Sequence record: OZ346189.1
DNA: 64,000 bases
DNA from: a phage
Reading direction: 5' to 3' (one strand)
In this document: positions 1 to 64,000 of the stretch, one piece after another
Layout of the letters: every line of letters begins with the position of its first letter
Numbering within the stretch: position 1 is the first letter of the stretch
Position numbers and translations under genes: made by a program
Notes under the pieces: generated by a model
What the model was told of the DNA's origin: nothing
What the model saw: only the letters and a program-made list of their open reading frames with translations
Databases searched by the model: none

Positions 1-175
1 CTTATCTGGAGCCCTGTGGGTGAAATGGTGGTACATTGCTTCTGGCAAGCTTCTAAAATGATGGGAGTCCCGTTCCAGATCACAGGTGAATACTTGTGTG
101 GTCGTAATTGGGGTAATTGTCACTAATGTAAACTATCAACACATGGAAGTGTTGTTGAGCAAAGAGGAGACTTTT

Positions 176-460
176 ATGGTAGTAGAACCAACAAAAACAT
201 TTACATCCATGACTATCCCTGTTATTATGCAGGTGGAGTGTGTTCAGGTATCTCAAGTGTGGCCTGGCACCAAAATCCCAACAGGGCCTGATTTCTTTCA
301 GGTTGGGAAAGTGTACAATGTCTGGAAGGCACCAGATTGTTACCCTTTCATTAAAGATGACCGTGGGATGCTGTGGTATCTTGGAAATGACTTGACACTG
401 CACCTTGGGAATGCTATTATTGCAGTATTCAGACTTAACAAGAAGGAGACCGATCAATGA
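176..460 (+). CDS. hypothetical protein
   Basis: ORF track 86..460 (GTG); internal ATG at 176 preceded by AAAGAGGAG RBS; stop overlaps next start (ATGA). Confidence 0.4.
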   Translation: MVVEPTKTFTSMTIPVIMQVECVQVSQVWPGTKIPTGPDFFQVGKVYNVWKAPDCYPFIKDDRGMLWYLGNDLTLHLGNAIIAVFRLNKKETDQ

Positions 461-684
461 CGACTTTGGTTAAAGCCACCTTTGTAGAAGAAAAGATGAC
501 AGACATGTCATTCTTTAAAGAAGGAAAGACCTACGAGGTTTATTCCGATAAAGCTCGTGCAAACAAAATGATTAAAGACGAGGAAGGGGTTGACTGGTAT
601 ATCTCTCACCTGGCAAACGGTGAGTATCATATCTACGGAACCACTTTGCTTGCCAAGTTTGTAGTTGTTGAAGAGGACCTATGA
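457..684 (+). CDS. hypothetical protein
   Basis: ORF with RBS, translationally coupled to neighbours. Confidence 0.5.
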   Translation: MTTLVKATFVEEKMTDMSFFKEGKTYEVYSDKARANKMIKDEEGVDWYISHLANGEYHIYGTTLLAKFVVVEEDL

Positions 685-875
685 AAGTAAAGTATCTTGC
701 TGAAGGTATGAATAGGTATTTTACCCTTGGTGAAGAATATTGGCCCTTTACAAACAACGGCGATGTCTACGTGAAAGATAATTTCGGCACGCCGTGGTTT
801 CTGCACTCTAATGGGCTGGGATACTCCATTTACTGCGGTGCAGTGAACAACACAACTCTTGCAGAGTTCGTTTAG
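681..875 (+). CDS. hypothetical protein
   Basis: ORF, start overlaps previous stop. Confidence 0.45.
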   Translation: MKVKYLAEGMNRYFTLGEEYWPFTNNGDVYVKDNFGTPWFLHSNGLGYSIYCGAVNNTTLAEFV

Positions 876-885
876 AGGAGGTAGG

Positions 886-1257
886 ATGTTAGTAAAAGGT
901 ACCCACACAGTCAAACAACGTATTGAAGTTGAGATTGATGATTGTGAGCTGAAGCATATTTTACGGTCATGCTCCAACGTTTTGCTCCTTAGTATTCTTC
1001 AGGAGCGAGCGGAGAACGAGTTCTTAAATGCATTGGCAGGCCGTCCCGGTGACTTCTGTGTGCGTAAGCGTGGTGACAACAAGTCGTGGTTGTGGGAGAT
1101 CGATGCCGACTGGGATTACCACAAAAATGAGGGTATAGATGAGCCTATTCGTGAACTGACGGACAAAGAGATTCAGATGTACAATGAAGTTTGTCATTGG
1201 GCAACACGCCAACAAATTTACCTAGACCCTGTGTGGCTGATTGAAAATAGTCGTTGA
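886..1257 (+). CDS. hypothetical protein
   Basis: ATG at 886 after GAGGAGG RBS (track ORF 859..1257). Confidence 0.5.
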   Translation: MLVKGTHTVKQRIEVEIDDCELKHILRSCSNVLLLSILQERAENEFLNALAGRPGDFCVRKRGDNKSWLWEIDADWDYHKNEGIDEPIRELTDKEIQMYNEVCHWATRQQIYLDPVWLIENSR

Positions 1258-1282
1258 CAAGAAGTAAGGTTAGATGTAAGAT
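1254..1282 (+). promoter_or_regulatory. sigma70-like promoter (TTGACA-17-TAAGAT)
   Basis: -35/-10 hexamers with 17-nt spacer upstream of ORF 1334. Confidence 0.45.
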
Positions 1283-1333
1283 ACTCCTCACAAACAGAGT
1301 ATTGATTGTTAAATAATTAAGGAGACCTCTAAG

Positions 1334-1588
1334 ATGAAAATCATGTTGAAACCAGAATGCGTTGCAAACGACCGAGCTTTTAAAGATTGCACACTTGGCG
1401 CTACTTATGAAGCAGAGTTTTGTGAGAACCCTTTGGTAAAAGCCCTTTTGGAAGAAGGGGCCCCTCTATCACAAGAAGAGCTTGATGAGCTGGAAAACTC
1501 AGCACAGTGCCTTACCTTTAAAGATGATGAAGGAGACTCTGTCTGGTGCACTGTTAACGAAGTAGTTTTTGTAAAAACTGAACATTAA
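1334..1588 (+). CDS. hypothetical protein (paralog of 1652..1912)
   Basis: ORF with AAGGAGA RBS; shares KP-x-AF(K/R)DCT and DD(E/N)GD-x-V(W/F)CT motifs with next gene. Confidence 0.5.
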   Translation: MKIMLKPECVANDRAFKDCTLGATYEAEFCENPLVKALLEEGAPLSQEELDELENSAQCLTFKDDEGDSVWCTVNEVVFVKTEH

Positions 1589-1591
1589 TAC

Positions 1592-1620
1592 TTGACAACA
1601 GCGATAGGACCTAATACAAT
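1592..1620 (+). promoter_or_regulatory. sigma70-like promoter (TTGACA-17-TACAAT)
   Basis: consensus-like hexamers upstream of ORF 1652. Confidence 0.45.
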
Positions 1621-1651
1621 GGTCCTATCAAAACGAAAGGGGACCACAGCA

Positions 1652-1912
1652 ATGACCAAACAATATCAACGAATTAAAGCCAAGGTTAAGCCAGACTATC
1701 TAGAGAAGGACTCTGCTTTTCGGGACTGCACAGCTGACAAAGTTTACACAGGGGCCGTCCTGTTGAACGATAAACTTGAAGTAGATGTGCTGGGTAAAGA
1801 GGCCGTTATCGAGGATGACAACGGTGACTGTGTTTTCTGCACCACACGAGAGCTAGAAGTCTTAGAATATTTCGGTGAAATCTTCAACTCCTTAGACGAC
1901 GAGGAAGCGTGA
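1652..1912 (+). CDS. hypothetical protein (paralog of 1334..1588)
   Basis: ATG at 1652 after AAAGGGGA RBS and its own promoter (track ORF 1592..1912). Confidence 0.5.
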   Translation: MTKQYQRIKAKVKPDYLEKDSAFRDCTADKVYTGAVLLNDKLEVDVLGKEAVIEDDNGDCVFCTTRELEVLEYFGEIFNSLDDEEA

Positions 1913-2301
1913 TGAAAAATATTTGGGATATCGATATCTTTGAAGCCTCTAAGCTTGACGGTGCTGATGGAGTGATTATGGTGTCTGATGGCAAGGCAAC
2001 ACTAACTTCCGGAGATATCATCTATGCCTTGGACGAGCTGGCGCTTCTGAAATCTACCGGTAACACTTTGGAGGAGCGTCTTCAAGGATTCGCTTTCAAA
2101 GAAGGTACAAATACAGCCATGATGTGCACCACACGGACAGTTCAGGTTGGTAACGGTGTCTATATGATTATTGCTGTGTGTCCTAAATTCAGCAACGTCA
2201 ACAAAGATGATGCTGACGCGGTCAACGATGTGGTTGTTCTCTTCGTGGGTGACGCTATGGCAGATCTGATGAATGCAGGAGAAGCAGCAAATGAAGACTG
2301 A
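1909..2301 (+). CDS. hypothetical protein
   Basis: ORF, start overlaps previous stop. Confidence 0.45.
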   Translation: MMKNIWDIDIFEASKLDGADGVIMVSDGKATLTSGDIIYALDELALLKSTGNTLEERLQGFAFKEGTNTAMMCTTRTVQVGNGVYMIIAVCPKFSNVNKDDADAVNDVVVLFVGDAMADLMNAGEAANED

Positions 2302-2593
2302 AAACATCACCCCAGCAGGGTTCTTAAAAGTATACCGTGAACTGCTATATACTACAGAGGACAGTGTTCTAGAGTATCCAGAATATCTTTTGCTGTATAA
2401 GTATCTGCAGGAGGCTGGTGAAAATCTGCCAGTTAGTGCAGAAGGTGGTCCAAACTGGATATACAGCGCATGGAGAAAGGTTGACATTCTCCCAGACCCA
2501 GGTAAAGATATGGTAGTTTGGCAGCTTATCAACAACATCGGGATTCCAATCTTTGATGAAGCTGTTAAAATCTATTTTGAACTTGACGATTAA
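2291..2593 (+). CDS. hypothetical protein
   Basis: ATG at 2291 after GGAGAAG RBS (track ORF 2273..2593). Confidence 0.45.
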   Translation: MKTENITPAGFLKVYRELLYTTEDSVLEYPEYLLLYKYLQEAGENLPVSAEGGPNWIYSAWRKVDILPDPGKDMVVWQLINNIGIPIFDEAVKIYFELDD

Positions 2594-2610
2594 TATCAGG
2601 AGACCTTAAG

Positions 2611-2856
2611 ATGACTGAAGCAGTTGCTCGCGCAGGACAGAAAGTACGTTGTGTTGAAGTAGGTTTTGGTGGCAAAGGGTGTCAAAACTTGACTCAAGGC
2701 AAGGAATATGCTGTTATCTCTGGTGGTGGCGACGAAAGTATTGTGTTCGAGGGCCACATCCTGGATGCTGAAAACTTTGAAATCTTTGACGACGATGGGG
2801 ATCCGATCACCTGCCTGCTGGACGGGAATTGGGGAACTTTCGAAGTGATTGGCTAA
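2611..2856 (+). CDS. hypothetical protein
   Basis: ORF with CAGGAGA RBS. Confidence 0.5.
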   Translation: MTEAVARAGQKVRCVEVGFGGKGCQNLTQGKEYAVISGGGDESIVFEGHILDAENFEIFDDDGDPITCLLDGNWGTFEVIG

Positions 2857-2939
2857 CAAATACCTATTGTAATTTACAGAAGGGGATGCTAAAATAGTGT
2901 CTCCTTCTATGTTGTTCAAATAAAATCGGAGATTCCATA

Positions 2940-3308
2940 ATGGAACAAATGAACGATCAAGAGTCGGTTGCGATGAACGAGCAAGAACAACCTCAAGAAT
3001 TTTTCTTAGGGTTAAGTAAAGATCAAGTGTCTCTTTTGCTAGTGCTTTCTTCTTTCATGGGAAGACTTCAGGAGCTCACACAACAACCGGAGGCTGAACA
3101 ATTATTTCAGGCTCTGCGTGAAGAAGAAAAATATCGTCGTTTGGACTATGCCTTAGGTTGGGTAGCTCAACAACGAGATATGCTGATGGCCCTCTCTGGG
3201 ACCACAAGTTTTGCAATGGGCCTGTTGGCTCAAGTTCAGGACAAATTAATTCAAGCAGGGTTTGCACACACGGCAAACACTAACGAAGAACAAGGAGACA
3301 AAGAATGA
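2940..3308 (+). CDS. hypothetical protein
   Basis: ORF with GGAGA RBS. Confidence 0.5.
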   Translation: MEQMNDQESVAMNEQEQPQEFFLGLSKDQVSLLLVLSSFMGRLQELTQQPEAEQLFQALREEEKYRRLDYALGWVAQQRDMLMALSGTTSFAMGLLAQVQDKLIQAGFAHTANTNEEQGDKE

Positions 3309-4531
3309 GCGTTATTCAACAATTCGCTAACCCGATGAATCCGCGTGAAACTGTTTTACTGGCTCACGGCATGATTAAACGCGTCAGCATCAAGCCTATC
3401 AAAGGTGCTGATCCTACAACAGGTATTAAAACCACTGTGTGGCAAGGTAAGAAAATTGAATCCAGCCACACCATCTCTTTACTGATTTCTGAACTGGATT
3501 CCTCTGATAACCTACTTCAAGGTGGTGAAGAAGTTTGGATCAGTATGGGCGATAAGCTGCTTAAACCGGGTCATCAAGACTCTGTCTCTGTTAAAATTGA
3601 TGACAAGTGGGAAACCGTAACGCCAGGATGGATCGTAAATATCCCTTTGAAGGCAAACGAGCATAACGGTAAGACCTACTACAAAGGCTCACTGGCTAAG
3701 ATGGTTAAGCTGGGTGCAGGAGAGGCTCCAGCAGCGACTCAGCAGCAAAAACAGCAACAAGGTGCACAATCACAAGGCCAGAAGCAGAAACCTCAGCAGA
3801 ATGCCAATCAGGACGTTTTACGCATCTATGGTGATGTGACTCAGATTGTTGGCAACGTGGTTACTGTAAATGACCACAAGATTGGCGAAGGTGCTATGGT
3901 TGTAACTGATGAGCAGCTTAAAGACCTGGTGGTAGGTGGTCGTGTTGCAGCCATTGTTGACAAAGACACTGGAAACATTATCAGTGGTTTCAAGGCCTAT
4001 CCTCCTAAGGCAGAGAACGGCACTCAAGGCTCCGGTGGCAAGCGTAAATCCTCTTACGACCCTATCGGTGTGGAAACGGGGCATAGCATCAATGCGTTGC
4101 AGATCATCCTGGATCGCGGGTTTAAGGTAGACGACCCACTGGGCGTGGCTAAAACACTGCACGTAGTCACCATTGAGCTTAAGAAAGAGTATGCTCAAGC
4201 CACCAACCGAACTGAAGATGAAGTAGGTGCCAGTGTCGGTAATGCGGTGTTGAACGCTTGTCGCCGTATTGACAAGAAAACGAAAGTTGATGATTTTGCA
4301 GCGGCAATTACTGCAGAAGCAAAAGATGTCTTGACTAATCTGGCTGAGCCGTTGTACGATTGGATCAAGAACGGTGCTGGGTCAACTGACCATCAAGAAC
4401 CTCAGGCTGCCAAACAGGAAGCAGCTCCACAGCAAAACACTGTAGACGCTCCTCCTGTAAATGATGGGGAAGATGACCCGATGGATCAGAATCCAGCACA
4501 GTACGCCTTTGATGATGACATCCCTTTTTAA
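3305..4531 (+). CDS. ssb: single-stranded DNA-binding protein with acidic C-terminal tail
   Basis: 408 aa; C-terminus ends DDDIPF (the E. coli SSB protein-interaction tail); Q/G-rich linker; RBS GGAGACAAAGA. Confidence 0.65.
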   Translation: MSVIQQFANPMNPRETVLLAHGMIKRVSIKPIKGADPTTGIKTTVWQGKKIESSHTISLLISELDSSDNLLQGGEEVWISMGDKLLKPGHQDSVSVKIDDKWETVTPGWIVNIPLKANEHNGKTYYKGSLAKMVKLGAGEAPAATQQQKQQQGAQSQGQKQKPQQNANQDVLRIYGDVTQIVGNVVTVNDHKIGEGAMVVTDEQLKDLVVGGRVAAIVDKDTGNIISGFKAYPPKAENGTQGSGGKRKSSYDPIGVETGHSINALQIILDRGFKVDDPLGVAKTLHVVTIELKKEYAQATNRTEDEVGASVGNAVLNACRRIDKKTKVDDFAAAITAEAKDVLTNLAEPLYDWIKNGAGSTDHQEPQAAKQEAAPQQNTVDAPPVNDGEDDPMDQNPAQYAFDDDIPF

Positions 4532-4545
4532 CAATTAGTTAACAT

Positions 4546-4575
4546 AGCCCTGCCCGAAAGGGTGGGGCATTTTTG
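4546..4575 (+). terminator. rho-independent terminator
   Basis: GC-rich hairpin (agccctgccc-gaaa-gggtggggc) followed by a T run. Confidence 0.6.
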
Positions 4576-4593
4576 TATAAGGAGATCTGAAAA

Positions 4594-5010
4594 ATGACAT
4601 TAGAAGATATCATTGTTAAACCTGAGAACTATGACCAATACAACCTGTCAACTCAATCTGTAGACCTTGGATGCGCCACAGTTAGTGCGTGGCTGGTTAA
4701 TGGAAAAGAGCTGGACAAGTGCTTAGAAGCTCACATGTCTGTTAACAAGTTTCTGGATGAAAATACTCACTGGCTTGAGGGTGCTGGAGTATATGCTTCA
4801 TGGTTGGAGAGCATGGGCTTTGACTATCAATCTGATGAAGGGTGGTGGAGCTATCTGGCTATCTGTCCAGAAACACTGCAATGCTTCATGAAATACTCTG
4901 AAGATCTTGAGTACCGAGCGGTGGTTGATAGTGCTATTGCCCGTTATAGCCGTAAACCTTTTTCCCATGACATTAAAACTGTGGAAGAATTTGTTGAAGT
5001 TTTCTGTTGA
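4594..5010 (+). CDS. hypothetical protein
   Basis: ORF with TAAGGAGA RBS. Confidence 0.5.
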   Translation: MTLEDIIVKPENYDQYNLSTQSVDLGCATVSAWLVNGKELDKCLEAHMSVNKFLDENTHWLEGAGVYASWLESMGFDYQSDEGWWSYLAICPETLQCFMKYSEDLEYRAVVDSAIARYSRKPFSHDIKTVEEFVEVFC

Positions 5011-5106
5011 CACAGGTTGAAAGGTGTGCAATTATAACTTCATAAAACGGGAGGACGCGATGAACGAAGAAAACTGGGATGTATAACTAACAGGAGACCA
5101 CTGCCC

Positions 5107-5304
5107 ATGATTTATCGAATCCGTGTAAGAGAAGATGCACCAGGCTGTTACTTTGACTGGCGTGGGTGGTGGTTTCTCCACCCAATGGATGGACTCACAG
5201 ATAGAATGCTGGATGCTGCCCTTTATACAGATACCGACATAGAATATAATCTCTATCTGAAGGACGGTATAGATAACGGTCTATTTGAAGCAATTCCTGT
5301 GTAA
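5107..5304 (+). CDS. hypothetical protein
   Basis: ORF with CAGGAGA RBS. Confidence 0.45.
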   Translation: MIYRIRVREDAPGCYFDWRGWWFLHPMDGLTDRMLDAALYTDTDIEYNLYLKDGIDNGLFEAIPV

Positions 5305-5372
5305 GAGACTGTGATAGCCATGTTTTATGATCTTCCTGTAGCACCACCACCTGTTGAACCTGGAGAACTAAG

Positions 5373-5792
5373 ATGATCTATGAAATGCCAAAACTGATTC
5401 GTGACGATGCCCAAAACCACACCATTATTATGGGTAAACGCATGAATATCCTTTGCCGTAACGATTTCTGTGGTGTAGAATACGTTGCAGACTACTTCGG
5501 TGAGAATGGTAAACACCCTGTTCAGTTCTTCCTTGACCATGAGGATAACATTATCTGGGAGTTTGAAACTGAAGATATCCGCAACCTCTTCATCTTCCTC
5601 GGTGTCAAGGTTAAGGCCAATTTCGCGGAAGGTGAGTGCGACGATTGTGGATTTTATGAGGTGACAGACTTCTATCTCCCGAGTGGCAAGAACATTTACT
5701 ATGAGAGTCACTTCGGAAACACCAACATGCCTCAAAGCTGGGAAGAATTTTTCAGTATCGTAGAAGAGGAGCTGGCATACCGTGATTATTGA
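5373..5792 (+). CDS. hypothetical protein
   Basis: ORF with CTGGAGA RBS. Confidence 0.5.
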   Translation: MIYEMPKLIRDDAQNHTIIMGKRMNILCRNDFCGVEYVADYFGENGKHPVQFFLDHEDNIIWEFETEDIRNLFIFLGVKVKANFAEGECDDCGFYEVTDFYLPSGKNIYYESHFGNTNMPQSWEEFFSIVEEELAYRDY

Positions 5793-6240
5793 TACTGTAA
5801 AGGGAGATTTAATCTCCCTTTTTAAGAGCGGTGCTGGTCACCTAATCCACGGTTGTAACTGCTTCCACACAATGGGTAAGGGCATAGCAAAACAGATTGC
5901 CCGTGAGTTTCCTCAAGCATTGTCAGCCGACAAAGAGACCAGACACGGTTGCCTAAGTAAACTGGGTGCGTTCTCCCGATGGGAGCACTTATCTCCGAGA
6001 GGTATTGTCTACGGAATCAATCTGTATACTCAGTTCTACCCAGGGCCTAATGCTGAATATTTCTCAATCCTGAAAGGCTTTGAGCTAGTCAATGAGGTAT
6101 TCGAGGGATCGACTTTACCATTCTACATCCCTAAGATCGGATGCGGCATAGGCGGTTTGAAGTGGGAGCACGTAGAGGACGTTATTAACCTCGCCACTTT
6201 TGATATAGATATTATCGTGGTGGAGTACAAAGAGTGTTGA
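5782..6240 (+). CDS. macro-domain protein (TARG1/DarG-like ADP-ribose-processing fold)
   Basis: motif HGCNCFHTMGKGIAKQIAREFP resembles the TARG1/OARD1-type macro-domain signature (HC..DC.MGAGIA..F); GTG start with GAGGAG RBS. Confidence 0.5.
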   Translation: MIIDTVKGDLISLFKSGAGHLIHGCNCFHTMGKGIAKQIAREFPQALSADKETRHGCLSKLGAFSRWEHLSPRGIVYGINLYTQFYPGPNAEYFSILKGFELVNEVFEGSTLPFYIPKIGCGIGGLKWEHVEDVINLATFDIDIIVVEYKEC

Positions 6241-6266
6241 CAGCTGACTTTTGAGATGGTATAGTC
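6238..6266 (+). promoter_or_regulatory. sigma70-like promoter (TTGACA-17-TATAGT)
   Basis: hexamers upstream of ORF 6297. Confidence 0.45.
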
Positions 6267-6296
6267 ACCACAACGATTGAGAGAGGGAGCACCACT

Positions 6297-6497
6297 ATGG
6301 AGACTAAAATCTTAATTCTGGCTGTGATAGATACGACCGAAGGGGCCGTGTTCGAATCTGCAGGAGGGTATTTCTACCTGCCCTACGGAAAAATAACTTC
6401 CGAACCGAGTAAAGATTCAATCCTTAAAGTGTTCCCTTGTGCTTTCTGGCTGGAGATTCTGGTAGAAGATTGCAGAGGATTGGGGAGAGAATTATGA
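6297..6497 (+). CDS. hypothetical protein
   Basis: ORF with GAGGGAG RBS. Confidence 0.45.
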   Translation: METKILILAVIDTTEGAVFESAGGYFYLPYGKITSEPSKDSILKVFPCAFWLEILVEDCRGLGREL

Positions 6498-6688
6498 GAA
6501 ACAAGAAAGAGCTTTACTCTGGCGAGTGGATCAACGATCAACAGGTCGGAGAGGTAACCTGCTTCCGGTGTTTTACTCGGTACAATCTTAAAACTGCACC
6601 AAAAAGTGTTCCAAAGACTGACGGTTATTACATAAAAGAACCTCATTGCCCAAAATGTAAATGCCGATTGTACTGGAGCAATCTATAA
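6494..6688 (+). CDS. hypothetical zinc-ribbon protein
   Basis: ATG at 6494 after GGGGAGAG RBS; CxxC...CxxC pairs (CFRC, CPKC). Confidence 0.45.
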   Translation: MRNKKELYSGEWINDQQVGEVTCFRCFTRYNLKTAPKSVPKTDGYYIKEPHCPKCKCRLYWSNL

Positions 6689-6692
6689 GAGG

Positions 6693-6720
6693 TTGACATC
6701 TGAAAACTGCAGTGTATAGT
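6693..6720 (+). promoter_or_regulatory. sigma70-like promoter (TTGACA-16-TATAGT)
   Basis: hexamers upstream of ORF 6752. Confidence 0.45.
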
Positions 6721-6751
6721 ATACACATAAACTAACAGAGAGCGATGTATT

Positions 6752-6943
6752 ATGGTAATTTTTAACCGGGATGGTATCATAGTTAGACAGCACCCGTTCC
6801 TTGAATACTATCAAATTGAGCAATGGTGCTACGGGGATTGCAGTCACTCCTATGGGCAAAGTTGGGGATATCGTACAGTTTTTGAATCAACAGACCTTGA
6901 CAAAGTAAGACAGAAAGTTTTAGAACTTATTAACAACAAGTGA
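6752..6943 (+). CDS. hypothetical protein
   Basis: ORF. Confidence 0.4.
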   Translation: MVIFNRDGIIVRQHPFLEYYQIEQWCYGDCSHSYGQSWGYRTVFESTDLDKVRQKVLELINNK

Positions 6944-6952
6944 GTATGATAT

Positions 6953-7285
6953 ATGGTAACATTAGAAAGACGTAAAGCTATCGCCGCCACACTGGCAGAC
7001 ATCTTTTGGGATTGCAACTTAAAAGATACCAGAAATTGTGGCGCATCTGTAGATGTATTATTCCCACGGCCCACCATTGTTGCAATGGGAAACCTGTTAA
7101 ACGTAGTGTACGGAGCATGGGACAAAGAAGGTGGATTCTATATCTGGCAACCTGACTACAGAGCCTGGAAAGAGGTAAGGGGTGCGGTTGACTTTGGGCC
7201 TGCAAGTGCTAAGATGGATGGCTGGGAAATTTATGTTGGAAACGACATGAAGCTGAAAGGCGAGATTGTTTACTGGTTACCTTAA
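6953..7285 (+). CDS. hypothetical protein
   Basis: ORF. Confidence 0.45.
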   Translation: MVTLERRKAIAATLADIFWDCNLKDTRNCGASVDVLFPRPTIVAMGNLLNVVYGAWDKEGGFYIWQPDYRAWKEVRGAVDFGPASAKMDGWEIYVGNDMKLKGEIVYWLP

Positions 7286-7305
7286 GAGAATGCAGGAGAT
7301 AAAGT

Positions 7306-7551
7306 ATGAACAAAGGGTGGACATTTGTAGACGGCGTTGAAAACATGCCTCTAGGAAAGTATATTGTAGCCATGGCAGATGAGAATGGCAAGGTTGATTT
7401 CGGAGCTTGCGAGGTTGTTCTTGCAGGATCTGGTGACTATGCTCACAAAACTGGGATAATTAACGGTCATTTCTACTTTGATTACAACCCTGTTGTGGCG
7501 TATATGGCTATGCCAGAGTTCGAGCTCCCAAAGGAGGGTGCGGATGTTTAA
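7306..7551 (+). CDS. hypothetical protein
   Basis: ORF with CAGGAGA RBS. Confidence 0.45.
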   Translation: MNKGWTFVDGVENMPLGKYIVAMADENGKVDFGACEVVLAGSGDYAHKTGIINGHFYFDYNPVVAYMAMPEFELPKEGADV

Positions 7552-7741
7552 GCTTAAATCTGCATGGAACATCGCTGTGGGGGACGAGATCCGCATCCCA
7601 GGTGGAAAGACCATTATGAAGATATCTCGTATCGAGTACGAAGGTGATCGTGTATTTCATATCTTTGCAGAAGATGGTCGAGAAATTTATATACAGGCAG
7701 GCTCTCACATCTATATTCGTAAGAAAGGGGACGACAAATGA
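7544..7741 (+). CDS. hypothetical protein
   Basis: ATG at 7544 after AAGGAGGG RBS (track ORF 7478..7741). Confidence 0.45.
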   Translation: MFKLKSAWNIAVGDEIRIPGGKTIMKISRIEYEGDRVFHIFAEDGREIYIQAGSHIYIRKKGDDK

Positions 7742-8067
7742 CAGAGATCATCATTTCAACTGCAGGGTATGTGTTCCTGACAATCATTGCACTGACCATT
7801 TTGGTGGTGGTATATGGAATTGTTATTCTCCCTATTCTTGAGACAATTAGTTTGTGTCGGTGTTGGAGAAAGGCTTACGGTCCACAGCCGTGGAAGGACT
7901 GGCCCCACCTGGTGCACATAGCGTTCTCTTATGCTTATGATCACGCCAGCAGTGCATGCATAACCGGGTATCACGCCCACAACTGGAGCTGGGAAGGGTT
8001 GAGGAAATGGAATGTTACAAAGACCATACCTCTGCGCATGTACAAACCTAAAAACAAAGACAGCTGA
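7738..8067 (+). CDS. hypothetical membrane protein
   Basis: hydrophobic N-terminal segment; start overlaps previous stop. Confidence 0.45.
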   Translation: MTEIIISTAGYVFLTIIALTILVVVYGIVILPILETISLCRCWRKAYGPQPWKDWPHLVHIAFSYAYDHASSACITGYHAHNWSWEGLRKWNVTKTIPLRMYKPKNKDS

Positions 8068-8099
8068 TACTTGAAAATCCCTGGCATATCAAGTGTAAG

Positions 8100-8600
8100 G
8101 AGGATTTCTAAAATGGATTTCCTCCTTTTGATATTTCACCGGGCCAGATATTTTAAAATTCTTAGAAAATCAGAAAATGGATCGAAAACTAAAATGGATT
8201 TTTCAAGACAGGCACGATAAGATGTGCTGCTCATTCTATCGTTCGCACCGTACTTTAAGTCACTATTCCAGATTTTTCCGCACATACTCTCACCCTTCTA
8301 CCAGAACTTTCCCAGCTTACCTCTGACCTTTTATAACAATAAGTCCATTATTATCAGAAAGTTTCGGCACATCTCTTTCGGTACTCGATCTGTTTTTCAT
8401 TTCAAAGACCTGATTTTCTGAAAATTTTTCTCGATAAATTTCTTAGTACTCGATCTGTTTTTCGTTTTCTGAATCGGATTTTCTGGAAATCGTTCCAGCC
8501 CTCGACCTGAAATTTTTGGGGACGAAATCGATTTTTCGTTTTCAGAAATGGATTTTTAAAATTTCTATATGGGAATATTTTATGGGATACTGTTTTATAG
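8100..8600. repeat. iteron-rich AT-rich non-coding region
   Basis: repeated short motifs (aaatggattt x4, tactcgatctgtttttc x2, cgatttttcgttttc) with no convincing ORF. Confidence 0.5.
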
Positions 8601-8617
8601 GAAATTGTTACGGAGGG

Positions 8618-8635
8618 TAATTAGCATGCTAATTA
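8618..8635. promoter_or_regulatory. perfect 18-bp palindrome TAATTAGCATGCTAATTA
   Basis: perfect inverted repeat seen directly; operator-like. Confidence 0.4.
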
Positions 8636-8671
8636 AATTTATTAAATGCGAGGAGTTCTCATTTAGAATTT

Positions 8672-8745
8672 TGAATGATAATCATTCTCGTTTGCAGAAT
8701 AACGGGCAGGCCCGGTGATTGTCTCCCGGCCCCTGTTGCCCCGGC
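8672..8745 (+). repeat. repeat element R1 (core GGCAGGCCCGGTGATTGTCTCCC at 8705..8727)
   Basis: related direct copy R2 at 8803..8880; inverted copy of the core at 18492..18514 (22/23 nt identical). Confidence 0.55.
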
Positions 8746-8802
8746 TTGTTATTATAGTATCACACAGGACAAAGAAAGCAAGGATTTTTTGCATAAATTT
8801 TT

Positions 8803-8880
8803 AAATGATAATGATAACCGTTCTCATTTTATGCAGCGCCCATCCCCGGTGGTTGTCTCCCCCGTCACCGGTGCCTGCCG
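8803..8880 (+). repeat. repeat element R2 (R1-like)
   Basis: shares AATGATAAT...TCTC.TTT...CCGGTG.TTGTCTCCC with R1. Confidence 0.5.
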
Positions 8881-9344
8881 TCCTTTCGATAGGTATATTG
8901 TGCCACCTGGCGGGGCCGCTGTCAACACTTCTTCAAAAATTTTTTCTAACATAATGCACCAACCGCTGCAACCTGGCGGGGCCAGCCTGGCAGGACCTGA
9001 CTGACCAGGTAGGAGAGAGTGAAAACTTGCAAACCTGGTAGGCCTATGCTACAGGGCAGGTAACAATTGAAGAGGAGGTACAAAAATGAAAAGTAATATA
9101 ATCCCCTGGAAAATGTAGCGATCAACGCCGCTGAAGTTATCACCCTGGTTGAAAAGGCTATGGCGGGAGCGTTGGAACATAAAGAAGAGTACGAAAAATG
9201 ATGGTTAACCTGGCAGGGGCGGCGGCTGGAGAATTCTTCCCAAAAAATAATTCTAACTAATGGTTGACAGCTCGGAGAGTTCTGTTATTCTTATCCTCGC
9301 AAGGTGAACAACACCACACTAATTAACAGAGAGGATAAAAAATC

Positions 9345-9542
9345 ATGAACGCCTACGGAATTAAAGTACGTCGCAACACTCACCAGGCCGTCACCGATCA
9401 AATGGTTTGCCAGGTGGACGTAACCATCAACAACGGGCAAGGCCTTTATAAATTCCGTCGCGGTCAGAGCTATACCCGGCAACAGCTTAATCGTTGCGCC
9501 CTGACAAAAGGCCAGATCAACCACTGGTTTAATAAAAAATAA
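9345..9542 (+). CDS. hypothetical protein
   Basis: ORF with AGAGGA RBS. Confidence 0.5.
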   Translation: MNAYGIKVRRNTHQAVTDQMVCQVDVTINNGQGLYKFRRGQSYTRQQLNRCALTKGQINHWFNKK

Positions 9543-9606
9543 GTATTGACATATAGTCTGACACCAAATACACTAAAAGCACAAAAGACACTAAGAGGAT
9601 AAAATC

Positions 9607-10005
9607 ATGAAAACCACTACCTTTAATTTTGATAATGCGGACTTTTCTTTTTCTGATGTCAAGAACTGCCGCCGGGATCGTGGATTTTACAAGGCTTATA
9701 ATCTGGTGGGCCTGGACGATGACAATAATTTGCACGAAGTAGCTGAGATCCGGTATTATGCCGCCGCCAGCGGGAACACTCAATACTGCGTTTTTTGGAT
9801 TCACGACAACAAGAACAATAAGTACGGTTATACTGGCGGGAAGGCGAGCGGTCACGGTTACGATAAAGCTAATGCAGCACTTGAGAGCGCATTAAATGCT
9901 ATGGGGATCACTGCCAACGGCTGGATCTATGAAGAAGAGTTTTTGTCGGCACTTGCTGACCACCTGGGCTATAAAAAGCACATTGTAACATGCGCCCACG
10001 AATAA
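9607..10005 (+). CDS. hypothetical protein
   Basis: ORF with TAAGAGGA RBS and upstream TTGACA promoter. Confidence 0.5.
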   Translation: MKTTTFNFDNADFSFSDVKNCRRDRGFYKAYNLVGLDDDNNLHEVAEIRYYAAASGNTQYCVFWIHDNKNNKYGYTGGKASGHGYDKANAALESALNAMGITANGWIYEEEFLSALADHLGYKKHIVTCAHE

Positions 10006-10011
10006 AAATTG

Positions 10012-10039
10012 TTGACACGCTGCAAAATTCAAGTAAACT
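10012..10039 (+). promoter_or_regulatory. sigma70-like promoter (TTGACA-16-TAAACT)
   Basis: hexamers upstream of ORF 10088. Confidence 0.4.
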
Positions 10040-10087
10040 AGTCACAAAAGGCGGGAATGTTTCCCGCCAACACAAAGGAAAAAGATC

Positions 10088-10492
10088 ATGAATAAGAACG
10101 TACGCCGCATCATGAACGAACTGGCAAACGATGAAAAAATTATTGACATGCATTTGATCAACATTTGCCGCCGTTGTGTAACATATAACAACCGCGCCGC
10201 AAAAGCGCGTGAGATGAACGCAAAAGGCACCTTAAAGCCATTCCAGGTGGTGGTAAAGGCCATTAAAGATGTAGCTAATACGGCAAACCAGGTACAGGGG
10301 AACACCAACGAGAGTACCAATATTGATCCGGCTTACATCATGAAACGGATCCGGACCTGCAAGAACAAAGAGCAAGTGTATAATGTCATAGACTGGTTGG
10401 ATTCTATGGGCGATGTGGTGTACAATAGATTCTCGGCAGCTATTGAGATCCAGCTTGACAGGTTAGACGGTAAAGTACTTAAAACTTACTAA
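10088..10492 (+). CDS. hypothetical protein
   Basis: ORF with AAAGGAAAAAG RBS. Confidence 0.5.
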   Translation: MNKNVRRIMNELANDEKIIDMHLINICRRCVTYNNRAAKAREMNAKGTLKPFQVVVKAIKDVANTANQVQGNTNESTNIDPAYIMKRIRTCKNKEQVYNVIDWLDSMGDVVYNRFSAAIEIQLDRLDGKVLKTY

Positions 10493-10493
10493 A

Positions 10494-10539
10494 TTTATTT
10501 TTAGATGGCCTTGACTCCAGGGCCATCAATAAAGTAAAT
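10494..10539 (+). promoter_or_regulatory. repeated hairpin-promoter element, copy 1
   Basis: TTTATTTTTAG + ATGGCC/GGCCAT stem with TTGACT in the loop, then CAATAAAGTAAAT; near-identical copies at 11117 and 14853. Confidence 0.45.
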
Positions 10540-10771
10540 TAATCTCAGCTAAGCGAAAAAGGGGGCTTTAAGATGAGCACTACACGCCAATACACAAAGG
10601 TAACTATTATCGCCTGCGTTGTCGGTTACATCCTGGCGCAAATGTTAATGAGTAGCGCTAACAGTTTTGCAAAATTTTTCTTAAATTTTTAATTGACAAG
10701 CTAACTTAGATTGATATACTTAAACACGTAAACGGGAAAACTTCCCAGAACACACAAAAGGAGAAAACACC

Positions 10772-11113
10772 ATGACTACTATGACCGCCGCAGAAAAAGC
10801 TATTCAGATCGCCGCACTGAAAAAACAGATCGCAGACCTTGAGAACAAGATCGATAACTTTGAAATCGACGAGGACAAGTACGACGAAAACTATGATGAA
10901 TGGTTAGACGAGATCTACGGCGAAATTATGATCGGAAACATTTCTTTTCTTCCGTCGCGTATCCTCAAGGAGCTAGATCCTATCACTTACCGCTGCGGAT
11001 TTAGCGACTACATCGACAGCCTGGATATTGAGGACGATGAAGAATACCAGGAATTACAGACAGAGTTAGAAGAAGCAAAAGAAGAGCTTGCAGAACTGGA
11101 AGAAAACGAGTAA
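10772..11113 (+). CDS. hypothetical highly acidic coiled-coil protein
   Basis: ORF with AAAGGAGAAAA RBS; runs of D/E (DEDKYDENYDEW, DIEDDEEYQELQTELEEAKEELAELEENE). Confidence 0.5.
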   Translation: MTTMTAAEKAIQIAALKKQIADLENKIDNFEIDEDKYDENYDEWLDEIYGEIMIGNISFLPSRILKELDPITYRCGFSDYIDSLDIEDDEEYQELQTELEEAKEELAELEENE

Positions 11114-11116
11114 GAT

Positions 11117-11159
11117 TATTTTTAGATGGCCTTGACTCCAGGGCCATCAATAAAGTAAA
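11117..11159 (+). promoter_or_regulatory. repeated hairpin-promoter element, copy 2
   Basis: near-identical to 10494..10539. Confidence 0.45.
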
Positions 11160-11202
11160 CTTTATACTGTTAACACTGAACTAATGCATAGGAGTTAAAA
11201 CC

Positions 11203-11448
11203 ATGGCAGCACTAATCACCAAATATTATGCCCCTACCAACACCAAAAGCGCCCGTATCATGGTAAAAGGCTTCGGACGTAAAAAGGTGTACACCTGGGA
11301 TTATGCCTTAGACACGGAAGACAACTACACCAACGCGATGACCGATTTTATTAATGATCTGAACACGCGGATCTTGACAAATTATAAAATTACCGATATT
11401 GCCTATATAGGGGAAGGCGGGATCTGTTTTGTCGGTATCGTCAAATAA
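11203..11448 (+). CDS. hypothetical protein
   Basis: ORF with TAGGAG RBS. Confidence 0.5.
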   Translation: MAALITKYYAPTNTKSARIMVKGFGRKKVYTWDYALDTEDNYTNAMTDFINDLNTRILTNYKITDIAYIGEGGICFVGIVK

Positions 11449-11523
11449 GCTGTTTTTTCGGTGGTCCTGGTAGCAGGGCCATCTATAAAGATAGTTTATC
11501 AATACAATGAAAGGAGAAAGTAC

Positions 11524-11877
11524 ATGATCAGCGGGGCAAGTTTTATTATTGGCGCTATTGCTACGGCTTTAATTGTAAACAAGATCCAATCTAAAAACGA
11601 AAAAGATAGCAACGCCCTTACAGAATACCCGTTTTGGGTATTCAACGACAATGAAGACTATATTATCAAGTACAAGAATGAGAAGGGCGACCAGGTAACA
11701 CCGCGACCGATCCCGGCTTACAAGATGCAAGAAACACTATACCGCCTAAAGGCTGGAGGCGCAAAAATCGTAGACTTTTGGGGATACGATCACACAGATC
11801 AGGAAGTTATAAAGCGCCGTATCCGGGCTATTCAGGCCAATATTGAAGTTAGCAAGGGGGGAATATATGAAGATTAA
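11524..11877 (+). CDS. hypothetical membrane-anchored protein
   Basis: ATG at 11524 after AAAGGAGAAAG RBS; N-terminal TM segment (track ORF 11461..11877). Confidence 0.45.
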   Translation: MISGASFIIGAIATALIVNKIQSKNEKDSNALTEYPFWVFNDNEDYIIKYKNEKGDQVTPRPIPAYKMQETLYRLKAGGAKIVDFWGYDHTDQEVIKRRIRAIQANIEVSKGGIYED

Positions 11878-12064
11878 TTTTGAGAAGATTGTAAAGCGAT
11901 CTCATGCTTCCGAAGAGCTGCCGGAACGCCGCCAGCGCAACAATAAACTGAATAAGCCAAAAAGATTTGGGAAGATCTGGCGGAATCATTATGATCGCAA
12001 ATTACCGGGCCTGCTTTTGGAACGTGAACGACAGGCGGAACGATACCGCCACAAAGGCAAATAA
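11867..12064 (+). CDS. hypothetical basic protein
   Basis: ATG at 11867 after AAGGGGGG RBS; K/R-rich. Confidence 0.4.
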   Translation: MKINFEKIVKRSHASEELPERRQRNNKLNKPKRFGKIWRNHYDRKLPGLLLERERQAERYRHKGK

Positions 12065-12071
12065 CAACCAA

Positions 12072-12100
12072 CGCCCCGCCATTGTGCGGGGCTTTTTATT
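12072..12100 (+). terminator. rho-independent terminator
   Basis: hairpin CCCCGC-cattgt-GCGGGG followed by TTTTT. Confidence 0.65.
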
Positions 12101-12245
12101 TCTATCCTACGAATAGCGCCCCCGGTTGGCCCTGTAAGCGCCAAAAAGGCCCCACCTATGCAATCGCCCCCCTTTAACCTGAAAACATCGCTTAGGGCCG
12201 TTTTATGGCGTTAAAAATATCATTGATAGTGATTTTATTTAAAGC

Positions 12246-12273
12246 TTGACATCTTAAACAGGTTAGCTATACT
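12246..12273 (+). promoter_or_regulatory. sigma70-like promoter (TTGACA-16-TATACT)
   Basis: hexamers upstream of ORF 12306. Confidence 0.45.
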
Positions 12274-12305
12274 AACCACATCAAAGAGAGAAAGGAGTAA
12301 ACGCC

Positions 12306-12566
12306 ATGCGTAAATTAAAAAATTTTGATAAAGTTGATGTTGTCCTGAATAATTTTTACTACTGCAACAACAAGGCCATTTGGTGGCGTGATAGTTCCAC
12401 CGATAAAGTCAAGGCGCGCTTTCTCCAGGGGCACTGGCAAGGCCGTCCAGTGATTAAAATCATGGGGCAATTGGTAGCGTTTAAAAATTGCCGCCGTGTT
12501 GATGACGTTGAGGAGATTTTAAACATTTTGCGCCACAATAATTTAAAAAATAGTGTTGACAAGTAA
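12306..12566 (+). CDS. hypothetical protein
   Basis: ORF with AAAGGAG RBS. Confidence 0.5.
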   Translation: MRKLKNFDKVDVVLNNFYYCNNKAIWWRDSSTDKVKARFLQGHWQGRPVIKIMGQLVAFKNCRRVDDVEEILNILRHNNLKNSVDK

Positions 12567-12583
12567 ATCTCAATAAGTATAAT
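12556..12583 (+). promoter_or_regulatory. consensus sigma70 promoter (TTGACA-16-TATAAT)
   Basis: perfect -35 and -10 hexamers upstream of ORF 12641. Confidence 0.55.
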
Positions 12584-12640
12584 TAAACACACAGGCGGGA
12601 AAACTTCCCGCCACTAACAAAGAAAACAGGAGAAAATATC

Positions 12641-13264
12641 ATGACCACCGTTAACATTACCACAGGTTACAATTTAGCTTTCGACGTGCTGACCGACGAA
12701 CAAAAAGAAAAAGCCGTTGAAATGGTCCGCGAAAGAGAAGAACACAGCGGGGATAACTTTTTTGCAGAAAGTGTAATTGAAGACTATAAAGAATATATCT
12801 TTCCAGAGTATGGCCTTGAAGATACCGAAGTACATTGGTCCGGCTTTTGGTGCCAGGGCGACGGCGCATCAATCAGTGCGGAAAACGTGGATTTAGAAAA
12901 ATTCTTGCGTAAAGTCAAGTCTCTGACTAAATTCCGCTCAATTCGTCACTTGTTCGGCACAATGCACGATGGCGAGCTATCCGCAAGTGTTGAGCGCGAT
13001 CCATATAGCCGTTATAGTCACGAAAACACTGTAAGCGGGTACATCGATACTACATGGCTAGACCTGACCGCCAAACAAGAAAACAAAGTGGAAGACCTGG
13101 AAGAACTGATCACCGAGACGGTACGGGAGCTATCCCGCAAGGTTTACGTAGACCTGGAGGAGGCCTATCTAGAACAGTTCACCGCAGAAAACCTGATCGG
13201 CCTTATCGAGGCCAATGATTGGCGGTTTGATGTCGATGAATATGGTGAGATGACTTTTTCATAA
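12641..13264 (+). CDS. hypothetical acidic protein
   Basis: 207-aa ORF with AGGAGAAAA RBS; no family recognised. Confidence 0.5.
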   Translation: MTTVNITTGYNLAFDVLTDEQKEKAVEMVREREEHSGDNFFAESVIEDYKEYIFPEYGLEDTEVHWSGFWCQGDGASISAENVDLEKFLRKVKSLTKFRSIRHLFGTMHDGELSASVERDPYSRYSHENTVSGYIDTTWLDLTAKQENKVEDLEELITETVRELSRKVYVDLEEAYLEQFTAENLIGLIEANDWRFDVDEYGEMTFS

Positions 13265-13354
13265 ATAAAGTGTTGCAATAGCCTAAAAACCTGCTATATT
13301 AAAACTCAAGGGGGCAAGACGTTTGCCCCCACACAAAACAAAGAGGAAAACATC

Positions 13355-13735
13355 ATGAAAAACACTACTAAAGCTATTGACACTGTTATGTTTAACCTGG
13401 TTACATTCCGTGAAGATATGAAAGATCTTCCACGTGAAACAGTGTGCGATCACATTGAAAACTATCGCAAACTAATCAAAGAGTTGCCTTTAAAACGTGA
13501 CCAGTATGCGGCTAACGCTATGCTTAACGCCATGATCAAAAAGATGATTCAGTGTGATTTAACTCTGGCCTATGATTATGCAGGTGGTCGTTTTGCAGTA
13601 TACAATCAGCCCGTGCCTGGTATGAGCACCACCGAAGAATTGCACGCGTTAAATCTGAAACAAGATGTATGGGATAACATGCCCCGCGTGGTGGTGTGGG
13701 CAGAAAGCGGAAAGATTTACGGCGATAATTTTTAA
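13355..13735 (+). CDS. hypothetical protein
   Basis: ORF with AAAGAGGAAAA RBS. Confidence 0.5.
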   Translation: MKNTTKAIDTVMFNLVTFREDMKDLPRETVCDHIENYRKLIKELPLKRDQYAANAMLNAMIKKMIQCDLTLAYDYAGGRFAVYNQPVPGMSTTEELHALNLKQDVWDNMPRVVVWAESGKIYGDNF

Positions 13736-13799
13736 TCAGGTAACAGGCGGCATATTTGCCGCCTTATTGTTAAACAGAACTGCAAAAGAGGTACATAGA

Positions 13800-14171
13800 A
13801 TGGAATTTATTATTTTGGCTGTAGTAGTTGCCTTGTTCAACGCCTGGATCGCTGGCAAGATAGGTAGATCCGCTTTTCTATGGTTTGTTATATCTATTTT
13901 CCTGGGAGTGGTTGCAACTATTGTATTGGTTATCCTTGCAATTGTTGACAAGGGCGATAATAGAAAGGGTAAAGTGTTTTCCGACCTGTATGACGCACAA
14001 ACGTTTGTCAACGCCTATTATAGTGATCTTCCAGTCTCCCTACGCTGCAGCCTGGCACAACAGGTTTTTGATGAGGCTAAAACCAGAGACCAAGCCCATG
14101 AGATATGTTTAACTGAAGCGGATCGCCTATTTGAGAGGAATAGAAAATATGTGGACCAGCCGTTTAAATAA
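13800..14171 (+). CDS. hypothetical membrane protein
   Basis: ATG at 13800 after AAGAGG RBS; two predicted TM helices (track ORF 13665..14171). Confidence 0.45.
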   Translation: MEFIILAVVVALFNAWIAGKIGRSAFLWFVISIFLGVVATIVLVILAIVDKGDNRKGKVFSDLYDAQTFVNAYYSDLPVSLRCSLAQQVFDEAKTRDQAHEICLTEADRLFERNRKYVDQPFK

Positions 14172-14511
14172 CGCCACGTTAATTAATCCCTTTAGTGAAG
14201 ATTTGAAGCCAGCCGCCTGGCGTGACGGATTCAATAACGAACGCTTTATTTTCAGGCCTGATCTTGAGGAATTTTATAACAATGGATCGAACAACAGCGG
14301 AGATAATTTTTCTTGTGGTGTGCGTGGTGATAGGACTCCTGGGGGCCATTGTAAACCACGTCACTACTAACAGGAGGGAAGGGGGAGACGATGACAACCA
14401 AGGATAAGCCATGCGCTGATAAGGTGCGCCGTGTTATGGTATGGCTTGAGATTATCGCCCTTGAAATATTGTTAGGCGTAGGGATGTACTTTATCGCTGT
14501 AAGTAACTAAG

Positions 14512-14545
14512 AGCGGCCCCCGATCATGGGGGCCTATCTTTTTAA
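14512..14545 (+). terminator. rho-independent terminator
   Basis: hairpin GGCCCCC-gatcat-GGGGGCC followed by a T run. Confidence 0.6.
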
Positions 14546-14649
14546 AAAATTTTTCTTCCGGGGTGTTGCAATCCGGTCCGGAATGTGGATAATAACAATC
14601 AACGGGGAGCTAATCCCCACCACCACAAAAACCAGAAAGGAGAAACAAA

Positions 14650-14850
14650 ATGAGCAACAATATCCGCGTTATTAACTTCAAAAAAGAAGAAAAAATTGCC
14701 GTGCTGATTGACGGTCAAGAAATCTTCAAGGGCGACTATGAAGATCATCAAACGGCGATTAGTATCACTCGCGTGATTGGTTATCATAATTTCTACCCCC
14801 AAGGCGCTGAGGCAGCAGTTAAACGAATCAAAGAGATTGTAGGCCTGTAA
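14650..14850 (+). CDS. hypothetical protein
   Basis: ORF with AAAGGAGAAA RBS. Confidence 0.5.
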   Translation: MSNNIRVINFKKEEKIAVLIDGQEIFKGDYEDHQTAISITRVIGYHNFYPQGAEAAVKRIKEIVGL

Positions 14851-14852
14851 AA

Positions 14853-14898
14853 TTTATTTTTAGATGGCCTTGACTTCAGGGCCATCGATAAAGTAAAT
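14853..14898 (+). promoter_or_regulatory. repeated hairpin-promoter element, copy 3
   Basis: near-identical to 10494..10539 (TTGACTTCAGGGCCATCGATAAAGTAAAT). Confidence 0.45.
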
Positions 14899-14943
14899 TT
14901 AAACCCTGTTAAAATACCACGCAGTTAACAAGGAGTGATAGAC

Positions 14944-15243
14944 ATGTTTATCCAGGCTAATAATCTTTATTTCTTTGATGGTCAGATCGTAGATGGTGTG
15001 GAAGTGGAGATCACCGGGTGCCCTGGCGGTCAGGCTATGACTTTTCGGAATAATGCCTTTGATGATTCTCATATCGTTATGAGAATGGAAGTTACGAAGC
15101 TGGACGACAAGAAAACACTTATTGACTATTCTGTGAAAGATCATCCAGACTACCGCATGATCCATGGTGATTTGTGCATTGTTGACCGTGACAAGGTGGG
15201 CGGCATTGTGATCGCTATTGTGAACGATGTTTTCTCAAACTAA
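14944..15243 (+). CDS. hypothetical protein
   Basis: ATG at 14944, 11 nt after AAGGAG. Confidence 0.5.
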   Translation: MFIQANNLYFFDGQIVDGVEVEITGCPGGQAMTFRNNAFDDSHIVMRMEVTKLDDKKTLIDYSVKDHPDYRMIHGDLCIVDRDKVGGIVIAIVNDVFSN

Positions 15244-15260
15244 TTTCAGCAGGCGATTTT

Positions 15261-15611
15261 ATGAAAGTCAAACTATATTACCTTAATGAGCTTAACCCCC
15301 TTGCCCAGGTCCGCGCCCTAGCTAATACCTTGATTTGTGAGAAATCTGTATATTGTGTTGAGCTTAACGCCATGCGTGAACGTCTCAAAGGTGGTTACTT
15401 TGACATCCATGCTGCAATCAACGGCCTGAATATGGAATTTATACGCTTACGTAACAGCCGCCGGAATCTGGCAAGAATGGAACAAGATCCGGCCCACCTT
15501 CGTAAGCTGGTTATTGAAAATCATCTGATGTTTAATGCCGAGGGTGATTATTACCATTTTCACCGCAAACGCTGGTACCGTGGCGGCAATACAGGCAAGA
15601 ATGCAAAATAA
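15261..15611 (+). CDS. hypothetical protein
   Basis: ORF. Confidence 0.45.
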   Translation: MKVKLYYLNELNPLAQVRALANTLICEKSVYCVELNAMRERLKGGYFDIHAAINGLNMEFIRLRNSRRNLARMEQDPAHLRKLVIENHLMFNAEGDYYHFHRKRWYRGGNTGKNAK

Positions 15612-15647
15612 GGCCCCTAGCAGGGCCTGCAGCAATATAATCACATA

Positions 15648-15680
15648 AAGGCCATGCGGTTGCATGGCCTTTATTATTTT
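15648..15680 (+). terminator. rho-independent terminator
   Basis: 10-bp stem AAGGCCATGC/GCATGGCCTT followed by a T-rich tract. Confidence 0.65.
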
Positions 15681-15813
15681 GGCGTTACAACGGCATACGG
15701 GGCGCTTAAAAAATTTTTAAAGAAGTACTTGCATCATTCCCGACAATATGGATAATAAGAGTTGTCGAGGGGGAGGCCCCCAATCGTTGACCAGATAGAT
15801 AGGAGTTAAAATC

Positions 15814-16098
15814 ATGGCTATTGTTACCGCTGGCGATGTAGTAGAAATGGAAGCAAAATACTTAAAAGCGGGTATGCACATCCTACGGAATGATCAAGAG
15901 TTATTATTAACGATGGTTGACTATAATCACGGCCAGGATTATCCAAGCATCGACTACTTTTTTGAGTATGTTGATGAAGAGTTGAAAGAGGATGAGGCCT
16001 ATTGCGGTGAGTTCTGCAACTTCTTTTGTCCTGATGAGGTTGTAAAGGTTATTTATCAACCTGGCGTAGCTTTCCCGCTGCACGCTATCAATAAATAA
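15814..16098 (+). CDS. hypothetical protein
   Basis: ORF with TAGGAG RBS. Confidence 0.5.
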   Translation: MAIVTAGDVVEMEAKYLKAGMHILRNDQELLLTMVDYNHGQDYPSIDYFFEYVDEELKEDEAYCGEFCNFFCPDEVVKVIYQPGVAFPLHAINK

Positions 16099-16153
16099 AC
16101 CTGGCGGGGCCGAAAAGGCCCCCAATTATGAAAATAAAGAGAGGCAAATCATC

Positions 16154-16387
16154 ATGATGGAACAAATTAAACGCGCCGAGGCTATTAATGGCAACGTGAT
16201 CTATTTTGTCAGCAAAAACGAAAAAGGCGTACCATATGCGGCAGTAATAGTACAACCTGACGGCGATTATTGGTTTACTGTGTACGGCGCTTATTCTTTT
16301 GGGCGTCCAGTGCATGATAAAATTTTGAAAGTAGCGAACCCTACCGGGAAGAATATCACAGCAGAAAAATTTTTTGAAAATAGTTGA
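16154..16387 (+). CDS. hypothetical protein
   Basis: ORF with AAAGAGAGG RBS. Confidence 0.5.
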   Translation: MMEQIKRAEAINGNVIYFVSKNEKGVPYAAVIVQPDGDYWFTVYGAYSFGRPVHDKILKVANPTGKNITAEKFFENS

Positions 16388-16462
16388 CATGACCATATAA
16401 GACTGTAATATATAAATCAAAGGGGGCAACTAACCCCACCAACTACAAAGAGGATAAAAATC

Positions 16463-16642
16463 ATGGCTATTATTGCAAAGACTGAGATCGTAGGCTTAGA
16501 TTCTATTCTCCTCGCATATGAGGAAGCTATAGAAATGTATGTGGTTTCCTATGGTGAGTATATCCGTGAATATAAATCTATTGATCTGGCTTTTGAATGT
16601 TATATCCGCCAGGTTAATAAAGCGTACGATGATTATCGTTAA
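16463..16642 (+). CDS. hypothetical small protein (59 aa, below the ORF-track cutoff)
   Basis: ATG after AAAGAGGATAAAAA RBS and TTGACA-16-TAATAT promoter at 16384..16411. Confidence 0.4.
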   Translation: MAIIAKTEIVGLDSILLAYEEAIEMYVVSYGEYIREYKSIDLAFECYIRQVNKAYDDYR

Positions 16643-16729
16643 AATAGTTTGACAACAGCCATCTTACAAAGCATAATACATAAGGCGGTGGAATGGTCCG
16701 CCACCTGGAACAAAGAAGAGGTAAACACC

Positions 16730-16975
16730 ATGAAAAGCAATAAAGGTTATAACGGTTACAAAAACAAAACTCATTGGAATGTAAGCCTTTGGATTAATAA
16801 CGATGAGTCATTGTACCGGTTGGCCCAAGGCTTTATTAACGCCAATGCTAATCGTAATGATGCGGCGCGGGATATGATGCTTTTTCTGGAGCTAACCGGA
16901 CAAGATAAGACCCCGGACGGCTTCAAGTACAGCACTACGGCGATCCGTGCCGCGATGGTTGGAATGAAACACTAA
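16730..16975 (+). CDS. hypothetical protein
   Basis: ATG at 16730 after AAGAGG RBS (track ORF 16649..16975). Confidence 0.45.
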   Translation: MKSNKGYNGYKNKTHWNVSLWINNDESLYRLAQGFINANANRNDAARDMMLFLELTGQDKTPDGFKYSTTAIRAAMVGMKH

Positions 16976-17166
16976 AAGCACATAGCTGCCTTACCCTGGG
17001 GCTGTGGTAGCGGCCCCATGAATAAGGTTACTAACAGAAGAGAATAAACACCATGAAACAGAAATTAATCGATGCAGTGATCTTGGTTATTGCCCTGGGT
17101 ATTGGCCTGATTGCAACCATGTCTAATATGATCTTGTCTTCCAACGGTATCGGGTGAGGTTGGCAA

Positions 17167-17382
17167 ATGATCACTAACAAAACAGGCAAAACGGAATTTT
17201 TACGCAACTTACAGATCGGCAAGCCTGAGATCTGGTACTGCACTAAAACACCACGTGACGAAATGAAAGACTTCACCGCCACGCTGCAACGGGTAAAGAT
17301 ATCTATCACGCAGAAAAAGGCCTTACTAGTGGTGGAAGGGGAGATCCCCCAAACCGTTGTTATAGTTGAGCGTACAGCATAG
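17167..17382 (+). CDS. hypothetical protein
   Basis: ORF. Confidence 0.4.
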   Translation: MITNKTGKTEFLRNLQIGKPEIWYCTKTPRDEMKDFTATLQRVKISITQKKALLVVEGEIPQTVVIVERTA

Positions 17383-17473
17383 TTTAATTTATACAGATAC
17401 CTGAAAATTAACCAACAAAGCATAAACAGGCGGTTACCGCCGCCTTAAACGTAGCAGAAAGAGGATAGACACA

Positions 17474-17758
17474 ATGAAAAAGATGATCGCAGTGGTTACC
17501 CTGGTTGTTGGACTTAATGCGCCTGTAATGGCTAAAGAGCTGGCAAAAGAGGTTAATCTAACGGATATTCATGCCGTCAATCAAATCGGGGTTACTTATC
17601 GCTTATGCCTTGCCGCTAAAACTTTTAAGGACGGCACAACAGAGTACTACGGATTCGAGGGTATCCGGTGCGGTGAGCTTGCTCGCGACCTTAAGGAAGA
17701 TCCAGACCTGGAGGATCTGCCCATAACCGTGAACGGAAAAACTTACGTGAACCGTTAA
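17474..17758 (+). CDS. hypothetical secreted/periplasmic protein
   Basis: N-terminal signal peptide (MKKMIAVVTLVVGLNAPVMA); AAAGAGGA RBS. Confidence 0.5.
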   Translation: MKKMIAVVTLVVGLNAPVMAKELAKEVNLTDIHAVNQIGVTYRLCLAAKTFKDGTTEYYGFEGIRCGELARDLKEDPDLEDLPITVNGKTYVNR

Positions 17759-18092
17759 CCATGAGAAAGATAATTATTACCATGGGGATCGTGGCGGCAA
17801 TGTTGGCGATCTTTCCCTTTATGGTTAGGTATGTGCTGATTAATGTTGTCCTGGTAGTCAGCGATCTGGTGTTATATATTAACTCATTGTTTTAGGCGCG
17901 ATAATGACAGCGGAAGAAGTTAAAAAAAGTACTGGCGGTACTGCGTTATCATAATCATTGCAAGGTGAAGAATGATCCTGATTATCTTGATTCATCCCTT
18001 GAAGAGGATACACTACAAGCCATAAGCAACATGCAAGAATTGCTTAAGCGTATGACAGAGAAAAACCGACCGGACTACATAGGGGGTAAAAT

Positions 18093-18404
18093 ATGATCGC
18101 TATTACGCCAACCGTTTTAGATTGGTATCGGCAACGCATAGCGCCTCCGCTGGCTATCTTCAAAGATGCGGAAGCAAAACAACGCCGGATCTCAATACAT
18201 GAGATCATCAACCTTAACGCTGGAGGCACACCATACCGCCCAGGACCTGGCCGTGAGATGGACAATACATTGGCGATCCTGAAGATACGCCGTAAACGGT
18301 CCTCCCTTACGCTGGATTCATTACACACAATGCAGTCCCCGTTCCAGGTGACTGGGAAACGGATCGCCAGGTCCTGGACAAAGGCCAATGACCGGACCGT
18401 ATAA
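18093..18404 (+). CDS. hypothetical protein
   Basis: ORF with GGGGG RBS; preferred over the antisense ORF 18044..18568. Confidence 0.45.
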   Translation: MIAITPTVLDWYRQRIAPPLAIFKDAEAKQRRISIHEIINLNAGGTPYRPGPGREMDNTLAILKIRRKRSSLTLDSLHTMQSPFQVTGKRIARSWTKANDRTV

Positions 18405-18491
18405 ATAAAAAGTGTTTTGGTACTGATTTTGGGGTTGACTTGTTCGGCCCCTTTTGCTATTCTTATTAAACGGGCGGCACTTGGGAACAGG

Positions 18492-18514
18492 GGGAGACAA
18501 TCACCAGGCCTGCC
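18492..18514 (-). repeat. inverted copy of the R1 core (GGCAGGCCTGGTGATTGTCTCCC on the minus strand)
   Basis: 22/23 nt identical to 8705..8727 in inverted orientation. Confidence 0.55.
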
Positions 18515-18539
18515 TGTCATATAAGAACTATAAAAACCG

Positions 18540-18568
18540 TTGACATCTGCCAGGGGGTGGGGTAACAT
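18540..18568 (+). promoter_or_regulatory. sigma70-like promoter (TTGACA-17-TAACAT)
   Basis: hexamers upstream of ORF 18623. Confidence 0.4.
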
Positions 18569-18622
18569 TTATCTTGAAGGGGCAAAGGTGCCCACACAAC
18601 AACCAGAAGAGAGGAAAACACT

Positions 18623-18895
18623 ATGTCAAGCTGGATTAATCAAGAAGTCGAATCACGTTTTAATGCTATTTGGGATCTCATCGAAAAAGAAGACGGCACA
18701 TCAAGCCCCTACCTCAACAATTTGGAATTCCATTTTGTGGAAGCGATGAACGCAGAACATGATCACGAAGGTGGTGCGGACGAGTTCGCTAAAGGGTATG
18801 GCTTCAACAATGCCAACGAAATGATCGAGGCGGTTGTACTCCAGGCTGAGGAAGATTATCAATTAAAAACGCTTGAATTCTGCCGCCGTAAGTAA
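18623..18895 (+). CDS. hypothetical acidic protein
   Basis: ORF with AGAGAGGAAAA RBS. Confidence 0.5.
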   Translation: MSSWINQEVESRFNAIWDLIEKEDGTSSPYLNNLEFHFVEAMNAEHDHEGGADEFAKGYGFNNANEMIEAVVLQAEEDYQLKTLEFCRRK

Positions 18896-18955
18896 TAAGA
18901 TAATGACACGGGCCGGGAGGCCCACTAATCAGAACCACACAAAGAGGTAAACATC

Positions 18956-19219
18956 ATGAAACGTCTTGATCAGCTTAAACTAGTTCAGTACATGGCCTAC
19001 AAAGTTCTTGAAGTCCAAAAAGGTAGCAAAAAAGAGGTTTGCGAGAAAGCATATAAGATCTTTACCCGTAAAAAAGATGATTGGATGTTACGCCAGACCA
19101 AAAAAGCCGATATCCTGGGATACCTGGAAGAAGAGATCCGACTTGAAGAACAAGAAGAGATCCGCCGTAGTGAGGCAGATTATCAGGCAGCTTGGGAAAA
19201 CTGGATGAGCAACAAATAA
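18956..19219 (+). CDS. hypothetical protein
   Basis: ORF with AAAGAGG RBS. Confidence 0.5.
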   Translation: MKRLDQLKLVQYMAYKVLEVQKGSKKEVCEKAYKIFTRKKDDWMLRQTKKADILGYLEEEIRLEEQEEIRRSEADYQAAWENWMSNK

Positions 19220-19285
19220 TACAACAAGTTACATGGTCAGGGGCAATAAAGCCCCTTGATCACATAAAAATTATGCTATCCCTGG

Positions 19286-19314
19286 TTGACAGGGATCGGC
19301 AGTTTTGCTATATT
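19286..19314 (+). promoter_or_regulatory. sigma70-like promoter (TTGACA-17-TATATT)
   Basis: hexamers upstream of ORF 19364. Confidence 0.45.
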
Positions 19315-19363
19315 CTTTTTTGAAGGGAAGTTGTAAGAAAATTAACTAAGAGGTAAAAACACC

Positions 19364-19783
19364 ATGAACATTAAATCTAATAATCCGGCATATAGCTTTG
19401 ATAACGCTTTTTGTCACGGTCCGGCGGCGAAAGGATTCGAAATCGATGGTAAACTAATTATTGTCAATGTTGACGGGGAAGAGGTTGCAGTATATCCGGT
19501 GGCAGACGTAAAAAGCCGTTTACAATGCCGCATGGATGTTACCGCCTATCAGCTTGATCCGGTCCGCATAGTTGCCCTGGTCCTGGAAGAAGAAATTAAA
19601 GCCATGCACCATAGCAACAGATTTATTGGTGACGCGCAGGATAATATGAAAGTATGCCGCCATAAAGTTAATGAAGTGCTTAAAGAGTACGGCTATAAAG
19701 ATCTTATGATCAAACGTGAGGAAAAATTCCGCTACCGTAACGACCTGGCAAATCGGATTTTTGAAATATACGAATCATTATAA
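19364..19783 (+). CDS. hypothetical protein
   Basis: ORF with TAAGAGG RBS. Confidence 0.5.
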   Translation: MNIKSNNPAYSFDNAFCHGPAAKGFEIDGKLIIVNVDGEEVAVYPVADVKSRLQCRMDVTAYQLDPVRIVALVLEEEIKAMHHSNRFIGDAQDNMKVCRHKVNEVLKEYGYKDLMIKREEKFRYRNDLANRIFEIYESL

Positions 19784-19801
19784 TTTTTTAACTGAATTAT
19801 C

Positions 19802-19826
19802 AAGGGGCTTAGGCCCCTTTCTTTTT
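19802..19826 (+). terminator. rho-independent terminator ending the plus-strand block
   Basis: hairpin AAGGGGC-tta-GCCCCTT followed by TTTCTTTTT. Confidence 0.65.
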
Positions 19827-20212
19827 GTCTGCTCTTCCTCCTACCACAAACGGCCCAGCCTGGCAAGTGGAATAATTGACTAGCCATCAATCCCACACAC
19901 TGTACAAATATACATGGAAAATAACTATTGCATAATTTTTCATTGTGTGGTAGCAGGTCCATTTTTACCCGTTTTCTCTCTCAAAATTGCACGTAATGCC
20001 GCTATTGCACAAAATTTAACCTGATGCACATCTTCAATATCTTGTCAACAACTAAAAATCTTTATAAGTCATACACTTACACACTCACAAAAGCGTGTTC
20101 TACGTGAAAAATCGAGTATAACTATAGCCGCCAGATCTCAGAATTTACAAAGGCCATCATTAAAGCTTCAGTAAAATCAGTCATTCCTCACCTCTTGTTA
20201 GTCACTATACTA

Positions 20213-20476
20213 TCATTTATCCTTGTCGTCAAGAACTTTTTTAAATCTTTCAGGGATATCTCCCGTTCTTAGATAGTTCATGACCTCGCAAGGTTCCCAC
20301 TTGAATTTCTTACAGAGCAGGGCGGCTGAGATTGTTTCATTGCGAAAAGAAAGGATATTAATATCCCACTCTGAGAACCCCAACTTCCGAAGGGTAGCTA
20401 CAGAAATCCTCACCGCAACCCAGCAGCAAAAACATGCAACAAACGCCACTGCTACAACCCACATCAGGATGTTCAT
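20213..20476 (-). CDS. hypothetical membrane protein
   Basis: ORF with N-terminal TM segment. Confidence 0.4.
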   Translation of the reverse strand: MNILMWVVAVAFVACFCCWVAVRISVATLRKLGFSEWDINILSFRNETISAALLCKKFKWEPCEVMNYLRTGDIPERFKKVLDDKDK

Positions 20477-20565
20477 ATAAGCACCTTACTGAAATACAAG
20501 ACACAGTGTTAAGGTTACTGACCAGCAAATAATTAACAGTGCCGTTGCAACCTTGGCAAGATTTA

Positions 20566-20853
20566 TCATAGTGCCTCTAAGATTTCATATCCTTCGGGTC
20601 GGAATACAAGCCACTCCGTGGCTCCGTTTGGTCGATACGCTTTATACAGAACAACCTGGTCTCGGCACATGCACATGGCTACATAGTTTTCATCCACACC
20701 TGCAGCCTGCATTGCATCTTCTTCTCCGGCAACTGCTTTGCTTACAACTTCCTTGGTAGGCAGGTGTGCGATCAGCTCGTCACCATCATTAATTCCAAAA
20801 TGGCTGAGTTCGCCGTTGGTATCTTTAATCTTAATCTTAACCAGATCTTTCAT
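20566..20853 (-). CDS. hypothetical small protein (family A-like)
   Basis: ORF in a tandem minus-strand array; C-terminal E-x-x-E-A-L resembles the family A tail. Confidence 0.45.
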   Translation of the reverse strand: MKDLVKIKIKDTNGELSHFGINDGDELIAHLPTKEVVSKAVAGEEDAMQAAGVDENYVAMCMCRDQVVLYKAYRPNGATEWLVFRPEGYEILEAL

Positions 20854-21182
20854 TAGTCTTCCCCCAGGTTCAAAGGTCCTAAGATTTCATATGCCAGATT
20901 AGAAGTTACAAGAGGGTCTTCTGCGTCTTTAGTATTATACCACCCGTGAATAACCAGAGTCCCACTTTGTTTCATGTCCAACTGGAACTCTTCTGCCGTT
21001 TCCTCATCCAGCTCCAAGATTTCCATAAGGTATTTGATGTTAGGGAGGTATGCAGCTGTTACAGTCCCCTCTACCAGACCTTCAGGCCAACCTACATCTG
21101 GATGACAAGTAGGAACCAGATTGGTCAGCTTAATGGTGTACGCTTTTTCTGCACGAGCCTTCAGTAACGGGTCAATCTTCAT
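20853..21182 (-). CDS. hypothetical protein
   Basis: ORF, coupled start/stop. Confidence 0.45.
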   Translation of the reverse strand: MKIDPLLKARAEKAYTIKLTNLVPTCHPDVGWPEGLVEGTVTAAYLPNIKYLMEILELDEETAEEFQLDMKQSGTLVIHGWYNTKDAEDPLVTSNLAYEILGPLNLGED

Positions 21183-21532
21183 TATTCGTCCTCCTCTTCG
21201 GTACCTGCTTCCAGTAATAAGTTAAGAATATCTTCTGCACAAGGCTCATAGAACTCTTGGCCTTCATTATCGATGATTTTGTAGTCATCTCCGCGAATAA
21301 TCAGAGGATCACTCTCAAAATTATCGAGACCTTTAACAACGACAACACGATCGATTGCCATCATTGTAAGAACTTTATCGACATCTTCCTCTGCTACACC
21401 ATACTGCAGCAGAATGTCTTTGGTAGGAGGAACAGCATCCACCACAACACCGTTACCAAAACCTTCCGGTAAGTTAGCTAAAATATCTTCCGGAACCACA
21501 CTAACATCAAAACCAGTAATTTCTACTTTCAT
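21182..21532 (-). CDS. hypothetical acidic protein
   Basis: ORF, coupled. Confidence 0.45.
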   Translation of the reverse strand: MKVEITGFDVSVVPEDILANLPEGFGNGVVVDAVPPTKDILLQYGVAEEDVDKVLTMMAIDRVVVVKGLDNFESDPLIIRGDDYKIIDNEGQEFYEPCAEDILNLLLEAGTEEEDE

Positions 21533-21793
21533 TTACAGCACCTCTTCGTCAACTACTTCATAAAAATGGCCTGGGATTGCAATAGCGTTCTCACCTTCAC
21601 CTACAAACACAGTTCCGTCAAGAATCAACATCATAAGAGTTTCTGGAATATCCTCTTCCTGAACGTTGCCAAAACCTTTAATCAGCTCGTAGGTTGGAAG
21701 ATTTACCTCTAAGATGTCACCATCTTTAGAGCGGAAATCAACACCATCCTGAATCTCTGCCATTTCAAGGTTTTTCAGTTTAATCTTCATCAA
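21533..21793 (-). CDS. hypothetical small protein (family A-like)
   Basis: MMKIKLKNL... ends EVVDEEVL. Confidence 0.45.
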   Translation of the reverse strand: MMKIKLKNLEMAEIQDGVDFRSKDGDILEVNLPTYELIKGFGNVQEEDIPETLMMLILDGTVFVGEGENAIAIPGHFYEVVDEEVL

Positions 21794-21869
21794 TCAGTCT
21801 CCCGTCTTGTTAAGATGAAGGTATTATTTCACACAGGGTTGGCGTTGTCAACACCTGTGTGCAAGAAAA

Positions 21870-22265
21870 TTACTGAAACAGTGCGGATAAATTACCTTCT
21901 GGTGGGAACTTATCTGCCAAAAACGGTGTTAGCACAGTAGCCTTCTGAAGATCTGGGGTCCACTCGTTGTTCAGAACATCCCAGTAGTACGCAATGTTGC
22001 TGTGTGGGTGCCGCATTACGAACTTTTTCCCTTCGTAGTCATCTGAAACCTCTACAGAAGAAATAACAACAGAATCTTCAAGGGTTTCTTCATAGAAAGA
22101 TCCACCTTCAAATTTCCAACGAGATGCAAGAGCTCCTGCCTTGAACGCTGCAGATAACGGACTGTCTGCAAGAACATACATTTCTTGCACTCTGTCGCTG
22201 CGATCTTTGCTTCTTACGTTGTATACAGTATCTGAGCTATACTCAACACGGTATAGGCTTACCAT
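21870..22265 (-). CDS. hypothetical protein, paralog family B
   Basis: shares the HP-x-S...YW....W-TP motif with 24072..24470. Confidence 0.5.
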   Translation of the reverse strand: MVSLYRVEYSSDTVYNVRSKDRSDRVQEMYVLADSPLSAAFKAGALASRWKFEGGSFYEETLEDSVVISSVEVSDDYEGKKFVMRHPHSNIAYYWDVLNNEWTPDLQKATVLTPFLADKFPPEGNLSALFQ

Positions 22266-22597
22266 TACCGCACCTCCTCAATAACTTCCACATCTGAGCC
22301 CACCACAAATGCAAAAGGACAGGTTTCATGAAAGACATCCGGATCGCCGCCAAGCTTGCTAACAATCTCTCCACCACTAATAAACACAAGCTCACCGATA
22401 TTCATCAGATTGCTGAAATAGTACCCATAATGATTAAAGAATGCAGCAGGGTCAGGTAGACTAGTAGCCTCAAGCACTACATCAGTTGAGGTTACTTTCT
22501 TATCATAACCTCTCGCCTTTTGAGATGCAAGATCTGCAGAATCCTCAGGCGACCGGAGATGCACAGGAATTGTTTCACCAATAAAGCGTACTTTCAT
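22265..22597 (-). CDS. hypothetical small protein (family A-like)
   Basis: internal start MKVRFIG at 22597 (track ORF 22265..22624); ends DVEVIEEVR. Confidence 0.45.
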   Translation of the reverse strand: MKVRFIGETIPVHLRSPEDSADLASQKARGYDKKVTSTDVVLEATSLPDPAAFFNHYGYYFSNLMNIGELVFISGGEIVSKLGGDPDVFHETCPFAFVVGSDVEVIEEVR

Positions 22598-22601
22598 ATT
22601 A

Positions 22602-22865
22602 TCACCCAACAACCATAGCTTCAAAAGGGGTCATGAACGAATAAACGGCATCATCATCTGCTTCAGGGAATGCTCCCAAAGACTTCATGTCTGAGCCCTT
22701 GACAAATACAAGGTTTTGATCAAAAGCTTCTTGAGGATCAATCCGATACATATTTCGTAGAATATCGCCTACCTCCTCATCAAGAGGTGAGTATGCTGTG
22801 CACGTTTTTCCGATCAAGCTTTGAGAATCAGGGTATCCACCTGAAGTTTTAAAATAAACAATCAT
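22602..22865 (-). CDS. hypothetical protein
   Basis: ORF. Confidence 0.45.
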   Translation of the reverse strand: MIVYFKTSGGYPDSQSLIGKTCTAYSPLDEEVGDILRNMYRIDPQEAFDQNLVFVKGSDMKSLGAFPEADDDAVYSFMTPFEAMVVG

Positions 22866-22956
22866 ATAGTATCACCTCTGGTAAGAGATTGGGATTCCTT
22901 TCCCACAAATAATTACAAACCTTCCTTATCGAGGAAGTATGCTAATCCAAGCAGGA

Positions 22957-23226
22957 TTATTCCTCTACAATCTCATACACATCCGGAGTTACAATCAACT
23001 CTTCTCCGTTACCCGGTGCAACAAACACCACCATGCCTTCAGGTGTGTGCTTTTTAGCCATCTCGATAACATCTTCTCGCAGAGCTGGCTCCATCAGATC
23101 AAAACCTTCACCCAGGGCATCACGAACCACCTTCATATAGTCAACTGGTTGTGCTTCGACAATCATACCTTCAACCAGTCCACAGTTTTTGTCTGCCAGC
23201 TCAGTTTTGAATAATTTAATTTTCAT
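22957..23226 (-). CDS. hypothetical small protein (family A-like)
   Basis: MKIKLFK... ends YEIVEE. Confidence 0.45.
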   Translation of the reverse strand: MKIKLFKTELADKNCGLVEGMIVEAQPVDYMKVVRDALGEGFDLMEPALREDVIEMAKKHTPEGMVVFVAPGNGEELIVTPDVYEIVEE

Positions 23227-23363
23227 TTAGAGGTCTCCTCAATTATTTGATATTAATAGCCGTAACCTAACACATTAACTACAACTGCGATTGCAAACAT
23301 AATTTCAAAGCATGCAATCTCTACATTTGGAACTAATTTCTTGATCACACCCATTGTAGCACC

Positions 23364-23681
23364 TCATTCTCTAAAGTCAATCTTTACTTTGCCTTTCCCC
23401 TTACCTTTCTTTCCACCGCATTTAGCCAGTTGACGTGCTGCAACATCTACCATACGGTCAGTTGCCTCGTAAGCATCACTGCCTTTAGCTTTGGCAATAA
23501 CTTCTTTTCCAGAATTGTCAAAAATGAACGCCATAACTTCCTGGTGATCATTTTCAACTTTTACACTCACACGTGCATAGTTGGCAGAGGGATGCAAACG
23601 CTCCAGCTTAGACATTTTGTGGGAAATGAAAGACACCATACCTTCAGTGATTTCTACGTTGCCAGTGATTTCAATTTGCAT
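23364..23681 (-). CDS. hpf: ribosome hibernation promoting factor (HPF/RaiA/YfiA family) homolog
   Basis: MQIEITGNVEITEGM...KLE...VKVE...G.D.Y.A.D...ARQL aligns along its length with E. coli HPF (MQLNITGNNVEITEA...). Confidence 0.75.
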   Translation of the reverse strand: MQIEITGNVEITEGMVSFISHKMSKLERLHPSANYARVSVKVENDHQEVMAFIFDNSGKEVIAKAKGSDAYEATDRMVDVAARQLAKCGGKKGKGKGKVKIDFRE

Positions 23682-23763
23682 AACGTGTTCCTTTTAAAGA
23701 AGAGGGAACCAAACCCTCTTTGAAAACAATGATACTAAATCTGAAGCGTTGTGTCAACAGTTT

Positions 23764-24054
23764 TTACAGATTGTTGTCGATAGTTTTTAAAATATCCACA
23801 GCAAGATCTGCCATTTTTCGAACATACTCTGCAAACTCAACAGGATCCTTGATCAAAGAATTCACAGGGTCGTACCCTAGAGCGTTCAAAATGGCTGCAG
23901 CATCTACAACCTTCTCATCATTTGCGAAGATCTCTCCATCAAACTTGTAGGTCCATTTTGAGTCAATCTTGGCAGGGAATGATTGGTCAACGCTTGTTAC
24001 ACCATCCTTTTTAAACGCTCCGGTGTTATCAGTGTCTAGAACTAAATCCATCAT
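23764..24054 (-). CDS. hypothetical protein
   Basis: ORF. Confidence 0.45.
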   Translation of the reverse strand: MMDLVLDTDNTGAFKKDGVTSVDQSFPAKIDSKWTYKFDGEIFANDEKVVDAAAILNALGYDPVNSLIKDPVEFAEYVRKMADLAVDILKTIDNNL

Positions 24055-24071
24055 GTTAGTACCTCACCGTT

Positions 24072-24470
24072 TCAGTTTAGCTTTTCTTCAACAACCCCAT
24101 AGCTCGGGACAGAGTCAAGAGCTTTCTGGTTTAAAAGTGGTGTAGCAGAATCTGCAAACGGTGTCCAAGTTTTTGTTCTGGCATTCCAGTAATGCTTCAC
24201 TCTGGAATCTGGATGCACTATAACAAAAACTTTTTCACTTGTCAACACATTAATTTCTTCTACACCCTTGCTGATAATTTCTCCGTCATAGCCACCAGTC
24301 TGGTATCCTTCGTACCAGGTTCTTGCATATGCATAGCCAGCCTGCCAGCATGCAGCCTCCTCCGAGGTGGAGACTACGTAGAAGTCTTTCTCAAATTCTG
24401 GGATACGCCCTTGCTTTACGCTCCAAGCTCCGCGAATTTTCATTGTAACTTTGAACAGTTTATTTTTCAC
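24072..24470 (-). CDS. hypothetical protein, paralog family B
   Basis: VIVHPDSRVKHYWNARTKTWTP matches VMRHPHSNIAYYWDVLNNEWTP of 21870..22265. Confidence 0.5.
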   Translation of the reverse strand: MKNKLFKVTMKIRGAWSVKQGRIPEFEKDFYVVSTSEEAACWQAGYAYARTWYEGYQTGGYDGEIISKGVEEINVLTSEKVFVIVHPDSRVKHYWNARTKTWTPFADSATPLLNQKALDSVPSYGVVEEKLN

Positions 24471-24482
24471 AACGGTTACCCA

Positions 24483-24737
24483 TCACAGCTCTACAATCTC
24501 TGCATCTGACCCTGCCCCAAAGGCATAATAGGATTCTTCCCCGAAATAATATTCCGGTGCACCAGCAGCGATCAGGTCTGATCCCAAGATAAACACCACG
24601 TTGTGGCCTACATAACTGTGATGTTGCCGCACAGGATCATCCCACGGCAACCCTTCAAAGTATACCGCAGGAACGACCTTTCCCTTCAGGAAGGATTGTC
24701 CCAAGTAGACGTTAGAATCAAGAATTTTAACCTTCAT
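24483..24737 (-). CDS. hypothetical small protein, paralog family A
   Basis: MKVKILDSNVYLGQ...DLIAAGA...EIVEL; close paralog of 24727..24954. Confidence 0.5.
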   Translation of the reverse strand: MKVKILDSNVYLGQSFLKGKVVPAVYFEGLPWDDPVRQHHSYVGHNVVFILGSDLIAAGAPEYYFGEESYYAFGAGSDAEIVEL

Positions 24738-24954
24738 TCTCGTCCTCCACTATCTCTACATCCTCACCAAGGGCAAAGTTGTAGGTCCACTGGCTGTCAA
24801 AGCAGTCCTGAGATGCACCAGCGGAAATAAGATCTGCACCTTTTATTTTTAAAAGGTCAGGATAATCTTCGTTAGGGATAGCGGTAAACACTTTCCCCAC
24901 TAAGGGCTCCTGACCAATATAGAAGCTTGAATCTAAAACTTTAACTTTCATCAA
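24727..24954 (-). CDS. hypothetical small protein, paralog family A
   Basis: MMKVKVLDSSFYIGQ...DLISAGA...EIVEDENEG. Confidence 0.5.
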   Translation of the reverse strand: MMKVKVLDSSFYIGQEPLVGKVFTAIPNEDYPDLLKIKGADLISAGASQDCFDSQWTYNFALGEDVEIVEDENEG

Positions 24955-25238
24955 CGGTCTCCCTCAGGCGGTTGTGGGACGTAAACACTGTTACGAATAT
25001 CGTCAGCAGTGTAGTAATAAGTGGTTCCAACCCTATCTCGGGCTGCAATGTACTCTGCTATACCAATAAGTGCCATTGATTTGGTGGCGTATCTTCCCCA
25101 CTCGTTAGCTCCCCAGTAGAATTTAGACCAGTAGGGAATAATACCGAACAAATATACCTTTTGACGAACTTCCCAGTAAGTGCCTTTTCCGACAAGTTTA
25201 AACTCTACTTCACTACTGTTAATCTTTTTCATTATCAA
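24951..25238 (-). CDS. hypothetical protein
   Basis: ORF, coupled. Confidence 0.45.
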   Translation of the reverse strand: MIMKKINSSEVEFKLVGKGTYWEVRQKVYLFGIIPYWSKFYWGANEWGRYATKSMALIGIAEYIAARDRVGTTYYYTADDIRNSVYVPQPPEGDR

Positions 25239-25531
25239 TCTCCCTCTACCGTGGTCGGATTGTCAGTAAGAAATTGAGCATTGGCTGGAGGCACGCCTGA
25301 CATTTTCCACACAACCATAAGTTTGTAACCAGGAACTCTATTAAGTGCAGATCGAGTAGAGTTTGTGCACGTATACTTTCGCTTTCCAAACCCGTTCTCC
25401 ATCATAATCCAGTACCCAGTATCTTTGTCACCAGGTATCGGTAGACCACCTTCATCAACCCACTGAATGGACCACGGCACGATGGCTACAGCTTTATATT
25501 TAAACTTTTTAAACCACTCAAAAAGTTTCAT
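25235..25531 (-). CDS. hypothetical protein
   Basis: ORF, coupled. Confidence 0.45.
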   Translation of the reverse strand: MKLFEWFKKFKYKAVAIVPWSIQWVDEGGLPIPGDKDTGYWIMMENGFGKRKYTCTNSTRSALNRVPGYKLMVVWKMSGVPPANAQFLTDNPTTVEGD

Positions 25532-25626
25532 AATTCAGCCTCGCATAGACATAATCACTATAAACAGGCAAACAATGAATCCGAATGCCACGCCACCCAT
25601 AAACGTTAATATTGATGCAATCATAG

Positions 25627-25812
25627 TCAATCAGCCTCGCTTGGCAACTCTTCTACCTTAACATGCCGAAAAGTGTTACCGTAATGGTTGATCCATGACA
25701 TCAGCTCGCTTTCTTGCTCTTCCTCTGGGATGAACTCTCGAATGCTGACAAGTTTTAAGAAAACCCAATCACAATCTGCACCCATTCTACCAGACAGGCA
25801 ATAGTGCTTCAT
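25627..25812 (-). CDS. hypothetical protein
   Basis: ORF. Confidence 0.4.
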   Translation of the reverse strand: MKHYCLSGRMGADCDWVFLKLVSIREFIPEEEQESELMSWINHYGNTFRHVKVEELPSEAD

Positions 25813-25830
25813 AAAACCCCCCCACCTGGT

Positions 25831-26025
25831 TTAGAATATTGCTTCTTCCATTGCACCTGAGAGCAACAAAGAGGTGATCTGGCTAACATTCATCTCAGAC
25901 TCTACTTCCTCCCCTTTGAAAGGTTCGCGGCAGAATAGGACTGTTTCAGGACTTTTACTTCGAACAATATAATACAAATCATTCAATGTGTTGTAGTAAT
26001 AAGTGTTAAAACGTAAGTTTTTCAT
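25831..26025 (-). CDS. hypothetical protein
   Basis: ORF. Confidence 0.4.
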   Translation of the reverse strand: MKNLRFNTYYYNTLNDLYYIVRSKSPETVLFCREPFKGEEVESEMNVSQITSLLLSGAMEEAIF

Positions 26026-26309
26026 TTTCTAGTCCCCTTCTTAGATTTTTGTGTAGAAACGCTTTCTGCAATACGAGACAAACGTTCTTCTGAAGCCTTG
26101 CCTATTCCAGGTTTTTTGAGTGGGTTATCTTTATGACCACAATCCAATTGGATATTGGATACCTCTCCAACCTTGTAAGTCAATTCTAGCAAAAGGTTGT
26201 CGTCCTTGTCAAATGTTCTTACGATAAATTTTTTATCGTTCTCCTGAACTTCGTATCGGGTACCCGCAGTATACAACATGGTGCCATCCGCATAGGATAT
26301 CCAGATCAT
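26022..26309 (-). CDS. hypothetical protein
   Basis: ORF, coupled. Confidence 0.45.
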   Translation of the reverse strand: MIWISYADGTMLYTAGTRYEVQENDKKFIVRTFDKDDNLLLELTYKVGEVSNIQLDCGHKDNPLKKPGIGKASEERLSRIAESVSTQKSKKGTRK

Positions 26310-26653
26310 TGAACCTCCTTCTGCTGCAACAGCATTAACTCTTTGTTGGAGATTTTTACTGCTGTTTTTATTGTTCCATCTTCACGAAACCACGACCAGA
26401 ACTCTACAGTGTCCCCACTGTCAAGCAAAGCATACCCGTGGTAGAAGTCTTTGTCCTTAGACAGTTTCTCATCTATGTCTGCATCGACACATTCGTGATC
26501 CATAGCATTTTGCCTGAATGCATCGGTTATACCAATGCACGCCTTGCTCTCAAGACTGGTATATCCGATATCTTTTAATTCAGTTTCCCAAGTCCAGTAC
26601 CCTATAAAAGCTAAAACAGCTACCCACATTAATAACGTTTTAATCTTTGGCAT
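26306..26653 (-). CDS. hypothetical protein with N-terminal signal/TM segment
   Basis: ORF; hydrophobic N-terminus. Confidence 0.45.
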   Translation of the reverse strand: MPKIKTLLMWVAVLAFIGYWTWETELKDIGYTSLESKACIGITDAFRQNAMDHECVDADIDEKLSKDKDFYHGYALLDSGDTVEFWSWFREDGTIKTAVKISNKELMLLQQKEVQ

Positions 26654-26715
26654 TCTCTCTACCTCTTTCTTAGTTTATTTCACTATGGCACATCCTTTGT
26701 GCCATATCTCAACCA

Positions 26716-27177
26716 CTACTTAAATAGTAGTCCAAAATAGTGCAAAATTAACAGAAGTTGAACTACACCTAGTGCAACGGCGAGTATGTTAATCTTAGAA
26801 TCGAAAAACTTCTTAACTTTTACTCTAAAAGGTTCCTTAATGTCCTTTACGATCCTATTTATAGATGATTTCATATCCCTGATTACCATCCTAAACATTA
26901 GAGACGGATCTTCCTTCTCTGTAATAGAATCGAAAACATACTCTCTTCGGTCATAAGGACCTCCAGATCTGCGTATTAACCTCTCCACAGAGACCTCGTA
27001 CGACACACCTGTAACGTAATCATCTATGATAAGTAGTGACGGGTCTTTATCGTCCAAGGGTATTAAAGTTATCTTTCCAGATTTTGTTAAAATTTCTCCT
27101 TTTTCAAGCAAGGTGTACCAATGCTCTCTACCAAGATTGTTGAGGCACGTTTTTACATATTTAACAAACATCGTCAC
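26716..27177 (-). CDS. hypothetical protein with C-terminal TM helix
   Basis: ORF. Confidence 0.45.
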   Translation of the reverse strand: MTMFVKYVKTCLNNLGREHWYTLLEKGEILTKSGKITLIPLDDKDPSLLIIDDYVTGVSYEVSVERLIRRSGGPYDRREYVFDSITEKEDPSLMFRMVIRDMKSSINRIVKDIKEPFRVKVKKFFDSKINILAVALGVVQLLLILHYFGLLFK

Positions 27178-27359
27178 CCCTCATAGCACGTCTGATATAA
27201 CCACTCTATGAAATCTTGATACCATTCGCCCTCTGAGCGCTCCGTAGGCCAATAATCTTCACCCTCTCGTGCATTAAAATCTGAGTATTCAACTTTCCAC
27301 TCCTTTACCAGCTCGTGGAGAAGGTTTTCAGCCTGCTCTAAAGATTTATTTTTTGCCAT
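27174..27359 (-). CDS. hypothetical protein
   Basis: internal start MAKNK at 27359 after AAAAGGAGACAGC RBS. Confidence 0.4.
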   Translation of the reverse strand: MAKNKSLEQAENLLHELVKEWKVEYSDFNAREGEDYWPTERSEGEWYQDFIEWLYQTCYEG

Positions 27360-27578
27360 TGCTGTCTCCTTTTTCAAGATAGTTATACATCAGAACTGCA
27401 CCACCTAAGATGGCTACCAGTAACAATATCCCAGATAGCATCTCAATAAACATGGCTTGAAACACTGGAAGGTCTCCCTAAATTAACGCACCATTTTAAA
27501 TACATGCTCTTTTCCCATAAAGGTGCCTGGCTAAGATCTGCGTAGAACGCAATCTCTTTAAGAACAGTATAGATAGTT

Positions 27579-27806
27579 TTAGGTGCGGTCTCCATCCCTA
27601 CTCTCCTTCCTGATATTCTTGTAGTAATCAACTAGGCACATTATTACGATGAAGATAACAACAGGCCAAAAAGGTGCAGCAGTGATGATGGTGATAAAAT
27701 CATCAAACTTCACCCTTCGTCTGGACACGATGCATACACCTGTCAAGAATACCGCTGTTATAACGGACATTACCAGGTAACCTATTAGCACAACATTTAT
27801 ACTCAT
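27579..27806 (-). CDS. hypothetical membrane protein
   Basis: start MSINVV at 27806 after AAAGGGGAGGA RBS; two TM helices. Confidence 0.4.
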   Translation of the reverse strand: MSINVVLIGYLVMSVITAVFLTGVCIVSRRRVKFDDFITIITAAPFWPVVIFIVIMCLVDYYKNIRKESRDGDRT

Positions 27807-27837
27807 TGGTCCTCCCCTTTGTAGGTTAAATTGTATA

Positions 27838-28371
27838 CTACAAATGGTCGCTGAGGGTGTCAAGAAAATTATCCCGTTCTTTCTCAGAGTTTTCATGTGT
27901 GTAGCTGAAAAACATATCGAGAATAACCTTATTGATATATTCCAGCTCCTCTGTGTTCAGATGCTTAGCAGGATCTACAATGACATCCCAAATATCATAC
28001 AGACCACACTCATGATACCCATAACGCCACTCAATTGTCAAGCTGAGCGGCAAATCTTTACCGTCACAAACAACCTTCCATCTACATATGTTGGTATCTG
28101 GTCGTACCTGTGCACGGTACACCTGTACAAAATCCAATTTGAATTTGAGGTACTCGTCATACAATTTAAGCACAAAGCTCTCGATTTGTGGAGACACTTT
28201 TGCAGCAAACTGTGCGTATTTGTACTTGCACTGGATGATCTTTCTGCGTTTTGCAGTTAAATTTTTTGCCGCCAGTTGTTCTTCAGTGTATCTCCACCTA
28301 CGATCAACAAACGCAACAGGGTCTTTGTCCCCATAGAGGTCTTCCCAGTTAATCAGAAGCATACCTGTCAC
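27838..28371 (-). CDS. hypothetical protein
   Basis: ORF, coupled. Confidence 0.45.
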   Translation of the reverse strand: MTGMLLINWEDLYGDKDPVAFVDRRWRYTEEQLAAKNLTAKRRKIIQCKYKYAQFAAKVSPQIESFVLKLYDEYLKFKLDFVQVYRAQVRPDTNICRWKVVCDGKDLPLSLTIEWRYGYHECGLYDIWDVIVDPAKHLNTEELEYINKVILDMFFSYTHENSEKERDNFLDTLSDHL

Positions 28372-28601
28372 TCCTCCACAACTTCAAGGCCTTTACCGCC
28401 TCGCTCTGGCAGATTACTTAAAGATAGGTAATACATATAATCAGGAGAGATCCTGCCAGACTCTGCACCTGCAGCTAGTAAATCCTTCCCTTTAACCAGG
28501 ACAACATTCTCGTTTGCAGATAGCCGTTTTGCTTCCACAATTTTACCAACACAGTCAACCAAGGAAGGGTACCCTAAATCTGTAAGAAATTTAACTTTCA
28601 T
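28368..28601 (-). CDS. hypothetical small protein, paralog family A
   Basis: MKVKFLTDLGY...DLLAAGA...EVVEE. Confidence 0.5.
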   Translation of the reverse strand: MKVKFLTDLGYPSLVDCVGKIVEAKRLSANENVVLVKGKDLLAAGAESGRISPDYMYYLSLSNLPERGGKGLEVVEE

Positions 28602-28638
28602 GCTACCTCCTACCTACCATCCCTGGTAAGATAAATTA

Positions 28639-29037
28639 TTACTGAACAGAGCGCGGTGCTGGGAAGGATAACTCTTCTAAAGAGAAGATTTCATTTCCTA
28701 CCACCCAAGTTGCTGGGTCATCTGGATCAACAGGTTGGATAATCATTACCTCATCAGCCTCGCACACACGTTTCCCACCCATAGTAGCGTCAGCCACTAA
28801 CATACGCGGCTCTTCAGAAATGCACAGGTAGCCACCTCGGCCCACTGTTCCTTCCACGGGATCCTGCCCTTTGACCACAATGAATACCTTCTCTCCTGTG
28901 GCGATATTACTTTTCACACTAACAGTTTGACCAACTTTAGATGTACCGATCTTGGTGGCTTCAAACATTAAATCCCGAATTACTGTTGCATAGTTGCCGG
29001 ACACTTTCTTACCTTCTTTAGTAATCTCAATCTTCAT
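28639..29037 (-). CDS. hypothetical protein
   Basis: ORF. Confidence 0.45.
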   Translation of the reverse strand: MKIEITKEGKKVSGNYATVIRDLMFEATKIGTSKVGQTVSVKSNIATGEKVFIVVKGQDPVEGTVGRGGYLCISEEPRMLVADATMGGKRVCEADEVMIIQPVDPDDPATWVVGNEIFSLEELSFPAPRSVQ

Positions 29038-29273
29038 AATCTAGGCTCCTTAAATGAATCTATGTAATCAATTAAATCCCAAGCATCGCGATGGGCTGTC
29101 AGAGGGTATACTTCTCCGAGAGGGATCATAGCAATAAGTCTATCAAAAACCCAGTCTGGACGCAACATTTTATGGTGATATTCCCACTCACCTTCCACAG
29201 ATTTTTTCTGAGTTATCAGGATCTCTGTGTAGTGTTTCTCCTGTCTTGAGTAGATTGAAAATGACTTGTACAT
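29034..29273 (-). CDS. hypothetical protein
   Basis: internal start MYKSF at 29273 after AGAGGGGG RBS. Confidence 0.4.
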   Translation of the reverse strand: MYKSFSIYSRQEKHYTEILITQKKSVEGEWEYHHKMLRPDWVFDRLIAMIPLGEVYPLTAHRDAWDLIDYIDSFKEPRL

Positions 29274-29309
29274 AAATGACCCCCTCTTGTTGAAAACAAC
29301 AATACACAA

Positions 29310-29594
29310 CTACCAGGTTACTGTCAAGTAGGCAACCGTATTATTTTTCTCTGGGGAGATGCCAACAACATCTACCTGCAGACCTCCTGCCCTTAAATCT
29401 CCAACAATGTGAGGGAAGTAATCTGAGAGATGCGAGGGTAGATTTATCGAAAATCCGCACCCCAGAAAGCCTGCTAACGCTTTATTTTGTATCTCCCCCA
29501 CAATCGCATCATAAATGGAGTTAAGCTCGTCAGGGAGCGTTACAGGACGTTTTAGCGCTAACTGGTGTAATTTGTCCTTAGCACTCATTTTCAT
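29310..29594 (-). CDS. hypothetical protein
   Basis: start MKMSAK at 29594 overlapping the upstream stop. Confidence 0.4.
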   Translation of the reverse strand: MKMSAKDKLHQLALKRPVTLPDELNSIYDAIVGEIQNKALAGFLGCGFSINLPSHLSDYFPHIVGDLRAGGLQVDVVGISPEKNNTVAYLTVTW

Positions 29595-30124
29595 TTCAGG
29601 TCTACCTCTGGAGGTGCCAACCACATAAACGGCGGCAAGTCTAAACGGTTTTTCTTATCCCACACAAAATATGCATATGCTTGCCCGTCAGTTCTGCCGT
29701 TTGATTGAAATGATGGACGCTTAGATATTGTGATCACAGTAGTAGGTGCATTATCAAGCCACCATTCAAATCTGGCTTTGCTTTCCAGAAAATTAAGACG
29801 CAAAAGCATAATAACTACGTCAGCATCTTTCAACGCCTTGTCTACAAACTCACGAGCCAGGCTGTATGGTGGGTTGGTGATAATACAGTCAACATGGTTG
29901 TATTCTGTATTCAGATAGTCAACACCTTCTTGTATTTCTCCCCATGCAGATCCTAACGGCATACGGGAGTAGAACACACCTGAGGCACTATTCCTGCAAG
30001 GCTCTAAGTAGGTCCAGTCTTCTGGGAACGGAATAAGGTCATACAGCCCTTCTGCACACCACTCCGGTGTCACATACTCATCGTAGGCGTTACGTTGTTC
30101 ATCAGGTTTTCGAGCACAAGTCAT
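29591..30124 (-). CDS. phage Dam-type DNA N6-adenine methyltransferase (small)
   Basis: ITNPPYS catalytic motif plus N-terminal YVTPEW...LEPC pattern typical of small phage N6-adenine methyltransferases. Confidence 0.5.
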   Translation of the reverse strand: MTCARKPDEQRNAYDEYVTPEWCAEGLYDLIPFPEDWTYLEPCRNSASGVFYSRMPLGSAWGEIQEGVDYLNTEYNHVDCIITNPPYSLAREFVDKALKDADVVIMLLRLNFLESKARFEWWLDNAPTTVITISKRPSFQSNGRTDGQAYAYFVWDKKNRLDLPPFMWLAPPEVDLK

Positions 30125-30175
30125 GCAAATCTCCAGATCATAAAAGCCCTCCGAAGAGGGCTTTAGAATTAATGT

Positions 30176-31225
30176 TTAAGCTTCTTCGACAATTCCTGCA
30201 CCCAGGATTTTTTCATTGAGCTCTTTTGCTGTTTTAATAATATTGTCCACCAGACGCTTGCGAGTCTTATCTTTTACCTTAACCTCTTCACCGCCGTTTA
30301 GGGTTGTCTTCAATTGGGACAAAATGTCTTGAAGTTCAACGACAGAGAATCGCTGCAGATCTTCTGAGGTAATCTCACCTAAGGCAATCTTAACGGTCTC
30401 ACCACTTTCCATCTGCAGGTTCAGGAACACAGTGTGAACATCACCTTTCGAACCACCAGCTTTTGCAGATTCAACAGCATGAACTAACTCATCTAAAGAG
30501 GTACACTGGTGAATCTCCGGGAGACCTGCTTCACCTAACACACCTTCTTCATCACCTTTTGCCAGAAGCTTTTTCGGTTTTTGTCCGTTCTGGATGCGTT
30601 GTATGTTACCTTCATCCAGAATGATAGCTCCAGTTCGAGCTGCCAGCTCCTCTCCGTCCAACCACACTTCACCACCAGCTGTGATGGATGCGATCTCATC
30701 TTCTGTCAGCACCCAACCGTAGTATTTTTCGATCAGGCGTTCGAAACGCTTTTTCCAGTAGCTGACCTGAGTATTCATGTTCACACCGTTACCATAAGTG
30801 CCACCTTGATAGTAGTGGAACATAAATTCTGTGTCCGGAGCCACAGTACGTTCTTTGCAACCCAGCCATAAGATTGTTCCCGCAGAGCAGCACATCCCTT
30901 CCGCATGTGCAACAACGCTTGCCTGAGACTCGCGGAATGCCTGCAGATAAGCCATCGCAATGTGCACGCAACCACCAGGGCTGTTAATGATCACTCGAAT
31001 GCTTTCTTCAGGCTGAGCCATACGGATCGTCTGCAGGCGAGACATATGATCCTGCAGGTCTTCCAAATCGTCGATATAAAGAACGTGGTCAACAACAGGT
31101 GTTGGGTAGCTGTATGTCTCCATAATACCACCCGGCATACCGAACATTTTATTACTCATAGGTTCGAAACCGTTCTGTTTTTCTTTCATGCCGTGTACCA
31201 TGGTGCTGCGAGGTGTTAAATTCAT
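30176..31225 (-). CDS. ClpP/S49-family serine protease-like protein
   Basis: INSPGG motif in the N-terminal half; acidic coiled C-terminal half. Confidence 0.55.
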   Translation of the reverse strand: MNLTPRSTMVHGMKEKQNGFEPMSNKMFGMPGGIMETYSYPTPVVDHVLYIDDLEDLQDHMSRLQTIRMAQPEESIRVIINSPGGCVHIAMAYLQAFRESQASVVAHAEGMCCSAGTILWLGCKERTVAPDTEFMFHYYQGGTYGNGVNMNTQVSYWKKRFERLIEKYYGWVLTEDEIASITAGGEVWLDGEELAARTGAIILDEGNIQRIQNGQKPKKLLAKGDEEGVLGEAGLPEIHQCTSLDELVHAVESAKAGGSKGDVHTVFLNLQMESGETVKIALGEITSEDLQRFSVVELQDILSQLKTTLNGGEEVKVKDKTRKRLVDNIIKTAKELNEKILGAGIVEEA

Positions 31226-31285
31226 GAGAAATCCTTAATATTGGAAGTTGAAAGCTATTTATTTAAACCTGATTCACATTTACCT

Positions 31286-31597
31286 TTATTTAGCAATCAC
31301 TAGTGAATACTTACGATTGTCAGAAGCATCACAGCTCAATGATTGCCAGTCTACCACATACCACGTATCATTGTCAACAATTACTTTATCGCCTGTTCTG
31401 TAGCAGGTACTGCTTTCAATAATCCGAGACTCGATAAAGAATCTGTGTCGGCGCTCACGTAGCAACGCTAAGTTGATTATATTACCACCGCTGTCCTTGA
31501 TCCACACATTCTTGGATCCTTTATTTGCCAAAATTGTCTCGCCGTTGTAGACAAACAGGCAGTATATTTTATTCAGTTTCTCTTGTATTGTAGCCAT
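31286..31597 (-). CDS. hypothetical protein
   Basis: ORF. Confidence 0.45.
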   Translation of the reverse strand: MATIQEKLNKIYCLFVYNGETILANKGSKNVWIKDSGGNIINLALLRERRHRFFIESRIIESSTCYRTGDKVIVDNDTWYVVDWQSLSCDASDNRKYSLVIAK

Positions 31598-31698
31598 ACT
31601 GTCCTTCTCTCTGTTTTGTCCGATAATAATATCTAAAGCTTACCTATTTGTCAACAACTGTTTTAGATATTTAAGGGTGGAATAACCACCCTTCTGTA

Positions 31699-32487
31699 TT
31701 ACTCGGAAACAGGGGTCCAAATATGGTTTGCACGATCCTCAATAAGATTGAGTGCGATCTGACGACCCAACCCGGAACGAACGACATCGTCTGGACTATC
31801 AAAGCTGATCATTCCAACCTCAGGATCTGGATGACGAGTAAAGAAATCCGTCACCCATGCAAGGCCAGATTTACCAGGGATGTCACGTTGGCTATTATCA
31901 CCCATAATTACAAGGGTGGCCTGATCAGAGATCCTTGTGATAATTGACAACATTTCTTCAGGGTTAGTTTGCTGTGCCTCGTCAATCAGGACAAAGCATC
32001 GCTCATCGAAACTACGACCACGAATGCTTTCAACTTCACAAATCTCGATACGACTGTTCTGACCGTCTCCCAGCATTGCGGCAAAAGCACCTTTGCCAAC
32101 ACGACGACAAATCGTGTCCATCATGCTTCGAAGATAGGGCCACAGTTTCTGCATTGCATTTCCGGGTTTAAATCCTGAAGTCTTTCCTGTCTGGACGTAA
32201 GGACGTGCAACAATGATCTTATCAATCTCGTTCTTACGCAGAAGATCACCTGCATATGCAGATGCCATAAATGTCTTACCGGATCCAAACACACCGTTTA
32301 CAATAATAATCTTACGTGACCCCAGATAATCAAGATACTTTTGCTGCTTCTTATTCATTGGTCGGAGAGCTGGAGCGGTGTGCTCTCTTTCGTCAGCAAA
32401 TTTCTCAGCAGCCTTACGCAGGCGATCAGATTTGCGAGCCTCTCTAGCTTCATCACGCATGCGTTTTGTTTCTTTAGCTCGACCCAT
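31699..32487 (-). CDS. phoH: PhoH-like ATPase
   Basis: Walker A GVFGSGKT and PhoH-like core. Confidence 0.75.
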   Translation of the reverse strand: MGRAKETKRMRDEAREARKSDRLRKAAEKFADEREHTAPALRPMNKKQQKYLDYLGSRKIIIVNGVFGSGKTFMASAYAGDLLRKNEIDKIIVARPYVQTGKTSGFKPGNAMQKLWPYLRSMMDTICRRVGKGAFAAMLGDGQNSRIEICEVESIRGRSFDERCFVLIDEAQQTNPEEMLSIITRISDQATLVIMGDNSQRDIPGKSGLAWVTDFFTRHPDPEVGMISFDSPDDVVRSGLGRQIALNLIEDRANHIWTPVSE

Positions 32488-32525
32488 GTTGGGACTCCTT
32501 TCAGATTGAGATGTGCCAAGTACTT

Positions 32526-32876
32526 TTACTGCAACAGTTTTTCAATAGCCGCTTCCATGCTGCTTGCAACAGCCTGAACTCGGATATTCATCTCTTCTTG
32601 GTGGATCAGCTCCTTAAGCTCTTTAATGGTAAATTCTTTAGAGAAACCTTCCACCATAATCTTGTGCAAGGCTTCTTGCGTGTCTACTTGCAAGAACTTT
32701 TCCAGTTTGTTGGCAGAGGCTTCTAAATCAGCCCGAATACGAGGGTCATCTGTGCGATTCAGCATTAGGCGTAAGCCATCAAGATTAGTAGAAATAGCAT
32801 CTGCATGTTGAGTAACTAACCGTGGCAAAATGAGGTCTACAAACTTATTAGCCAAATCGATACGTTCTTGTGTCAC
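32526..32876 (-). CDS. hypothetical protein
   Basis: ORF (GTG start). Confidence 0.4.
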   Translation of the reverse strand: MTQERIDLANKFVDLILPRLVTQHADAISTNLDGLRLMLNRTDDPRIRADLEASANKLEKFLQVDTQEALHKIMVEGFSKEFTIKELKELIHQEEMNIRVQAVASSMEAAIEKLLQ

Positions 32877-32986
32877 TGTTGCACCCCCTCTTCATCTTCA
32901 TGATGTTTCTTTTCACGCTTGTGTTTTTTCTTAAGCTCAAGCGCAATCTCTTTCTTGTACGCCTTCTTCAAGGCTTTTTTAGCCAT
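32873..32986 (-). CDS. hypothetical lysine-rich small protein (37 aa)
   Basis: MAKKALKKAYKKEIALELKKKHKREKKHHEDEEGVQQ; GGAGGTG RBS; not in the ORF track. Confidence 0.3.
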   Translation of the reverse strand: MAKKALKKAYKKEIALELKKKHKREKKHHEDEEGVQQ

Positions 32987-33048
32987 TTGGCACCTCCTCT
33001 GCTTTCATTACGCTAATTATAACCAACTTAACAAAACTTTGTCAACAA

Positions 33049-33522
33049 TTAGTCAACCTGAACCCAACCACCTGCTGCCTTTTTAAACATTCTTTGGTTA
33101 TCACTACCTCTGAAGGGTTTTTTGGTTGGGTTATCTTTTTCGTACTTACCATCCATAATGTAATCGACACTATCTTTAATGTAATCGGGAACCTCTTCAA
33201 ACAAATACCCTGTGTACACCCAGATAGTTTTTGTGTTGCCGAAGTGTTCACGGATAGCGCTAATGATCGAGTACATACCCTCAATATTGTAAGGCGCTAA
33301 AGGTTCGCCACCGCATAATGTAACGCCAGTAATGTGTTTCGGCTCTATAGAGTGAAGTATACTCTCAATAGTGTCATTTGTTAACGGTTCCCCTTTAGCT
33401 GGTGACCAAACACTTTTGTTTTGGCAACCGACGCAGTGATGTGGGCAACCAGAACAGAACACCGTTGTCCTAATGCCTGGGCCGTCAACCATGCTACACT
33501 CTATAATATTAACAACATTCAT
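33049..33522 (-). CDS. nrdG: anaerobic ribonucleotide reductase activating protein
   Basis: CPHHCVGCQNKSVW radical-SAM cysteine cluster typical of NrdG; about 157 aa. Confidence 0.75.
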   Translation of the reverse strand: MNVVNIIECSMVDGPGIRTTVFCSGCPHHCVGCQNKSVWSPAKGEPLTNDTIESILHSIEPKHITGVTLCGGEPLAPYNIEGMYSIISAIREHFGNTKTIWVYTGYLFEEVPDYIKDSVDYIMDGKYEKDNPTKKPFRGSDNQRMFKKAAGGWVQVD

Positions 33523-33755
33523 TCCTTATCCTCTTTTAGGTAAGGATATTCAGGCCCACAATAAGCTCTATCCAAGAAAACAGCTTCTTCCCCTCTGGAA
33601 TCAGTAGATCTATAATACCCATCACCATGGTAACTAACGAACCAGTGGCACCCATCATCGCTTTCTACTGTTGTGGCTCTGTCCGAATGAAAGATAATTT
33701 CGTAATCCTTACCGAATGTAAACCATCTGTTAGCTTTTACACAGACACCTATCAT
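33519..33755 (-). CDS. hypothetical protein
   Basis: ORF, coupled. Confidence 0.4.
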   Translation of the reverse strand: MIGVCVKANRWFTFGKDYEIIFHSDRATTVESDDGCHWFVSYHGDGYYRSTDSRGEEAVFLDRAYCGPEYPYLKEDKE

Positions 33756-34086
33756 AAGGAACCTCTCTTCTGTGGTGTGCTTCTATTCAAGATAAACCTA
33801 TAAAAGTCCATTTGATGAAGCCGTATAACTTTTTATACTTACGCTTCAGTGCTAACAATTTTATCTTGATTTTCTTGATAGATTCCCGCATTTCGACCCC
33901 TTATGCTTATAAGTACTCCGCATCGCATTCAGGGCAATGCCAAATAAAATCGTCCAGTGCCTTGCACCAACGAAGATTGCAACGACAACCACACTTGCAA
34001 ATTTTATAAATACCTTTAGACATACTGTACCCCCCAGCTCACTGTGTGTCAATAATATGCCACATCCTTGTGGCTTTTGTCAAGTA

Positions 34087-35292
34087 TCAGCAACTACAAC
34101 TTCCATAGTGCTTAACTCGCTCGATAACTTCCGCTTGCTTACCTTTATTGTAAGGACGGGAGTTAGGACTGGAAAGGTATCCAGACACACGTCGAATTAC
34201 ACTGATCGTTCCCTCTTCATGGTTTCCACACTCTGGGCATACAAAGCCTTTAGCTGTTGCACTGAACTCACCAGAGAAACCACACTTGAGACATTTATCC
34301 ACAGGTTGGTTAATACCAAAATACATAATATGTTTATACCCGAAGTCAACAAGAGCCTCTAAAGCATCCAGGTTGTTTTTCAGGTTAGGTGTCTCTACGT
34401 ATCCAATGTTGCCACCAGAGGAGATCATAGCAAAACCTTCCTCATACTCCCACTTATCAAAAGGAGAGCTATTTATCCACACTGGCTGATGGAAACTGTT
34501 GGTGAGATATTCATGCTCGTGCTTTAACACTTCTGGATATTCACGATCCAGACAGGTTGCAGCTTTATAGCATAGACTCTCAGAAGGAGTGCCGTACAAG
34601 CTAAATGCTAGTCTACTTTCCTTCTTGTATCGCTCACAAGCATCTCTCATGTGCTGAAGGATTCCAAGAGCTAAAGCCTTGTCACCTTCTCTGCCCAAAA
34701 TCTGACAGGTTTCATACACACCAATATACCCAATACTGATGGAAGCGTACCCGTCATAGAAGAGTTTATCAATACTTTCTTCGGGATCCAGGCGAGCAAG
34801 AGCGCCTTCACACCACATGATGGGGTTCTGCCCTGCCTTTGTTCCTTTTAGACGGTTAACCCTTACAAGGTGAGCCTCGTATGCAAGATCCAAGTATTCG
34901 TCAAGAACTGCAAAGAAATCAACACATTCCGTCTTAGCTTTTGCCGCAATCATTGGCAGGTTAAGGCTAACAACACCCAAGTTGAATCTGCCGAGGTATT
35001 TCTCCTCACCTGTTTCCAAGTCATTGTATTTGCTAAGAAAACTCCGGCAACCCATACTCGTTACTTTGCCATCTGTCGAGCCTGTCACTTTACGATTTAG
35101 TGGAACAGAAACAAAGTCAGGATAAATCCGCTCTGCAGAGCATTCCAGAGCTAATCGTTTCAAATCATAGTTAGGATCTCCGGGGTTCATGTTGACACCC
35201 TCTTCTAGGAAGAACAGCACTTTAGGGAACACAGGTGTGATACGTTCTTCACCAAGACCCATTTTGTGGACTTTCAAGTAATTTTTGGTAAT
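34087..35292 (-). CDS. nrdD: anaerobic ribonucleoside-triphosphate reductase, exon 2 (C-terminal part)
   Basis: C-terminal zinc ribbon (CLKCG...CPECG) and glycyl-radical motif RRVSGYL; the 5' boundary (3' splice site) is approximate. Confidence 0.65.
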   Translation of the reverse strand: MTKNYLKVHKMGLGEERITPVFPKVLFFLEEGVNMNPGDPNYDLKRLALECSAERIYPDFVSVPLNRKVTGSTDGKVTSMGCRSFLSKYNDLETGEEKYLGRFNLGVVSLNLPMIAAKAKTECVDFFAVLDEYLDLAYEAHLVRVNRLKGTKAGQNPIMWCEGALARLDPEESIDKLFYDGYASISIGYIGVYETCQILGREGDKALALGILQHMRDACERYKKESRLAFSLYGTPSESLCYKAATCLDREYPEVLKHEHEYLTNSFHQPVWINSSPFDKWEYEEGFAMISSGGNIGYVETPNLKNNLDALEALVDFGYKHIMYFGINQPVDKCLKCGFSGEFSATAKGFVCPECGNHEEGTISVIRRVSGYLSSPNSRPYNKGKQAEVIERVKHYGSCSC

Positions 35293-36143
35293 CATTCTAC
35301 CAAAGACCGAGGTATCCAGTCCTAAACTTAATGTGATGAATGGAGTCTGCTGTCTCCTCCCTGTGTTTCCACAGGGCCAGACTATCTATTACTCTACTTC
35401 AATAAGATAATAACCCTTTATTGTGAGATGCTTACCTTCGGCATTTCCTTCGATAGCCCTGTGAACGTTACCTACGTTCAAATTTAAGGCTTTTGCACAG
35501 GCGTAGAGTGAAGGATATTCACCCACCAAGATTTTCCCTTTGTATGCCTGCACTTTCCTATAGCACTTACCTGGACAAAGTCCTGTTCGGAAAGCATGTC
35601 TCTTATTATCTTCCGGCAAAACCCACTCTAGGTTAGACGGATGATCATTCAATGTATTGCCATCTTTATGATTCACTTCCCAGTTTTCAGGGTCTTCTGG
35701 GACATCTGGCAAACAATACAAGGCAACAACCCTTGAGGTTTGGATTCGAATCTTTTTACCTTTGTGGTTGAAAGAGTACATATAACGGCGTTTAACATGC
35801 TTATTACCTTTTCCATAACCTCCCCACAATATTGGGTGCAGCATTCCACGTTTTCCGTATACGTTTCCAACTTCATCAATCACATAGTTTGATTCTTCAC
35901 CATTAAGAATGATCTTTTTCATAGAGCCTCTCCATTTCGAAGTTAGTATTTCAACTAACCCCTACACTACTTGGTTCAGAAATGTTTGTCAAGCATCTCT
36001 GCCTTTCGTTAGTCGTTACAACCGTTCCAACTCCTGTAAGAACTAGTCACGGGATTGGCATAGCTTTCGCCTTAGCGTTCCCCGTTAGCCGGATTTACCG
36101 ACCCCTCTTATGAGGTTAGGAGAGTTTTACAACGGCCAGTTTG
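35293..36143 (-). other. group I intron (IA2-like) within nrdD
   Basis: exon 1 ends ...AACGGU then UAA; intron contains UAACGGGGAAC and CAAUCCCGUGACUAG as in the T4 td intron, an R-like GUAACGACUAAC element, and UAGAUAGUCUGG (S-like) after the HEG; boundaries approximate. Confidence 0.55.
35389..35922 (-). mobile_element. HNH homing endonuclease encoded within the nrdD intron
   Basis: HNH motif EVNHKDGNTLNDHPSNLEWV; GGAGAG RBS. Confidence 0.7.
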
Positions 36144-37007
36144 TTAACCGTTGACAGAAGTTAACGTATTGATTTGATAGAGCAAAGTCTGCATGCTGTC
36201 AAATACGTCTTTATCTGTCATTTGCATTGCAACAGTCTCAGCATCTGGCAACCAATGTTCCTGGCAAAATTTAAGGTTCTTCTCATAAGTCGCCTCAGCA
36301 TACTGTGCCAAATAATGGTCAATATGGCTCATAGTCTGACCCCCATATTGAGCACTAGCTACTGCACTAGAGATTTGGCTAAGGATTGTTGTTGCAACCC
36401 CTATTGACTTCGGCTTACTGACATGGGCGTTACCAATGTTGAATCCGTTTTCCAACATATCTGGATAATTTACCAAACAACAGTTTGTTAACGGACTGAT
36501 CAAGTAGTCAAGATCATGCACATGGATGAAGCCTTTATTGTGCTCTTCTGAGACACGGTCTGGCAGGATCTGTGTTGATGCAAGGTGTTTGCTAAGGATG
36601 CCTGCAAGCAGGTCACGATGAGTGTGTACATGATTGGTAGGCTTATTTGCGTTTTCTTTTGTAAATTCATCACAAGTTCGATCCAAGAAGCCACTAATAT
36701 CTGCAAGCAGTTTTCCACCTGCCTCTCTGTTATTATCTCTTGTCTGTCTATACTGGATGTATTCTCTGGCTGCACATTTTAAACCCATATCCATAAGAGC
36801 ATCTTCAACAAGGATATGGATATTTTTTACAGAGATCGTGCACTGGTCGGTTGGTAGATTGTTAGCAACAACTTCATTAACCGCACAAGCGATCCGGTAA
36901 GCTTCTTCTTCAGTATGTCCAGACTCAAGTAAGGCGGACTCTGCCGCCTTGATCACCTTAATTCCGTTATAGACCTCTTCTCTACCGTCCCGTTTTACAA
37001 CTTTCAC
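36144..37007 (-). CDS. nrdD: anaerobic ribonucleoside-triphosphate reductase, exon 1 (ATP cone and N-terminal catalytic part)
   Basis: FIHVHDLDYLISPLTNCCLVNYPDMLENGF is the NrdD signature; ORF ends in a stop at the 5' splice site. Confidence 0.75.
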   Translation of the reverse strand: MKVVKRDGREEVYNGIKVIKAAESALLESGHTEEEAYRIACAVNEVVANNLPTDQCTISVKNIHILVEDALMDMGLKCAAREYIQYRQTRDNNREAGGKLLADISGFLDRTCDEFTKENANKPTNHVHTHRDLLAGILSKHLASTQILPDRVSEEHNKGFIHVHDLDYLISPLTNCCLVNYPDMLENGFNIGNAHVSKPKSIGVATTILSQISSAVASAQYGGQTMSHIDHYLAQYAEATYEKNLKFCQEHWLPDAETVAMQMTDKDVFDSMQTLLYQINTLTSVNG

Positions 37008-37282
37008 TTTTTCTCTCCAAAACCATTCTTAACAAAAGAGATGAAATCGTCGGCACCGCCTATATGGACACTTTCAAGATTGCTTTCTAAGAAGATCTGC
37101 GGCAACGTTCTGGGGACAATTGGACTACACTTCTCAATAAGCTCTTCTTTTGTGTAGCCCTCGCCAAGTGTCTTATATACAAAAGGCAGACCTTTGCTGA
37201 TTGCAAATTCTTTTGCTCTGACACAGTGTGGGCAGTTATCCTTACCGTAAATGATGATGAAAAAAGATTTTTCGCAGCTCAT
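37004..37282 (-). CDS. glutaredoxin/NrdH-like redoxin
   Basis: CPHC active site in a 92-aa thioredoxin-fold ORF next to the RNR genes. Confidence 0.7.
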   Translation of the reverse strand: MSCEKSFFIIIYGKDNCPHCVRAKEFAISKGLPFVYKTLGEGYTKEELIEKCSPIVPRTLPQIFLESNLESVHIGGADDFISFVKNGFGEKK

Positions 37283-37285
37283 ATA

Positions 37286-38374
37286 TTAAAACTCCCAAAT
37301 TTCTTCTTCAGCGTCGTTAACAGTTGTGTTGACGCGGTAGTCAGTGTTCGACATTTCTTGGTTCGCCGTCTGTTGCAATGAAGGTTTCATCCACACCTGC
37401 ATAAACGGTAGCGGGTCCTTTGTTGGCGGCACAAAGTCTTTGTCGATGTCGTAGTAATCATAAATCGGTGAGCAGTTATAGTCAACCCATTCTTTAAGCA
37501 ACGGTGAGTTAAGACCTATAATCGCTCTTCCTTCGCTGAAAATATAGTCACTCCAACCGTACTCTTTGGTTCGCACTTCATCAAGAATCTCTTTTAACTC
37601 CCCTTTTATCTCAAGGAAGCTTTTCTCCCATGCGGGATCATTAAGCAGGATATCAATGATGGCAAAATCACCTTTCGAATGTAGCATTTCGTCAAGCATG
37701 ATTTTTTGAACAAGCTGCGCCACCTGAACAAAGATACCCTGTTCAGCTACTGCGAAAGTGCATGCAAAACTTGCAATAAACTCAATACTTTCCAGAGCTA
37801 AAAGTGCAAAAAGCGCTCTAAGAATGCATTTCCGCACAACATCTTCTTCAACACTAGAAGGATCCAGTCGGTATTTTGCACCAATAACCTCAAGCTCTTG
37901 CATGTATTTGACAATAACGCCGGATCTGCTCAGAACGTTTTGGTTTTCCTGAATCTCTTCTATAATCTCACGGGCATTGGGGAGGCATTGTCTAACAATC
38001 TCTGAGTAAGTTAGTGCGTGAAGAACTTCAATCTCCGACTGTTTCATCAATAGAGTGAAAAGCTCACTATTAGTGATGAATGGTGAAAAGAGGCAGATGA
38101 TCGATCTTGCCGCAACGCTATCAGCCTCCCATTGCCACATCAAGGTCTGAACCATCACATCATAAGTTGACTTTGAGCATGTTACAAAATCTGAAATAGA
38201 TTGCGACAAATCCACTTCATCCTCTGCCCAGTCTTGTTCTTTTTGTTTTTTGTACAGTTCGAACAGTTGTGGATATTTTTTGTTGATAGAGTCGTACATA
38301 CCCATTTGCTGTCCCAGAAACAGCGGATAGTCACCAGTTTTATGAGCGGTGTTCTCAGCATTAAATACAGCCAT
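37286..38374 (-). CDS. nrdB: ribonucleotide reductase class Ia beta subunit
   Basis: NrdB-like sequence; start MAVFNAENT at 38374 after GAGGTAG RBS (track ORF extends to 38434). Confidence 0.8.
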   Translation of the reverse strand: MAVFNAENTAHKTGDYPLFLGQQMGMYDSINKKYPQLFELYKKQKEQDWAEDEVDLSQSISDFVTCSKSTYDVMVQTLMWQWEADSVAARSIICLFSPFITNSELFTLLMKQSEIEVLHALTYSEIVRQCLPNAREIIEEIQENQNVLSRSGVIVKYMQELEVIGAKYRLDPSSVEEDVVRKCILRALFALLALESIEFIASFACTFAVAEQGIFVQVAQLVQKIMLDEMLHSKGDFAIIDILLNDPAWEKSFLEIKGELKEILDEVRTKEYGWSDYIFSEGRAIIGLNSPLLKEWVDYNCSPIYDYYDIDKDFVPPTKDPLPFMQVWMKPSLQQTANQEMSNTDYRVNTTVNDAEEEIWEF

Positions 38375-38412
38375 TATTCTACCTCTAAAATGGGGCCGAA
38401 GCCCCTTTAAAA

Positions 38413-40728
38413 TTATAGTGCACAGCTTTCGCAATACGGATCTTCAACTGAACTATCTGCAATCAAAGGATAGTTCTTTCTGGTTTCATCTTCAGCCTGT
38501 TTCTTGGCATGAAGTTCCTCTGCCAAGGAGTCACCCGCACCAACCCTAGAGTTTAAATAATACCATGTCTTCATTCCGAATTTAGTGGCACGGATAAGGT
38601 ACCCTAGCTGCTCCTTCATTGAAATTTTACCATCTTTCAACTTGGTGTAGTCTATGTATAAATCCGCGCTGATTGCCTGACCTGTGAATTTTTGAATCAC
38701 AGCATACATATCGATCATGTCGTTAGTATCAACGTCCCAAGCCGAAGTGTAATACTCTTTCAACTCATCATAGTCAGGAACGATAAACAGCACCTGCCCT
38801 TGTGGCGACTTTTTAAAGATAATGTGCTCACGGACAGGATAAACCCCGTTAGTGGTGTTTGTTGCCAGCGAAGAGCTTTCATTAGGCATATATGCTTCAA
38901 GAACGCTATTACGTAGCCCACCATTTTCAACGATTTCTTTACGTAACCCTTCCCAATCCTGTTTAAGAGAAGGATCTTTCACCACGCTATCGACCTCTTT
39001 GTTATAGGTGTCGATTGGTAACCAACCTTCTGGATATTTTGTTTTATGCATCCACTCGCAGACACCACGCTCTTTTGCCAACCGTAAACTTGCCTTATGC
39101 AAGCTGTAGCTGTGAAGTTCTGCAAGATCGTGAACGAGCTGTTTACTTTCAGGAGACCCGTAAGTAACCTTGTGGCTGGCAATAAAATGTGCAACATTGG
39201 TAAGGCCAACCCCGATGGATCTGCGTTTTTTAACTGTGCTTTCCATATTTTCATACGGATATGTCATGATTTCCATAACATTGTCAATCATAAGCACCGT
39301 ATAGTATGCAACATCCTCATACTCCTCTGGAGTAACCCTCCCAGCTACAAGAGATGACAGGAAGCACAATGCAACCTCTCCATCATCAGCATCGTACTTG
39401 AAGATATTACGCATATCTGAATAGCCTTTTGTCGGGAGGGCTATTTCTGCACACAGGTTGCTTGAATAGATCACATCTTTAAAAGGTGTATGTCTATTCA
39501 TCTCATCTGTCCAGTATACGTACAGCCTTCCCACCTCAGTGCGCTGCGTGATCAGTTCAACAGCAAGATCTCTAGCTCGGATCCATGTTTTAGGAATACT
39601 GTCATCTTTAGCAATACGATCAACCTCTGCATCAAACTCCTCTATAGACATGGTGAAGATACCCTCATGCAGTTGAGGCGCGTGCTTATAAGAAACAAGC
39701 ATCCAATCTAAATTCTTAGCCACACGGTTGATAAACGACCTATTAATACCGATGGAGTAGTCCATGGTGTTGATTCTTTTTGAAGCAACAGTCATAGGGT
39801 TTCTCAAACGGATTAGCTCATCAATCTGCGGGTCCAGTGCAAGGAATGATACTGTTGCAGAACCACCACGTGATTGTTGTCTGTTCTCCTTAACCCCAGC
39901 ATCAATACCTCGATAATATGGAATCTTACCCATATGTTTAATAGTGTTACCACGAACACCATCGCCTGCAGATCTTGAGGATAAGTAGTAGCCGATACCT
40001 GCTTGGTTAACCGTCATTGTGTACGCAACTTCACGTGCCACACCAATAGATTTTGCTGTATCGTCAGCTTTTATTACACAACAAGATGCATACCCTGTCT
40101 TACCTGTGCGCAGCCCGTTTAAGTACGGTGTCGGGGCATTGATCTTTAAGTCGGACAGGTAAGTGTATAATTTTACAACATCGTTGATACGACGTTCTTT
40201 CGGCATATTCTTCATGACAGCCATTGCTATCCCCATAAACATCATCTGGGGAGATTCAAACAAGGTGTCTTTAAGAGTATCCTTGATCCCGTATTTGTCG
40301 CGAAACTGTTTAAGGACTGCATAGCCATAACCGAGATCTTTACTGTGATCAATAACAGTGCCTAAAGTGTTTAACTCGGTAAAGCTATAACCCATATCCT
40401 CCCAATACCCTTTCTCAACCATGTCGTTGTAAAATGATGGTAAGGAAGGGATCTTTGTAAACCCTCCAAAAGCCTCTTTATAAATCTGACCAATAAGAAC
40501 ACGACCAGCCATACGGGAATGTGCTTCGTCTTTACGGCTAACACAGGAGTCTATGATAGCTTGGTTAACTTCTTTGGTTGTACATCCATCATACAGTCGT
40601 TTGTATGCATCCAGTGCAATGTGTGACCAATTGCCGTTACCGTCGTCACCGAAAATAGCTGCCTTATTTAAACGTTCTGGATCGAATGCCACTTCACATC
40701 CGTTGCTTTTAATTACCTTGGTGATCAA
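38413..40728 (-). CDS. nrdA: ribonucleotide reductase class Ia alpha subunit
   Basis: 771 aa; N-terminal ATP cone; active-site motif SNLCAEIALPT. Confidence 0.85.
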   Translation of the reverse strand: MITKVIKSNGCEVAFDPERLNKAAIFGDDGNGNWSHIALDAYKRLYDGCTTKEVNQAIIDSCVSRKDEAHSRMAGRVLIGQIYKEAFGGFTKIPSLPSFYNDMVEKGYWEDMGYSFTELNTLGTVIDHSKDLGYGYAVLKQFRDKYGIKDTLKDTLFESPQMMFMGIAMAVMKNMPKERRINDVVKLYTYLSDLKINAPTPYLNGLRTGKTGYASCCVIKADDTAKSIGVAREVAYTMTVNQAGIGYYLSSRSAGDGVRGNTIKHMGKIPYYRGIDAGVKENRQQSRGGSATVSFLALDPQIDELIRLRNPMTVASKRINTMDYSIGINRSFINRVAKNLDWMLVSYKHAPQLHEGIFTMSIEEFDAEVDRIAKDDSIPKTWIRARDLAVELITQRTEVGRLYVYWTDEMNRHTPFKDVIYSSNLCAEIALPTKGYSDMRNIFKYDADDGEVALCFLSSLVAGRVTPEEYEDVAYYTVLMIDNVMEIMTYPYENMESTVKKRRSIGVGLTNVAHFIASHKVTYGSPESKQLVHDLAELHSYSLHKASLRLAKERGVCEWMHKTKYPEGWLPIDTYNKEVDSVVKDPSLKQDWEGLRKEIVENGGLRNSVLEAYMPNESSSLATNTTNGVYPVREHIIFKKSPQGQVLFIVPDYDELKEYYTSAWDVDTNDMIDMYAVIQKFTGQAISADLYIDYTKLKDGKISMKEQLGYLIRATKFGMKTWYYLNSRVGAGDSLAEELHAKKQAEDETRKNYPLIADSSVEDPYCESCAL

Positions 40729-41033
40729 TTTGCTTCCTCCACTTCATTAACGTATTTATCAAGGCAGGTATCAGTATCTTGCTGGATAAAGGTATCCTCT
40801 TCTACAGAGATATTTATAATTTTACCTGTATACTCGTCATAATAAACATCATCATACATTTTAATATCGTTTGTCAGGCCGTTGAACCAAAGCCAACCAA
40901 CATACTCTGCCCGACTTGCAAAACCAAGATCCTTCCACTTGGAGTTATGACTCATCTTCACCACCTTAGCTTTCAATACCGAATAATTTTTCCAGGCGAT
41001 GCAGATCTTCAAAATTAAAAGGTTCATCAACAA
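40725..41033 (-). CDS. hypothetical protein
   Basis: ORF, coupled. Confidence 0.4.
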   Translation of the reverse strand: MLMNLLILKICIAWKNYSVLKAKVVKMSHNSKWKDLGFASRAEYVGWLWFNGLTNDIKMYDDVYYDEYTGKIINISVEEDTFIQQDTDTCLDKYVNEVEEAN

Positions 41034-41466
41034 TATGAATATCTTCAGCCTTTTCAGATTGTTTTGTATACTTTCTTACATTAACACGATCCTCTACAGG
41101 GATATCATACGGAAGATCTTGAACAAGCATTGCCTCACCGGGTGCTTTATCTACATCTAAAATATCTACACCGTTATACATTTGCGGGTATCTAAAGTCT
41201 GCACGCATGACACCAGCAAATACATCTGCCTTTCGATAATGTGTTGGCTTATTTTTGCATCGAACGTTTTTTCCACGAAGAACATCAATACTTTTTAAAT
41301 CAAACCCTACGGCAAAGAGTGCAGCTCGGAGACCGTTTCGTGTGCGAACGTTAAACCCGGGAACGGTAGATAGGAAATCCAAAGTAACTGAAATAAATGT
41401 CTTTTTAGGAATCATAACATTACTCATATCTGTCTCCATTTCTGGCCCACTAACAAAGTGAGCCAT
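40966..41466 (-). CDS. hypothetical protein
   Basis: ORF; start uncertain (overlaps the downstream gene). Confidence 0.35.
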   Translation of the reverse strand: MAHFVSGPEMETDMSNVMIPKKTFISVTLDFLSTVPGFNVRTRNGLRAALFAVGFDLKSIDVLRGKNVRCKNKPTHYRKADVFAGVMRADFRYPQMYNGVDILDVDKAPGEAMLVQDLPYDIPVEDRVNVRKYTKQSEKAEDIHIVDEPFNFEDLHRLEKLFGIES

Positions 41467-41525
41467 TATTATAGATTATCTAATACTATTAGTCAACACA
41501 AAAATTACCTATCGCTGTGATAGGA

Positions 41526-42509
41526 TTAACCTTTCACGAAGTGGTTATTAAGCAGTTGTCTGTGCTGAACCCACCCACAAAAGTTGGCAGACCAGAATTT
41601 ACCATCACGATCTTGATGGGTTACACCTTCCTGCCAAGTACTGATGTCTTGTGTGATTTCACATGAAGACAGGTAGTAGTTTAAACGTTCCATTGCGTTA
41701 TCGTGATCCATAGGTGTCGCCTGGTGCTCGTAAGGGCTTGCATGAATACGATCCCCACCAATCAATTTTTTAGCCACACTGTCTGCCTTTTCAAACGTGC
41801 TGTCAATATTTCGATAAGATACTTGTGCACAGCAACTAGCACTGATAGACAGAGCTTCTTTAGTATCGAGAATGCAAAGCTTTCCTTCTGTGTCACGTAC
41901 AGCGTAGTTAAACTCTCCGTCCAAATAAACGTGCTCTACATATGGGGTGTGCCATTGACCCGGTTTAAGGATTTCAGGAGTGCTATTCCCAAGAGCCTCC
42001 CACATACAATTAGCCAACATCTGAATCGTAGGATCCGCATCGTGCCAGCAACGGAGGTGGAAAAAATTATTCCACTCGGTGCTTGTTACAACTGTTTTCA
42101 TGCGCTGGAATGGCTCCACTAAGCGGTTACATACTTGCTTATGGTAACCAGCAAGGGCGAACTTCTCTGCATGCCAAGCGGCGTTTTTTGCAGCTTCTTT
42201 CCAAAACTCTTCAGGAGTTAGCTCCATGTCAGTGTACTCTACACGGATCTTTTGATCGTGTTCCCCACCATCTTCCATTCCTCGCTTATTTACACCGAAG
42301 CGAACTGGCATTGCCGGATTCTCCACAATCTGTTGCAGCATCTTGCCGACAGGTACTGCACGGGAAGACATGGCGTTTCGGCTGAACACTCGGTGCGTCA
42401 TAAGCTCTGAGTGAATAATTCGAGGATACTCTAGTTCAAAAGTGGTGATACGCTTACCTTTCTCGGAAATGCTGTCAGCAATAATCTTTGCAGTGCACAG
42501 TTTTAGCAT
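41526..42509 (-). CDS. ThyX-like protein (flavin-dependent thymidylate synthase family)
   Basis: HSELMTHRVFSRNAMSSR matches the ThyX signature (H-E-L-I-R-HR-x-FS-x-S-x-x-S-x-R) with T for the first R; 327 aa is long for ThyX. Confidence 0.45.
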   Translation of the reverse strand: MLKLCTAKIIADSISEKGKRITTFELEYPRIIHSELMTHRVFSRNAMSSRAVPVGKMLQQIVENPAMPVRFGVNKRGMEDGGEHDQKIRVEYTDMELTPEEFWKEAAKNAAWHAEKFALAGYHKQVCNRLVEPFQRMKTVVTSTEWNNFFHLRCWHDADPTIQMLANCMWEALGNSTPEILKPGQWHTPYVEHVYLDGEFNYAVRDTEGKLCILDTKEALSISASCCAQVSYRNIDSTFEKADSVAKKLIGGDRIHASPYEHQATPMDHDNAMERLNYYLSSCEITQDISTWQEGVTHQDRDGKFWSANFCGWVQHRQLLNNHFVKG

Positions 42510-42709
42510 TATTTAGCTCTCCTTGTTTTAATTTTGGAAATTTCGTCTGGGTTTATGTTGGCCTTAAATGCAAGGTATCTGTTGAACATGTCAGAGCACA
42601 TATCTTGGGTGATCCTAGAGGCATACACTAGCTTACCTCCTAGATCATACACCTCTAGCCAGTCACCGTATCTGACTACAGGATCGCCACCTTTAGAACA
42701 TCTGCCCAT
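42509..42709 (-). CDS. hypothetical protein
   Basis: ORF. Confidence 0.4.
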   Translation of the reverse strand: MGRCSKGGDPVVRYGDWLEVYDLGGKLVYASRITQDMCSDMFNRYLAFKANINPDEISKIKTRRAK

Positions 42710-42710
42710 T

Positions 42711-43304
42711 TCAAATACCTTCTAAAAATTTTCCTATTTTATACCAGCTATTAGCGGTATAGTCAACACTGACCTTTAACTCCTCGAATTGCTCATAAGG
42801 CGTATCTTTTAGGATTTTAATAACTTCAGGTCGTGAAGCGAATTGGTTCAGGTATTCATGCCTGTCGTCAATTATAACATCTACAGCCACATTCCCTTTG
42901 AAATGTGTGGCGTAGAAGCCGTGGCCCTGGGTGTGATCGTCCAGATCCATAAAATCACTGGTCCAACGCTTTAAGAACCTTGATTTAGATGCAAGGTGAC
43001 CTTTCTTGCATACCGAGATAAATGCAAGCTTGTGACCACGAGCCACCAAATCTTTCATAACCTCAATAGCCCCCTCTTCAGGCTTAAGGAAGTCGTAGAG
43101 GAACGGATCACTCCAGAAATCAAAAGGTCCTATGATGTTTTCTTTGGGACGATCAGGCCAATACTTTGACAGATCGTAGTACATTAGCCCATTAGAAGGT
43201 TTAGCTACTGTCTTACTGGCTGGACCATACAAACGCTCCAACCACTCCCACCATGCTGTTCCTGAATCTACCAGTGTCAGATCTACATCAATTCCGATTA
43301 ACAT
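42711..43304 (-). CDS. HAD-superfamily phosphatase (nucleotidase-like)
   Basis: N-terminal DxDxT motif (IGIDVDLTLVD). Confidence 0.55.
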   Translation of the reverse strand: MLIGIDVDLTLVDSGTAWWEWLERLYGPASKTVAKPSNGLMYYDLSKYWPDRPKENIIGPFDFWSDPFLYDFLKPEEGAIEVMKDLVARGHKLAFISVCKKGHLASKSRFLKRWTSDFMDLDDHTQGHGFYATHFKGNVAVDVIIDDRHEYLNQFASRPEVIKILKDTPYEQFEELKVSVDYTANSWYKIGKFLEGI

Positions 43305-43912
43305 TCTTCTTGGGCCTCTTTAGCATCAATATACTTGCACACAATCTCCGATGCACACTCCCAAGGTGCACCTTCAGGGTTTACAACATCAAACTCAACC
43401 CCTTTTATTCCGTTCTTTTCCAGACTTAGATAGGTTCTGGAATCATTTCCCCAGTCATATCCTACACGGTGAATACGGAACAACAACAGATCTCCACCTG
43501 TGCTGTATGCGTACTCGCTAAGGCATGCCAGCTCCTCTTTGAATCCCCCATCGGAGTAAACAATAACCCCTTTACCTTCAGGGAAATCTTTCTTCAAAGA
43601 TGCGACTGAGGCTTTACCGAAAGCATCTTCACCAAAGATAGGTTTAATCAGATTTTCACTACAATGGATCATCCATTCTCGCGGAGAAACATGCTTGCCG
43701 TCTATCATTAAGAAAGGGCAAGGCTCTTCTTTGTAGTGGCGGTCATAAAGTGCATTCCAGAGTTGAGGAGTTACACCAGCTGCCTTAATTGCCACACTGA
43801 AGAGCATTTCCTTAACCTCACGGTGGTGTGAGTTAGGAATAGCTTCCAACAAGAGATCTGCAATGTGATCCTTACCACTGCTGGGTGGGGCGTTAAGAAC
43901 AATAATATCCAT
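43298..43912 (-). CDS. P-loop nucleotide kinase (dNMP kinase-like)
   Basis: P-loop LNAPPSSGKD near the N-terminus, similar to T4 gp1-type kinases. Confidence 0.5.
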   Translation of the reverse strand: MDIIVLNAPPSSGKDHIADLLLEAIPNSHHREVKEMLFSVAIKAAGVTPQLWNALYDRHYKEEPCPFLMIDGKHVSPREWMIHCSENLIKPIFGEDAFGKASVASLKKDFPEGKGVIVYSDGGFKEELACLSEYAYSTGGDLLLFRIHRVGYDWGNDSRTYLSLEKNGIKGVEFDVVNPEGAPWECASEIVCKYIDAKEAQEEC

Positions 43913-44115
43913 TAAAAACCTCCGTGGTATTCTTCAACTGCATCAATAATACTTTTACACTTATCTACCAGCTCGTTAGCCACTACAGCATCGTCTTCCC
44001 AAACAGCCTCCTCAATCTGATCAAGCAATGATCGCATCTTACTCATCATTTCTGGGATAAAGTTTTCTGAAAAGCTGTCTGGAATTGTTAACTCTAGTGT
44101 CATTTCGGTCTCCAA
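43912..44115 (-). CDS. hypothetical acidic protein
   Basis: ORF. Confidence 0.4.
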   Translation of the reverse strand: METEMTLELTIPDSFSENFIPEMMSKMRSLLDQIEEAVWEDDAVVANELVDKCKSIIDAVEEYHGGF

Positions 44116-44130
44116 TCATACTATGCGTTA

Positions 44131-44589
44131 TTAGAAGTTTGTTTTTACACGTCCCTTCTCATCAACCTCGTTGTTAGCTAAAAGCGTTACAAAGTCTGTG
44201 AAACGAACATGAAGAACCCTTTTCTTATCAAGGTATCCTAAAGCCACCCCTGAGAAATTTAGCATCAAAGGGGCTAAAGAAGCTCTGGCACTGAAATGCT
44301 GTTGTTCTACCCTTCCAACACCCTTAGTGTAGGATGGGTTAAGATTGTAAGTTCTGAATCCCAGTTTTGTTGGAGCTTTAGAATTAAAAACGACTTTATA
44401 GCGTTTCTTACTCAACTTATGCTCCAGGATAAGCATTCCCTTATCACCTTTGATAAGTTGAAAATCTGTAAAGTGCTCTTTTAAGACGAAAGGTAGTGCC
44501 AGTCCCATCGCCTGTCCTCTTTGTACCGCTGTCTCACCAAAAGCTTTTGCATCAGTAAGTTCTTTGGTCAAGTCTATGCTTTTGATCAT
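44131..44589 (-). CDS. hypothetical protein
   Basis: ORF. Confidence 0.4.
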   Translation of the reverse strand: MIKSIDLTKELTDAKAFGETAVQRGQAMGLALPFVLKEHFTDFQLIKGDKGMLILEHKLSKKRYKVVFNSKAPTKLGFRTYNLNPSYTKGVGRVEQQHFSARASLAPLMLNFSGVALGYLDKKRVLHVRFTDFVTLLANNEVDEKGRVKTNF

Positions 44590-45400
44590 ACCTGGTCTCC
44601 AAAATGTATTGTAGTTCTTTCTTACCTATACTCTTCATTCCAGCAGTCTTACCTGCTTCTTCTTGAAAAGAAGAATAGCATTCAGCAAACACTCTGTCAA
44701 CACCGTTAACTAAAGATTTTATGAAATATGTTGATTCTTCAGATTTTGGGTCATCATCCCCCAATACTTTTCCAGCATTATACCCAACACGTCTTACACA
44801 GAAGTCGTAGTCATCTGGTGTGCTAAAAGAAAATAACTTATTCTCTCCAATCTCTACAGGATCCCTATTGCACGCCTTTTTCTCCCAAATTTGGAAAACA
44901 CATGGCACGTCATAAGGTTTGCCATTAAGTAAAAACGAATTCTTAGGGCACCTTTCGCTGTAGACAAGGTGCATCGACATGTCCAGTTTGTTTGCAAAAA
45001 ATATTTTTTCAAATGTCCGTGGCAAGATGAAGGCTATAGCCCCTCCAAGCTCTAGCAATGATGCACAATGGTTAAAGAATTTGCAAGCTAAGGATGAATT
45101 CTTGCCAAATGGTGGGTTACCTATGAAGACATCTGCCTTGGGATGCACCTCCAAGAAGTTTGCCTGAATGCACGGTGTTGGTCCTTCAAATTCAGGATCT
45201 GGTACTAAATCGTACGACAGTATCTCTGAAAATAGTTTTGAAAAAGAACCCCTTCCAGCAGAAGGCTCAACGTATGCACAATTCCCATACTTATCTTTTA
45301 CTTTACCAACAAGATATTCTGCATACTCAGGGTTTGTGTAGTATTTGTCGTTGGACTCTTTCTTGCTCAAAGTGCCTCCAAAAGGAAAAGGGAGGCGCAA
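44552..45400 (-). CDS. DNA N6-adenine methyltransferase
   Basis: SAM-binding motif VEPSAGRGSF and catalytic IGNPPFG. Confidence 0.6.
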   Translation of the reverse strand: MRLPFPFGGTLSKKESNDKYYTNPEYAEYLVGKVKDKYGNCAYVEPSAGRGSFSKLFSEILSYDLVPDPEFEGPTPCIQANFLEVHPKADVFIGNPPFGKNSSLACKFFNHCASLLELGGAIAFILPRTFEKIFFANKLDMSMHLVYSERCPKNSFLLNGKPYDVPCVFQIWEKKACNRDPVEIGENKLFSFSTPDDYDFCVRRVGYNAGKVLGDDDPKSEESTYFIKSLVNGVDRVFAECYSSFQEEAGKTAGMKSIGKKELQYILETRYDQKHRLDQRTY

Positions 45401-45415
45401 GCCTCCCTATAATTG

Positions 45416-46399
45416 TTAGATTATCTGAATCAGGGTATTTTTCATTTCTTCTCTGGTGCGGATGTTGTTACGGTCACGAACAACAGATCCACAACCTTCG
45501 CAGCGGTATGTTTTAAATGCACTCAGTTGAGTATACGCCAAAGCTTCTTCCTCGTGAAGGTGTTCTCCACCACAGCGTGGGCAACGAACTTTTGGCTCCT
45601 CATCCTGGTAGTACAATGACATGTTGGGGTGCTGCTTAGCAAACGGGCGAGCCAGCAAATACAGGCCTTCCAGAGATAGGATATCGCCAACATTGTACTC
45701 CCGCATCTGTTTAAACGCCTCAAGATCACCGTGAACACACTTGATCCACATTTCAAATGTGTGGTCAATCAGTTTCTGTCGGGCAAGTTGGAAGTATTTG
45801 CATGCATACTCCAAAGTGTTTGCATTCAAACGGAATGCCTTCTTGATCATTTTAAGGGTGTCAACCTCTTTGTAGGGGCTTGTTGGAGGCAATCCGTGAA
45901 ATGCAAATCGTTGGTTGGCCCACCCACAGTCAAAACCTGAATTGTGGGCTACTGCGACATCACATTTATCCAGATAATACCACAAATCCTGAATCAATTC
46001 GAGATCATTGTGAATATCCTCATCCCACATTTTGTAATCAGGAAGAGCGCAGTCAACCACACTAGGACTGTCTAACCACTTACCTGCGAAAGTTAGCATG
46101 TAGGGCATAATTTCAATACCGCAGGTTTGAATGTTGGTCTTATAGTGCCCAAAGAACCAGCCGTTTGTTGGAGATGTCTCTGTATCATACACCCAAACTT
46201 TAGCACCTTTGTGCTCTTCAAGGAAGCGCTCCGTTGCTTCTCCTACAATCTCTGACATATTCTCTTGTGCACGTTTAAGCTGTAGTCGGATCCAGCTCTC
46301 ACGTGACTCACGGCCTAAAAATTCACGAGCAATTTGTCTATTAGTGTATCCCTGTTGCTTTAGTGTTAAAATTTGCTCAAGAGTTAACTTTGTCATCAT
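45416..46399 (-). CDS. DnaQ-like 3'-5' exonuclease with C-terminal zinc finger
   Basis: Exo I VYDTETS, Exo II AHNSGFD; CPRCGG...CEGCGS. Confidence 0.55.
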   Translation of the reverse strand: MMTKLTLEQILTLKQQGYTNRQIAREFLGRESRESWIRLQLKRAQENMSEIVGEATERFLEEHKGAKVWVYDTETSPTNGWFFGHYKTNIQTCGIEIMPYMLTFAGKWLDSPSVVDCALPDYKMWDEDIHNDLELIQDLWYYLDKCDVAVAHNSGFDCGWANQRFAFHGLPPTSPYKEVDTLKMIKKAFRLNANTLEYACKYFQLARQKLIDHTFEMWIKCVHGDLEAFKQMREYNVGDILSLEGLYLLARPFAKQHPNMSLYYQDEEPKVRCPRCGGEHLHEEEALAYTQLSAFKTYRCEGCGSVVRDRNNIRTREEMKNTLIQII

Positions 46400-46411
46400 C
46401 GTTAAGATTCC

Positions 46412-46633
46412 TTAGTAAAACTGAAGAATGTCTTTTAAAGCGAAGTCACGATATTCGCCCTTGTCTACATCGAAGGCACGCATCAACCACTGCTCTTCTT
46501 TATGATACTCTGTAGAGCCAAACCATAAATTAGGCTCAGTAACGCAGCGATCTGCAACAACACCTTTCCAGTTACGGTATTTCATCCTGATCAGGACTGA
46601 GTCGCAAGGATTGAATACCTTTTTCATCCCCAT
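46412..46633 (-). CDS. hypothetical protein
   Basis: ORF. Confidence 0.4.
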   Translation of the reverse strand: MGMKKVFNPCDSVLIRMKYRNWKGVVADRCVTEPNLWFGSTEYHKEEQWLMRAFDVDKGEYRDFALKDILQFY

Positions 46634-47177
46634 AGAAATCTCTCTCCTCAGTTTTCTTTATAAACTCCTGCATGTAGGACTCAATAGCCTCATGCTTGGT
46701 GCACTCTGGATTAATGACAAGATTGAGATCTGATTCTGCTCGTGCAATGATCGTAGCTTTAGAGCATCTCCTCAAGAACTTTGTCATATCATCTCTGTAG
46801 TTTTTGTGGAGCGGGAAGTCGCTGTAGTCTTTCTCCAAATAGTCAGCCATCCGGCGCAACGCCTCTGATAAACTGCAATCTGTATACTCGTTACAGTATT
46901 TCATCCAGTATTTAAGCACATACCCCTCAAAGGTATTAGTGCATTGTGACAAAACACCCCTGCAACGACCAGTCAGATGGTCATGATCCAAACAAGGCTT
47001 ACGAAGTGGCTCGCACAAGATCGGATCAAGACCATCCTGCTCCTCTGACAATTCTTTTCGAAAGTTGGCTATGTCCTTAGAATCTTTTAGCCACCCGCTA
47101 TGAACGGGGGCTTTGACAGCTTTCTTTCTTATTTTACGCTTTGCGATAACCCCTCCAGATGCGCCCTGCCTATCCAA
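46572..47177 (-). CDS. Endonuclease VII-like (T4 gp49 family) nuclease
   Basis: CLDHDHLTGRCRGVL...C motif of the Endo VII/HNH family; true start may be internal. Confidence 0.55.
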   Translation of the reverse strand: MDRQGASGGVIAKRKIRKKAVKAPVHSGWLKDSKDIANFRKELSEEQDGLDPILCEPLRKPCLDHDHLTGRCRGVLSQCTNTFEGYVLKYWMKYCNEYTDCSLSEALRRMADYLEKDYSDFPLHKNYRDDMTKFLRRCSKATIIARAESDLNLVINPECTKHEAIESYMQEFIKKTEERDFYGDEKGIQSLRLSPDQDEIP

Positions 47178-47758
47178 TAAGCATCGGCGAGATCGGCCTT
47201 ACCTTGTACCAAATTGATCCCATCTAGGAACCCAGGTTCAGATACTTCGCAGGCCTTAACCATCAACTTTTTATCCATCGTAACAGGTTTCTTCACAGTA
47301 TGCTCTTTACCTGTCTTTTTGTCAAGCTTTTTCTTCTCCTCAAAAGCAAGTTCCTCAGGAAGATGACTACGAGCAAACTTTTTGGCAGTTGTTGGTGTCA
47401 CGGTGTGGACCTTAAACAGGCCGTCATTTTCACAATCAGCTAAAGCATCCCAAAGCATAACTTCAAGACCGTAAAACAACCCAGCCAGTTCGCGTGTGGC
47501 ATCCCCGCGTGATCCAAAGGAAAGCCCTTCCATAACCACGGTGTCAACGCCGTGCGTGTGGATGTAATATCTGACCTGTTTGCAGATCCAGTCAATACGC
47601 TCAGCAGCTGTTGCAAAAGAAACCGTCCCTGGTTTCTTCTCTTTTGCAGATGAGCTTTGAGTTCGTAACACAACCTTATGAACAGGCTTTCCATCGTCCC
47701 ATACAACGCAAGCTGTGTGTGTCAACGACTGGTCTATGGATAATAGACGCTCTCTCAT
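47129..47758 (-). CDS. RuvC-like Holliday junction resolvase
   Basis: RNase H-fold pattern LLSIDQS...VVMEGLSF...LADAYWIG consistent with RuvC-type catalytic residues. Confidence 0.45.
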   Translation of the reverse strand: MRERLLSIDQSLTHTACVVWDDGKPVHKVVLRTQSSSAKEKKPGTVSFATAAERIDWICKQVRYYIHTHGVDTVVMEGLSFGSRGDATRELAGLFYGLEVMLWDALADCENDGLFKVHTVTPTTAKKFARSHLPEELAFEEKKKLDKKTGKEHTVKKPVTMDKKLMVKACEVSEPGFLDGINLVQGKADLADAYWIGRAHLEGLSQSVK

Positions 47759-48087
47759 GCTTCCTCGTCCTCCTCTCCTTCATCAGGAGCATAAGCCTTA
47801 TCTTTGAACAAGACGAGAGAGCAAAGCTTAACATCTGTTTCCACACTGGTGAACATGCATAACCGCTCGCCCTCAATCAGCTCACAATCCTCTTTTAAAA
47901 CAGCAGACCATACACGGTCATCTGCGTAATCATCCGTGTACAGGATGTATGAAATGGTGTCATCTTCATACAACCGCCACATACCTGTGGCAACAACGAA
48001 TGTATTTTTTGTTTTAAGTGTCCCTGTTGTGTGATCATCCTCAAAAACAGCTTCCATAATTGCGTTATCTACAGCATTTTTAGTCAT
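47755..48087 (-). CDS. hypothetical protein
   Basis: ORF, coupled. Confidence 0.4.
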   Translation of the reverse strand: MTKNAVDNAIMEAVFEDDHTTGTLKTKNTFVVATGMWRLYEDDTISYILYTDDYADDRVWSAVLKEDCELIEGERLCMFTSVETDVKLCSLVLFKDKAYAPDEGEEDEEA

Positions 48088-49226
48088 CAGATTGCTCCAA
48101 CATTTCTAAGAACGTTAACAAGTTTTGTCTGGTCATTAAATGTCCGCTTCATATACAAACAGTCAAAAATTATACTCATCCATTGACCTACGGAAATTCT
48201 ACGATCAATACCATTGAAGTCAGTATACTTAACAACACCTTTCGGGAACCACTTCTTGTACTGATCAATAATAGCCACCCACATCTCCTTTGGAGTGCTG
48301 CACTGAGACAGTAGGTAGAATGCTGAGGCATCCCCGAACTTACCCTTACCGATAAGTCCTTGATACGGCTTGATGTTGTCAGCAGAGTCACCACACAGCA
48401 TTTGGTATCCGAAGAACAGCATCCCGTAACCGCCAACCTCTCCATTAGGCTTCATGAAGATGTTCCCCATACCGTTATCGATCAGCATAGGGGTTTCCCT
48501 TACAAAATCTCCCTTATCGTTTCGCATGGGATCGAACACAAGCCCCGGTAGTGTTCTTTGGTCCTTATCAATAGAGATAATAAACTTGTTGAACTTACCT
48601 GTTTTTTGGTAGTGGTTCCAACCTTCAAATTGCTGGATAGCTAACCAGTCGTCAGCCTCGATACCGTTGATCACTTGAGCATTATACTGCTTTTGGAGAT
48701 ACTGTCTTGCATCTCCAAGCAGCAGTGGTCTAAGAGTATTGTTACGGTTGGCTTTATATCTTTCCGGCATGGGAAGATCTAGTCTGAAATTACCTGTGCC
48801 TCCAAGTACCCCCACGCACCGATCTTCCGGAATACCGAGATAATTAAGGACTGCATTAGCTTTACACTTAATTGTGTGCAAGCAGTTCTCTACAGGATCA
48901 GGGGTTTGGATATCCAAGACATCGAAATCTTCTCGTGTCCACGGAATAAACTCCTTGCCAGCCTTTTTACATGCAGCTTCACGGTTGGTATTCTCAGCTT
49001 TTAACCAACCACCAACGGTGTTCTTCTGCCGCCCCCAGAACTCTGTTCGTGTTTTAAACATCTTCTTACGTCCGGAGGCTTTGTGTGTTACCTCAATTGT
49101 CCTTTTTTCACAACTTGCTGCAGCTTGATATGCAACCTGATCGAAGTCATAATAAACTATAGCGTCAGGTTCAAGAAGATCAGCTAGACAATCTATGGAC
49201 TCAATAAGTGGATATTCTCTACTCAA
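48087..49226 (-). CDS. 5'-3' exonuclease / flap endonuclease (FEN/RNase H-type)
   Basis: EADDWLA motif and H3TH-like CGDSADNIKPYQGLIGKGKFGDA. Confidence 0.5.
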   Translation of the reverse strand: MSREYPLIESIDCLADLLEPDAIVYYDFDQVAYQAAASCEKRTIEVTHKASGRKKMFKTRTEFWGRQKNTVGGWLKAENTNREAACKKAGKEFIPWTREDFDVLDIQTPDPVENCLHTIKCKANAVLNYLGIPEDRCVGVLGGTGNFRLDLPMPERYKANRNNTLRPLLLGDARQYLQKQYNAQVINGIEADDWLAIQQFEGWNHYQKTGKFNKFIISIDKDQRTLPGLVFDPMRNDKGDFVRETPMLIDNGMGNIFMKPNGEVGGYGMLFFGYQMLCGDSADNIKPYQGLIGKGKFGDASAFYLLSQCSTPKEMWVAIIDQYKKWFPKGVVKYTDFNGIDRRISVGQWMSIIFDCLYMKRTFNDQTKLVNVLRNVGAI

Positions 49227-49527
49227 AGACCCTCCTGTTAGTTATTCTGCAAGATGGTTGGATGCTGTAATGAAATGCATCATCACTCTCTGCAATAAGT
49301 GACTCAACATCCCAATACTTTTCAAAAAGGAACGGATTAGACCCCCAGTGGTGGGTTATTTTCATCAATGAGTCTGGTAGCAGATAGCCACAGATCTTAA
49401 TTACATCACCAGGTTGAATTGTGTTTTCATAGAGGTTGCTTTCCTTCTTCAGAATAATACCTTTATGATTCTCGTTTGCATACAACTGGACAATATCTTT
49501 ATCTTCAACAATAAAAATTTTAAGCAT
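49219..49527 (-). CDS. hypothetical protein
   Basis: ORF. Confidence 0.4.
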   Translation of the reverse strand: MLKIFIVEDKDIVQLYANENHKGIILKKESNLYENTIQPGDVIKICGYLLPDSLMKITHHWGSNPFLFEKYWDVESLIAESDDAFHYSIQPSCRITNRRVFE

Positions 49528-49586
49528 GTCTAGTTCTCCTAGTTTATAAATATCTGACTGATAATATCAGATTAATAACACTTTTG

Positions 49587-49883
49587 TCAAGACTTTTTAG
49601 TCTTTCTTGGAGAGCTTTTTGTTGATCTTTTCCTTTTGTGGTAGATTCCAAGTGCAGCGTTTTCTTGGGCGCACGTTTTAACAGTTCTCAGAGAAGAACT
49701 TTCAGCTTTAGGCAGGTTTAACTCCCACCAACCGAGCCAGTAAAGTTCTGATTCCGACAGCTGCTCAGATTCAGCCTTCCGATACAATGATTGCATACCT
49801 CTAATGATGTCGTCCAGAGGTGTATCGAATACAAAAGCTGTCTTATCAAATTTCTCTTTTACAGGTTTCTTAGCCATGCTCAC
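49587..49883 (-). CDS. hypothetical basic protein
   Basis: ORF. Confidence 0.4.
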   Translation of the reverse strand: MSMAKKPVKEKFDKTAFVFDTPLDDIIRGMQSLYRKAESEQLSESELYWLGWWELNLPKAESSSLRTVKTCAQENAALGIYHKRKRSTKSSPRKTKKS

Positions 49884-50754
49884 CTCTCACACAATCATCC
49901 ACTGACTTCATAAACTCTTGCACCCAAAGTGCCCCTATTTGAGGAACTATGGCGTTACCGAAGCCTTTGTGGCGAGACAATCCCATTGGGGTGGATAGCC
50001 CATCAACCAACAAGGGAATGCCGGGTTCAGGAAGTTTACGCCATTTTCCGTCTCGGCATAGATACTGTCTTGTATGCTCCCACACCCGTAATACATCCTC
50101 ACCTGCTCCCACAGATTCCCAGGACTTAATGACTTCCTGCCAGTTGCTAAGCGTTGTTGCTTGCGCCTTTCCATCGCTTCCTGAGATCTGCACCCTACCT
50201 GAGTTACCGTAGGGGTTAACCACGTTGCTAACTGCCCCGAAGTAAAGTCGTTCGCGGCGGTGCGGGGCGTTGAGGATTGCAGCATTAAGTATGGAAGCCC
50301 CGAAGCTGTAACCAGCGTTTTCCATTTCATTCTGCATATCGTCGAGCCATCCGGATTCAATCGCTTTTGCAACCTGCTCTCCAAACATGAACTCAGGTTT
50401 AAGCTGTTTAACGAGCCGGAGGTATGTTGGTGCAAGATGTCTTGGGTCAAATTTTCCACGTTGCTTACCTGCTTGAGAGAAAGGTTGGCAGCACGGAGAT
50501 CCTGTGCATACCGACCAAGTTTCTGGAATGCCAGCAAGTTTCAAGGCCAAAGGCCATCCACCTATACCAGCGAAGAAGTGCCACTGTGTGAAACCTCTAA
50601 GATCTTCTACAGTAACCTCTGTAATAGAACGATCATCCACCTCGCCTTGAGGAAGTAGTCCTAAAGATATTAGATTCTTCAACCAAGCAACTGCATCTTT
50701 ATCATTGTCATTGTAGTATACCACACTTAATTCTCCAAATACTGATGTATCCAA
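49870..50754 (-). CDS. DNA (cytosine-5)-methyltransferase
   Basis: motif I FFAGIGG, motif IV GSPCCQPFSQAG, motif VIII HRRER, motif X GNAIVPQ. Confidence 0.65.
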   Translation of the reverse strand: MDTSVFGELSVVYYNDNDKDAVAWLKNLISLGLLPQGEVDDRSITEVTVEDLRGFTQWHFFAGIGGWPLALKLAGIPETWSVCTGSPCCQPFSQAGKQRGKFDPRHLAPTYLRLVKQLKPEFMFGEQVAKAIESGWLDDMQNEMENAGYSFGASILNAAILNAPHRRERLYFGAVSNVVNPYGNSGRVQISGSDGKAQATTLSNWQEVIKSWESVGAGEDVLRVWEHTRQYLCRDGKWRKLPEPGIPLLVDGLSTPMGLSRHKGFGNAIVPQIGALWVQEFMKSVDDCVRGEHG

Positions 50755-51173
50755 GAAAAGTCAGTCTTCCATTCCGGAACCTTGCTAAGCTCCCGCCACT
50801 CTGCAAAGCAGTCTCGATAATAAGCCTCTGCCATGCCCTTGGTGATCTTATTCACCTTAGCCAACTGATTAACTGCCTGAGCATACTTTCCACGGATATT
50901 TGCTAACCCAGGGTGCACCGATGTGTGACAATCCGGGCACAACGCTATCAGTCCGACAAGACGGATCACTCCATCTTCGAAAGTGTAAAGTTCATGACAC
51001 TCCACTGGGTGTTTGCTGCCCTTACCGCCGCACACCTCACAAGTGTAGTTGGCTTCTCTGTAGCACTTCTTACGGATCTTATCCCACTCACTCTTCTTCA
51101 CAGCGTTTCGGAGGTTATTATACCAAGCTGTTTCTGGGATCAGTTGCACAATAAGCCTGCGTTCAGACTTCAT
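50727..51173 (-). mobile_element. HNH endonuclease (free-standing)
   Basis: CEVCGG...HPVECHELY...CPDCH motif; start MKSERR at 51173 (track ORF to 51242). Confidence 0.5.
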
Positions 51174-51201
51174 TAAACGTCCGTCTTCCACGTGTTCTCC
51201 C

Positions 51202-51408
51202 TCATTCAAAGAAATGGGTGCGAGGGCAGGAACCTGCCTCACCTTGTTTCACAAGCTCGTAGAGCTCACCTTGGCCTGTCTCATAAAGGCAAATACGTTT
51301 ACCATTGTCCCGATATACATCGACAAGATACGCTGTTTCACCTGCAAACACGACACCACAGGCCAGACATGCTGTCATGAACAAAATTGCCAACAGAAAA
51401 TCTTTCAT
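51202..51408 (-). CDS. small secreted protein (signal peptide)
   Basis: MKDFLLAILFMTACLACGVVFA signal-like N-terminus; immediately downstream of the endolysin. Confidence 0.4.
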   Translation of the reverse strand: MKDFLLAILFMTACLACGVVFAGETAYLVDVYRDNGKRICLYETGQGELYELVKQGEAGSCPRTHFFE

Positions 51409-51471
51409 GGTTAAACCCTCCTAAACATTTTATGAGGTAACAATACCACGTCCGTGTGGTTATGTCAATGA

Positions 51472-51942
51472 TCAATCCAGGACAACGCCACCTGCTTTTT
51501 TAAACACATCGATCAACTTCTCGATCTTCTGTTCATGCTGACCATATCCAGCACCAGGTAGCGAAGCCCAGCGGGAACGGCATTTGTGGATAGCTTCGTG
51601 GATACGCCCTTCGTCAATGTCAGCGAGAGCCTTGCACTCACGGATCAGTTGCAACGCAATCTTGTCCTGACTGGCAGGGCCAAAATCTGGTAATCCTAGC
51701 TGCTTCATATAGTGTTTAGCGAACTTCTCCAAAACCTGGTAACGCCCAGCAGCGGAGGAGGTAAGTTTAGCATTTAGCTTAACGTAAACACCGGGATGCT
51801 TGCTGTAATCGCTGAACAGCTTGCCACCGACTATGACATCGTATCCACGATCCTTGGTAGGTTGTCTACCATTATCTGTGCCTTCCGAATATGCGATCAT
51901 ATCCAAGAAAGCTTTTCGTTGAACATTTTTATCAAGTTTCAT
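51472..51942 (-). CDS. endolysin, lambda R-like lytic transglycosylase
   Basis: QRKAFLDMIAYSEGTDNGRQ...GYDVIVGG...AGRYQ...WASLPGAGYGQ closely matches phage lambda R. Confidence 0.85.
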   Translation of the reverse strand: MKLDKNVQRKAFLDMIAYSEGTDNGRQPTKDRGYDVIVGGKLFSDYSKHPGVYVKLNAKLTSSAAGRYQVLEKFAKHYMKQLGLPDFGPASQDKIALQLIRECKALADIDEGRIHEAIHKCRSRWASLPGAGYGQHEQKIEKLIDVFKKAGGVVLD

Positions 51943-52066
51943 TTTTCATACTCTCCAGTTTACTCATAACTAACCCGATCAACAACACTGCATAGTGTGG
52001 TTATGTAGGTGCCAATTGAAAAACCATCATTCAATTGACTACCGTTGCCTACTAAACCTTCCTACA

Positions 52067-53350
52067 TCATTCCAGCACCTCCCAAGTGTCTGGGTTAACA
52101 TTCCGGACGCAGATACCGACAGGGAATTGGTAGTTGTTGTCTTCTGTCCTTGCTTGATATTTGAAGGTGACAAACTTGCCGATCATTTCCTGCATTCTGT
52201 CATAGCTACGCTCCTCGTGCGTACCTTTCATCTTCATTTTAACAACAACACCTTCCTTGTCAACACAGATAAGAACACCTTCATCATTCTTATCTTTCTC
52301 AACGTCAATAACTTTCACCTCTGCGTCGTTGAACTTTTTCCATTTCAATGCTTCAGATGTTCGCTGACCATACTCATATTTACCGCAGAAATTACGCATG
52401 ATAGTACCTTCATATCCTTCGGACATGAATATACCAACAGATTCTTCGCAATGATCAACTGTGTACGCAAGCTCTGCGTCAACAACCTTGATATGATCAA
52501 GCATCAGAGTGGTAACGGTATCCTCTGCATCCATAAGATCCTTGCAGCGTCCAGACTCTGTTTCTGGATCCCACCACACCTTGTCGCTAGGAATATCAAA
52601 AATGTGATACTCCAGATCGTAGCTACAGTATCCACCGTAACGCAAATCATCACGAACAGGCTCAACATCGACAGGAATATCTACCTTGTTGAAGTTTTTG
52701 TATGTTGATAAGCCTGCCTTAATTGCTGCATGACGGCGTTTTTTATCTGCCTCATAGTCTTTATCGATCTCGGCCTGAATCTCTTCCTGTGTGCGCCACC
52801 GTTTAGCAAGAGACACTATTTTCTGCAAAGGAAGACCATGAATGTATAGTTCCCCATCAAGTTGTTTAATCCCAGTGGTAGAATGGAAAGAACGAAGTTG
52901 CTCTAAAAGCTTTCCTTGAATAGGGTAGGACTTATTACCACGGGAAATAAATTTAGGCTCACCATTTTGGAAAACAACAAGCAGACGAAGGCCATCTAAC
53001 TTACGCAAGATCCAGCAAGGTAATTTAAGTGCCTTGCCACGCTTCAGGTAGTCATGCACCAGCATAGGTAAAAGATCAACACCCTGCTCGCAATCTTCCA
53101 TGTTTTCAACATACCCCAGACGGACTTGTTTTTCCCACTTGCTGATAGCCTCAAGCTCGGCCTGTTGCTCAGCTGTAGTCTCGTTGGCACGACCTACGTT
53201 TTTAGGTGTGCATACCGTCTCTTTGTACTGCAATTTACCGTCAAGCTTGCCAAACTCTACGATAACCTTTTCGCCATCAGTGAATACTTTCCACTGTTGG
53301 TAGCTGCCATCTTTGTTCAGTGCGTACAGTGTTGTTTTGATTTGATGCAT
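52067..53350 (-). CDS. ATP-dependent DNA ligase
   Basis: adenylation motif I RKLDGLR (KxDG), motif IV EGTIMR, motif V LKWKK. Confidence 0.75.
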   Translation of the reverse strand: MHQIKTTLYALNKDGSYQQWKVFTDGEKVIVEFGKLDGKLQYKETVCTPKNVGRANETTAEQQAELEAISKWEKQVRLGYVENMEDCEQGVDLLPMLVHDYLKRGKALKLPCWILRKLDGLRLLVVFQNGEPKFISRGNKSYPIQGKLLEQLRSFHSTTGIKQLDGELYIHGLPLQKIVSLAKRWRTQEEIQAEIDKDYEADKKRRHAAIKAGLSTYKNFNKVDIPVDVEPVRDDLRYGGYCSYDLEYHIFDIPSDKVWWDPETESGRCKDLMDAEDTVTTLMLDHIKVVDAELAYTVDHCEESVGIFMSEGYEGTIMRNFCGKYEYGQRTSEALKWKKFNDAEVKVIDVEKDKNDEGVLICVDKEGVVVKMKMKGTHEERSYDRMQEMIGKFVTFKYQARTEDNNYQFPVGICVRNVNPDTWEVLE

Positions 53351-53619
53351 TACTCGGCCTCTTCCTTAAAAATTTTAAACATCTCTTCTTTACTCATTAC
53401 CAACCAGTCTCCCATAAAGTCAACTAACCAATCTCCCTGGTACAAAACCAAGTTGCCAAACGGCTCAACAAGCTCACACATGCGACGAATATCTCTGGTC
53501 CGAACAGGTGACGATGTAAACACACCTGTATCAATCCACCGTTGCAGATCAGATACTGATGAAGAGCTTCCATCAAACTGGTGTGCTTCTACAGGTTTAG
53601 CAAGATTAAATAACGGCAT
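53350..53619 (-). CDS. hypothetical protein
   Basis: ORF, coupled. Confidence 0.4.
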   Translation of the reverse strand: MPLFNLAKPVEAHQFDGSSSSVSDLQRWIDTGVFTSSPVRTRDIRRMCELVEPFGNLVLYQGDWLVDFMGDWLVMSKEEMFKIFKEEAE

Positions 53620-53914
53620 TGCAGTCCTCCTTCTGTAGTAGGTCTTTTATAGGATAAACAAGTAAGTGTGGATCGGAATAACGTATAGTCCTATTCTGCC
53701 ATACTATGAACTTTATTACAACCAAATTTACAATATCTTTATCACCATGTAGCCCAACACACACATTTGTCCATATTTTGTGGTTGAAGATCTTGCTATC
53801 GATGTAGATTTTAGTGTCAAACTTATCTTCCATTCTACCTATAAGTTTGATCAGCTCCTTCATCTGGTCGCCAAACACAGCATCTTTTTCAAGATCTCTG
53901 GAATGCTTGTACAT
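53606..53914 (-). CDS. hypothetical protein
   Basis: ORF. Confidence 0.4.
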   Translation of the reverse strand: MYKHSRDLEKDAVFGDQMKELIKLIGRMEDKFDTKIYIDSKIFNHKIWTNVCVGLHGDKDIVNLVVIKFIVWQNRTIRYSDPHLLVYPIKDLLQKEDCNAVI

Positions 53915-53976
53915 AACTAACTACCTCACTGCATACTTTCCATAATAAGTAAAGCCGGGTAATCCCGGCTATGTTG

Positions 53977-54690
53977 TTAAATATACTCTGTTACATCCTT
54001 GAAGCTCGAAGGCTTCATAATCTTACCTTTACTGTCAAGGAATATAATAGCTTTATTACCGTTGTAGAACTCCTCTTTAGCAACGAAACCTTCGTAGCGA
54101 CCACCAAAACGACGCTCAAGATCTTCAATCTCTAACTCTATGAGCAATTCAGTAGACATATCTGCACTGGCACCGTGAGAATATCGTAGATGGTTGATCC
54201 GTGCAAACTTGCTGTCATTAGATTTGAGAACCTTCCGCATCATCCCACACACATCGCCGCGAAGCTGGAACAGCAAAGCTGTTGACAACTCCGCTAAGCG
54301 GTAAGCTGACGCTCTTTGCTTGGATGTGTTTTTCGCAGCGATCAGTGTATCATAGAACTCACCGATCTTGAACTTAAGACCTCGTGGATTATCAAACAGG
54401 TTTGACCACTTTTCGTGATTATCATTAACAAGATAAGCGGCATAACTTGTGACAACGTGAAGATCGCAGGCCTCTTTTAGCAGGTGATCTCCACCATCAC
54501 CTTTCTCCAGCTCTTCCAAAACCTCATTGAACTCTTCCTCAATGAAGCTAAGCTGTAATTCGAATGGTGTGTATGATTTTTTCACTTTAGCTGCCACACG
54601 GTTCCAGTTTTCCACCCAGTTGGCAGACCAAAGGTAGTTTTCAGGCTGAGACAGTTTTTCCAGGTTGTCGATCAGTTTAGTATTCAGCAT
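53977..54690 (-). CDS. hypothetical protein (weak MazG-like EExxE pattern)
   Basis: ORF; EEEFNEVLEELEK resembles all-alpha NTP pyrophosphatases but is not diagnostic. Confidence 0.35.
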   Translation of the reverse strand: MLNTKLIDNLEKLSQPENYLWSANWVENWNRVAAKVKKSYTPFELQLSFIEEEFNEVLEELEKGDGGDHLLKEACDLHVVTSYAAYLVNDNHEKWSNLFDNPRGLKFKIGEFYDTLIAAKNTSKQRASAYRLAELSTALLFQLRGDVCGMMRKVLKSNDSKFARINHLRYSHGASADMSTELLIELEIEDLERRFGGRYEGFVAKEEFYNGNKAIIFLDSKGKIMKPSSFKDVTEYI

Positions 54691-54703
54691 TGAAGGTCTC
54701 CTT

Positions 54704-55465
54704 TTAAAGTTCCATAAAGTTTTCTACAGTTTCAATAAATGCTTTATCAGAGAAAGCGTCAACAGCACCGTTAAACCATACAGGGATCCCGCGATCCTCA
54801 TATTGATAAAGGTCGCTACGTGAAATGCCACTTCCATCTGCACTCTGCGAGTCATACTTGTTTACAATCAGCAGTTTTGTGCCTTTACAAGTAGCAGGAA
54901 ACAATTCCCAGTTAAAATTAATAACTGTGTTAGAACAACCTACTAGGATCACCATATCATTGCTTGTGAGAGATGTCAACAGGTCATACATGTCTGTATA
55001 CTTAGGAGCAACCTCACCGAAGAACACTACATTGGGCTTAACCCAGGTATACTTGCCTGTATCTACCTCCGTGTATCCGATATTTTTAATTACATCATTA
55101 CCTTCAGCATCTTCGTAGGTGATTTCAGGCAAATACCCGTGGACATGTAAAATATCTTCATGTTTTACACCAGCACGCTCCAGCAAATCATCTACATTGG
55201 TGGTAAGGTTGATCACACGACCAGACCAGCGGGAATACCACTCAGCGATCCGAAGATGTGCAAGGTTAGGATCAACACTGCCCAGAGCTACACGACGTGC
55301 ATTGTAAAAGTCATGCACCTTATAGTAATTCTTGGCAAAGGTGTGAATGTTGCACACCTCATCGATGCTGAAATTCTCCCACATTGCAGTGCTACCAGAT
55401 CGGAAAGTGGGAATACCAGATTCAGCGCTCAAACCAGCACCGGAGATAATAATCAGTCGTCGCAT
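54704..55465 (-). CDS. Sir2-family (sirtuin-like) NAD-dependent protein
   Basis: N-terminal GAGLSAESGIPTFRS matches the sirtuin NAD-binding signature (GAG.S..SGIP.FR); no obvious CxxC zinc ribbon. Confidence 0.65.
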   Translation of the reverse strand: MRRLIIISGAGLSAESGIPTFRSGSTAMWENFSIDEVCNIHTFAKNYYKVHDFYNARRVALGSVDPNLAHLRIAEWYSRWSGRVINLTTNVDDLLERAGVKHEDILHVHGYLPEITYEDAEGNDVIKNIGYTEVDTGKYTWVKPNVVFFGEVAPKYTDMYDLLTSLTSNDMVILVGCSNTVINFNWELFPATCKGTKLLIVNKYDSQSADGSGISRSDLYQYEDRGIPVWFNGAVDAFSDKAFIETVENFMEL

Positions 55466-55473
55466 AAGTGTCC

Positions 55474-55824
55474 TCAGTAGATGTTTTGTTTAATCTCTAT
55501 TCCAAACTTCTTGAATGAGTCAGCAGCAAGCATAAATTTACGAGCTGCCGATGGATTAGAAGTATGCACGAAAATAATCACGTTGTCAATAAGTGGTGGC
55601 TTTCCGAATACAAGTTTCTCCTCTAGCGCAGAGAAGCAGTCGTACCCTTCAAGCACTTCACCTAGATCATTGTCAAAATACCACTCAGATACGCGTCTGT
55701 AGAGCTTTCTCTTATCATTAAGAAAATCCATAAACTCAGAAGAATTCTTTAGCCACAGAGCGTCTGGGAGTCCATAATCTGACGGATCTCTAAAATCATC
55801 AAGCCACACAATCCACTTCTTCAT
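55474..55824 (-). CDS. receiver-like (CheY-fold) small protein
   Basis: KKWIVWLDDFRD, FDNDLGE, IIFVHTSNP and a late K resemble the receiver-domain layout; weak. Confidence 0.35.
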   Translation of the reverse strand: MKKWIVWLDDFRDPSDYGLPDALWLKNSSEFMDFLNDKRKLYRRVSEWYFDNDLGEVLEGYDCFSALEEKLVFGKPPLIDNVIIFVHTSNPSAARKFMLAADSFKKFGIEIKQNIY

Positions 55825-56756
55825 TGCATATAGTCCTCGTTGTGGAAATAGTAGTCCAGTATCTCACGACGCTCCTGCTCTAATAAGCAATTCCACACAT
55901 CTTCTGTATAGTTGCTACGAATAAATTTTACCATACCGTAAAACTCTTCGTCAACACGTTTAAAGATATCATCATCCCAAATCTTCCAAGCTTTACCCCT
56001 CATTACTGCCTTCTGTGCCAGATAGTATGGAGACTTGATCTTCAGCTGCAGATCATAAGGGTAGTAAGGCTTACGAATCATATACCCTTCACCTCTTGTT
56101 TCTGCAGCTAATTCTTTTGCATAGCTGAACGGAATTTCACGCACAGTGTTAGGACGTTTTGCACCAAGGTATTTGGCAATCCCATCTAAAGCTGCTTCTG
56201 GTAGCATTATTCCAGAATCATTATATCTGCAACCTATCAAATATGCGCCATGGTCTTCTTGAACAATATGCGGATCTGAAGGGTGACAAATTTCAAACAT
56301 GAATGTCATGTTTTCATTGCCCATAACCTTCTTGATAAGATCTAAATTACCACATTGCTCTTGGATGGTTTCCTTTGCAAGGTTACAATATGGAGAATCA
56401 AGAGACCCGGTTGTTGAGAACAATAGGTCACCTTTATGAGATGATACCACACCAAGGAATCCGTTCTTTTTCTCTACCGCAGTCACAAGCTTATTGTCAG
56501 GCAGGTTGGTGGAGTTTTCTCCCAAGTTAAACACTTTTGTGAAGGGCCATGCCACAACATTTCCTTCATTACCTACAACAATGCCTCGGCACTCCAGTAA
56601 ACGAGGGGACAAATGCCATAAATTGTTGTAAAATACTTTTCTAGCATATTTATAGATCTTTAACCCGAGATCTGGGTAATACCTACTGGTTGCAAGACCT
56701 TTGTCAACTAGGTCGTCTGCATTAAAATACTTCATTATATGTTCCTCATTTGTCAT
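55821..56756 (-). CDS. RNA ligase-like nucleotidyltransferase
   Basis: ligase-superfamily motifs KKNGF (motif I variant), EGYMIR (motif IV), LKIK (motif V); adjacent to polynucleotide kinase. Confidence 0.5.
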   Translation of the reverse strand: MTNEEHIMKYFNADDLVDKGLATSRYYPDLGLKIYKYARKVFYNNLWHLSPRLLECRGIVVGNEGNVVAWPFTKVFNLGENSTNLPDNKLVTAVEKKNGFLGVVSSHKGDLLFSTTGSLDSPYCNLAKETIQEQCGNLDLIKKVMGNENMTFMFEICHPSDPHIVQEDHGAYLIGCRYNDSGIMLPEAALDGIAKYLGAKRPNTVREIPFSYAKELAAETRGEGYMIRKPYYPYDLQLKIKSPYYLAQKAVMRGKAWKIWDDDIFKRVDEEFYGMVKFIRSNYTEDVWNCLLEQERREILDYYFHNEDYMQ

Positions 56757-56856
56757 TTTGTCAGTCTATCCTGCCACACAAATAACTTAGTGTCAACACT
56801 TGAAATTAACAAAACAGTTAGGTATACTACCGTTGAAATTAAAACGGAGGGTCGCT

Positions 56857-57267
56857 ATGTCTAAAATGCTATATATCGTGCGTGGTCTACCAGGGTCTGG
56901 CAAATCAACACTGGCAAATGCGCTATCTTTAGAGGGTCTGTATCCACATTTTGAGAACGACATGTTCTGGTATGACGATGACGGCAATTACAACTGGGAT
57001 GCAAGTAAAGTAACACTCGCAGCAAAATGGTGCAAAGATAACGTAGAAGATATGATGCGTATGGGATACGACCGTATCGTGGTAAGTAATACGTTTACAA
57101 AAGAAAAACATGTGCAGGAATATGTTGACATGGCAATCACTCATGGGTATAGTTATACCGTGATCGTGGTTGAAAACCGCCACGGCAATAAAAGCATTCA
57201 TGATGTTCCAGACAAGGTTGTGGATCGTATGGAACGCCAGCTTAAAAACTGCATTAAACTTAAATGA
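56857..57267 (+). CDS. polynucleotide 5'-kinase (T4 Pnk kinase-domain-like)
   Basis: P-loop GLPGSGKST and C-terminal HDVPDKVVDRM resembling T4 Pnk; ACGGAGGG RBS. Confidence 0.65.
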   Translation: MSKMLYIVRGLPGSGKSTLANALSLEGLYPHFENDMFWYDDDGNYNWDASKVTLAAKWCKDNVEDMMRMGYDRIVVSNTFTKEKHVQEYVDMAITHGYSYTVIVVENRHGNKSIHDVPDKVVDRMERQLKNCIKLK

Positions 57268-57274
57268 GGAATGT

Positions 57275-57829
57275 ATGAAATACTTTGTAACAAGCGACAC
57301 ACACTTTCTCCACCAGCGGGTCATGGAGTTTGATTCATGTCAAAAACACAGATCTCAGTATGATCACAATCTTGACAGTATGAATGCGGGAATCATCACC
57401 AAGTGGAACTCTGTTGTGTCACCTGCAGACACTGTGTTCCACTTGGGAGATATTGCATGCACTAATGATAAGAATATCAACAAATTGCTCCCAGATATTC
57501 TAAATATGTTGAACGGACATATTATTCTTGTTCGTGGCAACCATGACACAAGGACGACTGTCAAAATTATGAAAGAGTTCGGTCATGAGGTTGTAGATTA
57601 TTACGAGCTTCGCCACAACAAGAATTTGATCTGTATGAGCCATTACCAGTTTGCAAAGTGGAACAGAAAGCCTCACGGATCAGTCCAACTGTTCGGTCAT
57701 GCTCACGGAACCACACAACAGTTGTTTGGCAGGCAGCTTGATGTCGGTTGGGATGTGTGGGGGAGACTCTTACCATTAGAAGAGGCATACCGTATTGCAA
57801 TGAGTTTTGATATTGACAGCAGGGAGTAA
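57275..57829 (+). CDS. calcineurin-like metallophosphoesterase
   Basis: motifs SDTHF, GDIA, GNHD. Confidence 0.65.
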   Translation: MKYFVTSDTHFLHQRVMEFDSCQKHRSQYDHNLDSMNAGIITKWNSVVSPADTVFHLGDIACTNDKNINKLLPDILNMLNGHIILVRGNHDTRTTVKIMKEFGHEVVDYYELRHNKNLICMSHYQFAKWNRKPHGSVQLFGHAHGTTQQLFGRQLDVGWDVWGRLLPLEEAYRIAMSFDIDSRE

Positions 57830-57876
57830 TCCCTGCTATTTTAAAGAAAATTGCCACACAAGGAGAATCAGGAGAT

Positions 57877-58227
57877 ATGAAAGATGGGGATAAGCTGCTA
57901 TATCTTAAAGTCCCCCTTGAAATACTATCTATGTCAAAAGTTTTGAATGACACAACTGGGGAGGTTGTTGTTCTTGACTTGTATGACAAGATCGTATACT
58001 GCTACCTGCACAACTGGTATAAGCTTGGAGGAAATTCACGCTTCACACCAAGCACAAGGAAAATTGCAGCAGATGTTGGGATAAAGAAAACAAAAGCAGC
58101 AGCGTGCGTTAAAACTTTAGAATGTGCAGGAGTGGTTGAAACATCCACACAAGGGAGAGGTAAAAGATGCACATTTTCCAAAGTTTTGCCACCAGAAGAA
58201 GTTATTCGGATGTCAACAACTGGTTAG
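57877..58227 (+). CDS. putative HTH DNA-binding protein
   Basis: helix-turn-helix-like segment PSTRKIAADVGIKKTKAAACVKTLECAGVV; GGAGAA RBS; directly upstream of palindromic repeats. Confidence 0.4.
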   Translation: MKDGDKLLYLKVPLEILSMSKVLNDTTGEVVVLDLYDKIVYCYLHNWYKLGGNSRFTPSTRKIAADVGIKKTKAAACVKTLECAGVVETSTQGRGKRCTFSKVLPPEEVIRMSTTG

Positions 58228-58297
58228 ACCAGTAAAAACTTAAATATCTGTACTATAAGGATTCGTATGTTTTATGTTCGCCATGGAACGGATACTA

Positions 58298-58366
58298 TTA
58301 ACTGTCCGTGATACGGACACATCTGCCCGTAATACGGACACTAACTGTCCGTGATACGGACACATA
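58298..58366. promoter_or_regulatory. two identical palindromic sites TAACTGTCCGTGATACGGACACAT plus a related half-site, followed by an AT-rich tract
   Basis: perfect inverted repeat TGTCCG-N5-CGGACA at 58303..58319 and 58349..58365; CCGTAATACGG between. Confidence 0.55.
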
Positions 58367-58866
58367 AAGAATATAACTAAAATAACTAAATAATAAAAAA
58401 TAAAAGATCTAGTACTTATGGTACTAAGTACATATACTTAACTTATGTAGAATATACTAGATCCTAAGTACCATGTTTTAAATTTATTACTTACTATGGG
58501 CAGTGTCGGCCCTTCATTGGCACTCGCCTACGAGGGGCGAGATGCCGGGCCTCCTTGGTGCACACAATAACAGAAGTTCATACATGCAGGTCTGTTAACA
58601 TGTGTGGGAGCGAAGCGATAGCGCAGGCCAAAGGCCGAGCACTGATGTGGACCACCGACGAAAGCTTGCCAGCGCCGTAAGGAGTCGGTTGAGAGTCTCC
58701 CGCACGAGCTTGGATGAAGTTTATGTGTGGAAACTGACAAGAAGGCCCCTAAATCGCTCCACAGCTATATAAACTATACCAGGTAATGCAATCGCACCAG
58801 TTTGATAGAAAAGCTCGTTACAAAGCGATACAGTGAGTTTTTCTATAACTTGAAGAGGAGGCAGCT

Positions 58867-59445
58867 ATGGGTTCACGCAAAGATGACCGTGAAAAGATTG
58901 CAAAACGTTATCAGAATGAAGAACAGATGGAGAAAACTTTCAAGTGGAAGCCAGGTTTCCAGCGTAATCATTCTAACGCTCGTGATCGTAAGCATCCGGA
59001 TAAGTGGTTAACACCGCCAAATGATGGCATGCAGGTTGGGGATGAGAAGGAGCTGTCACCTGGAAAAGATGGCAACTACATTCGCACTAAGGAAGCAGGT
59101 CCAAAGGATGACAGCTATCTTGTAGATAAGGTTCTTGACGGTGTTGATGTAGGTGTTGACACTGTACGAAACCTTTTTCTTGGTTGGTATCGCACAGGGT
59201 TTTTCGACATCAAGGCTATTCGTCGTGTTTGTGATATTAAAAAGTCTGCCTACGATGATGATTCCCTACATCGCACTCTGAGACAATACTCAGAGAGGTA
59301 CGGTCATCCAGTTATCACTCTTGACGATATTAACGAAGTTATGTATCATGTAGAGGTTGTTGCAGGTAGGTTCGGTGATGCATATCTCGGTATTCTTTCT
59401 GCAAAGGATGAGGTAATGTTAAATAAGATTTACTATGAACGCTGA
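58867..59445 (+). CDS. hypothetical protein
   Basis: ORF with GAGGAGG RBS. Confidence 0.5.
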   Translation: MGSRKDDREKIAKRYQNEEQMEKTFKWKPGFQRNHSNARDRKHPDKWLTPPNDGMQVGDEKELSPGKDGNYIRTKEAGPKDDSYLVDKVLDGVDVGVDTVRNLFLGWYRTGFFDIKAIRRVCDIKKSAYDDDSLHRTLRQYSERYGHPVITLDDINEVMYHVEVVAGRFGDAYLGILSAKDEVMLNKIYYER

Positions 59446-59455
59446 GGGGCGATTA

Positions 59456-59644
59456 ATGAACAATCCGGTAGCAAAGAACTGTAATAAATTCAACAAGTCT
59501 GCGATTCACACTGACAGGAAAAAGAGTTGGTTTCCTGACATTGACGAGGAGCTTGAGAGTTACTTTGAAGATTTAGTCACCAATGCAGATGAGGTTGCGA
59601 TTAAAGAATACGCAGACAGGAGGGATAAGGCCGGAATCTGTTGA
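59456..59644 (+). CDS. hypothetical protein
   Basis: ATG at 59456 after GAGGGG RBS. Confidence 0.4.
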   Translation: MNNPVAKNCNKFNKSAIHTDRKKSWFPDIDEELESYFEDLVTNADEVAIKEYADRRDKAGIC

Positions 59645-59669
59645 CAAAAATAATGTTACCTGATAAGAT
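59641..59669 (+). promoter_or_regulatory. sigma70-like promoter (TTGACA-17-TAAGAT)
   Basis: hexamers upstream of ORF 59721. Confidence 0.45.
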
Positions 59670-59720
59670 CTGCAATATGATGTGATACAATTTTAACTTA
59701 CGAGGTCTACAGGTAATGCT

Positions 59721-59963
59721 ATGTTTAAGGTTAAGCTCGTTTTTCGTTCCATGAATGAGGATTATTTAGAAGATGAAGGTGAATTTCGTGCACTGGATGA
59801 TGCAATAGATTTTGCCAACGACTTAGCTTGTATGAATACGGGTTATGGGCTATGCTGTTGGGATGGTGGTGTTCAGATCGGTGATAGCAAGATCTTCTAC
59901 TTCTACCCTGAGCCTGATAACAAACAAATTAAGTATGTTTTATTTATTTGTGCTTTACAATGA
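59721..59963 (+). CDS. hypothetical protein
   Basis: ORF. Confidence 0.45.
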   Translation: MFKVKLVFRSMNEDYLEDEGEFRALDDAIDFANDLACMNTGYGLCCWDGGVQIGDSKIFYFYPEPDNKQIKYVLFICALQ

Positions 59964-60250
59964 GGTTGTTTTCGTGTATCATGATGAATATCCAATTTAA
60001 AGATGAATTTGATGGCTTTATCTCCGGATGCTTTGAAACAGGGTTCGGAGAAGGCTGAGTTCCCCTTAGAGGGCTTGATAGTGCACCACACTTAAAATGG
60101 TAGGGGCAGCCAGCACATGACGATGTGACCCCAGCCAACCTGTAATAAGGTCGAGCCAAAGTGCGGTAATGGGCTCTGGTAACCCACTTGTTGGGTCTTG
60201 CTGGTCCAGGACGCTGGACAAGTCGCAGGGAATACCACCCTGCGGCGAAC

Positions 60251-60279
60251 TTGACAATCAGTATTTGCTATGATAAAAT
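60251..60279 (+). promoter_or_regulatory. sigma70-like promoter (TTGACA-17-TAAAAT)
   Basis: hexamers upstream of ORF 60308. Confidence 0.45.
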
Positions 60280-60307
60280 CCACCTATCACGTGATAATGG
60301 AGGAAAC

Positions 60308-60646
60308 ATGGCGGATACAACTAAAAAGCGTCGCCGTAGAGGCAGACCTCTGAAAGAGGAGTCCAACGCCATTCAGCTAGAGAAGAACATCCTTGATATG
60401 AAGGAATCTTTTATAGCGATGGTTCCAGAAGCTCACAAAGTTTTAAGAGAGCTGATGTTGGACCCGAAAACCAAACAAAATATTCGTCAAAGCATTGCAG
60501 AGTATGTTCTTGATAAGGCAGACCGAATGCAGGAAGAATATGATGAGATGTTTGGTGAAGAGGAAGAGGTGGTAGTGGAAGAGGCTGAAAAACCAGCACC
60601 TTTTATGCCATTTACTACAGAAATACAGCCTGTTAGCAATAGCTAA
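60308..60646 (+). CDS. hypothetical protein with basic N-terminus and acidic C-terminus
   Basis: ATG at 60308 after GGAGGAAAC RBS (track ORF 60188..60646); KKRRRRGRP. Confidence 0.45.
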   Translation: MADTTKKRRRRGRPLKEESNAIQLEKNILDMKESFIAMVPEAHKVLRELMLDPKTKQNIRQSIAEYVLDKADRMQEEYDEMFGEEEEVVVEEAEKPAPFMPFTTEIQPVSNS

Positions 60647-60655
60647 AATATTTTC

Positions 60656-60684
60656 TTGACAAACTTTGCTTAACAGTGTAATAT
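60656..60684 (+). promoter_or_regulatory. sigma70-like promoter for the tRNA cluster (TTGACA-17-TAATAT)
   Basis: hexamers about 60 nt upstream of the first tRNA. Confidence 0.5.
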
Positions 60685-60742
60685 TGTAAACATGGTCTCC
60701 CACCTTTTCTGGCGGCTAAGGTGTAAAAGAAAGCCACCCAGT

Positions 60743-60817
60743 GCCCTGTTAGCTTAGTGGATAAAGCAGCGGCCTTCTAAGCCGTTGACACTGGTTCGAG
60801 TCCAGTACGGGGTGCCA
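60743..60817 (+). tRNA. tRNA-Arg (anticodon TCT)
   Basis: hand-folded cloverleaf: acceptor GCCCTGT/ACGGGGT, anticodon stem GCGGC/GCCGT with loop CTTCTAA, T-arm ACTGG-TTCGAGT-CCAGT, encoded CCA. Confidence 0.65.
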
Positions 60818-60821
60818 AATT

Positions 60822-60900
60822 GGGGAGTTATCCCGTAGAGGTAGCGGTGTAGACTGTAAATCTATTGTCATTGCGACTCGGGTGGTTCGACTCCACCACT
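60822..60900 (+). tRNA. tRNA-Tyr (anticodon GTA)
   Basis: acceptor GGGGAGT/ACTCCCC, anticodon loop CTGTAAA, long variable arm, T-arm GGTGG-TTCGACT-CCACC, CCA. Confidence 0.65.
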
Positions 60901-61022
60901 CCCCACCAAATTTATATTTTTAGATGCATAAATAATACAGATAATGGCATTGATATTTATCGTCGTTTATACTAGTCACTAACTGCTCGAAAATCAGTGT
61001 CATTATCAGTATAATTTATAAA

Positions 61023-61113
61023 GGAGGGTAGGGAGCAATGGTGCTCAAGCGGTCTTGAAAACCGTCCCGTTGAGGATGACTCGATGATGGTTCGATTCCA
61101 TTACTCTCCGCCA
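61023..61113 (+). tRNA. tRNA-Ser (anticodon TGA)
   Basis: class II fold: 3-bp D stem, anticodon loop CTTGAAA, long variable arm, T-loop TTCGATT, CCA; acceptor has one G-U pair. Confidence 0.55.
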
Positions 61114-61210
61114 CATTGTTGACCTTGTAATTAAGCGAAAGCCGGAAGCAGAACCGGATTATCAAATGTTACAGTCGTCATCGCCGACTAGCAACATGGT
61201 CAACATACTG

Positions 61211-61308
61211 AGCTAGGTAAGCCCTTTGGCAAGGGCGAGGATTTTTAATCCTGAAAATAGACGAGGTAGTCGTTGAATACATAGGTGGTTCGATTCCATC
61301 ACCTAGCA
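61211..61308 (+). tRNA. atypical tRNA-like sequence (anticodon loop reads TTTTTAA, possibly Lys-TTT) with an approximately 30-nt insertion in the variable region
   Basis: acceptor GCTAGGT/ACCTAGC, D-arm GCCC/GGGC and T-arm GGTGG-TTCGATT-CCATC are recognisable; anticodon stem has only 4 bp; no encoded CCA. Confidence 0.3.
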
Positions 61309-61315
61309 CCTTTTT

Positions 61316-61391
61316 GCTGATGTAGCACAATCGGTAGTGCAATTGATTTGTAATCAATAGGTTGTAGGTTCAAGTCCTGCCATCAGCACCA
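61316..61391 (+). tRNA. tRNA-Thr (anticodon TGT)
   Basis: acceptor GCTGATG/CATCAGC, anticodon stem ATTGA/TCAAT with loop TTTGTAA, T-loop TTCAAGT, CCA. Confidence 0.65.
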
Positions 61392-61392
61392 A

Positions 61393-61467
61393 GGCCCTGT
61401 AGCTGGAAGGTTCAAGCAAGCGACTCATAATCGCCAGACGGTGGTTCAATTCCACCCAGGGCCACCA
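61393..61467 (+). tRNA. tRNA-Met or tRNA-Ile2 (anticodon CAT)
   Basis: acceptor GGCCCTG/CAGGGCC, anticodon loop CTCATAA, T-arm GGTGG-TTCAATT-CCACC, CCA. Confidence 0.6.
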
Positions 61468-61478
61468 AATAGTAAATA

Positions 61479-61555
61479 CTCCGCGTAGCTCAGCTTGGTA
61501 GAGCGCCTGATTTGGGATCAGGAGGTCGAGTGTTCGAATCACTCCGTGGAGACCA
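61479..61555 (+). tRNA. tRNA-Pro (anticodon TGG)
   Basis: acceptor CTCCGCG/CGTGGAG, D-arm GCTC-AGCTTGGTA-GAGC, anticodon stem CCTGA/TCAGG with loop TTTGGGA, T-arm GAGTG-TTCGAAT-CACTC, CCA. Confidence 0.7.
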
Positions 61556-61601
61556 CTTTCAGTTATACTTTAAACATATATAAACAAAAGGAACCTTTAA
61601 A

Positions 61602-61871
61602 ATGTATACACTTAAAATTGTAGAGCGTGTAAATCCAACTCATACCGTAGATTTTCGTGACGATTTCAATCCTCTGGCTGTAAATCTTCGAGAGTCATAT
61701 CATGAACTCAGCTGCGATGCAGTGGTGGTCTTTTTTGAAGACAACTCTGAAGGGGCGGTAGCTTGTGTTGTTGATAGTGAGCAGAAGTTTTATATTTACA
61801 GAGATGTAGATGCATACTTGATGAATGAAAATGCAGTTACTGTTAGAATCATCCACCGAGTGCCTCGATAA
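61602..61871 (+). CDS. hypothetical protein
   Basis: ORF with AAAGGAA RBS. Confidence 0.45.
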   Translation: MYTLKIVERVNPTHTVDFRDDFNPLAVNLRESYHELSCDAVVVFFEDNSEGAVACVVDSEQKFYIYRDVDAYLMNENAVTVRIIHRVPR

Positions 61872-61923
61872 GTATTAGTCTCCTTTTAGTTAGTTTCGAT
61901 CTATTTAGGTTACTCAATTTTAA

Positions 61924-61958
61924 CCCGCCCCGTTAGCTGTATAGCTGCGGGGTTTTTT
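61924..61958 (+). terminator. rho-independent terminator
   Basis: GC-rich hairpin followed by TTTTTT. Confidence 0.55.
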
Positions 61959-61976
61959 CGTTTCTGGAGCCTTAAA

Positions 61977-62375
61977 ATGATTTCAGTTTTAACATGGCTG
62001 AGCAGGTATAAAGGGATCATAAAAGGTTTAGTTTTTGCAGCTGCGATAGGTACAGCTTATCTTGGGGCCGTGTATTGGTTTAACTCTAAGCTTAATGATG
62101 CCTACCAAGAAGGTGTGTCAGCAACAGAGTTAAAGTGGGAACGGATCCTTGATCAGCAACAAAAGCAGGCCGACAAAATTAAAATGGGCCACGCAGAGGA
62201 GGTTAAAAACCTTGAAAAATCCCTTTCTGATCTGCAGGATAAATTAAATATAGCTGAGAAGGCAGGTAAAGAAAAGCAGATTATCTACCTCCAGTCACCT
62301 GAAGGCAAGAAGTCAACACTTCCTGATCAGCTTATAGATATTTATAATGAGAGTATCAATCAGGAGGATCAATGA
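61977..62375 (+). CDS. i-spanin (Rz-like inner-membrane spanin)
   Basis: N-terminal TM helix then coiled-coil periplasmic domain; followed by an overlapping lipoprotein gene. Confidence 0.55.
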   Translation: MISVLTWLSRYKGIIKGLVFAAAIGTAYLGAVYWFNSKLNDAYQEGVSATELKWERILDQQQKQADKIKMGHAEEVKNLEKSLSDLQDKLNIAEKAGKEKQIIYLQSPEGKKSTLPDQLIDIYNESINQEDQ

Positions 62376-62659
62376 GAGTTGCTACACTGTTTATTGTGTG
62401 CTTGTTATTATGTGGGTGTGCAACCAGCGTTGAGAGAGAATACAAGATTGACCCTCCTGATGTAGGAAGGTTGATTGTTAAACCCCCGGAAGGTGCCATG
62501 AAACCACCTGCTAAAGCTATGCCTTTGAAGAAAGGTGCGCCAGATGCAGTGAATTCTGGCATTATGAGGGATAATAATCTGTCTTGTAGCAATGATAGAG
62601 CTAAATTGATCATTTTGCAAGACTATATTAGAACACTTTTTCCAAAGGAGAGAGGTTAA
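62372..62659 (+). CDS. o-spanin (Rz1-like outer-membrane lipoprotein)
   Basis: signal peptide with lipobox-like LLCGC; proline-rich mature region. Confidence 0.55.
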   Translation: MRVATLFIVCLLLCGCATSVEREYKIDPPDVGRLIVKPPEGAMKPPAKAMPLKKGAPDAVNSGIMRDNNLSCSNDRAKLIILQDYIRTLFPKERG

Positions 62660-63087
62660 TGTCTAAGATTTACGGACCGTGTTCTGAAAAGCAGAAGATG
62701 ATCCTAGAAAACGATGCAGATATTTTGGTAATCGGCGGTGCCGCAGGGTCTGGCAAGTCGTTCCTCTTGCAATTGATGCCACTTAAAATTATTGATGACC
62801 CCCACAGCTCTGTGGTTATGTTCCGAAGAACAACCCCACAGTTGGAAGGTGAGGGTGGATTATGGCCTAAAGCAGTAGCTATTTATAGTGATCTGCCTGA
62901 AAACATTAAGCCAAAGTTTAGAGAGAAGGATCATAAGTTCATTTTTCCACGGTTTGATCCGAACACTGGCAAGTGGGATAGAAGCAAAAAGGGAGCTGTT
63001 GTAAAATACTGCCACATGGAGTATGTACAAGATAAGCTTAACCATCAGGGGCTTGAGTACACCATGGTTTGCTTCGATGAGGGTTAA
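62659..63087 (+). CDS. terminase large subunit, exon 1 (ATPase N-terminus)
   Basis: Walker A GGAAGSGKS preceded by Q..L..DADILVIGG; RRTTPQL; Walker B MVCFDE; ORF ends with a stop directly after the exon-final GGT. Confidence 0.6.
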   Translation: MSKIYGPCSEKQKMILENDADILVIGGAAGSGKSFLLQLMPLKIIDDPHSSVVMFRRTTPQLEGEGGLWPKAVAIYSDLPENIKPKFREKDHKFIFPRFDPNTGKWDRSKKGAVVKYCHMEYVQDKLNHQGLEYTMVCFDEG

Positions 63088-64000
63088 TTTGTAGCTCTCG
63101 TAAAACCTCCCTAATTGCGGGGAAATCTTTATTATTGACACCACCAACCTGTCATGGTAACATGACAGAGGCTTCGAAGAGAGATCGAAGGTATGGTAAC
63201 AGTGTGTTAATTTAGATAATCCGCAGCGAAGCATCCGAGAGGATGAACGTTCAACGACTAGTCGAAAGACGTAGAATCAAGCGATTCGAAACGGGAGGGT
63301 GAATGTGTAATACTAAGAAATGTATGGATTGCCAAAGAGTTCTACCTATTGATGATTTCTTTTTATCATCTAAGAGCAAGGATGGATACTCAGGTACATG
63401 CAAGGAATGCTATATGTACTACAGGAAGGGTGGATCTCGTAAAAACAAAAATATGGTTAAGAGAGATGATGCAGCATTGTTTATTCAAGACTTGCTGAAG
63501 AAAGGTGAACTTTTTGAATGCAAATCTTGTCATGAAAGTATGCTCGCTGATAGTTTTTACACAAAACGTGACTATGGTAAAGTATATCTGGTTACGAACA
63601 GGTGTAAGATGTGTGAAAAGTTTTATCAGATTGAGAAGAAATTTAACATAACAAAAGATGAATACTATCGTCTACTCTCAGATCAAGATCATAAGTGTGC
63701 CATTTGTAGAATATCCCTTGATGAGTATAGGACGCAAGGGTATAGAGATTTCTTTTGTGTTGATCATGACCATAAAACTGGTGCTGTAAGAGGGTTGCTT
63801 TGTGATAAATGCAACAGAGCTTTAGGTTTCTTCCAAGAGGATGAGGAAACTATTCTTAGAGCGGCAGAGTATTTACACATTCATAAGATATAGTCTGGTC
63901 TGCATGGAGACATGCAGCTGCCTGAAAATGGCGGGGCAAGACTAGCGACCTTGCCCGAACATAAACGACACAATTCGAATGGGAGCAGATAGACTACCTG
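63088..64000 (+). other. group I intron in the terminase large subunit gene (partial; continues beyond the window)
   Basis: begins after an exon-final U; contains P element AATTGCGGGGAAA (63113..63125) and R-like GTTCAACGACTAG (63248..63260); UAGUCUGG follows the HEG stop. Confidence 0.55.
63303..63893 (+). mobile_element. Endonuclease VII-type (HNH-like) homing endonuclease within the terminase intron
   Basis: CAICRISL...FCVDHDHKTGAVRGLLCDKCN, the T4 Endo VII family motif; GGGAGGG RBS. Confidence 0.7.

Follow-up and report, generated by a model that had tools for sequence, protein, structure and literature searches.

A 640-bp intergenic region of this phage, in which repeated palindromes adjoin a very AT-rich tract shortly after a small winged-helix protein gene, raises the question of whether it is a replication origin, a transcriptional control region, a packaging site or an accessory element. 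The window (the whole stretch of DNA that was analysed, 64,000 nt of record OZ346189.1) belongs to a Vequintavirus, a virulent rV5-like myophage with E. coli as host, and the whole-genome comparisons were made with phage nomine, which is near-identical and has a complete genome of 137,991 bp. The locus is fairly probably the origin of vegetative phage replication, and the protein encoded there would be its recognition factor and a minimal initiator. It contains the following features:

57813-57842, plus strand: predicted sigma-70 promoter, TTGACA-18-TATTTT preceded by TG, upstream of the winged-helix gene (consensus scan).
57877-58227, plus strand: winged-helix protein gene of the rV5 gp075 family, a 116-aa ORF; candidate origin-binding initiator with a DNA-binding domain only.
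58228-58298, no strand: spacer from the stop codon to the first iteron (alignment of 11 Vequintavirus loci).
58299-58365, no strand: putative iteron array of three 17-bp palindromes, TGTCCG-N5-CGGACA (motif search and Tandem Repeats Finder).
58363-58410, no strand: AT-rich tract, candidate DNA-unwinding element (nearest-neighbour stability).
58397-58409, minus strand: GATCTTTTATTTT, a perfect match to the oriC 13-mer GATCTnTTnTTTT, including a Dam (GATC) site (motif scan).
58405-58474, no strand: block of inverted repeats that interleave, containing two GATC sites and three TAAGTAC motifs (11-genome alignment).
58503-58765, plus strand: GC-rich structured element (11-genome alignment and RNA folding).

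The equivalent of 57813-57842 is annotated in the rV5 RefSeq record, also as a prediction ('Sigma70-type promoter; P76'), and the placement of this predicted promoter would imply early transcription by the host RNA polymerase. The iteron array starts 75 bp past the stop codon of the winged-helix gene and the next ORF is about 500 bp further downstream; this gene, at 58867, encodes 192 aa and is followed by small ORFs, tRNAs, and lysis and packaging genes. In the 11-locus alignment the 3' part of the spacer (58277-58298) is the most variable segment of the locus among relatives, and conservation is far stronger in the iterons, the AT tract and the palindromes than in the spacer beside them. The locus is 1.5 kb from a divergent transcription switch and from the minimum of the cumulative GC skew. 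The skew analysis in the rV5 genome paper gave transcription-linked changes only and no origin (PMC3606486). Since GC skew tracks the direction of transcription in rV5-like phages (PMC3606486), the genome-position argument for an origin is weak, and the skew minimum was given little weight as origin evidence. Nothing relevant on an origin, a transcriptome or satellites of rV5 or Vequintavirus was found in the literature.

The 57877-58227 product had been proposed as a small HTH protein in the original prediction, and this is backed by two Pfam matches just under their cut-offs (HTH_36, 24.5 bits against 25, and DUF6945, the best-matching model, 27.4 against 28) and by a structure model from a 22-sequence alignment, which shows a single winged-helix domain and a short C-terminal helix (pLDDT 78) and superseded an unusable single-sequence AlphaFold model (pLDDT 39). 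RepA_N and Phage_rep_O are absent among the eight Pfam families listed for the protein at E <= 1, from which most matches with E above about 0.1 had been dropped; this absence and the position of the matches below the cut-offs weaken the origin reading. The closest solved relative by sequence and by fold is 4RO3 (profile search, E=3.8e-12), the N-terminal domain of RepA from the Vibrio cholerae satellite PLE (PMC7145576), and the top fold matches include the solved RepA N-terminal domains 4PQL, 4PT7, 5KBJ and 4PTA, the N-terminal winged helix having the fold of the RepA_N and DnaD N-terminal domains. Gel shift and genetics have established PLE RepA as a protein that binds semi-palindromic iterons and drives replication at the PLE origin when ICP1 infects the cell; that the nearest characterised relative is an origin-binding initiator domain favours the origin reading (PMC7145576). 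The PHROG matches are confined to the N-terminal DNA-binding part of the 'replication initiation', 'O-like' and 'DnaD-like' families, and no experimental backing was found for the label 'replication initiation protein' that RefSeq and PHROGs use. The C-terminal domain that probably carries host- or replisome-specific functions in RepA_N-type initiators is absent from the 116-aa protein, and remote relatives of 182-217 aa bear acidic C-terminal extensions.

The protein family is tiny. A full-library HMMER search of 1.84 billion proteins gave eight representatives at E <= 1e-3, and several of these eight matches are spurious repeat proteins (P0007, P0010, P0012). A scan of IMG/VR viral contigs with the 116-aa protein gave nothing confirmed, and tblastn with the remote 182-aa homologue gave no close relative in cultured phages outside Vequintavirus and none in ICP1, so the mapped ICP1 origin is unusable as a homology anchor. 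Of the records in the database searched, 119 phage records contain the protein and 119 the intergenic DNA, and no others contain either; the two sets have the same organism and host make-up, which is consistent with the genus Vequintavirus, and this co-occurrence supports the origin reading.

The three palindromes of the array are at 58303-58319, 58324-58340 and 58346-58362; their starts lie 21 bp and then 22 bp apart, which is two helical turns. Two identical 24-bp sites had been described here and are confirmed at 58299-58322 and 58342-58365, each with a perfect TGTCCG-N5-CGGACA, and the sequence between them, which had been taken for a half-site, is actually a full third copy with one mismatch (TGCCCGTAATACGGACA), giving a three-unit array. 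Tandem Repeats Finder reports a period of 21, 3.0 copies and a score of 102, the strongest of the three tandem repeats in the 64-kb window. With up to two mismatches, the window contains six matches against 1.23 expected (six were reached in 0 of 100 shuffles), and its matches with no or one mismatch are the three clustered iterons only. The array motif is found nowhere else in the nomine genome, where the array and the AT tract correspond to 133.65-133.8 kb, and the only half-site in 57000-59000 outside the array is a lone one at 57514, inside the upstream gene. Relatives have two, three, four or six iterons; the sole arm difference across the 11 aligned genomes is the fixed T-to-C change of the TGCCCG unit, and the 5-nt centre varies. 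Fixed arms with free centres are the pattern expected for contacts by a dimeric protein at these putative sites. Semi-palindromic direct repeats near the protein gene, as in RepA_N-type initiators, are thus present, and as phased palindromic repeats unique in 138 kb they favour the origin reading.

The AT-rich tract that had been noted next to the sites reaches 93% A+T in the 40-mer from 58364 and 84% in the 60-mer, and ranks first in instability: its nearest-neighbour stability is the lowest at 40, 60 and 100 bp, both within the window and across the complete nomine genome. That the least stable duplex of the genome adjoins the iterons also favours the origin reading. The tract is nearly invariant in the 11 genomes, which differ by a single substitution and by slight variation in the length of one A-run. 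Its perfect match to GATCTnTTnTTTT, the E. coli oriC 13-mer consensus, is the sole one in the window, and matches with one mismatch are weakly enriched there (seven against 3.0 expected, seven being reached in 4 of 100 shuffles). No DnaA box (TTWTNCACA) is found in 58100-58900 and no IHF consensus at the locus. The further palindromes of the original prediction are present in the segment 58405-58474, as GATCTAGTA/TACTAGATC at 58406-58414 and 58455-58463, and as ATGGTACTAAG/CTAAGTACCAT at 58418-58428 and 58464-58474, and three of the eight window copies of TAAGTAC are within 60 bp in this segment. It is highly conserved: apart from a single 1-nt indel it shows a few substitutions, most of them from Aya, a divergent phage. 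It could be a second protein-binding site, a helicase-loading site or a phage promoter.

The layout is like that of PLE, where RepA binds direct repeats with inverted sub-repeats, the origin is in a non-coding region and the ICP1 phage replisome carries out replication after RepA has bound. For the rV5 DNA polymerase, the rV5 genome paper names ICP1 as one of the sources of the closest homologues (PMC3606486). PLE RepA has an added C-terminal domain, whereas the 116-aa protein corresponds to the N-terminal domain alone; PLE is a satellite, whereas the module studied here belongs to the phage itself, and the iteron sequences are unrelated. Lambda iterons are dyad-symmetric and about two helical turns apart, with a palindrome after the AT tract, and dyad-symmetric iterons flank an AT-rich tract here too. 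In both lambda ori and this locus several iterons adjoin the AT-rich tract, their copy number varies among relatives, and the specificity of the initiator changes together with the iterons, the two forming an exchangeable cassette. In lambda, which has four iterons (six in Stx phages), two iterons and the AT tract suffice for unwinding (PMC7466680). The lambda origin is inside the O gene, whereas this locus is downstream of the protein gene; the C-terminal domain of lambda O binds P and so recruits the host DnaB, whereas this phage has its own primase-helicase. The iteron plasmids, such as pSK41/pTZ2162 (RepA) and P1 oriR (RepA), also combine a winged-helix initiator with tandem iterons beside an unwinding element, and P1 oriR has GATC sites within its AT-rich part, as at this locus. 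Plasmid initiators, however, have two domains and in most cases rely on DnaA, DnaB and DnaC of the host, and this locus is without DnaA boxes or IHF consensus. The arrangement also differs from E. coli oriC, which has three 13-mers beside DnaA boxes, where only the single perfect 13-mer is found here.

Modules built alike, but differing in their protein and in their iterons, are found in other Vequintavirinae genera, in two metagenomic phages and in 13.5-kb plasmids, and this recurrence with co-varying protein and iterons in phage genera and plasmids favours the origin reading. Seunavirus, Mydovirus and Henunavirus show two types, one with a 105-aa protein and two copies of AGCCTAnnCTCAAATTGA, and the other with a 118-122-aa protein and two or three copies of CTAATTATTCCC-N-GGGAATA, and these two types cross the boundaries between the three genera. 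Five of the six Seunavirus, Mydovirus and Henunavirus loci resemble one another closely in the AT tract and GATC boxes, and Hena1 is more diverged; in other genera, GATC-T-rich boxes occupy the edge of the AT tract where the 13-mer match lies in this phage. The Seunavirus counterpart of the protein matches Phage_rep_O at E=0.042 only. The least stable 60-mer of the locus is in the same non-coding region at all ten other loci examined: in the plasmid and six Vequintavirinae loci it is either beside the iterons or at the GATC boxes that come directly after them, and it is among repeated short motifs in two metagenomic contigs. In a phi92-like phage (L017) it is also in this region, with an AT tract and GATCT at the equivalent divergence; the winged-helix gene and the iterons are absent, and this phage was not taken as support for the module.

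Under the origin reading, the 116-aa protein would be made early by the host RNA polymerase from the predicted promoter at 57813-57842. Its dimers would bind the three palindromic iterons, as suggested by the homology to the N-terminal domain of PLE RepA and by the dyad symmetry of the sites, and, being on one face of the helix (as the spacing of 21-22 bp suggests), would bend or wrap the DNA in a manner similar to the lambda O-some. The resulting strain would open the adjacent AT tract, whose instability is computed, and the T7-gp4-like primase-helicase and family-A DNA polymerase of the phage would assemble on the opened DNA. The GATC and TAAGTAC palindromes, and possibly the downstream GC-rich hairpins, may be loading or priming sites. 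No helicase loader is annotated near the locus and no P-like loader was identified. The lack of the helicase-recruiting C-terminal domain of known initiators weakens the origin reading; since a recruitment domain is lacking, the 116-aa protein is proposed to be a minimal factor that marks and melts the origin and not a helicase loader. Large virulent phages may also use recombination-dependent replication or multiple origins, and this was counted against the origin reading.

For Vequintavirus, phages that are widely isolated, featured in phage-therapy and cocktail studies and included in the BASEL reference collection, the locus provides a precise origin candidate, in which one protein goes with a 17-bp site and with an unwinding tract of 50 bp, and the same logic points to candidate origins in Seunavirus, Mydovirus and Henunavirus. 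If the origin reading is true, a RepA_N-like DNA-binding domain alone would be enough to license an origin for a phage-encoded replisome, the cassette-like swapping of replication specificity among these phages would be accounted for, and the locus would be an engineering handle for origin-based shuttle or marker-rescue vectors.

Local transcriptional control, which is unlikely, would have the protein act as a repressor or activator at the three sites on an intergenic promoter for the downstream block or for a non-coding RNA made from the GC-rich element; as a variant, the bound protein would be a roadblock to read-through from the early promoter. A stand-alone 116-aa winged helix also looks like a simple transcription factor, which weakens the origin reading: the fold is generic, MarR-, LexA- and CodY-type regulators score only slightly lower in the fold and sequence match lists, and most GenBank records label the protein 'putative transcriptional regulator'. 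The region divides genes with predicted early promoters from the block leading to late genes, and no intrinsic terminator is predicted after the winged-helix gene or inside 58228-58866, which makes control of read-through plausible. In other genera the iterons are between divergent promoters and the start of the protein gene, and in the Seunavirus type they are in the leader of the gene itself, a typical autoregulatory position; these placements fit autoregulation equally well, and iteron initiators often serve both roles. Here, however, the scan predicts no sigma-70-like promoter in 58228-58866 (weak evidence, as phage-specific promoters would escape it), and the sites are about 500 bp from the next ORF. 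No site overlaps the gene's own promoter or a nearby target promoter, as far as weak promoter prediction goes. Of the two readings that the original prediction left side by side, the autoregulated operator array is disfavoured by the absence of any site from the promoter of the protein gene, and the initiator-binding origin with an unwinding element is favoured by the homology, the iterons, the AT tract and the recurrence of the module. The uniqueness of the motif in the genome excludes a global regulator, and transcriptional control leaves unexplained both the position of the least stable duplex, which is beside the sites here and within the same non-coding region in each related module examined, and a nearest characterised homologue that is an origin-binding domain (PMC7145576).

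A packaging (pac) region, with the protein as a small-terminase-like factor, the repeats as its sites and the GC-rich element or the palindromes as the cleavage region, is very unlikely. Models for it would be lambda cosB with gpNu1 and P1 pac with its GATC repeats. The coordinates of the locus differ widely among records in which host and source are given as the same, such as nomine, nomo, nimi, isim and inoa, which is consistent with circular permutation and headful packaging, a process that needs a pac site; no small terminase is annotated, and the GC-rich element is shared with plasmids that have no annotated terminase, as would be expected of a packaging signal common to helper and satellite. 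These plasmids, however, have their own iterons; were the iterons terminase sites, a satellite lacking a terminase would need those of the helper. Assembly MG065672.1 begins at the iterons, but a break at a tandem repeat is a common assembly artefact. The protein has no terminase match in Pfam or PHROGs, its resemblance being to the N-terminal domains of initiators. The gene for the large terminase, which starts at 62659, is 4.4 kb from the locus and beyond the tRNAs and the spanin/lysis genes, and a maximally unstable AT tract is no known pac requirement. Least probable of all is a cis element of a selfish or accessory kind in place of the primary origin, for instance an array for incompatibility or handcuffing, a second origin used late, or what is left of a plasmid or satellite replicon that was captured and kept without being essential. 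For this reading speak the swapping of initiator-iteron cassettes between genera independently of phylogeny, the related modules in plasmids, the polymorphic iteron copy number and the tiny protein family, and against it the shared 119-record distribution of protein and intergenic DNA and the strong conservation of iterons, AT tract and palindromes relative to the spacer.

Returning to the origin reading, the GC-rich element downstream of the palindromes, beyond the interval of the original prediction, may be part of the origin, as a priming or loading site or as an RNA, or a packaging signal. Its hairpin at 58508-58551 is identical in the 11 genomes except for one loop base in Aya. Its RNA fold z-score is modest (-1.95 on the plus strand and -1.7 on the minus strand), and covariation within Vequintavirus is found in 1 of 80 pairs, the sequences being too similar. 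Rfam searches of the intergenic region at gathering and permissive thresholds gave tRNAs and chance-level matches only, and no family for this element. The 13.5-kb E. coli plasmids, carried for example by E. coli 190 and RM10740 and with no replicon type listed, show the same layout as the phage locus with an HTH_36 protein of 288-303 aa that matches initiator families over about 130 residues; they are without the phage's iterons and have their own, paired with their own HTH_36 protein. These plasmids may be satellites. A composite origin is a tentative and rather doubtful proposal: on the phage side, a 138-kb phage with a minimal initiator, in which a DNA-binding-domain-only protein would feed a T7-like primase-helicase, and on the other, undescribed satellite plasmids that would tap the replication or packaging of the helper through the shared GC-rich element. 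The plasmids that have this neighbouring element in common with the phage could point to a helper-satellite system that is new for E. coli.

The plasmids carry Vequintavirus-like tail genes and a capsid gene, with no annotated terminase or portal. The GC-rich element is common only to the phage and these plasmids, with compensatory changes in two helices. A comparison of the phage with a plasmid of the 13.5-kb family gave only six short DNA matches, and the two best of these fall in this element.

The region 57800-58900 shows 99.9% identity to Escherichia phage nomine (MN850649). Another 118 records match it at 90-99%, and all belong to the genus Vequintavirus, which comprises virulent rV5-like myophages with genomes of about 137 kb. 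The product of its ORF is named "putative transcriptional regulator" or "DNA-binding protein" in GenBank and "replication initiation protein" in RefSeq and some newer records; databases thus already carry an initiator label for it. Existing records flag the iteron repeats merely as an unexplained "repeat_region". The following features are considered:

57877-58227, plus strand: winged-helix gene, an ORF of 116 aa
58397-58409, minus strand: 13-mer GATCTTTTATTTT at the distal edge of the AT tract, matching GATCTnTTnTTTT
58503-58765: GC-rich, strongly structured element downstream of the palindromes, with a hairpin at 58508-58551 and a second conserved block at 58640-58706

The two identical 24-bp sites of the original prediction are present at 58299-58322 and 58342-58365, each with a perfect TGTCCG-N5-CGGACA, but the sequence between them (TGCCCGTAATACGGACA, 58324-58340), described as a half-site, is a complete third unit that departs from the pattern at one position. 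Consecutive units start 21 and 22 bp apart, or two turns of B-DNA. The array is the strongest of only three tandem repeats found by Tandem Repeats Finder in the 64-kb window, where the pattern is far above chance expectation, and TGTCCG-N5-CGGACA does not occur elsewhere in the complete nomine genome (137,991 bp). Eleven Vequintavirus loci were aligned, one of them encoding a protein of only 89.7% identity. The spacer just upstream of the array (58277-58298) is freely variable, and conservation of the iterons, AT tract and palindromes is much above that of this spacer. Phage navn has two iterons, this window and A147 three, rV5 and most others four, and O157 typing phage 14 six, a polymorphism paralleling the difference between lambda (four) and Stx phages (six) (PMC7466680). 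In all copies of the 11 genomes, the arms differ only by the fixed T-to-C of a TGCCCG unit, and the central five nucleotides vary (TGATA, TCACG, TAATA, CAATA, TGAGA and CCACG); constant arms with free centres are the pattern predicted if a symmetric dimer makes the contacts. The locus is also present in 18 Vequintavirus genomes deposited under the name "Campylobacter phage" (MG0656xx; C11, C12, A141 and others). These organism labels are probably wrong: the entry for A147, the one inspected, carries an UNVERIFIED flag and a Vequintavirus classification. The A141 record (MG065672.1) starts at the iteron array, probably through an assembly break at the repeat.

The predicted AT-rich tract is also found, with 93% A+T over 40 bp from 58364. 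By nearest-neighbour stacking energies it is the least stable duplex in the window, and in nomine it ranks first genome-wide at 40, 60 and 100 bp. The margin is clear: at 40 bp it has -37.4 kcal/mol and the next tract -40.3, and at 100 bp the values are -102.2 and -109.8. The 11 loci differ in it by a single substitution and by minor length variation of one A-run. No sequence in the window other than GATCTTTTATTTT perfectly matches GATCTnTTnTTTT, the E. coli oriC 13-mer consensus; neither the DnaA-box nor the IHF consensus is found at the locus. The further palindromes are confirmed as interleaved inverted repeats after the tract (58405-58474), containing two GATC sites and three of the eight TAAGTAC motifs of the window; among the 11 loci they differ by a 1-nt indel and a few substitutions, most of them in Aya, a divergent phage. 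The tracts that rank next in instability in the nomine genome include several in a gap of about 2.5 kb without annotated genes (nomine 90,501-93,006, about 15.1-17.7 kb of the window), located at a convergent switch and the cumulative GC-skew maximum, which is probably the "non-coding" box in the map of the rV5 paper (PMC3606486). About 500 bp past it, nomine 93480-93536 shows a 57-nt match (82%) to the 13.7-kb plasmid among those described below.

The 116-aa protein falls just short of the Pfam cut-offs, with 27.4 bits against 28 for DUF6945 and 24.5 against 25 for HTH_36. It matches PHROG family 12838, "replication initiation protein", and, more weakly, larger initiator families over their N-terminal DNA-binding part only. 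The family is very small: among cultured phages it contains 119 records, all with at least 89.7% identity; a search of 1.84 billion representative proteins gave only a handful of true relatives, and a profile built from these retrieved 24 proteins. The AlphaFold model from their alignment (pLDDT 78, pTM 0.76) shows a winged helix-turn-helix with an N-terminal beta-hairpin and a C-terminal helix. The solved structure closest in sequence and fold, 4RO3, is the N-terminal domain of RepA from the Vibrio cholerae satellite PLE; in cells infected by ICP1, replication from the PLE origin is driven by this RepA, whose binding sites are semi-palindromic iterons (Barth et al., PMC7145576). The protein is the counterpart of the DNA-binding domain of RepA alone, and a predicted initiator so pared down would be unusual. 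Five remote metagenomic homologues of 194-217 aa (P0009, P0011, P0014, P0018 and P0019) have long acidic C-terminal extensions ending in D/E-x-P-F (e.g., DEAPF, DAPF and GEPF), which are absent from the Vequintavirus protein. These ends resemble the C-terminal tip of SSB, DDDIPF, which recruits replication proteins.

Iterons, an unwinding element and a winged-helix initiator are the textbook architecture of an origin. The anatomy, conservation and co-variation, instability ranking and homology to an origin-binding domain are observed directly, and we infer binding of the iterons by the protein, melting of the DNA and loading of the replisome. We read the locus as the probable replication origin of the phage. 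The protein would be made early from a predicted sigma-70 promoter (57813-57842), and its dimers, on one helix face of the phased iterons, would distort the DNA. The uniquely unstable adjacent tract would then open, and the annotated primase-helicase and family-A polymerase of the phage could assemble there. Transcription reading through from this promoter may also contribute, since no terminator is predicted. No origin for the rV5-like group was found in the literature searched, and the rV5 paper sought one and explicitly failed to find it (PMC3606486). It is much less likely that the locus is instead an accessory or secondary origin. The GC-skew minimum is 1.5 kb away, a position that counts for little because skew follows transcription in these phages (PMC3606486).

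Other Vequintavirinae loci, fetched with neighbouring genes as anchors, show an analogous cassette in two versions, at the divergent transcription switch with the early promoters, by the PRPP-synthetase gene:

Type A (4MG, Mydo and EspYZU08): 105-aa winged-helix protein and two copies of AGCCTAnnCTCAAATTGA, 23-bp spacing
Type B (PVP-SE1, Klebsiella phage vB_Kpn_K54_rec4 and Hena1): 118-122-aa protein and two to three copies of CTAATTATTCCC-N4-5-GGGAATA, 24-bp spacing

In both types the iterons are followed by an AT tract with GATC boxes (AAAACATAAGATCTAAAACAAGATCTTTT) and then a strong sigma-70 promoter; Hena1 has a more diverged version of the tract and boxes, which are closely alike in the other five loci. 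The proteins share the initiator PHROG matches of the 116-aa protein, with "O-like" and "DnaD-like" families among them. The types cut across genus boundaries. Protein and iterons thus behave as a paired specificity cassette that can be exchanged on top of a shared unwinding region, much like lambdoid O/ori swaps, and this distribution implies modular exchange of replication specificity. In two metagenomic phage contigs, genes for remote homologues of 182-195 aa adjoin a 500-bp intergenic region at a divergent switch, with an AT tract and repeated AGGTACA motifs. Ten other loci were tested for their least stable 60-mer, and each has it in the same non-coding region. In the six Vequintavirinae loci and a plasmid of the family described below it adjoins the iterons or falls at the GATC boxes immediately after them; in the two metagenomic contigs it is surrounded by short repeated motifs; the tenth locus is that of a phi92-like phage with no such protein or iterons. 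In this phage, JohannJBalmer, the equivalent divergent region (positions 1-520 of the retrieved locus) shows a very AT-rich tract by GATCT and a GC-rich hairpin, with no winged-helix gene or obvious iterons, and may be a differently organised origin.

That the iterons are a local operator for a promoter or non-coding RNA is a less likely reading. It would fit the generic winged-helix fold and the position of the iterons of other genera, in the leader of the protein's own gene; here, however, there is no site at the promoter of the 116-aa protein, no promoter predicted near the iterons and no second target in the genome.

Beside the putative origin, the GC-rich element, set in an otherwise AT-rich intergenic region, is a notable neighbour shared by the phage and possible satellite plasmids. 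Among the 11 Vequintavirus genomes its first hairpin varies at a single loop position, in Aya only. Indels of 1 nt and a deletion of 18 nt are tolerated in the element, which is thus probably non-coding, although the rV5 record annotates a 56-aa ORF within it. It has no match in Rfam or in phages outside Vequintavirus. The sole similarity outside the genus is partial, at about 85% identity, with non-coding stretches of a family of non-mobilizable E. coli plasmids about 13.5 kb in size:

NZ_CP020521.1: 13,689 bp
NZ_CP043822.1: 39,610 bp, assembled as a trimer
NZ_CP035869.1, NZ_CP178698.1, CP148565.1 and CP134895.1: further members of the family

Two helices keep pairing by double changes from phage to plasmid (GGCA/TGCC to GTCA/TGAC, CTCGCC/GGCGAG to CTCTCC/GGAGAG, and CCGAC/GTCGG to CTGCC/GGCAG). 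In the plasmids, the element lies between arrays of palindromic iterons (TATCAAcATATCAAnnTGATATA three times in one; CGGTAAATATTACCG at 23-bp spacing in another) and an operon encoding a 288-303-aa HTH_36 protein. This protein matches replication-initiator PHROGs over about 130 residues and is thus a candidate plasmid Rep, the only one scanned of two annotated helix-turn-helix proteins; the plasmid looked up has no replicon type in the plasmid database. The same three-part layout in elements that must hold a plasmid origin independently supports the phage locus as an origin. The plasmids also encode a major capsid protein, a tape measure protein and two proteins with 50% and 45% identity to nomine_17 and nomine_9, respectively, of the Vequintavirus structural gene block, where the nomine_17 gene adjoins the tape-measure gene. 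No terminase, portal or sheath is annotated in them. They look like plasmid-borne phage satellites of rV5-like phages, a family with no description in the literature searched. Recognition of the iterons in packaging is very improbable, as plasmids without an annotated terminase bear their own iterons. Possible roles of the GC-rich element itself are as a site for priming or loading, as a non-coding RNA and as a packaging signal; the last is still worth considering because a helper and a terminase-less satellite would be expected to share one.

Further downstream, ARAGORN detects a 99-nt tRNA-like gene (61212-61310) with a four-base anticodon (atcc). Its score of 35.5 bits narrowly exceeds the tRNA threshold of Rfam; the nomine record lists it as "tRNA-OTHER", and it could be a frameshift-suppressor-like, intron-containing or degenerate tRNA.

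Follow-up and report, generated by a model that had tools for sequence, protein, structure and literature searches.

The nut sites of phage lambda, which consist of boxA and a boxB hairpin bound by N, are cis-acting RNA elements of the early leader. P4 and P2 share cos, ToxI is built of tandem 36-nt repeats of one unit, and UUCG loops are a signature of RNA. In rrn operons, boxC is defined as UCUGUGUGGG and lies 18-19 nt from boxA (PMC10250234). Vequintaviruses package DNA by the headful mechanism from a pac site (PMC13211470), and phage phiTE (Vequintavirinae) carries a pseudo-ToxI RNA that reportedly mimics a cellular or plasmid RNA (PMC3475682). Gene regulation in the rV5 genus is essentially unknown; the authors of the rV5 paper found no T4-type late-transcription proteins and did not locate a replication origin. 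Nothing was found in the literature on rV5 non-coding RNAs, Vequintavirus satellites, or the plasmids described below.

The DNA analyzed here (the window, a whole stretch of 64,000 nt from record OZ346189.1) belongs to a Vequintavirus, an rV5-like coliphage. The genus includes rV5, the BASEL-collection phage CarlMeissner (bas48), and their Vequintavirus relatives. A GC-rich block at 58500-58760 is a genuine non-coding, base-paired element, most likely an RNA of the + strand, and shares the core of the rrn-leader boxC. If it is RNA, it would form a structured RNA family not described before, in a genus of coliphages of use in therapy and typing.

Locus, boundaries, and distribution of the element

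The GC content of the block is 0.563, compared with 0.428 ± 0.035 for all 261-nt segments of the 64 kb, making it the highest-GC 261 nt anywhere in the window. Its flanks are AT-rich (58366-58497, GC 0.20; 58761-58866, GC 0.39), in line with the first-pass annotation, which had described the block as more GC-rich than its neighbors. The block lies inside a 640-nt untranslated gap, with a winged-helix regulator gene and palindromic repeats on its 5' side and ORF 58867 on its 3' side, and both flanking genes are on the + strand, co-oriented with the element. The upstream gene of this cassette (57877-58227, +), identified from the ORF list, Pfam, and PHROG, encodes a 116-aa winged-helix DNA-binding protein that matches PHROG 12838 at E 5e-80 and falls slightly under the Pfam cut-off for DUF6945/HTH_36; its GenBank annotations read transcriptional regulator or replication initiation protein. 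A sigma-70-like promoter precedes this gene (57813-57842), and neither a sigma-70 consensus promoter nor a terminator was found in 57842-59321. We infer transcription of the element from gene orientation and the absence of a terminator.

Between the regulator gene and the element, a search for direct and inverted repeats identified three copies of a 17-bp palindrome, TGTCCGTGATACGGACA, at 58299-58365 with a spacing of 21-22 bp. Most relatives harbor four copies, the fourth being present in 7 of the 8 aligned phages. These palindromes are presumed to be binding sites of the upstream winged-helix protein, serving as operators or iterons. They are followed by an AT-rich spacer (58366-58497) with nested inverted repeats and two GATC sites, which is nearly invariant across the genus and in which no sigma-70 consensus promoter was found. 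On the other side, ORF 58867 (58867-59445, +) encodes a 192-aa product that matches PHROG 12226 and has no Pfam match; tblastn against the phage collection searched returned 120 records, all Vequintavirus-type, and within this collection the ORF is restricted to the genus. Directly before its ribosome-binding site lies a 12-bp A/U-rich hairpin (58805-58846, +; inverted repeat and fold) containing GCUCGUUACAAA at 58813-58824, and only 1 column of 58800-58859 varies among 8 phages.

Homologues of the element occur in ~120 Vequintavirus genomes, one divergent metagenomic phage (L012), and ~13-kb circular E. coli plasmids. Genes for a capsid protein, tail proteins, and a Rep-like protein are present on these plasmids, which look like phage satellites and are referred to as such hereafter. 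The element is essentially the only DNA common to the satellites and these phages. Pattern scans of viral, genome, and metagenome collections recovered one divergent phage and two satellite contigs, the remaining matches being further rV5-like phage contigs and chance matches in GC-rich genomes. A covariance model detected no homologue in Mydovirus, Seunavirus, or the more distant unclassified coliphage Antha, and the Seunavirus L032 contains the small winged-helix gene and adjoining AT-rich stretch without the element. Searches of E. coli returned small plasmids only and no chromosomal match to the block, and a host origin of the GC-rich sequence was rejected on this basis.

The left edge of the element is sharp (~58498-58505), with homology starting at 58505 in the divergent phage and at 58502 in a satellite. 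Its paired core stops at 58716, and conserved motifs run on to ~58850. Three unrelated upstream repeat sets abut the same element directly 5', forming a cassette pattern: L012 and the satellites carry repeats unrelated to TGTCCGTGATACGGACA at the position of the palindromes. The regulator gene differs along with the repeat set between the window and L012, where a 143-aa protein replaces the 116-aa winged-helix protein; judged by eye, its helix-turn-helix-like sequence pattern is similar.

Conserved pairing with compensatory changes in independent lineages

ARAGORN identified no tRNA or tmRNA in the block. Rfam 15, which covers tRNA, tmRNA, RNase P, group I/II introns, riboswitches, ribozymes, c4/CI antisense RNA, 6S, and other families, gave no match in the block at gathering thresholds, and its matches in the whole window were confined to tRNAs at 60743-61552. 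At E<=10, a search of 58200-58900 produced chance-level matches outside the block or touching only its first ~70 nt, among them rli43 (22.5 bits versus a threshold of 100); satellite versions of the element yielded nothing relevant at permissive thresholds. These searches agree with the first-pass statement that no tRNA, group I, or RNase P motif was recognized, and the element, if RNA, would represent a new family uncatalogued in Rfam. The description of the block as structure-prone holds weakly in thermodynamic terms, with folding z-scores of -1.7 (+ strand) and -2.7 (- strand) for the whole block and -0.3 to -2.3 for its sub-domains; structure is backed instead by compensatory changes in homologues. 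Covariation among homologues, whose absence would have spoken against the idea in the same annotation, is present in hairpins He and H2 and in helix P1.

All structural parts lie on the + strand. The 5' hairpin domain (58498-58560; z-score -2.26) comprises H1 (58508-58512/58547-58551) and H2 (58519-58529/58535-58546). H2 is 100% paired in 11 distinct sequences, and 2 of its 11 pairs are changed on both sides, from G-C to U-A, in satellite L010. A candidate helix closing this domain (58494-58497/58555-58558) is 82% paired, with a register that differs between lineages. The adjoining linker (58561-58589), delimited from alignments, is the most variable stretch of the element (18/30 columns), and rV5 and Murica have lost 18 nt of it (58563-58580).

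The remainder of the paired core is enclosed by helix P1, whose 5' strand (58590-58610; pair counts) includes CAUGUGUGGG at 58599-58608 and whose 3' strand, CUCCCGCACGAGCUUGGAU, spans 58697-58715 (RNAalifold and pair counts). P1 comprises ~20 bp and is rich in G·U (6 of 18 pairs), and its pair 58591/58714 occurs as U-A, A-U, and G-C. In 8 lineages the P1 duplex has energies of -12 to -18.6 kcal/mol, compared with -8 to -10 with shuffled partners, and it is maintained around two different interiors. Within P1, the segment 58611-58653 (RNAalifold) consists of an irregular hairpin (58615-58648, including GGCC-AAA-GGCC), which is 98.6% paired with U-A/U·G and G·U/G-C exchanges, and the joining strand AUGUGGACC (58645-58653), which is conserved and single-stranded. 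AAUGUGGA is conserved in both satellite types. Hairpin He follows (58654-58689; pair counts), with a 6-bp stem (58654-58659/58684-58689) and a 25-nt loop, GAAAGCUUGCCAGCGCCGNAAGGAG (58660-58684), in which the N position varies between U and G. In 18 distinct sequences the pairing of the He stem is complete (100%), and satellites show two-sided changes at 3 of its 6 pairs (A-U to G-C, C-G to U-A, and A-U to C-G). The loop is identical between phages and type I satellites. Downstream of P1, RNAalifold predicts a small GAAA-loop hairpin (58724-58739) followed by GCCCCUAAAU (58745-58754), together spanning 58724-58754; GCCCCUAAAU is also kept 3' of the element in satellites.

Pairing holds in 95.4% of cells across phages and satellites. 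The covariation score of 0.197, which 0/500 shuffles reached, compares with 0.088 for shuffles and 0.017-0.036 for slid registers, in an alignment (A6) that was fitted to the model and contains few independent lineages. Three alternative pairings were discarded. The 5' arm of the minimum-free-energy hairpin 58561-58574/58591-58606 is deleted in rV5 and Murica, and 58591 covaries with 58714 rather than 58574; the RNAalifold alternative 58664-58670/58687-58696 is broken by satellite changes that preserve He; and a long-range interaction of GGGCCU (58547-58552) with AGGCCC (58743-58748) has no support, the 3' motif being kept in satellites without the 5' domain. Conserved pairing with compensatory changes in independent lineages is shown by these comparisons.

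The active molecule may be RNA or a single-stranded DNA structure. One-sided changes in P1 produce G·U pairs on the + strand, for example in L036, where CUCCC is replaced by AUUCC opposite GGGG. The + strand also presents GNRA loops (GUAA/GGAA, GAAA) and C(UUCG)G, and its consensus fold is more stable than that of the - strand (-38.9 vs -33.3 kcal/mol). The G·U pairs and the GNRA and UUCG loops favor RNA without proving it. The first-pass suggestion of an unclassified structured RNA is thus strengthened by covariation in homologues and by the absence of an Rfam family; for the sRNA, riboswitch, and ribozyme classes it had mentioned, no evidence was found.

Satellite modules and the boxC core

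Satellites carry 3-5 hairpin modules separated by UGUGUGGG, and the phage has fewer. Type II satellites lack the 25-nt He loop. Strong sigma-70 promoters lie 3' of the satellite element, which is thus located upstream of the promoters of unrelated genes, and a terminator-like hairpin occurs 3' of these promoters, before the main operon. Neither ORF 58867 nor any homologue of it is present in the satellites. Their 303-aa protein weakly matches replication-initiation PHROG families, including an O-like one, and in L010 no terminase gene was annotated or recognized. L010 also contains repeats read as origin iterons ~450 nt from the element; a further set of operators, accompanied by a promoter-like site, faces the element. 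Non-coding DNA of the satellites is enriched in the word TGTGTGGG on both strands. CTAAAT and TGGTAAAAT were considered as common phage promoters and rejected for lack of a pattern. A CsrA-type GGA sponge was likewise rejected, with ~5 GGA in 140 nt against ~3 expected by our own count, and none of them in loops.

Read from the E. coli rrnH leader, boxC matches the CAUGUGUGGG of the window at 8/10 positions of UCUGUGUGGG, with the core exact: the last 8 nt of CAUGUGUGGG, which forms part of the P1 5' strand, are UGUGUGGG, the core of the rrn-leader boxC. Satellites carry the exact 10-mer UCUGUGUGGG, and satellite L030 agrees with the rrn leader at 15/16 nt, a score reached by 0/300 shuffles. 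The boxA cores CUCUUUA and CGCUCUUU adjoin boxC words in satellites, and the boxA-like CUCUUUA forms one arm of a hairpin. For the phage, boxA was sought as a single-stranded word in the leader resembling rrn UGCUCUUUA or lambda CGCUCUUA, and CTCTTT is absent from the 650 nt before the core and the 420 nt after it. The best candidate, GCUCGUUACAAA, lies 3' of the element, partly in a stem, and its ungapped match with 3 mismatches is no better than chance (111 matches of this quality in the whole window, 79 expected). Alignments of the phage element with the rrn leader, 16S, and spacer were not above chance; the rrn link therefore rests on the phage 8-mer and the satellites, and a likening of the He loop to the 16S 530 loop was dropped.

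Candidate functions and comparison with known systems

The tentative best explanation, by analogy with nut sites and the rrn leader, is that the element is a cis-acting leader module for antitermination and/or processing that satellites have copied. The element would act in cis on the nascent transcript, which may start at the promoter at 57813 or, under regulation, at a promoter within the AT-rich spacer. A host Nus-type or phage-encoded factor could land on the He loop and the boxC helix and would then sustain elongation by RNA polymerase across the long untranslated leader and on through the early genes and tRNA cluster downstream. P1, resembling a leader-trailer helix, may in addition guide RNase III-type processing. 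By means of copies and expanded arrays of this module, the ~13-kb satellite-like plasmids would bring their own operon under the action of that factor. A leader that promotes polymerase processivity would offer a testable route to temporal control, since no T4-type late-transcription proteins were found in rV5. Counting against this explanation, no consensus promoter lies directly 5' of the phage element, folding energies are close to those of shuffled sequence, and the enrichment of TGTGTGGG on both strands also fits a DNA-binding site. In satellites, a cis effect would need a further promoter upstream, because the strong sigma-70 promoters sit 3' of the element.

A bolder and rather doubtful extension holds that hairpins within boxC-type helices are exchangeable recognition units in an RNA-based interface between helper and satellite. 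The He module would enable a virulent rV5-like phage to load a factor onto its early transcript, and the satellite arrays, type I with the phage 25-nt loop and type II with another, would activate the machinery of particular helpers or compete for it. If true, this would be the first satellite-helper coupling through a common structured RNA, within a previously undescribed family of plasmid-borne satellites. The common element also gives a concrete way to ask if virulent rV5-like phages possess satellites and by what means these connect to their helper.

Less probable than the leader module is a cis-acting DNA site, either a single-strand priming or primosome-assembly structure next to an origin (Rep-like-bound repeats and an AT-rich unwinding region) or a pac recognition region that satellites need for packaging by the helper terminase. 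A DNA site is favored by the repeats and the AT-rich stretch with GATC sites that adjoin the element in the phage, L012, and the satellites, by matches of the upstream protein, and weakly of the satellite 303-aa protein, to "replication initiation protein" PHROGs, by the lack of a recognizable terminase gene in L010, and by headful pac packaging in the genus (PMC13211470). The status of the element as essentially the sole DNA common to satellites and phages, as cos is for P4 and P2, and the recurrence of TGTGTGGG on both strands of satellite non-coding DNA are also in its favor. However, the compensatory changes preserve pairing rather than sequence, and a double-stranded protein-binding site needs no such pairing. 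The 6 G·U pairs of P1 would become G·T mismatches in single-stranded DNA and A·C on the other strand, and the UUCG loops also argue for RNA. The putative iterons of L010 are distant, with its separate operator set and promoter-like site facing the element, and in the Seunavirus L032 the winged-helix gene and AT-rich stretch exist without the element, which a Mydovirus phage also lacks.

A similarly unlikely reading is a trans-acting stable non-coding RNA or a protein decoy (sponge), in which cleavage in P1 would release the ~85-nt interior (58611-58696) to bind a host or phage protein through the 25-nt loop. The multi-module versions of satellites would be expressed to sense this protein or to compete for it. 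The display of an invariant loop on a covarying stem, the similarity of P1 to a processing helix, and the multiplied satellite modules with UGUGUGGG between them are consistent with this reading, as is the finding that the satellite element is not the leader of the promoters after it. However, neither a promoter nor a terminator marks out a discrete RNA in the phage. The modules do not repeat a single binding site, type II satellites have no 25-nt loop at all, and no partner protein was identified.

A riboswitch-like or thermosensor-like leader controlling translation of ORF 58867 is improbable. The ribosome-binding site (58854-58861) would be engaged in pairs with CCUCC-type stretches (58550-58554, 58697-58701), and such control would fit the long structured 5' untranslated region directly before the ORF, its several anti-Shine-Dalgarno-like CUCC words, and the nearly invariant hairpin beside the ribosome-binding site. 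However, the CUCC words are already engaged in P1 and H1, no riboswitch family matches, and satellites retain the element without a homologue of the ORF. The satellite promoters between the element and the next gene argue further against this control, because the element there precedes promoters of unrelated genes.

Coding potential was also assessed. The first-pass annotation had reported only an implausible antisense ORF; this ORF (58528-58740, 70 aa, TTG start) is present and interrupted by stop codons in most homologues, and three sense ORFs (58503-58598, 58555-58680, and 58602-58772) had been overlooked. Small proteins from ORF 58503-58598 (31 aa) and ORF 58602-58772 (56 aa), annotated as hypothetical proteins in some GenBank records including those of rV5 and BASEL-collection phages, are very improbable: both ORFs are intact in 10/10 Vequintavirus sequences examined and the indels observed, of 18, 3, and 3 nt, are each divisible by three, but variable sites at codon positions 1/2/3 (4/3/2 and 7/12/7) show no third-position excess, the starts are GTG, the first ORF is frameshifted and the second truncated in L012, the stem substitutions in satellites would change residues but spare the loop, and neither ORF 58602-58772 nor the antisense ORF has a Pfam or PHROG match. 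The absence of third-position bias and the frames broken in distant homologues are not a coding pattern; the three sense ORFs and the antisense ORF were rejected as coding on these grounds, and the "hypothetical proteins" annotated here in several GenBank records are probably not genes.

Among known systems, pseudo-ToxI of phiTE is likewise reported to be a non-coding RNA element of an rV5-related phage with modules gained and lost (PMC3475682). The modules described here differ from ToxI in being distinct hairpins separated by a short common word, with no known toxin partner. As with P4/P2 cos, RSF1010 ssiA/ssiB, and G4-type ssi, a short stretch is the sole nucleotide similarity between satellite and presumed helper, and the phage element forms hairpins and is bordered by repeats and AT-rich DNA; its conserved G·U-rich helix, GNRA and UUCG loops, and strand asymmetry nevertheless fit RNA better.

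Compared with lambdoid nut sites, the phage element is much larger and multi-branched, no N-like protein was identified, no consensus promoter lies directly upstream in the rV5-like phage, which is a virulent myovirus, and antitermination is proposed by analogy only. The lambdoid nut and HK022 put RNAs resemble it as structured elements with a conserved loop on a covarying stem, and cis action in an early leader is what we propose here. Its upstream repeat sets, together with the regulator gene in phages, are swapped like the immunity-region cassettes of lambdoid phages.

The E. coli rrn leader differs from the window in several respects: the window lacks a consensus boxA and a boxB in the rrn arrangement, its boxA-like word lies ~200 nt 3' of boxC (satellite spacing is ~8 nt), P1 encloses ~85 nt rather than 16S, and beyond the 8-mer there is no above-chance similarity. 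In both, however, the boxC core UGUGUGGG forms the 5' strand of a long wobble-rich helix around a structured RNA, as in the leader-trailer helix of 16S, and the satellites add the exact 10-nt boxC with adjacent boxA-core words. The phage element lies upstream of an untranslated tRNA cluster, just as rrn leaders precede rRNA and tRNA.

Genomic setting of the GC-rich block

The region 58200-58900 is matched by 119 phage records at 88-100% identity, all of them Vequintavirus (rV5-like E. coli myoviruses), with phage 'nomine' being the closest. Eighteen unannotated 'Campylobacter phage' records (MG0656xx in the phage collection, host C. jejuni) are 96-98% identical to this region and are probably mislabelled or contaminant coliphages. 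The GC-rich block (about 58498-58760) occupies part of a 640-nt gap whose flanking genes are both on the + strand. The 5' neighbor (57877-58227) encodes a 116-aa winged-helix protein, annotated as a transcriptional regulator or a replication initiation protein, and is preceded by genes for an RNA ligase, a polynucleotide kinase and a phosphoesterase. The 3' neighbor, ORF 58867-59445 (+ strand, 192 aa), has no assigned function and is confined to Vequintavirus within the phage collection searched; beyond it lie small ORFs with a cluster of seven tRNA genes. Following the regulator gene, the gap contains, in order, the palindrome TGTCCGTGATACGGACA, repeated three times every 21-22 bp (58299-58365; four copies in most relatives), a nearly invariant AT-rich stretch (58366-58497, GC 0.20) that contains nested inverted repeats as well as two GATC sites, the GC-rich block, and an A/U-rich hairpin (58805-58846; 12 bp, 18-nt loop). 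This hairpin is directly 5' of the ribosome-binding site of ORF 58867 and is the best-conserved intergenic part (1 variable column in 60).

The first-pass annotation had described 58500-58760 as markedly GC-rich, and its GC content of 0.563 is indeed the highest of all 261-nt windows across the 64 kb (mean 0.428, sd 0.035). It had recognized no tRNA, group I or RNase P motif there, in agreement with our searches: the block contains neither tRNA nor tmRNA, Rfam matched nothing at gathering thresholds, and the matches at E<=10 were all at chance level. No Rfam family, paper or annotation covering the element was found. The sole sigma-70-type promoter near the element lies 5' of the regulator gene (57813-57842), and the block should be transcribed on the + strand within the message from this promoter, because the interval from 57842 to 59321 yielded neither a consensus promoter nor an intrinsic terminator.

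Further downstream, a second GC-rich stretch (59995-60262, GC up to 0.52, folding z-score -2.5) has no Rfam match and no convincing ORF, only short ones of 30-71 aa overlapping on both strands, and could represent a further structured RNA. It closes with a strong promoter (60251-60279) that serves ORF 60308-60646, which encodes a 112-aa protein of PHROG 3330 without assigned function. The arginine-rich or AT-hook-like N-terminus of this protein (MADTTKKRRRRGRPLKE), followed by an acidic tail, is what a nucleic-acid-binding regulator would look like. In addition, ARAGORN predicts a 99-nt tRNA at 61212-61310 with a four-base anticodon 'atcc' and no assigned amino acid; its Rfam tRNA score is weak (35.5 bits), related phages label it tRNA-OTHER or tRNA-Lys, and it may be an intron-bearing or unusual tRNA.

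Occurrence in a divergent phage and in satellite-like plasmids

Among E. coli genomes and plasmids, the block has partial matches, in two blocks of 82-87% identity, on circular 'plasmids' of 13.2-13.7 kb (one record is a 39.6-kb trimer). With a plasmid copy as query, such a plasmid was found in 7 of 5,426 complete E. coli genomes, and no chromosomal copy of the element was found among them. Two metagenomic contigs (13.9 and 15.5 kb) join them in one family, with circular plasmids of ~13.2-13.9 kb (L010, the whole plasmid NZ_CP020521.1, L011, L016, L020, L028-L030 and L035-L037). Among the products of these plasmids are helix-turn-helix proteins, an HK97-type major capsid protein, a Dit-like tail protein, a neck/tail-completion protein and a tape measure protein of 706 aa that shares ~25% identity with its Vequintavirinae counterparts. 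They also encode a 303-aa Rep-like protein that weakly matches PHROG replication initiation families, one of them O-like, and is accompanied by its own iterons; in L010, a terminase gene was neither annotated nor recognized. The family looks like satellite-like elements of rV5-type myoviruses, and no description of these plasmids was found in the literature. When L010 was compared with the window and the phage collection, where some records hold second and third matching places besides those compared, the GC-rich block was the only DNA similarity seen apart from marginal matches (47 nt at E 0.005 in the window; 119 nt at 70% identity in one phage record), and no protein-level similarity between L010 and the window was found. 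Each satellite carries two near-consensus sigma-70 promoters 3' of the element (TTGACA-17-TAAGAT and TTGACA-17-TAAAAT; 2061-2164 in L028), the second with a terminator-like hairpin within ~50 nt, ahead of the main operon, an arrangement that looks like a leader or attenuator.

A 137-kb metagenomic phage contig (L012/L022) retains the block and downstream genes at 81-84% identity. Its homology to the window starts at 58505, and upstream it has another regulator gene, whose 143-aa product shows a comparable helix-turn-helix-like pattern in its sequence, and other, GATACATATTTGCATCAGAT-type repeats. The satellites likewise have their own repeat sets 5' of the element, in L010 three operator-like repeats (ATATCAA..TTGATAT) with separate CGGTAAATATTTCC iterons. 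The same element is thus preceded by three unrelated repeat sets, and the regulator gene differs between the window and L012. By sequence comparison, the winged-helix gene with its palindromic repeats is a swappable cassette, the repeats being putative operators or origin iterons.

Comparative evidence for the fold

The first-pass annotation had called the block structure-prone, which holds by comparative evidence and not by energy. Its folding z-score is -1.7 on the + strand and -2.7 on the - strand, and sub-domains range from -0.3 to -2.3; thermodynamic stability is unremarkable, and the claim of structure therefore rests on comparison. Covariation across homologues, which the same annotation had named as a check, is present as compensatory changes in an alignment spanning Vequintavirus phages, the divergent phage and satellites. 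In the 5' hairpin H2 (58519-58529 with 58535-46), satellite L010 has U-A in place of G-C at two pairs, and all cells are paired. The closing helix P1 (58590-58610 with 58697-58715, ~20 bp) encloses an irregular hairpin and the inner hairpin He; its pair 58591/58714 is found as U-A, A-U and G-C, and other pairs alternate between G·U and Watson-Crick. The He stem (58654-58659 with 58684-58689) is 100% paired, although in satellites both partners differ at three of its six pairs (A-U to G-C, C-G to U-A, A-U to C-G). While this stem varies, its 25-nt loop GAAAGCUUGCCAGCGCCGNAAGGAG is unchanged except at one position, the N of a GNRA-type turn (GUAA/GGAA).

When a covariance model of 58588-58717 was used to align phages and satellites, 95.4% of cells were paired, and double changes occurred at ten pairs. 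The covariation score reached 0.197, compared with 0.088 in shuffles (reached by 0 of 500) and 0.017-0.036 in slid registers; as the alignment is fitted to the model and independent lineages are few, this is good evidence for the pairing, short of conclusive. In three more satellites (type II), He is swapped for a hairpin GUCCGGAU...AUCCGGAC with a different loop, and the P1 strands are kept (duplex -12 to -16 kcal/mol versus ~-9 to -10 with shuffled partners). The retention of P1 around two different interiors supports it independently. Two other folds were rejected: the MFE hairpin 58561-58606, whose 5' arm is missing in rV5 and Murica and which covariation contradicts, and an RNAalifold alternative within He, whose pairing is disrupted by satellite changes.

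On the + strand, 6 of 18 P1 pairs are G·U; in DNA these would be G·T mismatches, and the - strand would have A·C mismatches in their place. Where only one side of a pair is substituted, the outcome is mostly + strand G·U (for example, CUCCC to AUUCC opposite GGGG in satellite L036). The + strand has GNRA loops, joined in satellites by two C(UUCG)G loops, and the consensus fold is more stable on the + than the - strand. Taken together, these features favor + strand RNA as the active molecule, a + strand single-stranded DNA structure being a possible alternative. The element is likely to be a functional structured RNA of some kind.

Resemblance to rrn leaders and candidate function

The satellite element consists of differing hairpins in series, with a (U)GUGUGGG word between them and a module number that varies by plasmid. 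This word is the core of boxC in the E. coli rRNA operon leader (aatcTGTGTGGGcac in rrnH, read directly from sequence); by definition boxC reads UCUGUGUGGG, and it is located in the 5' strand of the leader-trailer helix, a long duplex flanking 16S rRNA (PMC10250234). Satellites contain the exact boxC 10-mer, and one shares 15 of 16 nt with the rrn leader, a score reached by none of 300 shuffles. The boxA core words CUCUUUA and CGCUCUUU (consensus: PMC2724277) adjoin the boxC words, although the satellite CUCUUUA forms one hairpin arm. In the phage, CAUGUGUGGG (58599-58608) forms the P1 5' strand, the same place as boxC in the leader-trailer helix. The parallel of the phage element is limited. 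Consensus boxA is absent from the phage, GCUCGUUACAAA at 58813, a weak look-alike within hairpin 58805-58846, being a chance-level match, and the phage element has no alignment above chance with the rrn leader, 16S or spacer. Non-coding DNA of the satellites is enriched for the word TGTGTGGG on both strands (10-11 copies per 13.7-kb satellite; in L010, 8 of 10 in non-coding DNA, on both strands), with a lesser excess in the window (9 copies versus 2.3 expected; 0 of 100 shuffles reach 9), where sites include 13328, 18591, 57754 and 58601. At two of these window sites, 13328 and 18591, the complement of the word is flanked on the + strand by a GC hairpin and a ribosome-binding site.

As the leading reading, we tentatively propose that the element is a cis-acting leader RNA, acting like a nut site or rrn leader. 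A factor loaded via the He loop and boxC helix would let polymerase continue across the 640 nt of untranslated RNA and on into the downstream early genes and the tRNA cluster; P1 may double as a processing helix, and the copies in satellites would act for the satellites' own operon, which follows a terminator-like hairpin. The alternative that P1 releases a trans-acting RNA or decoy is rather unlikely, its support being the position of the satellite promoters 3' of the element. Equally doubtful is a DNA-level site, either an origin-linked priming structure or a pac site: repeats and AT-rich DNA adjoin the element, and a single stretch common to satellite and phage recalls P4/P2-cos-like logic, but the changes preserve pairing, G·U is abundant, and the element is missing from a Mydovirus phage and from one Seunavirus phage, which keeps the small winged-helix gene next to an AT-rich stretch. 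Riboswitch-like control of ORF 58867, which follows the block, seems improbable. That the block encodes small proteins is hardly credible: the antisense ORF, already considered implausible, is present in the window but has stops in most relatives, and the sense ORFs, annotated in some GenBank records, have variable sites spread over codon positions (4/3/2 and 7/12/7) and frames broken in the most divergent homologue.

Collectively, the description that suits the element best is that of a structured phage RNA, a leader or a non-coding RNA, with features of the rrn/nut type. It gains interest from being connected with satellite-like plasmids of an undescribed family, an interest tempered by the few independent lineages. 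The cis-acting leader reading fits the lack of T4-type late-transcription proteins, which the rV5 authors found not to be encoded. It also fits the cassette-like swapping of upstream repeat sets, accompanied in the phages by the regulator gene, a swapping that resembles lambdoid immunity regions.

Follow-up and report, generated by a model that had tools for sequence, protein, structure and literature searches.

Is every cloverleaf in a phage tRNA operon a tRNA? The question is raised by a tRNA-like gene of about 97 nt, on the plus strand at 61212-61308, in the rV5-type Vequintavirus tRNA operon of the window (by which we mean the whole 64,000-nt stretch of phage DNA analysed here, from sequence record OZ346189.1). 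Over 60600-61700 the sequence matches several phages with 100% identity, Escherichia phages rV5_ev168 and JeffSchatz being two of them. The element is not annotated in the rV5 GenBank record, and the published description of that genome gives six tRNAs and no more (PMC3606486). Elsewhere it is labelled tRNA-Lys(AAA) (the BASEL phages, in tRNAscan-based GenBank annotations), tRNA-Stop(tta) (JLBYU08) or tRNA-OTHER with the note Asp|Gly (Murica), and Erwinia phage records label the homologue a suppressor tRNA, sup(tca). ARAGORN calls the element 'tRNA-???' with the anticodon atcc, and our literature search found no publication describing it. The first-pass annotation had placed a 98-nt tRNA-like gene between tRNA-Ser and tRNA-Thr; the sequence is as it stated, and the start falls one base later, at 61212.

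The operon in the window has the following parts, the canonical tRNAs being those called by ARAGORN and Rfam:

60656-60684, plus strand: predicted sigma-70-type promoter of the tRNA operon, TTGACA-17-TAATAT
60743-60817, plus strand: tRNA-Arg(TCT), upstream of the element
60822-60908, plus strand: tRNA-Tyr(GTA), upstream of the element
61023-61113, plus strand: tRNA-Ser(TGA), upstream of the element
61316-61391, plus strand: tRNA-Thr(TGT), downstream of the element
61393-61467, plus strand: tRNA-Met/Ile2(CAT), downstream of the element
61479-61555, plus strand: tRNA-Pro(TGG), downstream of the element

The predicted promoter has 10/12 consensus matches and is annotated as P(tRNA) in the rV5 GenBank record. 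CCA is encoded by all six canonical tRNAs of the window. The spacer at 61114-61211 is itself cloverleaf-like. The ORFs adjoining the element offer no functional clue, belonging to PHROG families without assigned function and including one Pfam DUF and a spanin.

The element runs from G1 (61212) to a discriminator A (61308), which is followed by CC (61309-61310) and a U. Its parts are given below, where invariance refers to an alignment of 21 distinct homologue sequences (A2):

61212-61218 with 61301-61307, plus strand: acceptor stem, GCUAGGU/ACCUAGC, 7 bp
61219-61220, plus strand: linker A8 A9; in A2, A8 never changes and either A or G follows it
61221-61236, plus strand: D arm, GCCC-UUUGGCAA-GGGC, or a 6-bp stem with the tetraloop UGGC
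61237, plus strand: position 26, a G joining the D arm to the anticodon-like arm, invariant in A2
61238-61252, plus strand: anticodon-like arm, AGGAUUUUUAAUCCU, 15 nt against the canonical 17
61253-61283, plus strand: variable region, 31 nt, an extra module with a hairpin
61253-61259, plus strand: 5' linker of the variable region, A-rich GAAAAUA, in which G and AAA are (nearly) invariant in A2
61260-61274, plus strand: hairpin of the variable region, GACGA-GGUAG-UCGUU, 5 bp, from the minimum free energy (MFE) fold
61275-61283, plus strand: 3' linker of the variable region, GAAUACAUA, in which AAUAC and the last A are invariant in A2
61284-61300, plus strand: T arm, GGUGG-UUCGAUU-CCAUC, 97% paired
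61301-61310, plus strand: acceptor 3' strand to the 3' end, ACCUAGC, then A (61308) and CC, so that CCA is incompletely encoded

The acceptor, D and T arms that had been noticed as good in the first pass are borne out by the MFE fold, by the Rfam score and by covariation in the homologues. The MFE of the element is -34.2 kcal/mol (z = -3.66), and none of 200 shuffles folds as well. The Rfam tRNA model (RF00005, gathering threshold 29 bits) scores it at 35.5 bits (E = 1.6e-5) with an insert of about 26 nt in the variable region; at E <= 0.01 the same model does not report the homologues of KE22, VEcB, VLCpiM5b and L131. The variable region, earlier put at about 30 nt with its own hairpin, measures 31 nt with a 5-bp hairpin, and the 4-bp anticodon stem around UUUUUAA had also been read correctly, a stem of 5 bp around UUUUA being equally possible for the rV5 type.

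BLAST searches with the element, and then with successively diverged homologues, traced homologues to five genera of the Vequintavirinae, the phi92-like Justusliebigvirus and one N4-like phage:

Vequintavirus: the rV5 type
Avunavirus and relatives: Av-05, TH18
Seunavirus: KE22, SSE121, PVP-SE1, EspYZU15, GAP31, 4MG
Mydovirus: BIS47, VLCpiM5b, NDO71, K54lambda, Ro1, VIK251
Henunavirus: Hena1, pEp_SNUABM_01 (where the record has a suppressor tRNA)
Justusliebigvirus (Stephanstirmvirinae, phi92-like): VEcB, PaulScherrer, Serratia KKP_3264
Schitoviridae (N4-like): UTK0002

At least 114 deposited phage genomes carry a near-identical rV5-type copy. Members always lie within a tRNA cluster, and usually a tRNA-Thr, tRNA-Ile or tRNA-Leu ends with its CCA 2-6 nt upstream of them. 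With R1, a covariance model made from 21 sequences, the distribution of scores is bimodal: the family reaches 95-119 bits, and all other sequences, for the most part ordinary class II tRNAs, stay at 40 bits or below. Pattern scans of IMG/VR, metagenomes and GTDB representative genomes, the candidates of which were scored with R1, added nine new sequence variants from IMG/VR and the metagenomes and no new phage group; among the GTDB representative genomes, none of the 29 matches to the pattern, which is specific and could miss distant relatives, was a family member. In all, 30 distinct sequences were collected. The element belongs to a conserved family, found only in phages in these searches, and one that is transferred between phage families. 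In phage V18, a deletion has removed the 5' half of the element and left its 3' part joined to the 5' part of tRNA-Tyr; hence the RNA is not essential for growth in V18 and is dispensable at least in the laboratory. Certrevirus gave nothing beyond partial matches to the T arm and may likewise be without the element.

Across the alignment, the cloverleaf together with one tertiary pair is 97.6% paired, against 31-44% in slid controls. Double-sided changes are seen in 11 of the 22 pairs, and the covariation score of 0.505 (0.176 in shuffles) was reached by none of 500 shuffled alignments. All seven acceptor pairs are 100% paired in the 21 sequences, with double-sided changes in three of them; the four D-stem pairs are 96% paired, with double changes in three, and the anticodon-like stem is 95% paired, again with double changes in three pairs. 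An independent RNAalifold run recovered this fold and closed a tetraloop with a D stem of 6 bp, the two added pairs being U14-A21 and U15-A20, both of which are invariant, so that no covariation test is possible for them. The tertiary pair joins the D-loop G19 (61229) to the T-loop C56 (61291), which covary: G19:C56 is replaced by U19:A56 in the same seven of 21 sequences, with UUUGGCAA/UUCGAUU changing to UUUGUCAA/UUAGAUU. Because positions 19 and 56 change together, the L-shaped elbow is kept; the seven phages are related, and the swap may therefore reflect one or a few events.

The variable region is nearly constant in length at 38-40 nt, the 31 nt of the rV5/Av-05 clade being due to an 8-nt shorter hairpin. 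The sequence of this hairpin is very different between subgroups, its pairing being kept by compensatory changes in three of them, and the rV5 hairpin is related to those of Av-05 and TH18 by an A-U to G-C compensatory change. The linkers that flank it are conserved and unpaired throughout the family, the 5' one reading GAAAA(A)UA and the 3' one (G/A)AAUACAUA. Antisense targets of both linkers (complements CCTATGTATT and CTATTTTCAGG) were sought in the 64-kb window, where matches occur at chance level. Kissing of the anticodon-like loop with the loop of the variable arm was considered and rejected as a feature of the family, being absent in the Mydovirus, phi92-like and rV5 types. A hint of such kissing is seen in 4MG, which combines CAGCCA with UGGC, against CAUCCA with UGGA in other Seunaviruses.

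Selection on the element can be gauged within Vequintavirus, where 5 of its 97 sites vary among eight distinct operon sequences. The five comprise one linker base, two hairpin-loop bases, a G-U to G-C change and a U-A to U-G change, and all are compatible with the structure. Variable sites make up 1-16% of the canonical tRNAs of the operon and 23-55% of the spacers; the element is thus 4-10 times less variable than the spacers and on a par with true tRNAs. These figures bear on the idea of a decaying tRNA pseudogene, which had been raised in the first pass. Degenerate tRNA-like sequences do occur in these clusters, such as a Mydovirus tRNA-Ile homologue with a 6-nt loop and, as a further example, the cloverleaf-like spacer at 61114-61211; moreover, CCA is incomplete in the rV5 clade and half of the element is deleted in V18. 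Nevertheless, decay is hard to square with compensatory substitutions that affect all helices as well as the tertiary pair and that span three phage families, and because the element varies like tRNAs and far below the spacers we set the pseudogene aside as highly improbable. Judged from the pattern of substitutions, the element is under purifying selection, and we have very little doubt that it is a real, conserved tRNA-like RNA gene.

Whether it decodes is best judged from the anticodon-like arm, which is 15 nt long in 17 of the 30 members, 16 nt in the other 13 and 17 nt in none, and which occurs in three types:

Type A, Seunavirus and Mydovirus: AGGUC-C[ACU]NCCA-GACCU, a 6-nt loop that always ends in CCA, the two bases before CCA being free
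Type B, Henunavirus, phi92-like and N4-like phages: RGGC-[CU]AUCAAA-GCCY, with A at position 33
Type C, rV5/Av-05 clade: AGGA-UUUUUAA-UCCU or AGGA-UUUAUAA-UCCU (equally 5 bp with a 5-nt loop)

The closest relatives already differ, the Av-05 loop being UUUAUAA against UUUUUAA in rV5. Read as anticodons, the loops of the homologues spell UUU, UAU, UCC, GCC, ACC or UCA. By comparison, the anticodons of the genes next to them, namely Thr(UGU), Leu(UAA), Arg(UCU), Cys(GCA) and Tyr(GUA), are the same in every locus. In types A and B, position 33 may be occupied by A, C or U, and a 7-nt loop can be drawn in the rV5-type arm only if the stem is limited to 4 bp. In the core, A8 and U14 are invariant in 21/21 sequences, as against U8 and A14 in canonical tRNAs. 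Hence, the features of a decoder (a 17-nt arm, an anticodon conserved among orthologues, U8/A14) are absent, and those of a tRNA body (a 7-bp acceptor, a 5-bp T stem, the T-loop and a D arm with its elbow contact, 96-100% paired) are present. The reading as tRNA-Lys(UUU) that had been offered for the window's copy fails on the loop, which differs even in the nearest relatives, and on the arm, which is 15-16 nt in 30/30. An intron or insertion fares no better: the extra 31-40 nt lie in the variable region, not at position 37/38, in all 30 members, and are far shorter than a group I intron (more than 200 nt). A tRNA-derived regulatory RNA comes closest to the evidence among the four options of the first-pass annotation, the other three of which fail.

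The conflicting database labels can be traced to the way in which they were produced. The stem on which the ARAGORN call depends, AUUUU/AAAAU, is 35.2% paired across homologues, against a shuffled mean of 34.1%, and equals the slid controls; ARAGORN made no call for the element in 20 other homologous loci. Since this stem is at chance level and the element goes uncalled in those 20 loci, the labels 'atcc', Lys and Stop(tta) are single-sequence artefacts, and the Asp|Gly label is likewise an artefact of single-sequence prediction. The register that the detector chose is itself non-canonical and 35% paired, rather than a canonical fold in another register. The same results weigh on the notion of a +1 frameshift suppressor (AUCC in an 8-nt loop) or an ochre suppressor (UUA, the JLBYU08 label). 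These are what the ARAGORN output and the GenBank tRNA-Stop(tta) and Asp|Gly notes would imply; however, the first requires the chance-level stem, in an element that is uncalled in 20 homologous loci, and the second a stem without any pairing, and we give both practically no credence.

The 3' end differs between lineages. U73-CCA is encoded in 19 of the 30 members and is invariant across Seunavirus, Mydovirus and Henunavirus; the rV5/Av-05 clade ends in ACCU, ACAU, UACA or CACA and the phi92-like phages in UCCC or UUCA, and the discriminator is A, U or C across the family. Because U73-CCA is invariant in three genera despite varying trailers, a mature CCA end probably matters in most lineages. 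For rV5, such an end would require 3' trimming and the host CCA-adding enzyme.

Taken together, these features lead us to infer that the element is non-decoding, a conclusion that we regard as fairly probable. The main counterpoint is the rV5 loop itself, since UUUUUAA is a textbook Lys-type loop (U33, UUU, A37) and a 4-bp anticodon stem may still permit decoding. In rV5, an unusual but functional decoder would be a tRNA-Lys(UUU) whose anticodon stem has 4 bp and whose extra arm is long; in other lineages it would be a Gly, Ile(AUA) or opal suppressor tRNA, and charging might be independent of the anticodon and result in recoding. Such a decoder would accord with the U33 and A37 of the rV5 loop, with the tRNA-Lys of the tRNAscan-based GenBank labels and the sup(tca) of the Erwinia phage records, with the encoded, invariant U73-CCA of 19/30 members and with a score above the Rfam tRNA gathering threshold. 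It is difficult to reconcile with a body that is conserved while the anticodon differs between close relatives, with an arm that has 17 nt in no member, and with 6-nt loops whose position 33 can be A, C or U and whose position 34 can be A, G or U, among them a Gly anticodon, ACC, that to our knowledge is not used by bacteria. The A33 of the type B loops, the replacement of U8 by A8 in all members, the 7-10-nt unpaired linkers flanking the extra arm, unlike any class II tRNA, and the lack of an encoded CCA in the rV5 clade, unlike the six neighbouring tRNAs, point in the same direction, and we consider a decoder unlikely.

Charging need not entail decoding, and the element could be an aminoacylatable carrier acting outside translation, or a synthetase sink, charged by GlyRS in Seunavirus and Mydovirus. 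Type A members do combine G1:C72, C2:G71, U73, an encoded CCA and an invariant C35-C36-A37, a combination close, in our view, to the identity elements of E. coli GlyRS; U73 and the loop CUUCCAA are also found in the tRNA-Gly(UCC) that these phages encode. This resemblance is a lead that does not apply to the rV5 member: the rV5 clade has no NCC motif and a discriminator that varies between A, U and C, G:C is not the pair at 3:70, and no aminoacyl-tRNA-dependent transferase was identified among the ORFs near the locus, so that we hold a carrier to be rather unlikely. Alternatively, the fold might simply recruit RNase P and the 3' enzymes, as a processing ('punctuation') or stabilising element without any function in trans. 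It suits this explanation that members are always found inside tRNA operons, separated from the next tRNA by a few nucleotides, and that the rV5 T-arm/acceptor helix, with UUUUU after it, has a terminator-like score. Yet the adjacent tRNAs already supply RNase P sites, and punctuation has no need for A-rich linkers, a 38-40-nt variable region, covariation at the elbow or loop motifs that are invariant within lineages; we find it distinctly unlikely.

Comparison with known systems places the element near several of them and within none. With class II tRNAs (Ser, Leu, Tyr) it shares the 7/5 minihelix, the D arm, G19:C56, the T-loop UUCGAUU, an extra hairpin between the anticodon and T arms, and the location in a tRNA operon. 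It differs from them in the 15-16-nt arm, in a loop that is not conserved, in A8/U14 for U8/A14, in the 7-10 unpaired conserved nucleotides that flank the extra arm, where class II tRNAs have 0-2, in the discriminator (U, A or C, against G or A in class II tRNAs), and in lacking a Ser, Leu or Tyr anticodon. The long extra arm and the possible 6-bp D stem with a 4-nt loop recall tRNA-Sec and the allo-tRNAs, and the type B loop CAUCAAA is one base away from the Sec loop CUUCAAA. On the tRNA-Sec model (RF01852), however, the best score in the family, from type B, is 39 bits, below the gathering threshold of 47, and the window's ordinary tRNA-Ser scores 41.5; the element has a 7/5 branch, not 8/5, A33 (type B) and no G73, and the rV5 member is without UCA, so that we reject tRNA-Sec. 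An allo-tRNA of the 8/4 or 9/3 kind (Mukai et al., PMC5389517) is rejected as well, as covariation supports a 7-bp acceptor and a 5-bp T stem. A tmRNA was considered too: ARAGORN reports none, and pair 3:70 is U:A, C:G or A:U, not G3:U70. Species 1 and 2 of T4 (rnaC and rnaD) are likewise small stable phage RNAs by a tRNA cluster without assigned function; they sit at its end, and rnaC ends in a T-arm-like manner. They are 139 and 119 nt long with other folds, and homology is rejected, with R1 giving 9.8 bits on rnaC and nothing on rnaD, and 24.8 bits on T4 tRNA-Thr.

The closest functional parallels lie outside phages. The mascRNA/MEN-beta RNAs and the tRNA-like modules of bacterial YrlA Y-RNAs are non-decoding tRNA mimics with intact acceptor, T and D arms and a defective anticodon region, and they are made by tRNA-processing enzymes. 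By analogy, the element may be functionally most like mascRNA or the YrlA module, without homology: the Rfam YrlA and mascRNA models give no match to it, the sequences and organisms are different, and neither has an expanded variable-region module. As a kind, then, a tRNA-like noncoding RNA is already known, and it is the architecture of the element that is distinctive. Within phages, tRNAs have been discussed as supplements or decoys (PMC13096335), and cases that counter tRNA-targeting defences are T5 tRNA-Tyr against retron-Eco7, T6 tRNA-Tyr against Septu and T5 tRNA-Lys against PARIS. These tRNAs resemble the element in being phage-encoded, in residing in tRNA clusters and in having their changes concentrated in the loops read by defence nucleases (variable and anticodon) (PMC13096335); they are functional decoders that replace cleaved host tRNAs, whereas the element has no canonical anticodon arm.

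We therefore propose for the element the part of a non-decoding tRNA mimic excised by tRNA-processing enzymes, a proposal that we hold with about as much confidence as doubt. It keeps the parts read by processing and tRNA-binding proteins (the acceptor/T minihelix, the D arm and the elbow pair), has lost the geometry of decoding (an arm 1-2 nt short, an anticodon-like loop that is not conserved, A8 for U8) and has gained a module, the 31-40-nt variable region with its conserved A-rich linkers. The element would be transcribed from the operon promoter together with the six phage tRNAs. RNase P would cut at G1, as for any acceptor/T minihelix, and 3' trimming and completion of CCA would follow. 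The mature RNA would then occupy, by molecular mimicry, a protein that reads tRNA shape, which could be an aminoacyl-tRNA synthetase, a modification enzyme or, on the side of host defence, a nuclease or transferase that targets tRNAs.

A narrower version of the tRNA mimic, which we put forward tentatively and regard as possible rather than probable, is an anti-defence decoy or inhibitor that traps host tRNA-targeting immune effectors. Here, a non-translatable tRNA chassis would show lineage-specific loop mimics along with a decoy variable arm. The mimics would be the Lys-like UUUUUAA in rV5 phages, the Gly-like CNNCCA in Salmonella, Klebsiella and Cronobacter phages, and a loop of the UCA/A36-A38 type, YAUCAAA, in Erwinia and phi92-like phages. 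The targets could be the anticodon nucleases PrrC, RloC or PARIS, the variable-loop nucleases of Septu or retron-Eco7, or tRNA-modifying toxins. Against a catalytic nuclease, a stoichiometric decoy would be a weak counter unless it binds as an inhibitor.

For the annotation of phage genomes, the family matters in that a mislabelled or missed gene of this kind distorts tRNA counts, codon-usage arguments and claims of suppressor tRNAs; the covariance model tells it apart cleanly, with at least 95 bits for members against at most 40 for other sequences. For the biology of tRNAs, it offers a natural tRNA core rebuilt around A8/U14, in which the junction strands are long and A-rich and the D stem may have 6 bp. 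For the large lytic phages of Enterobacteria, it would represent a strongly constrained tRNA mimic that they have retained. Because tRNA-targeting immunity and the phage tRNA counter-measures to it are fast emerging, a conserved tRNA look-alike that probably does not decode is an obvious candidate for a part in these conflicts.

Salmonella phage UTK0002, an N4-like podovirus of the Schitoviridae, carries a type B element (the Henunavirus, phi92-like and N4-like form) within a large tRNA cluster (1202-1309 of its locus, L028), and this copy is 88.6% identical to the element of Erwinia phage Hena1. This occurrence suggests that the element has moved horizontally across phage families.

Clusters bearing the element also contain other unusual tRNAs. 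Immediately 5' of the element in two Klebsiella Mydovirus loci (1141-1215 of both L018 and L019) is a tRNA-Ile(GAU) homologue whose anticodon loop, ACGAUA, has 6 nt. It is thus a second case, within these clusters, of a tRNA in which that loop is shortened; in one GenBank record it appears as tRNA-Ser, and ARAGORN labels it 'tRNA-??? anticodon (ga)'. A 152-kb metagenomic phage contig (L103) bearing a type B element has, at 7862-7934, a gene called by ARAGORN as 'tRNA-Pyl (cta)', i.e., one resembling an amber suppressor.

The tRNA cluster of the window includes the following features (window coordinates):

60987-61015: second promoter-like site, TCGAAA-17-TATAAT, within the cluster and immediately 5' of tRNA-Ser
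61114-61211: spacer of 98 nt separating tRNA-Ser from the element
61393-61467: tRNA with a CAT anticodon, Met according to ARAGORN and the rV5 authors

The spacer can be folded into a cloverleaf-like structure (-25.8 kcal/mol, z = -2.57), in which an 8-bp closing stem, UGUUGACC/GGUCAACA, encloses three internal hairpins; 24.5% of its sites are variable, on par with the remaining spacers. It is possibly a degenerate tRNA remnant. The annotation of the BASEL phages gives the CAT tRNA as tRNA-Ile (AUA), which implies lysidine modification.

Conserved sequence is also seen 3' of the element. Seunaviruses share an unannotated stretch of ~190 nt (L005 1606-1796 versus L016 1318-1508), and a separate conserved stretch, different from that of the Seunaviruses, is shared by Mydovirus and Henunavirus (L018 1327-1508 versus L023 1314-1525). 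Both contain tRNA-fragment-like motifs (GCATTAGCTCAG... and GGTCGTAGAGCGC...), and these stretches could represent additional ncRNAs or tRNA relics. In Escherichia phage V18 (L008, ~1450-1546), a deletion has produced a fusion that starts with the 5' portion of tRNA-Tyr and continues with the 3' portion of the element, the latter resuming at the variable hairpin's 3' strand; tRNA-Ser and the 5' half of the element were thereby lost, leaving only the Arg, Thr, and Met tRNAs.

Phage 4MG (L017 1209-1318) is the sole Seunavirus without CAUCCA in the anticodon-like loop; it has CAGCCA there, and its variable-arm loop reads UGGC versus UGGA in its relatives. Together, these could constitute one compensatory change in a loop-loop contact; no paired change of this type was seen in other lineages. 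The GAAC...AGUAC arrangement of the variable-arm hairpin loop is invariant in the Mydovirus, Henunavirus, and N4-like elements (e.g., L018 1268-1289) and absent from the variable-arm hairpins of rV5, the Seunaviruses, and the phi92-like phages. Its GAA facing AGUA presumably resembles the loop E/sarcin-ricin bulged-G motif; if this likeness is true, the variable-arm hairpin loop would be a typical protein-binding platform.
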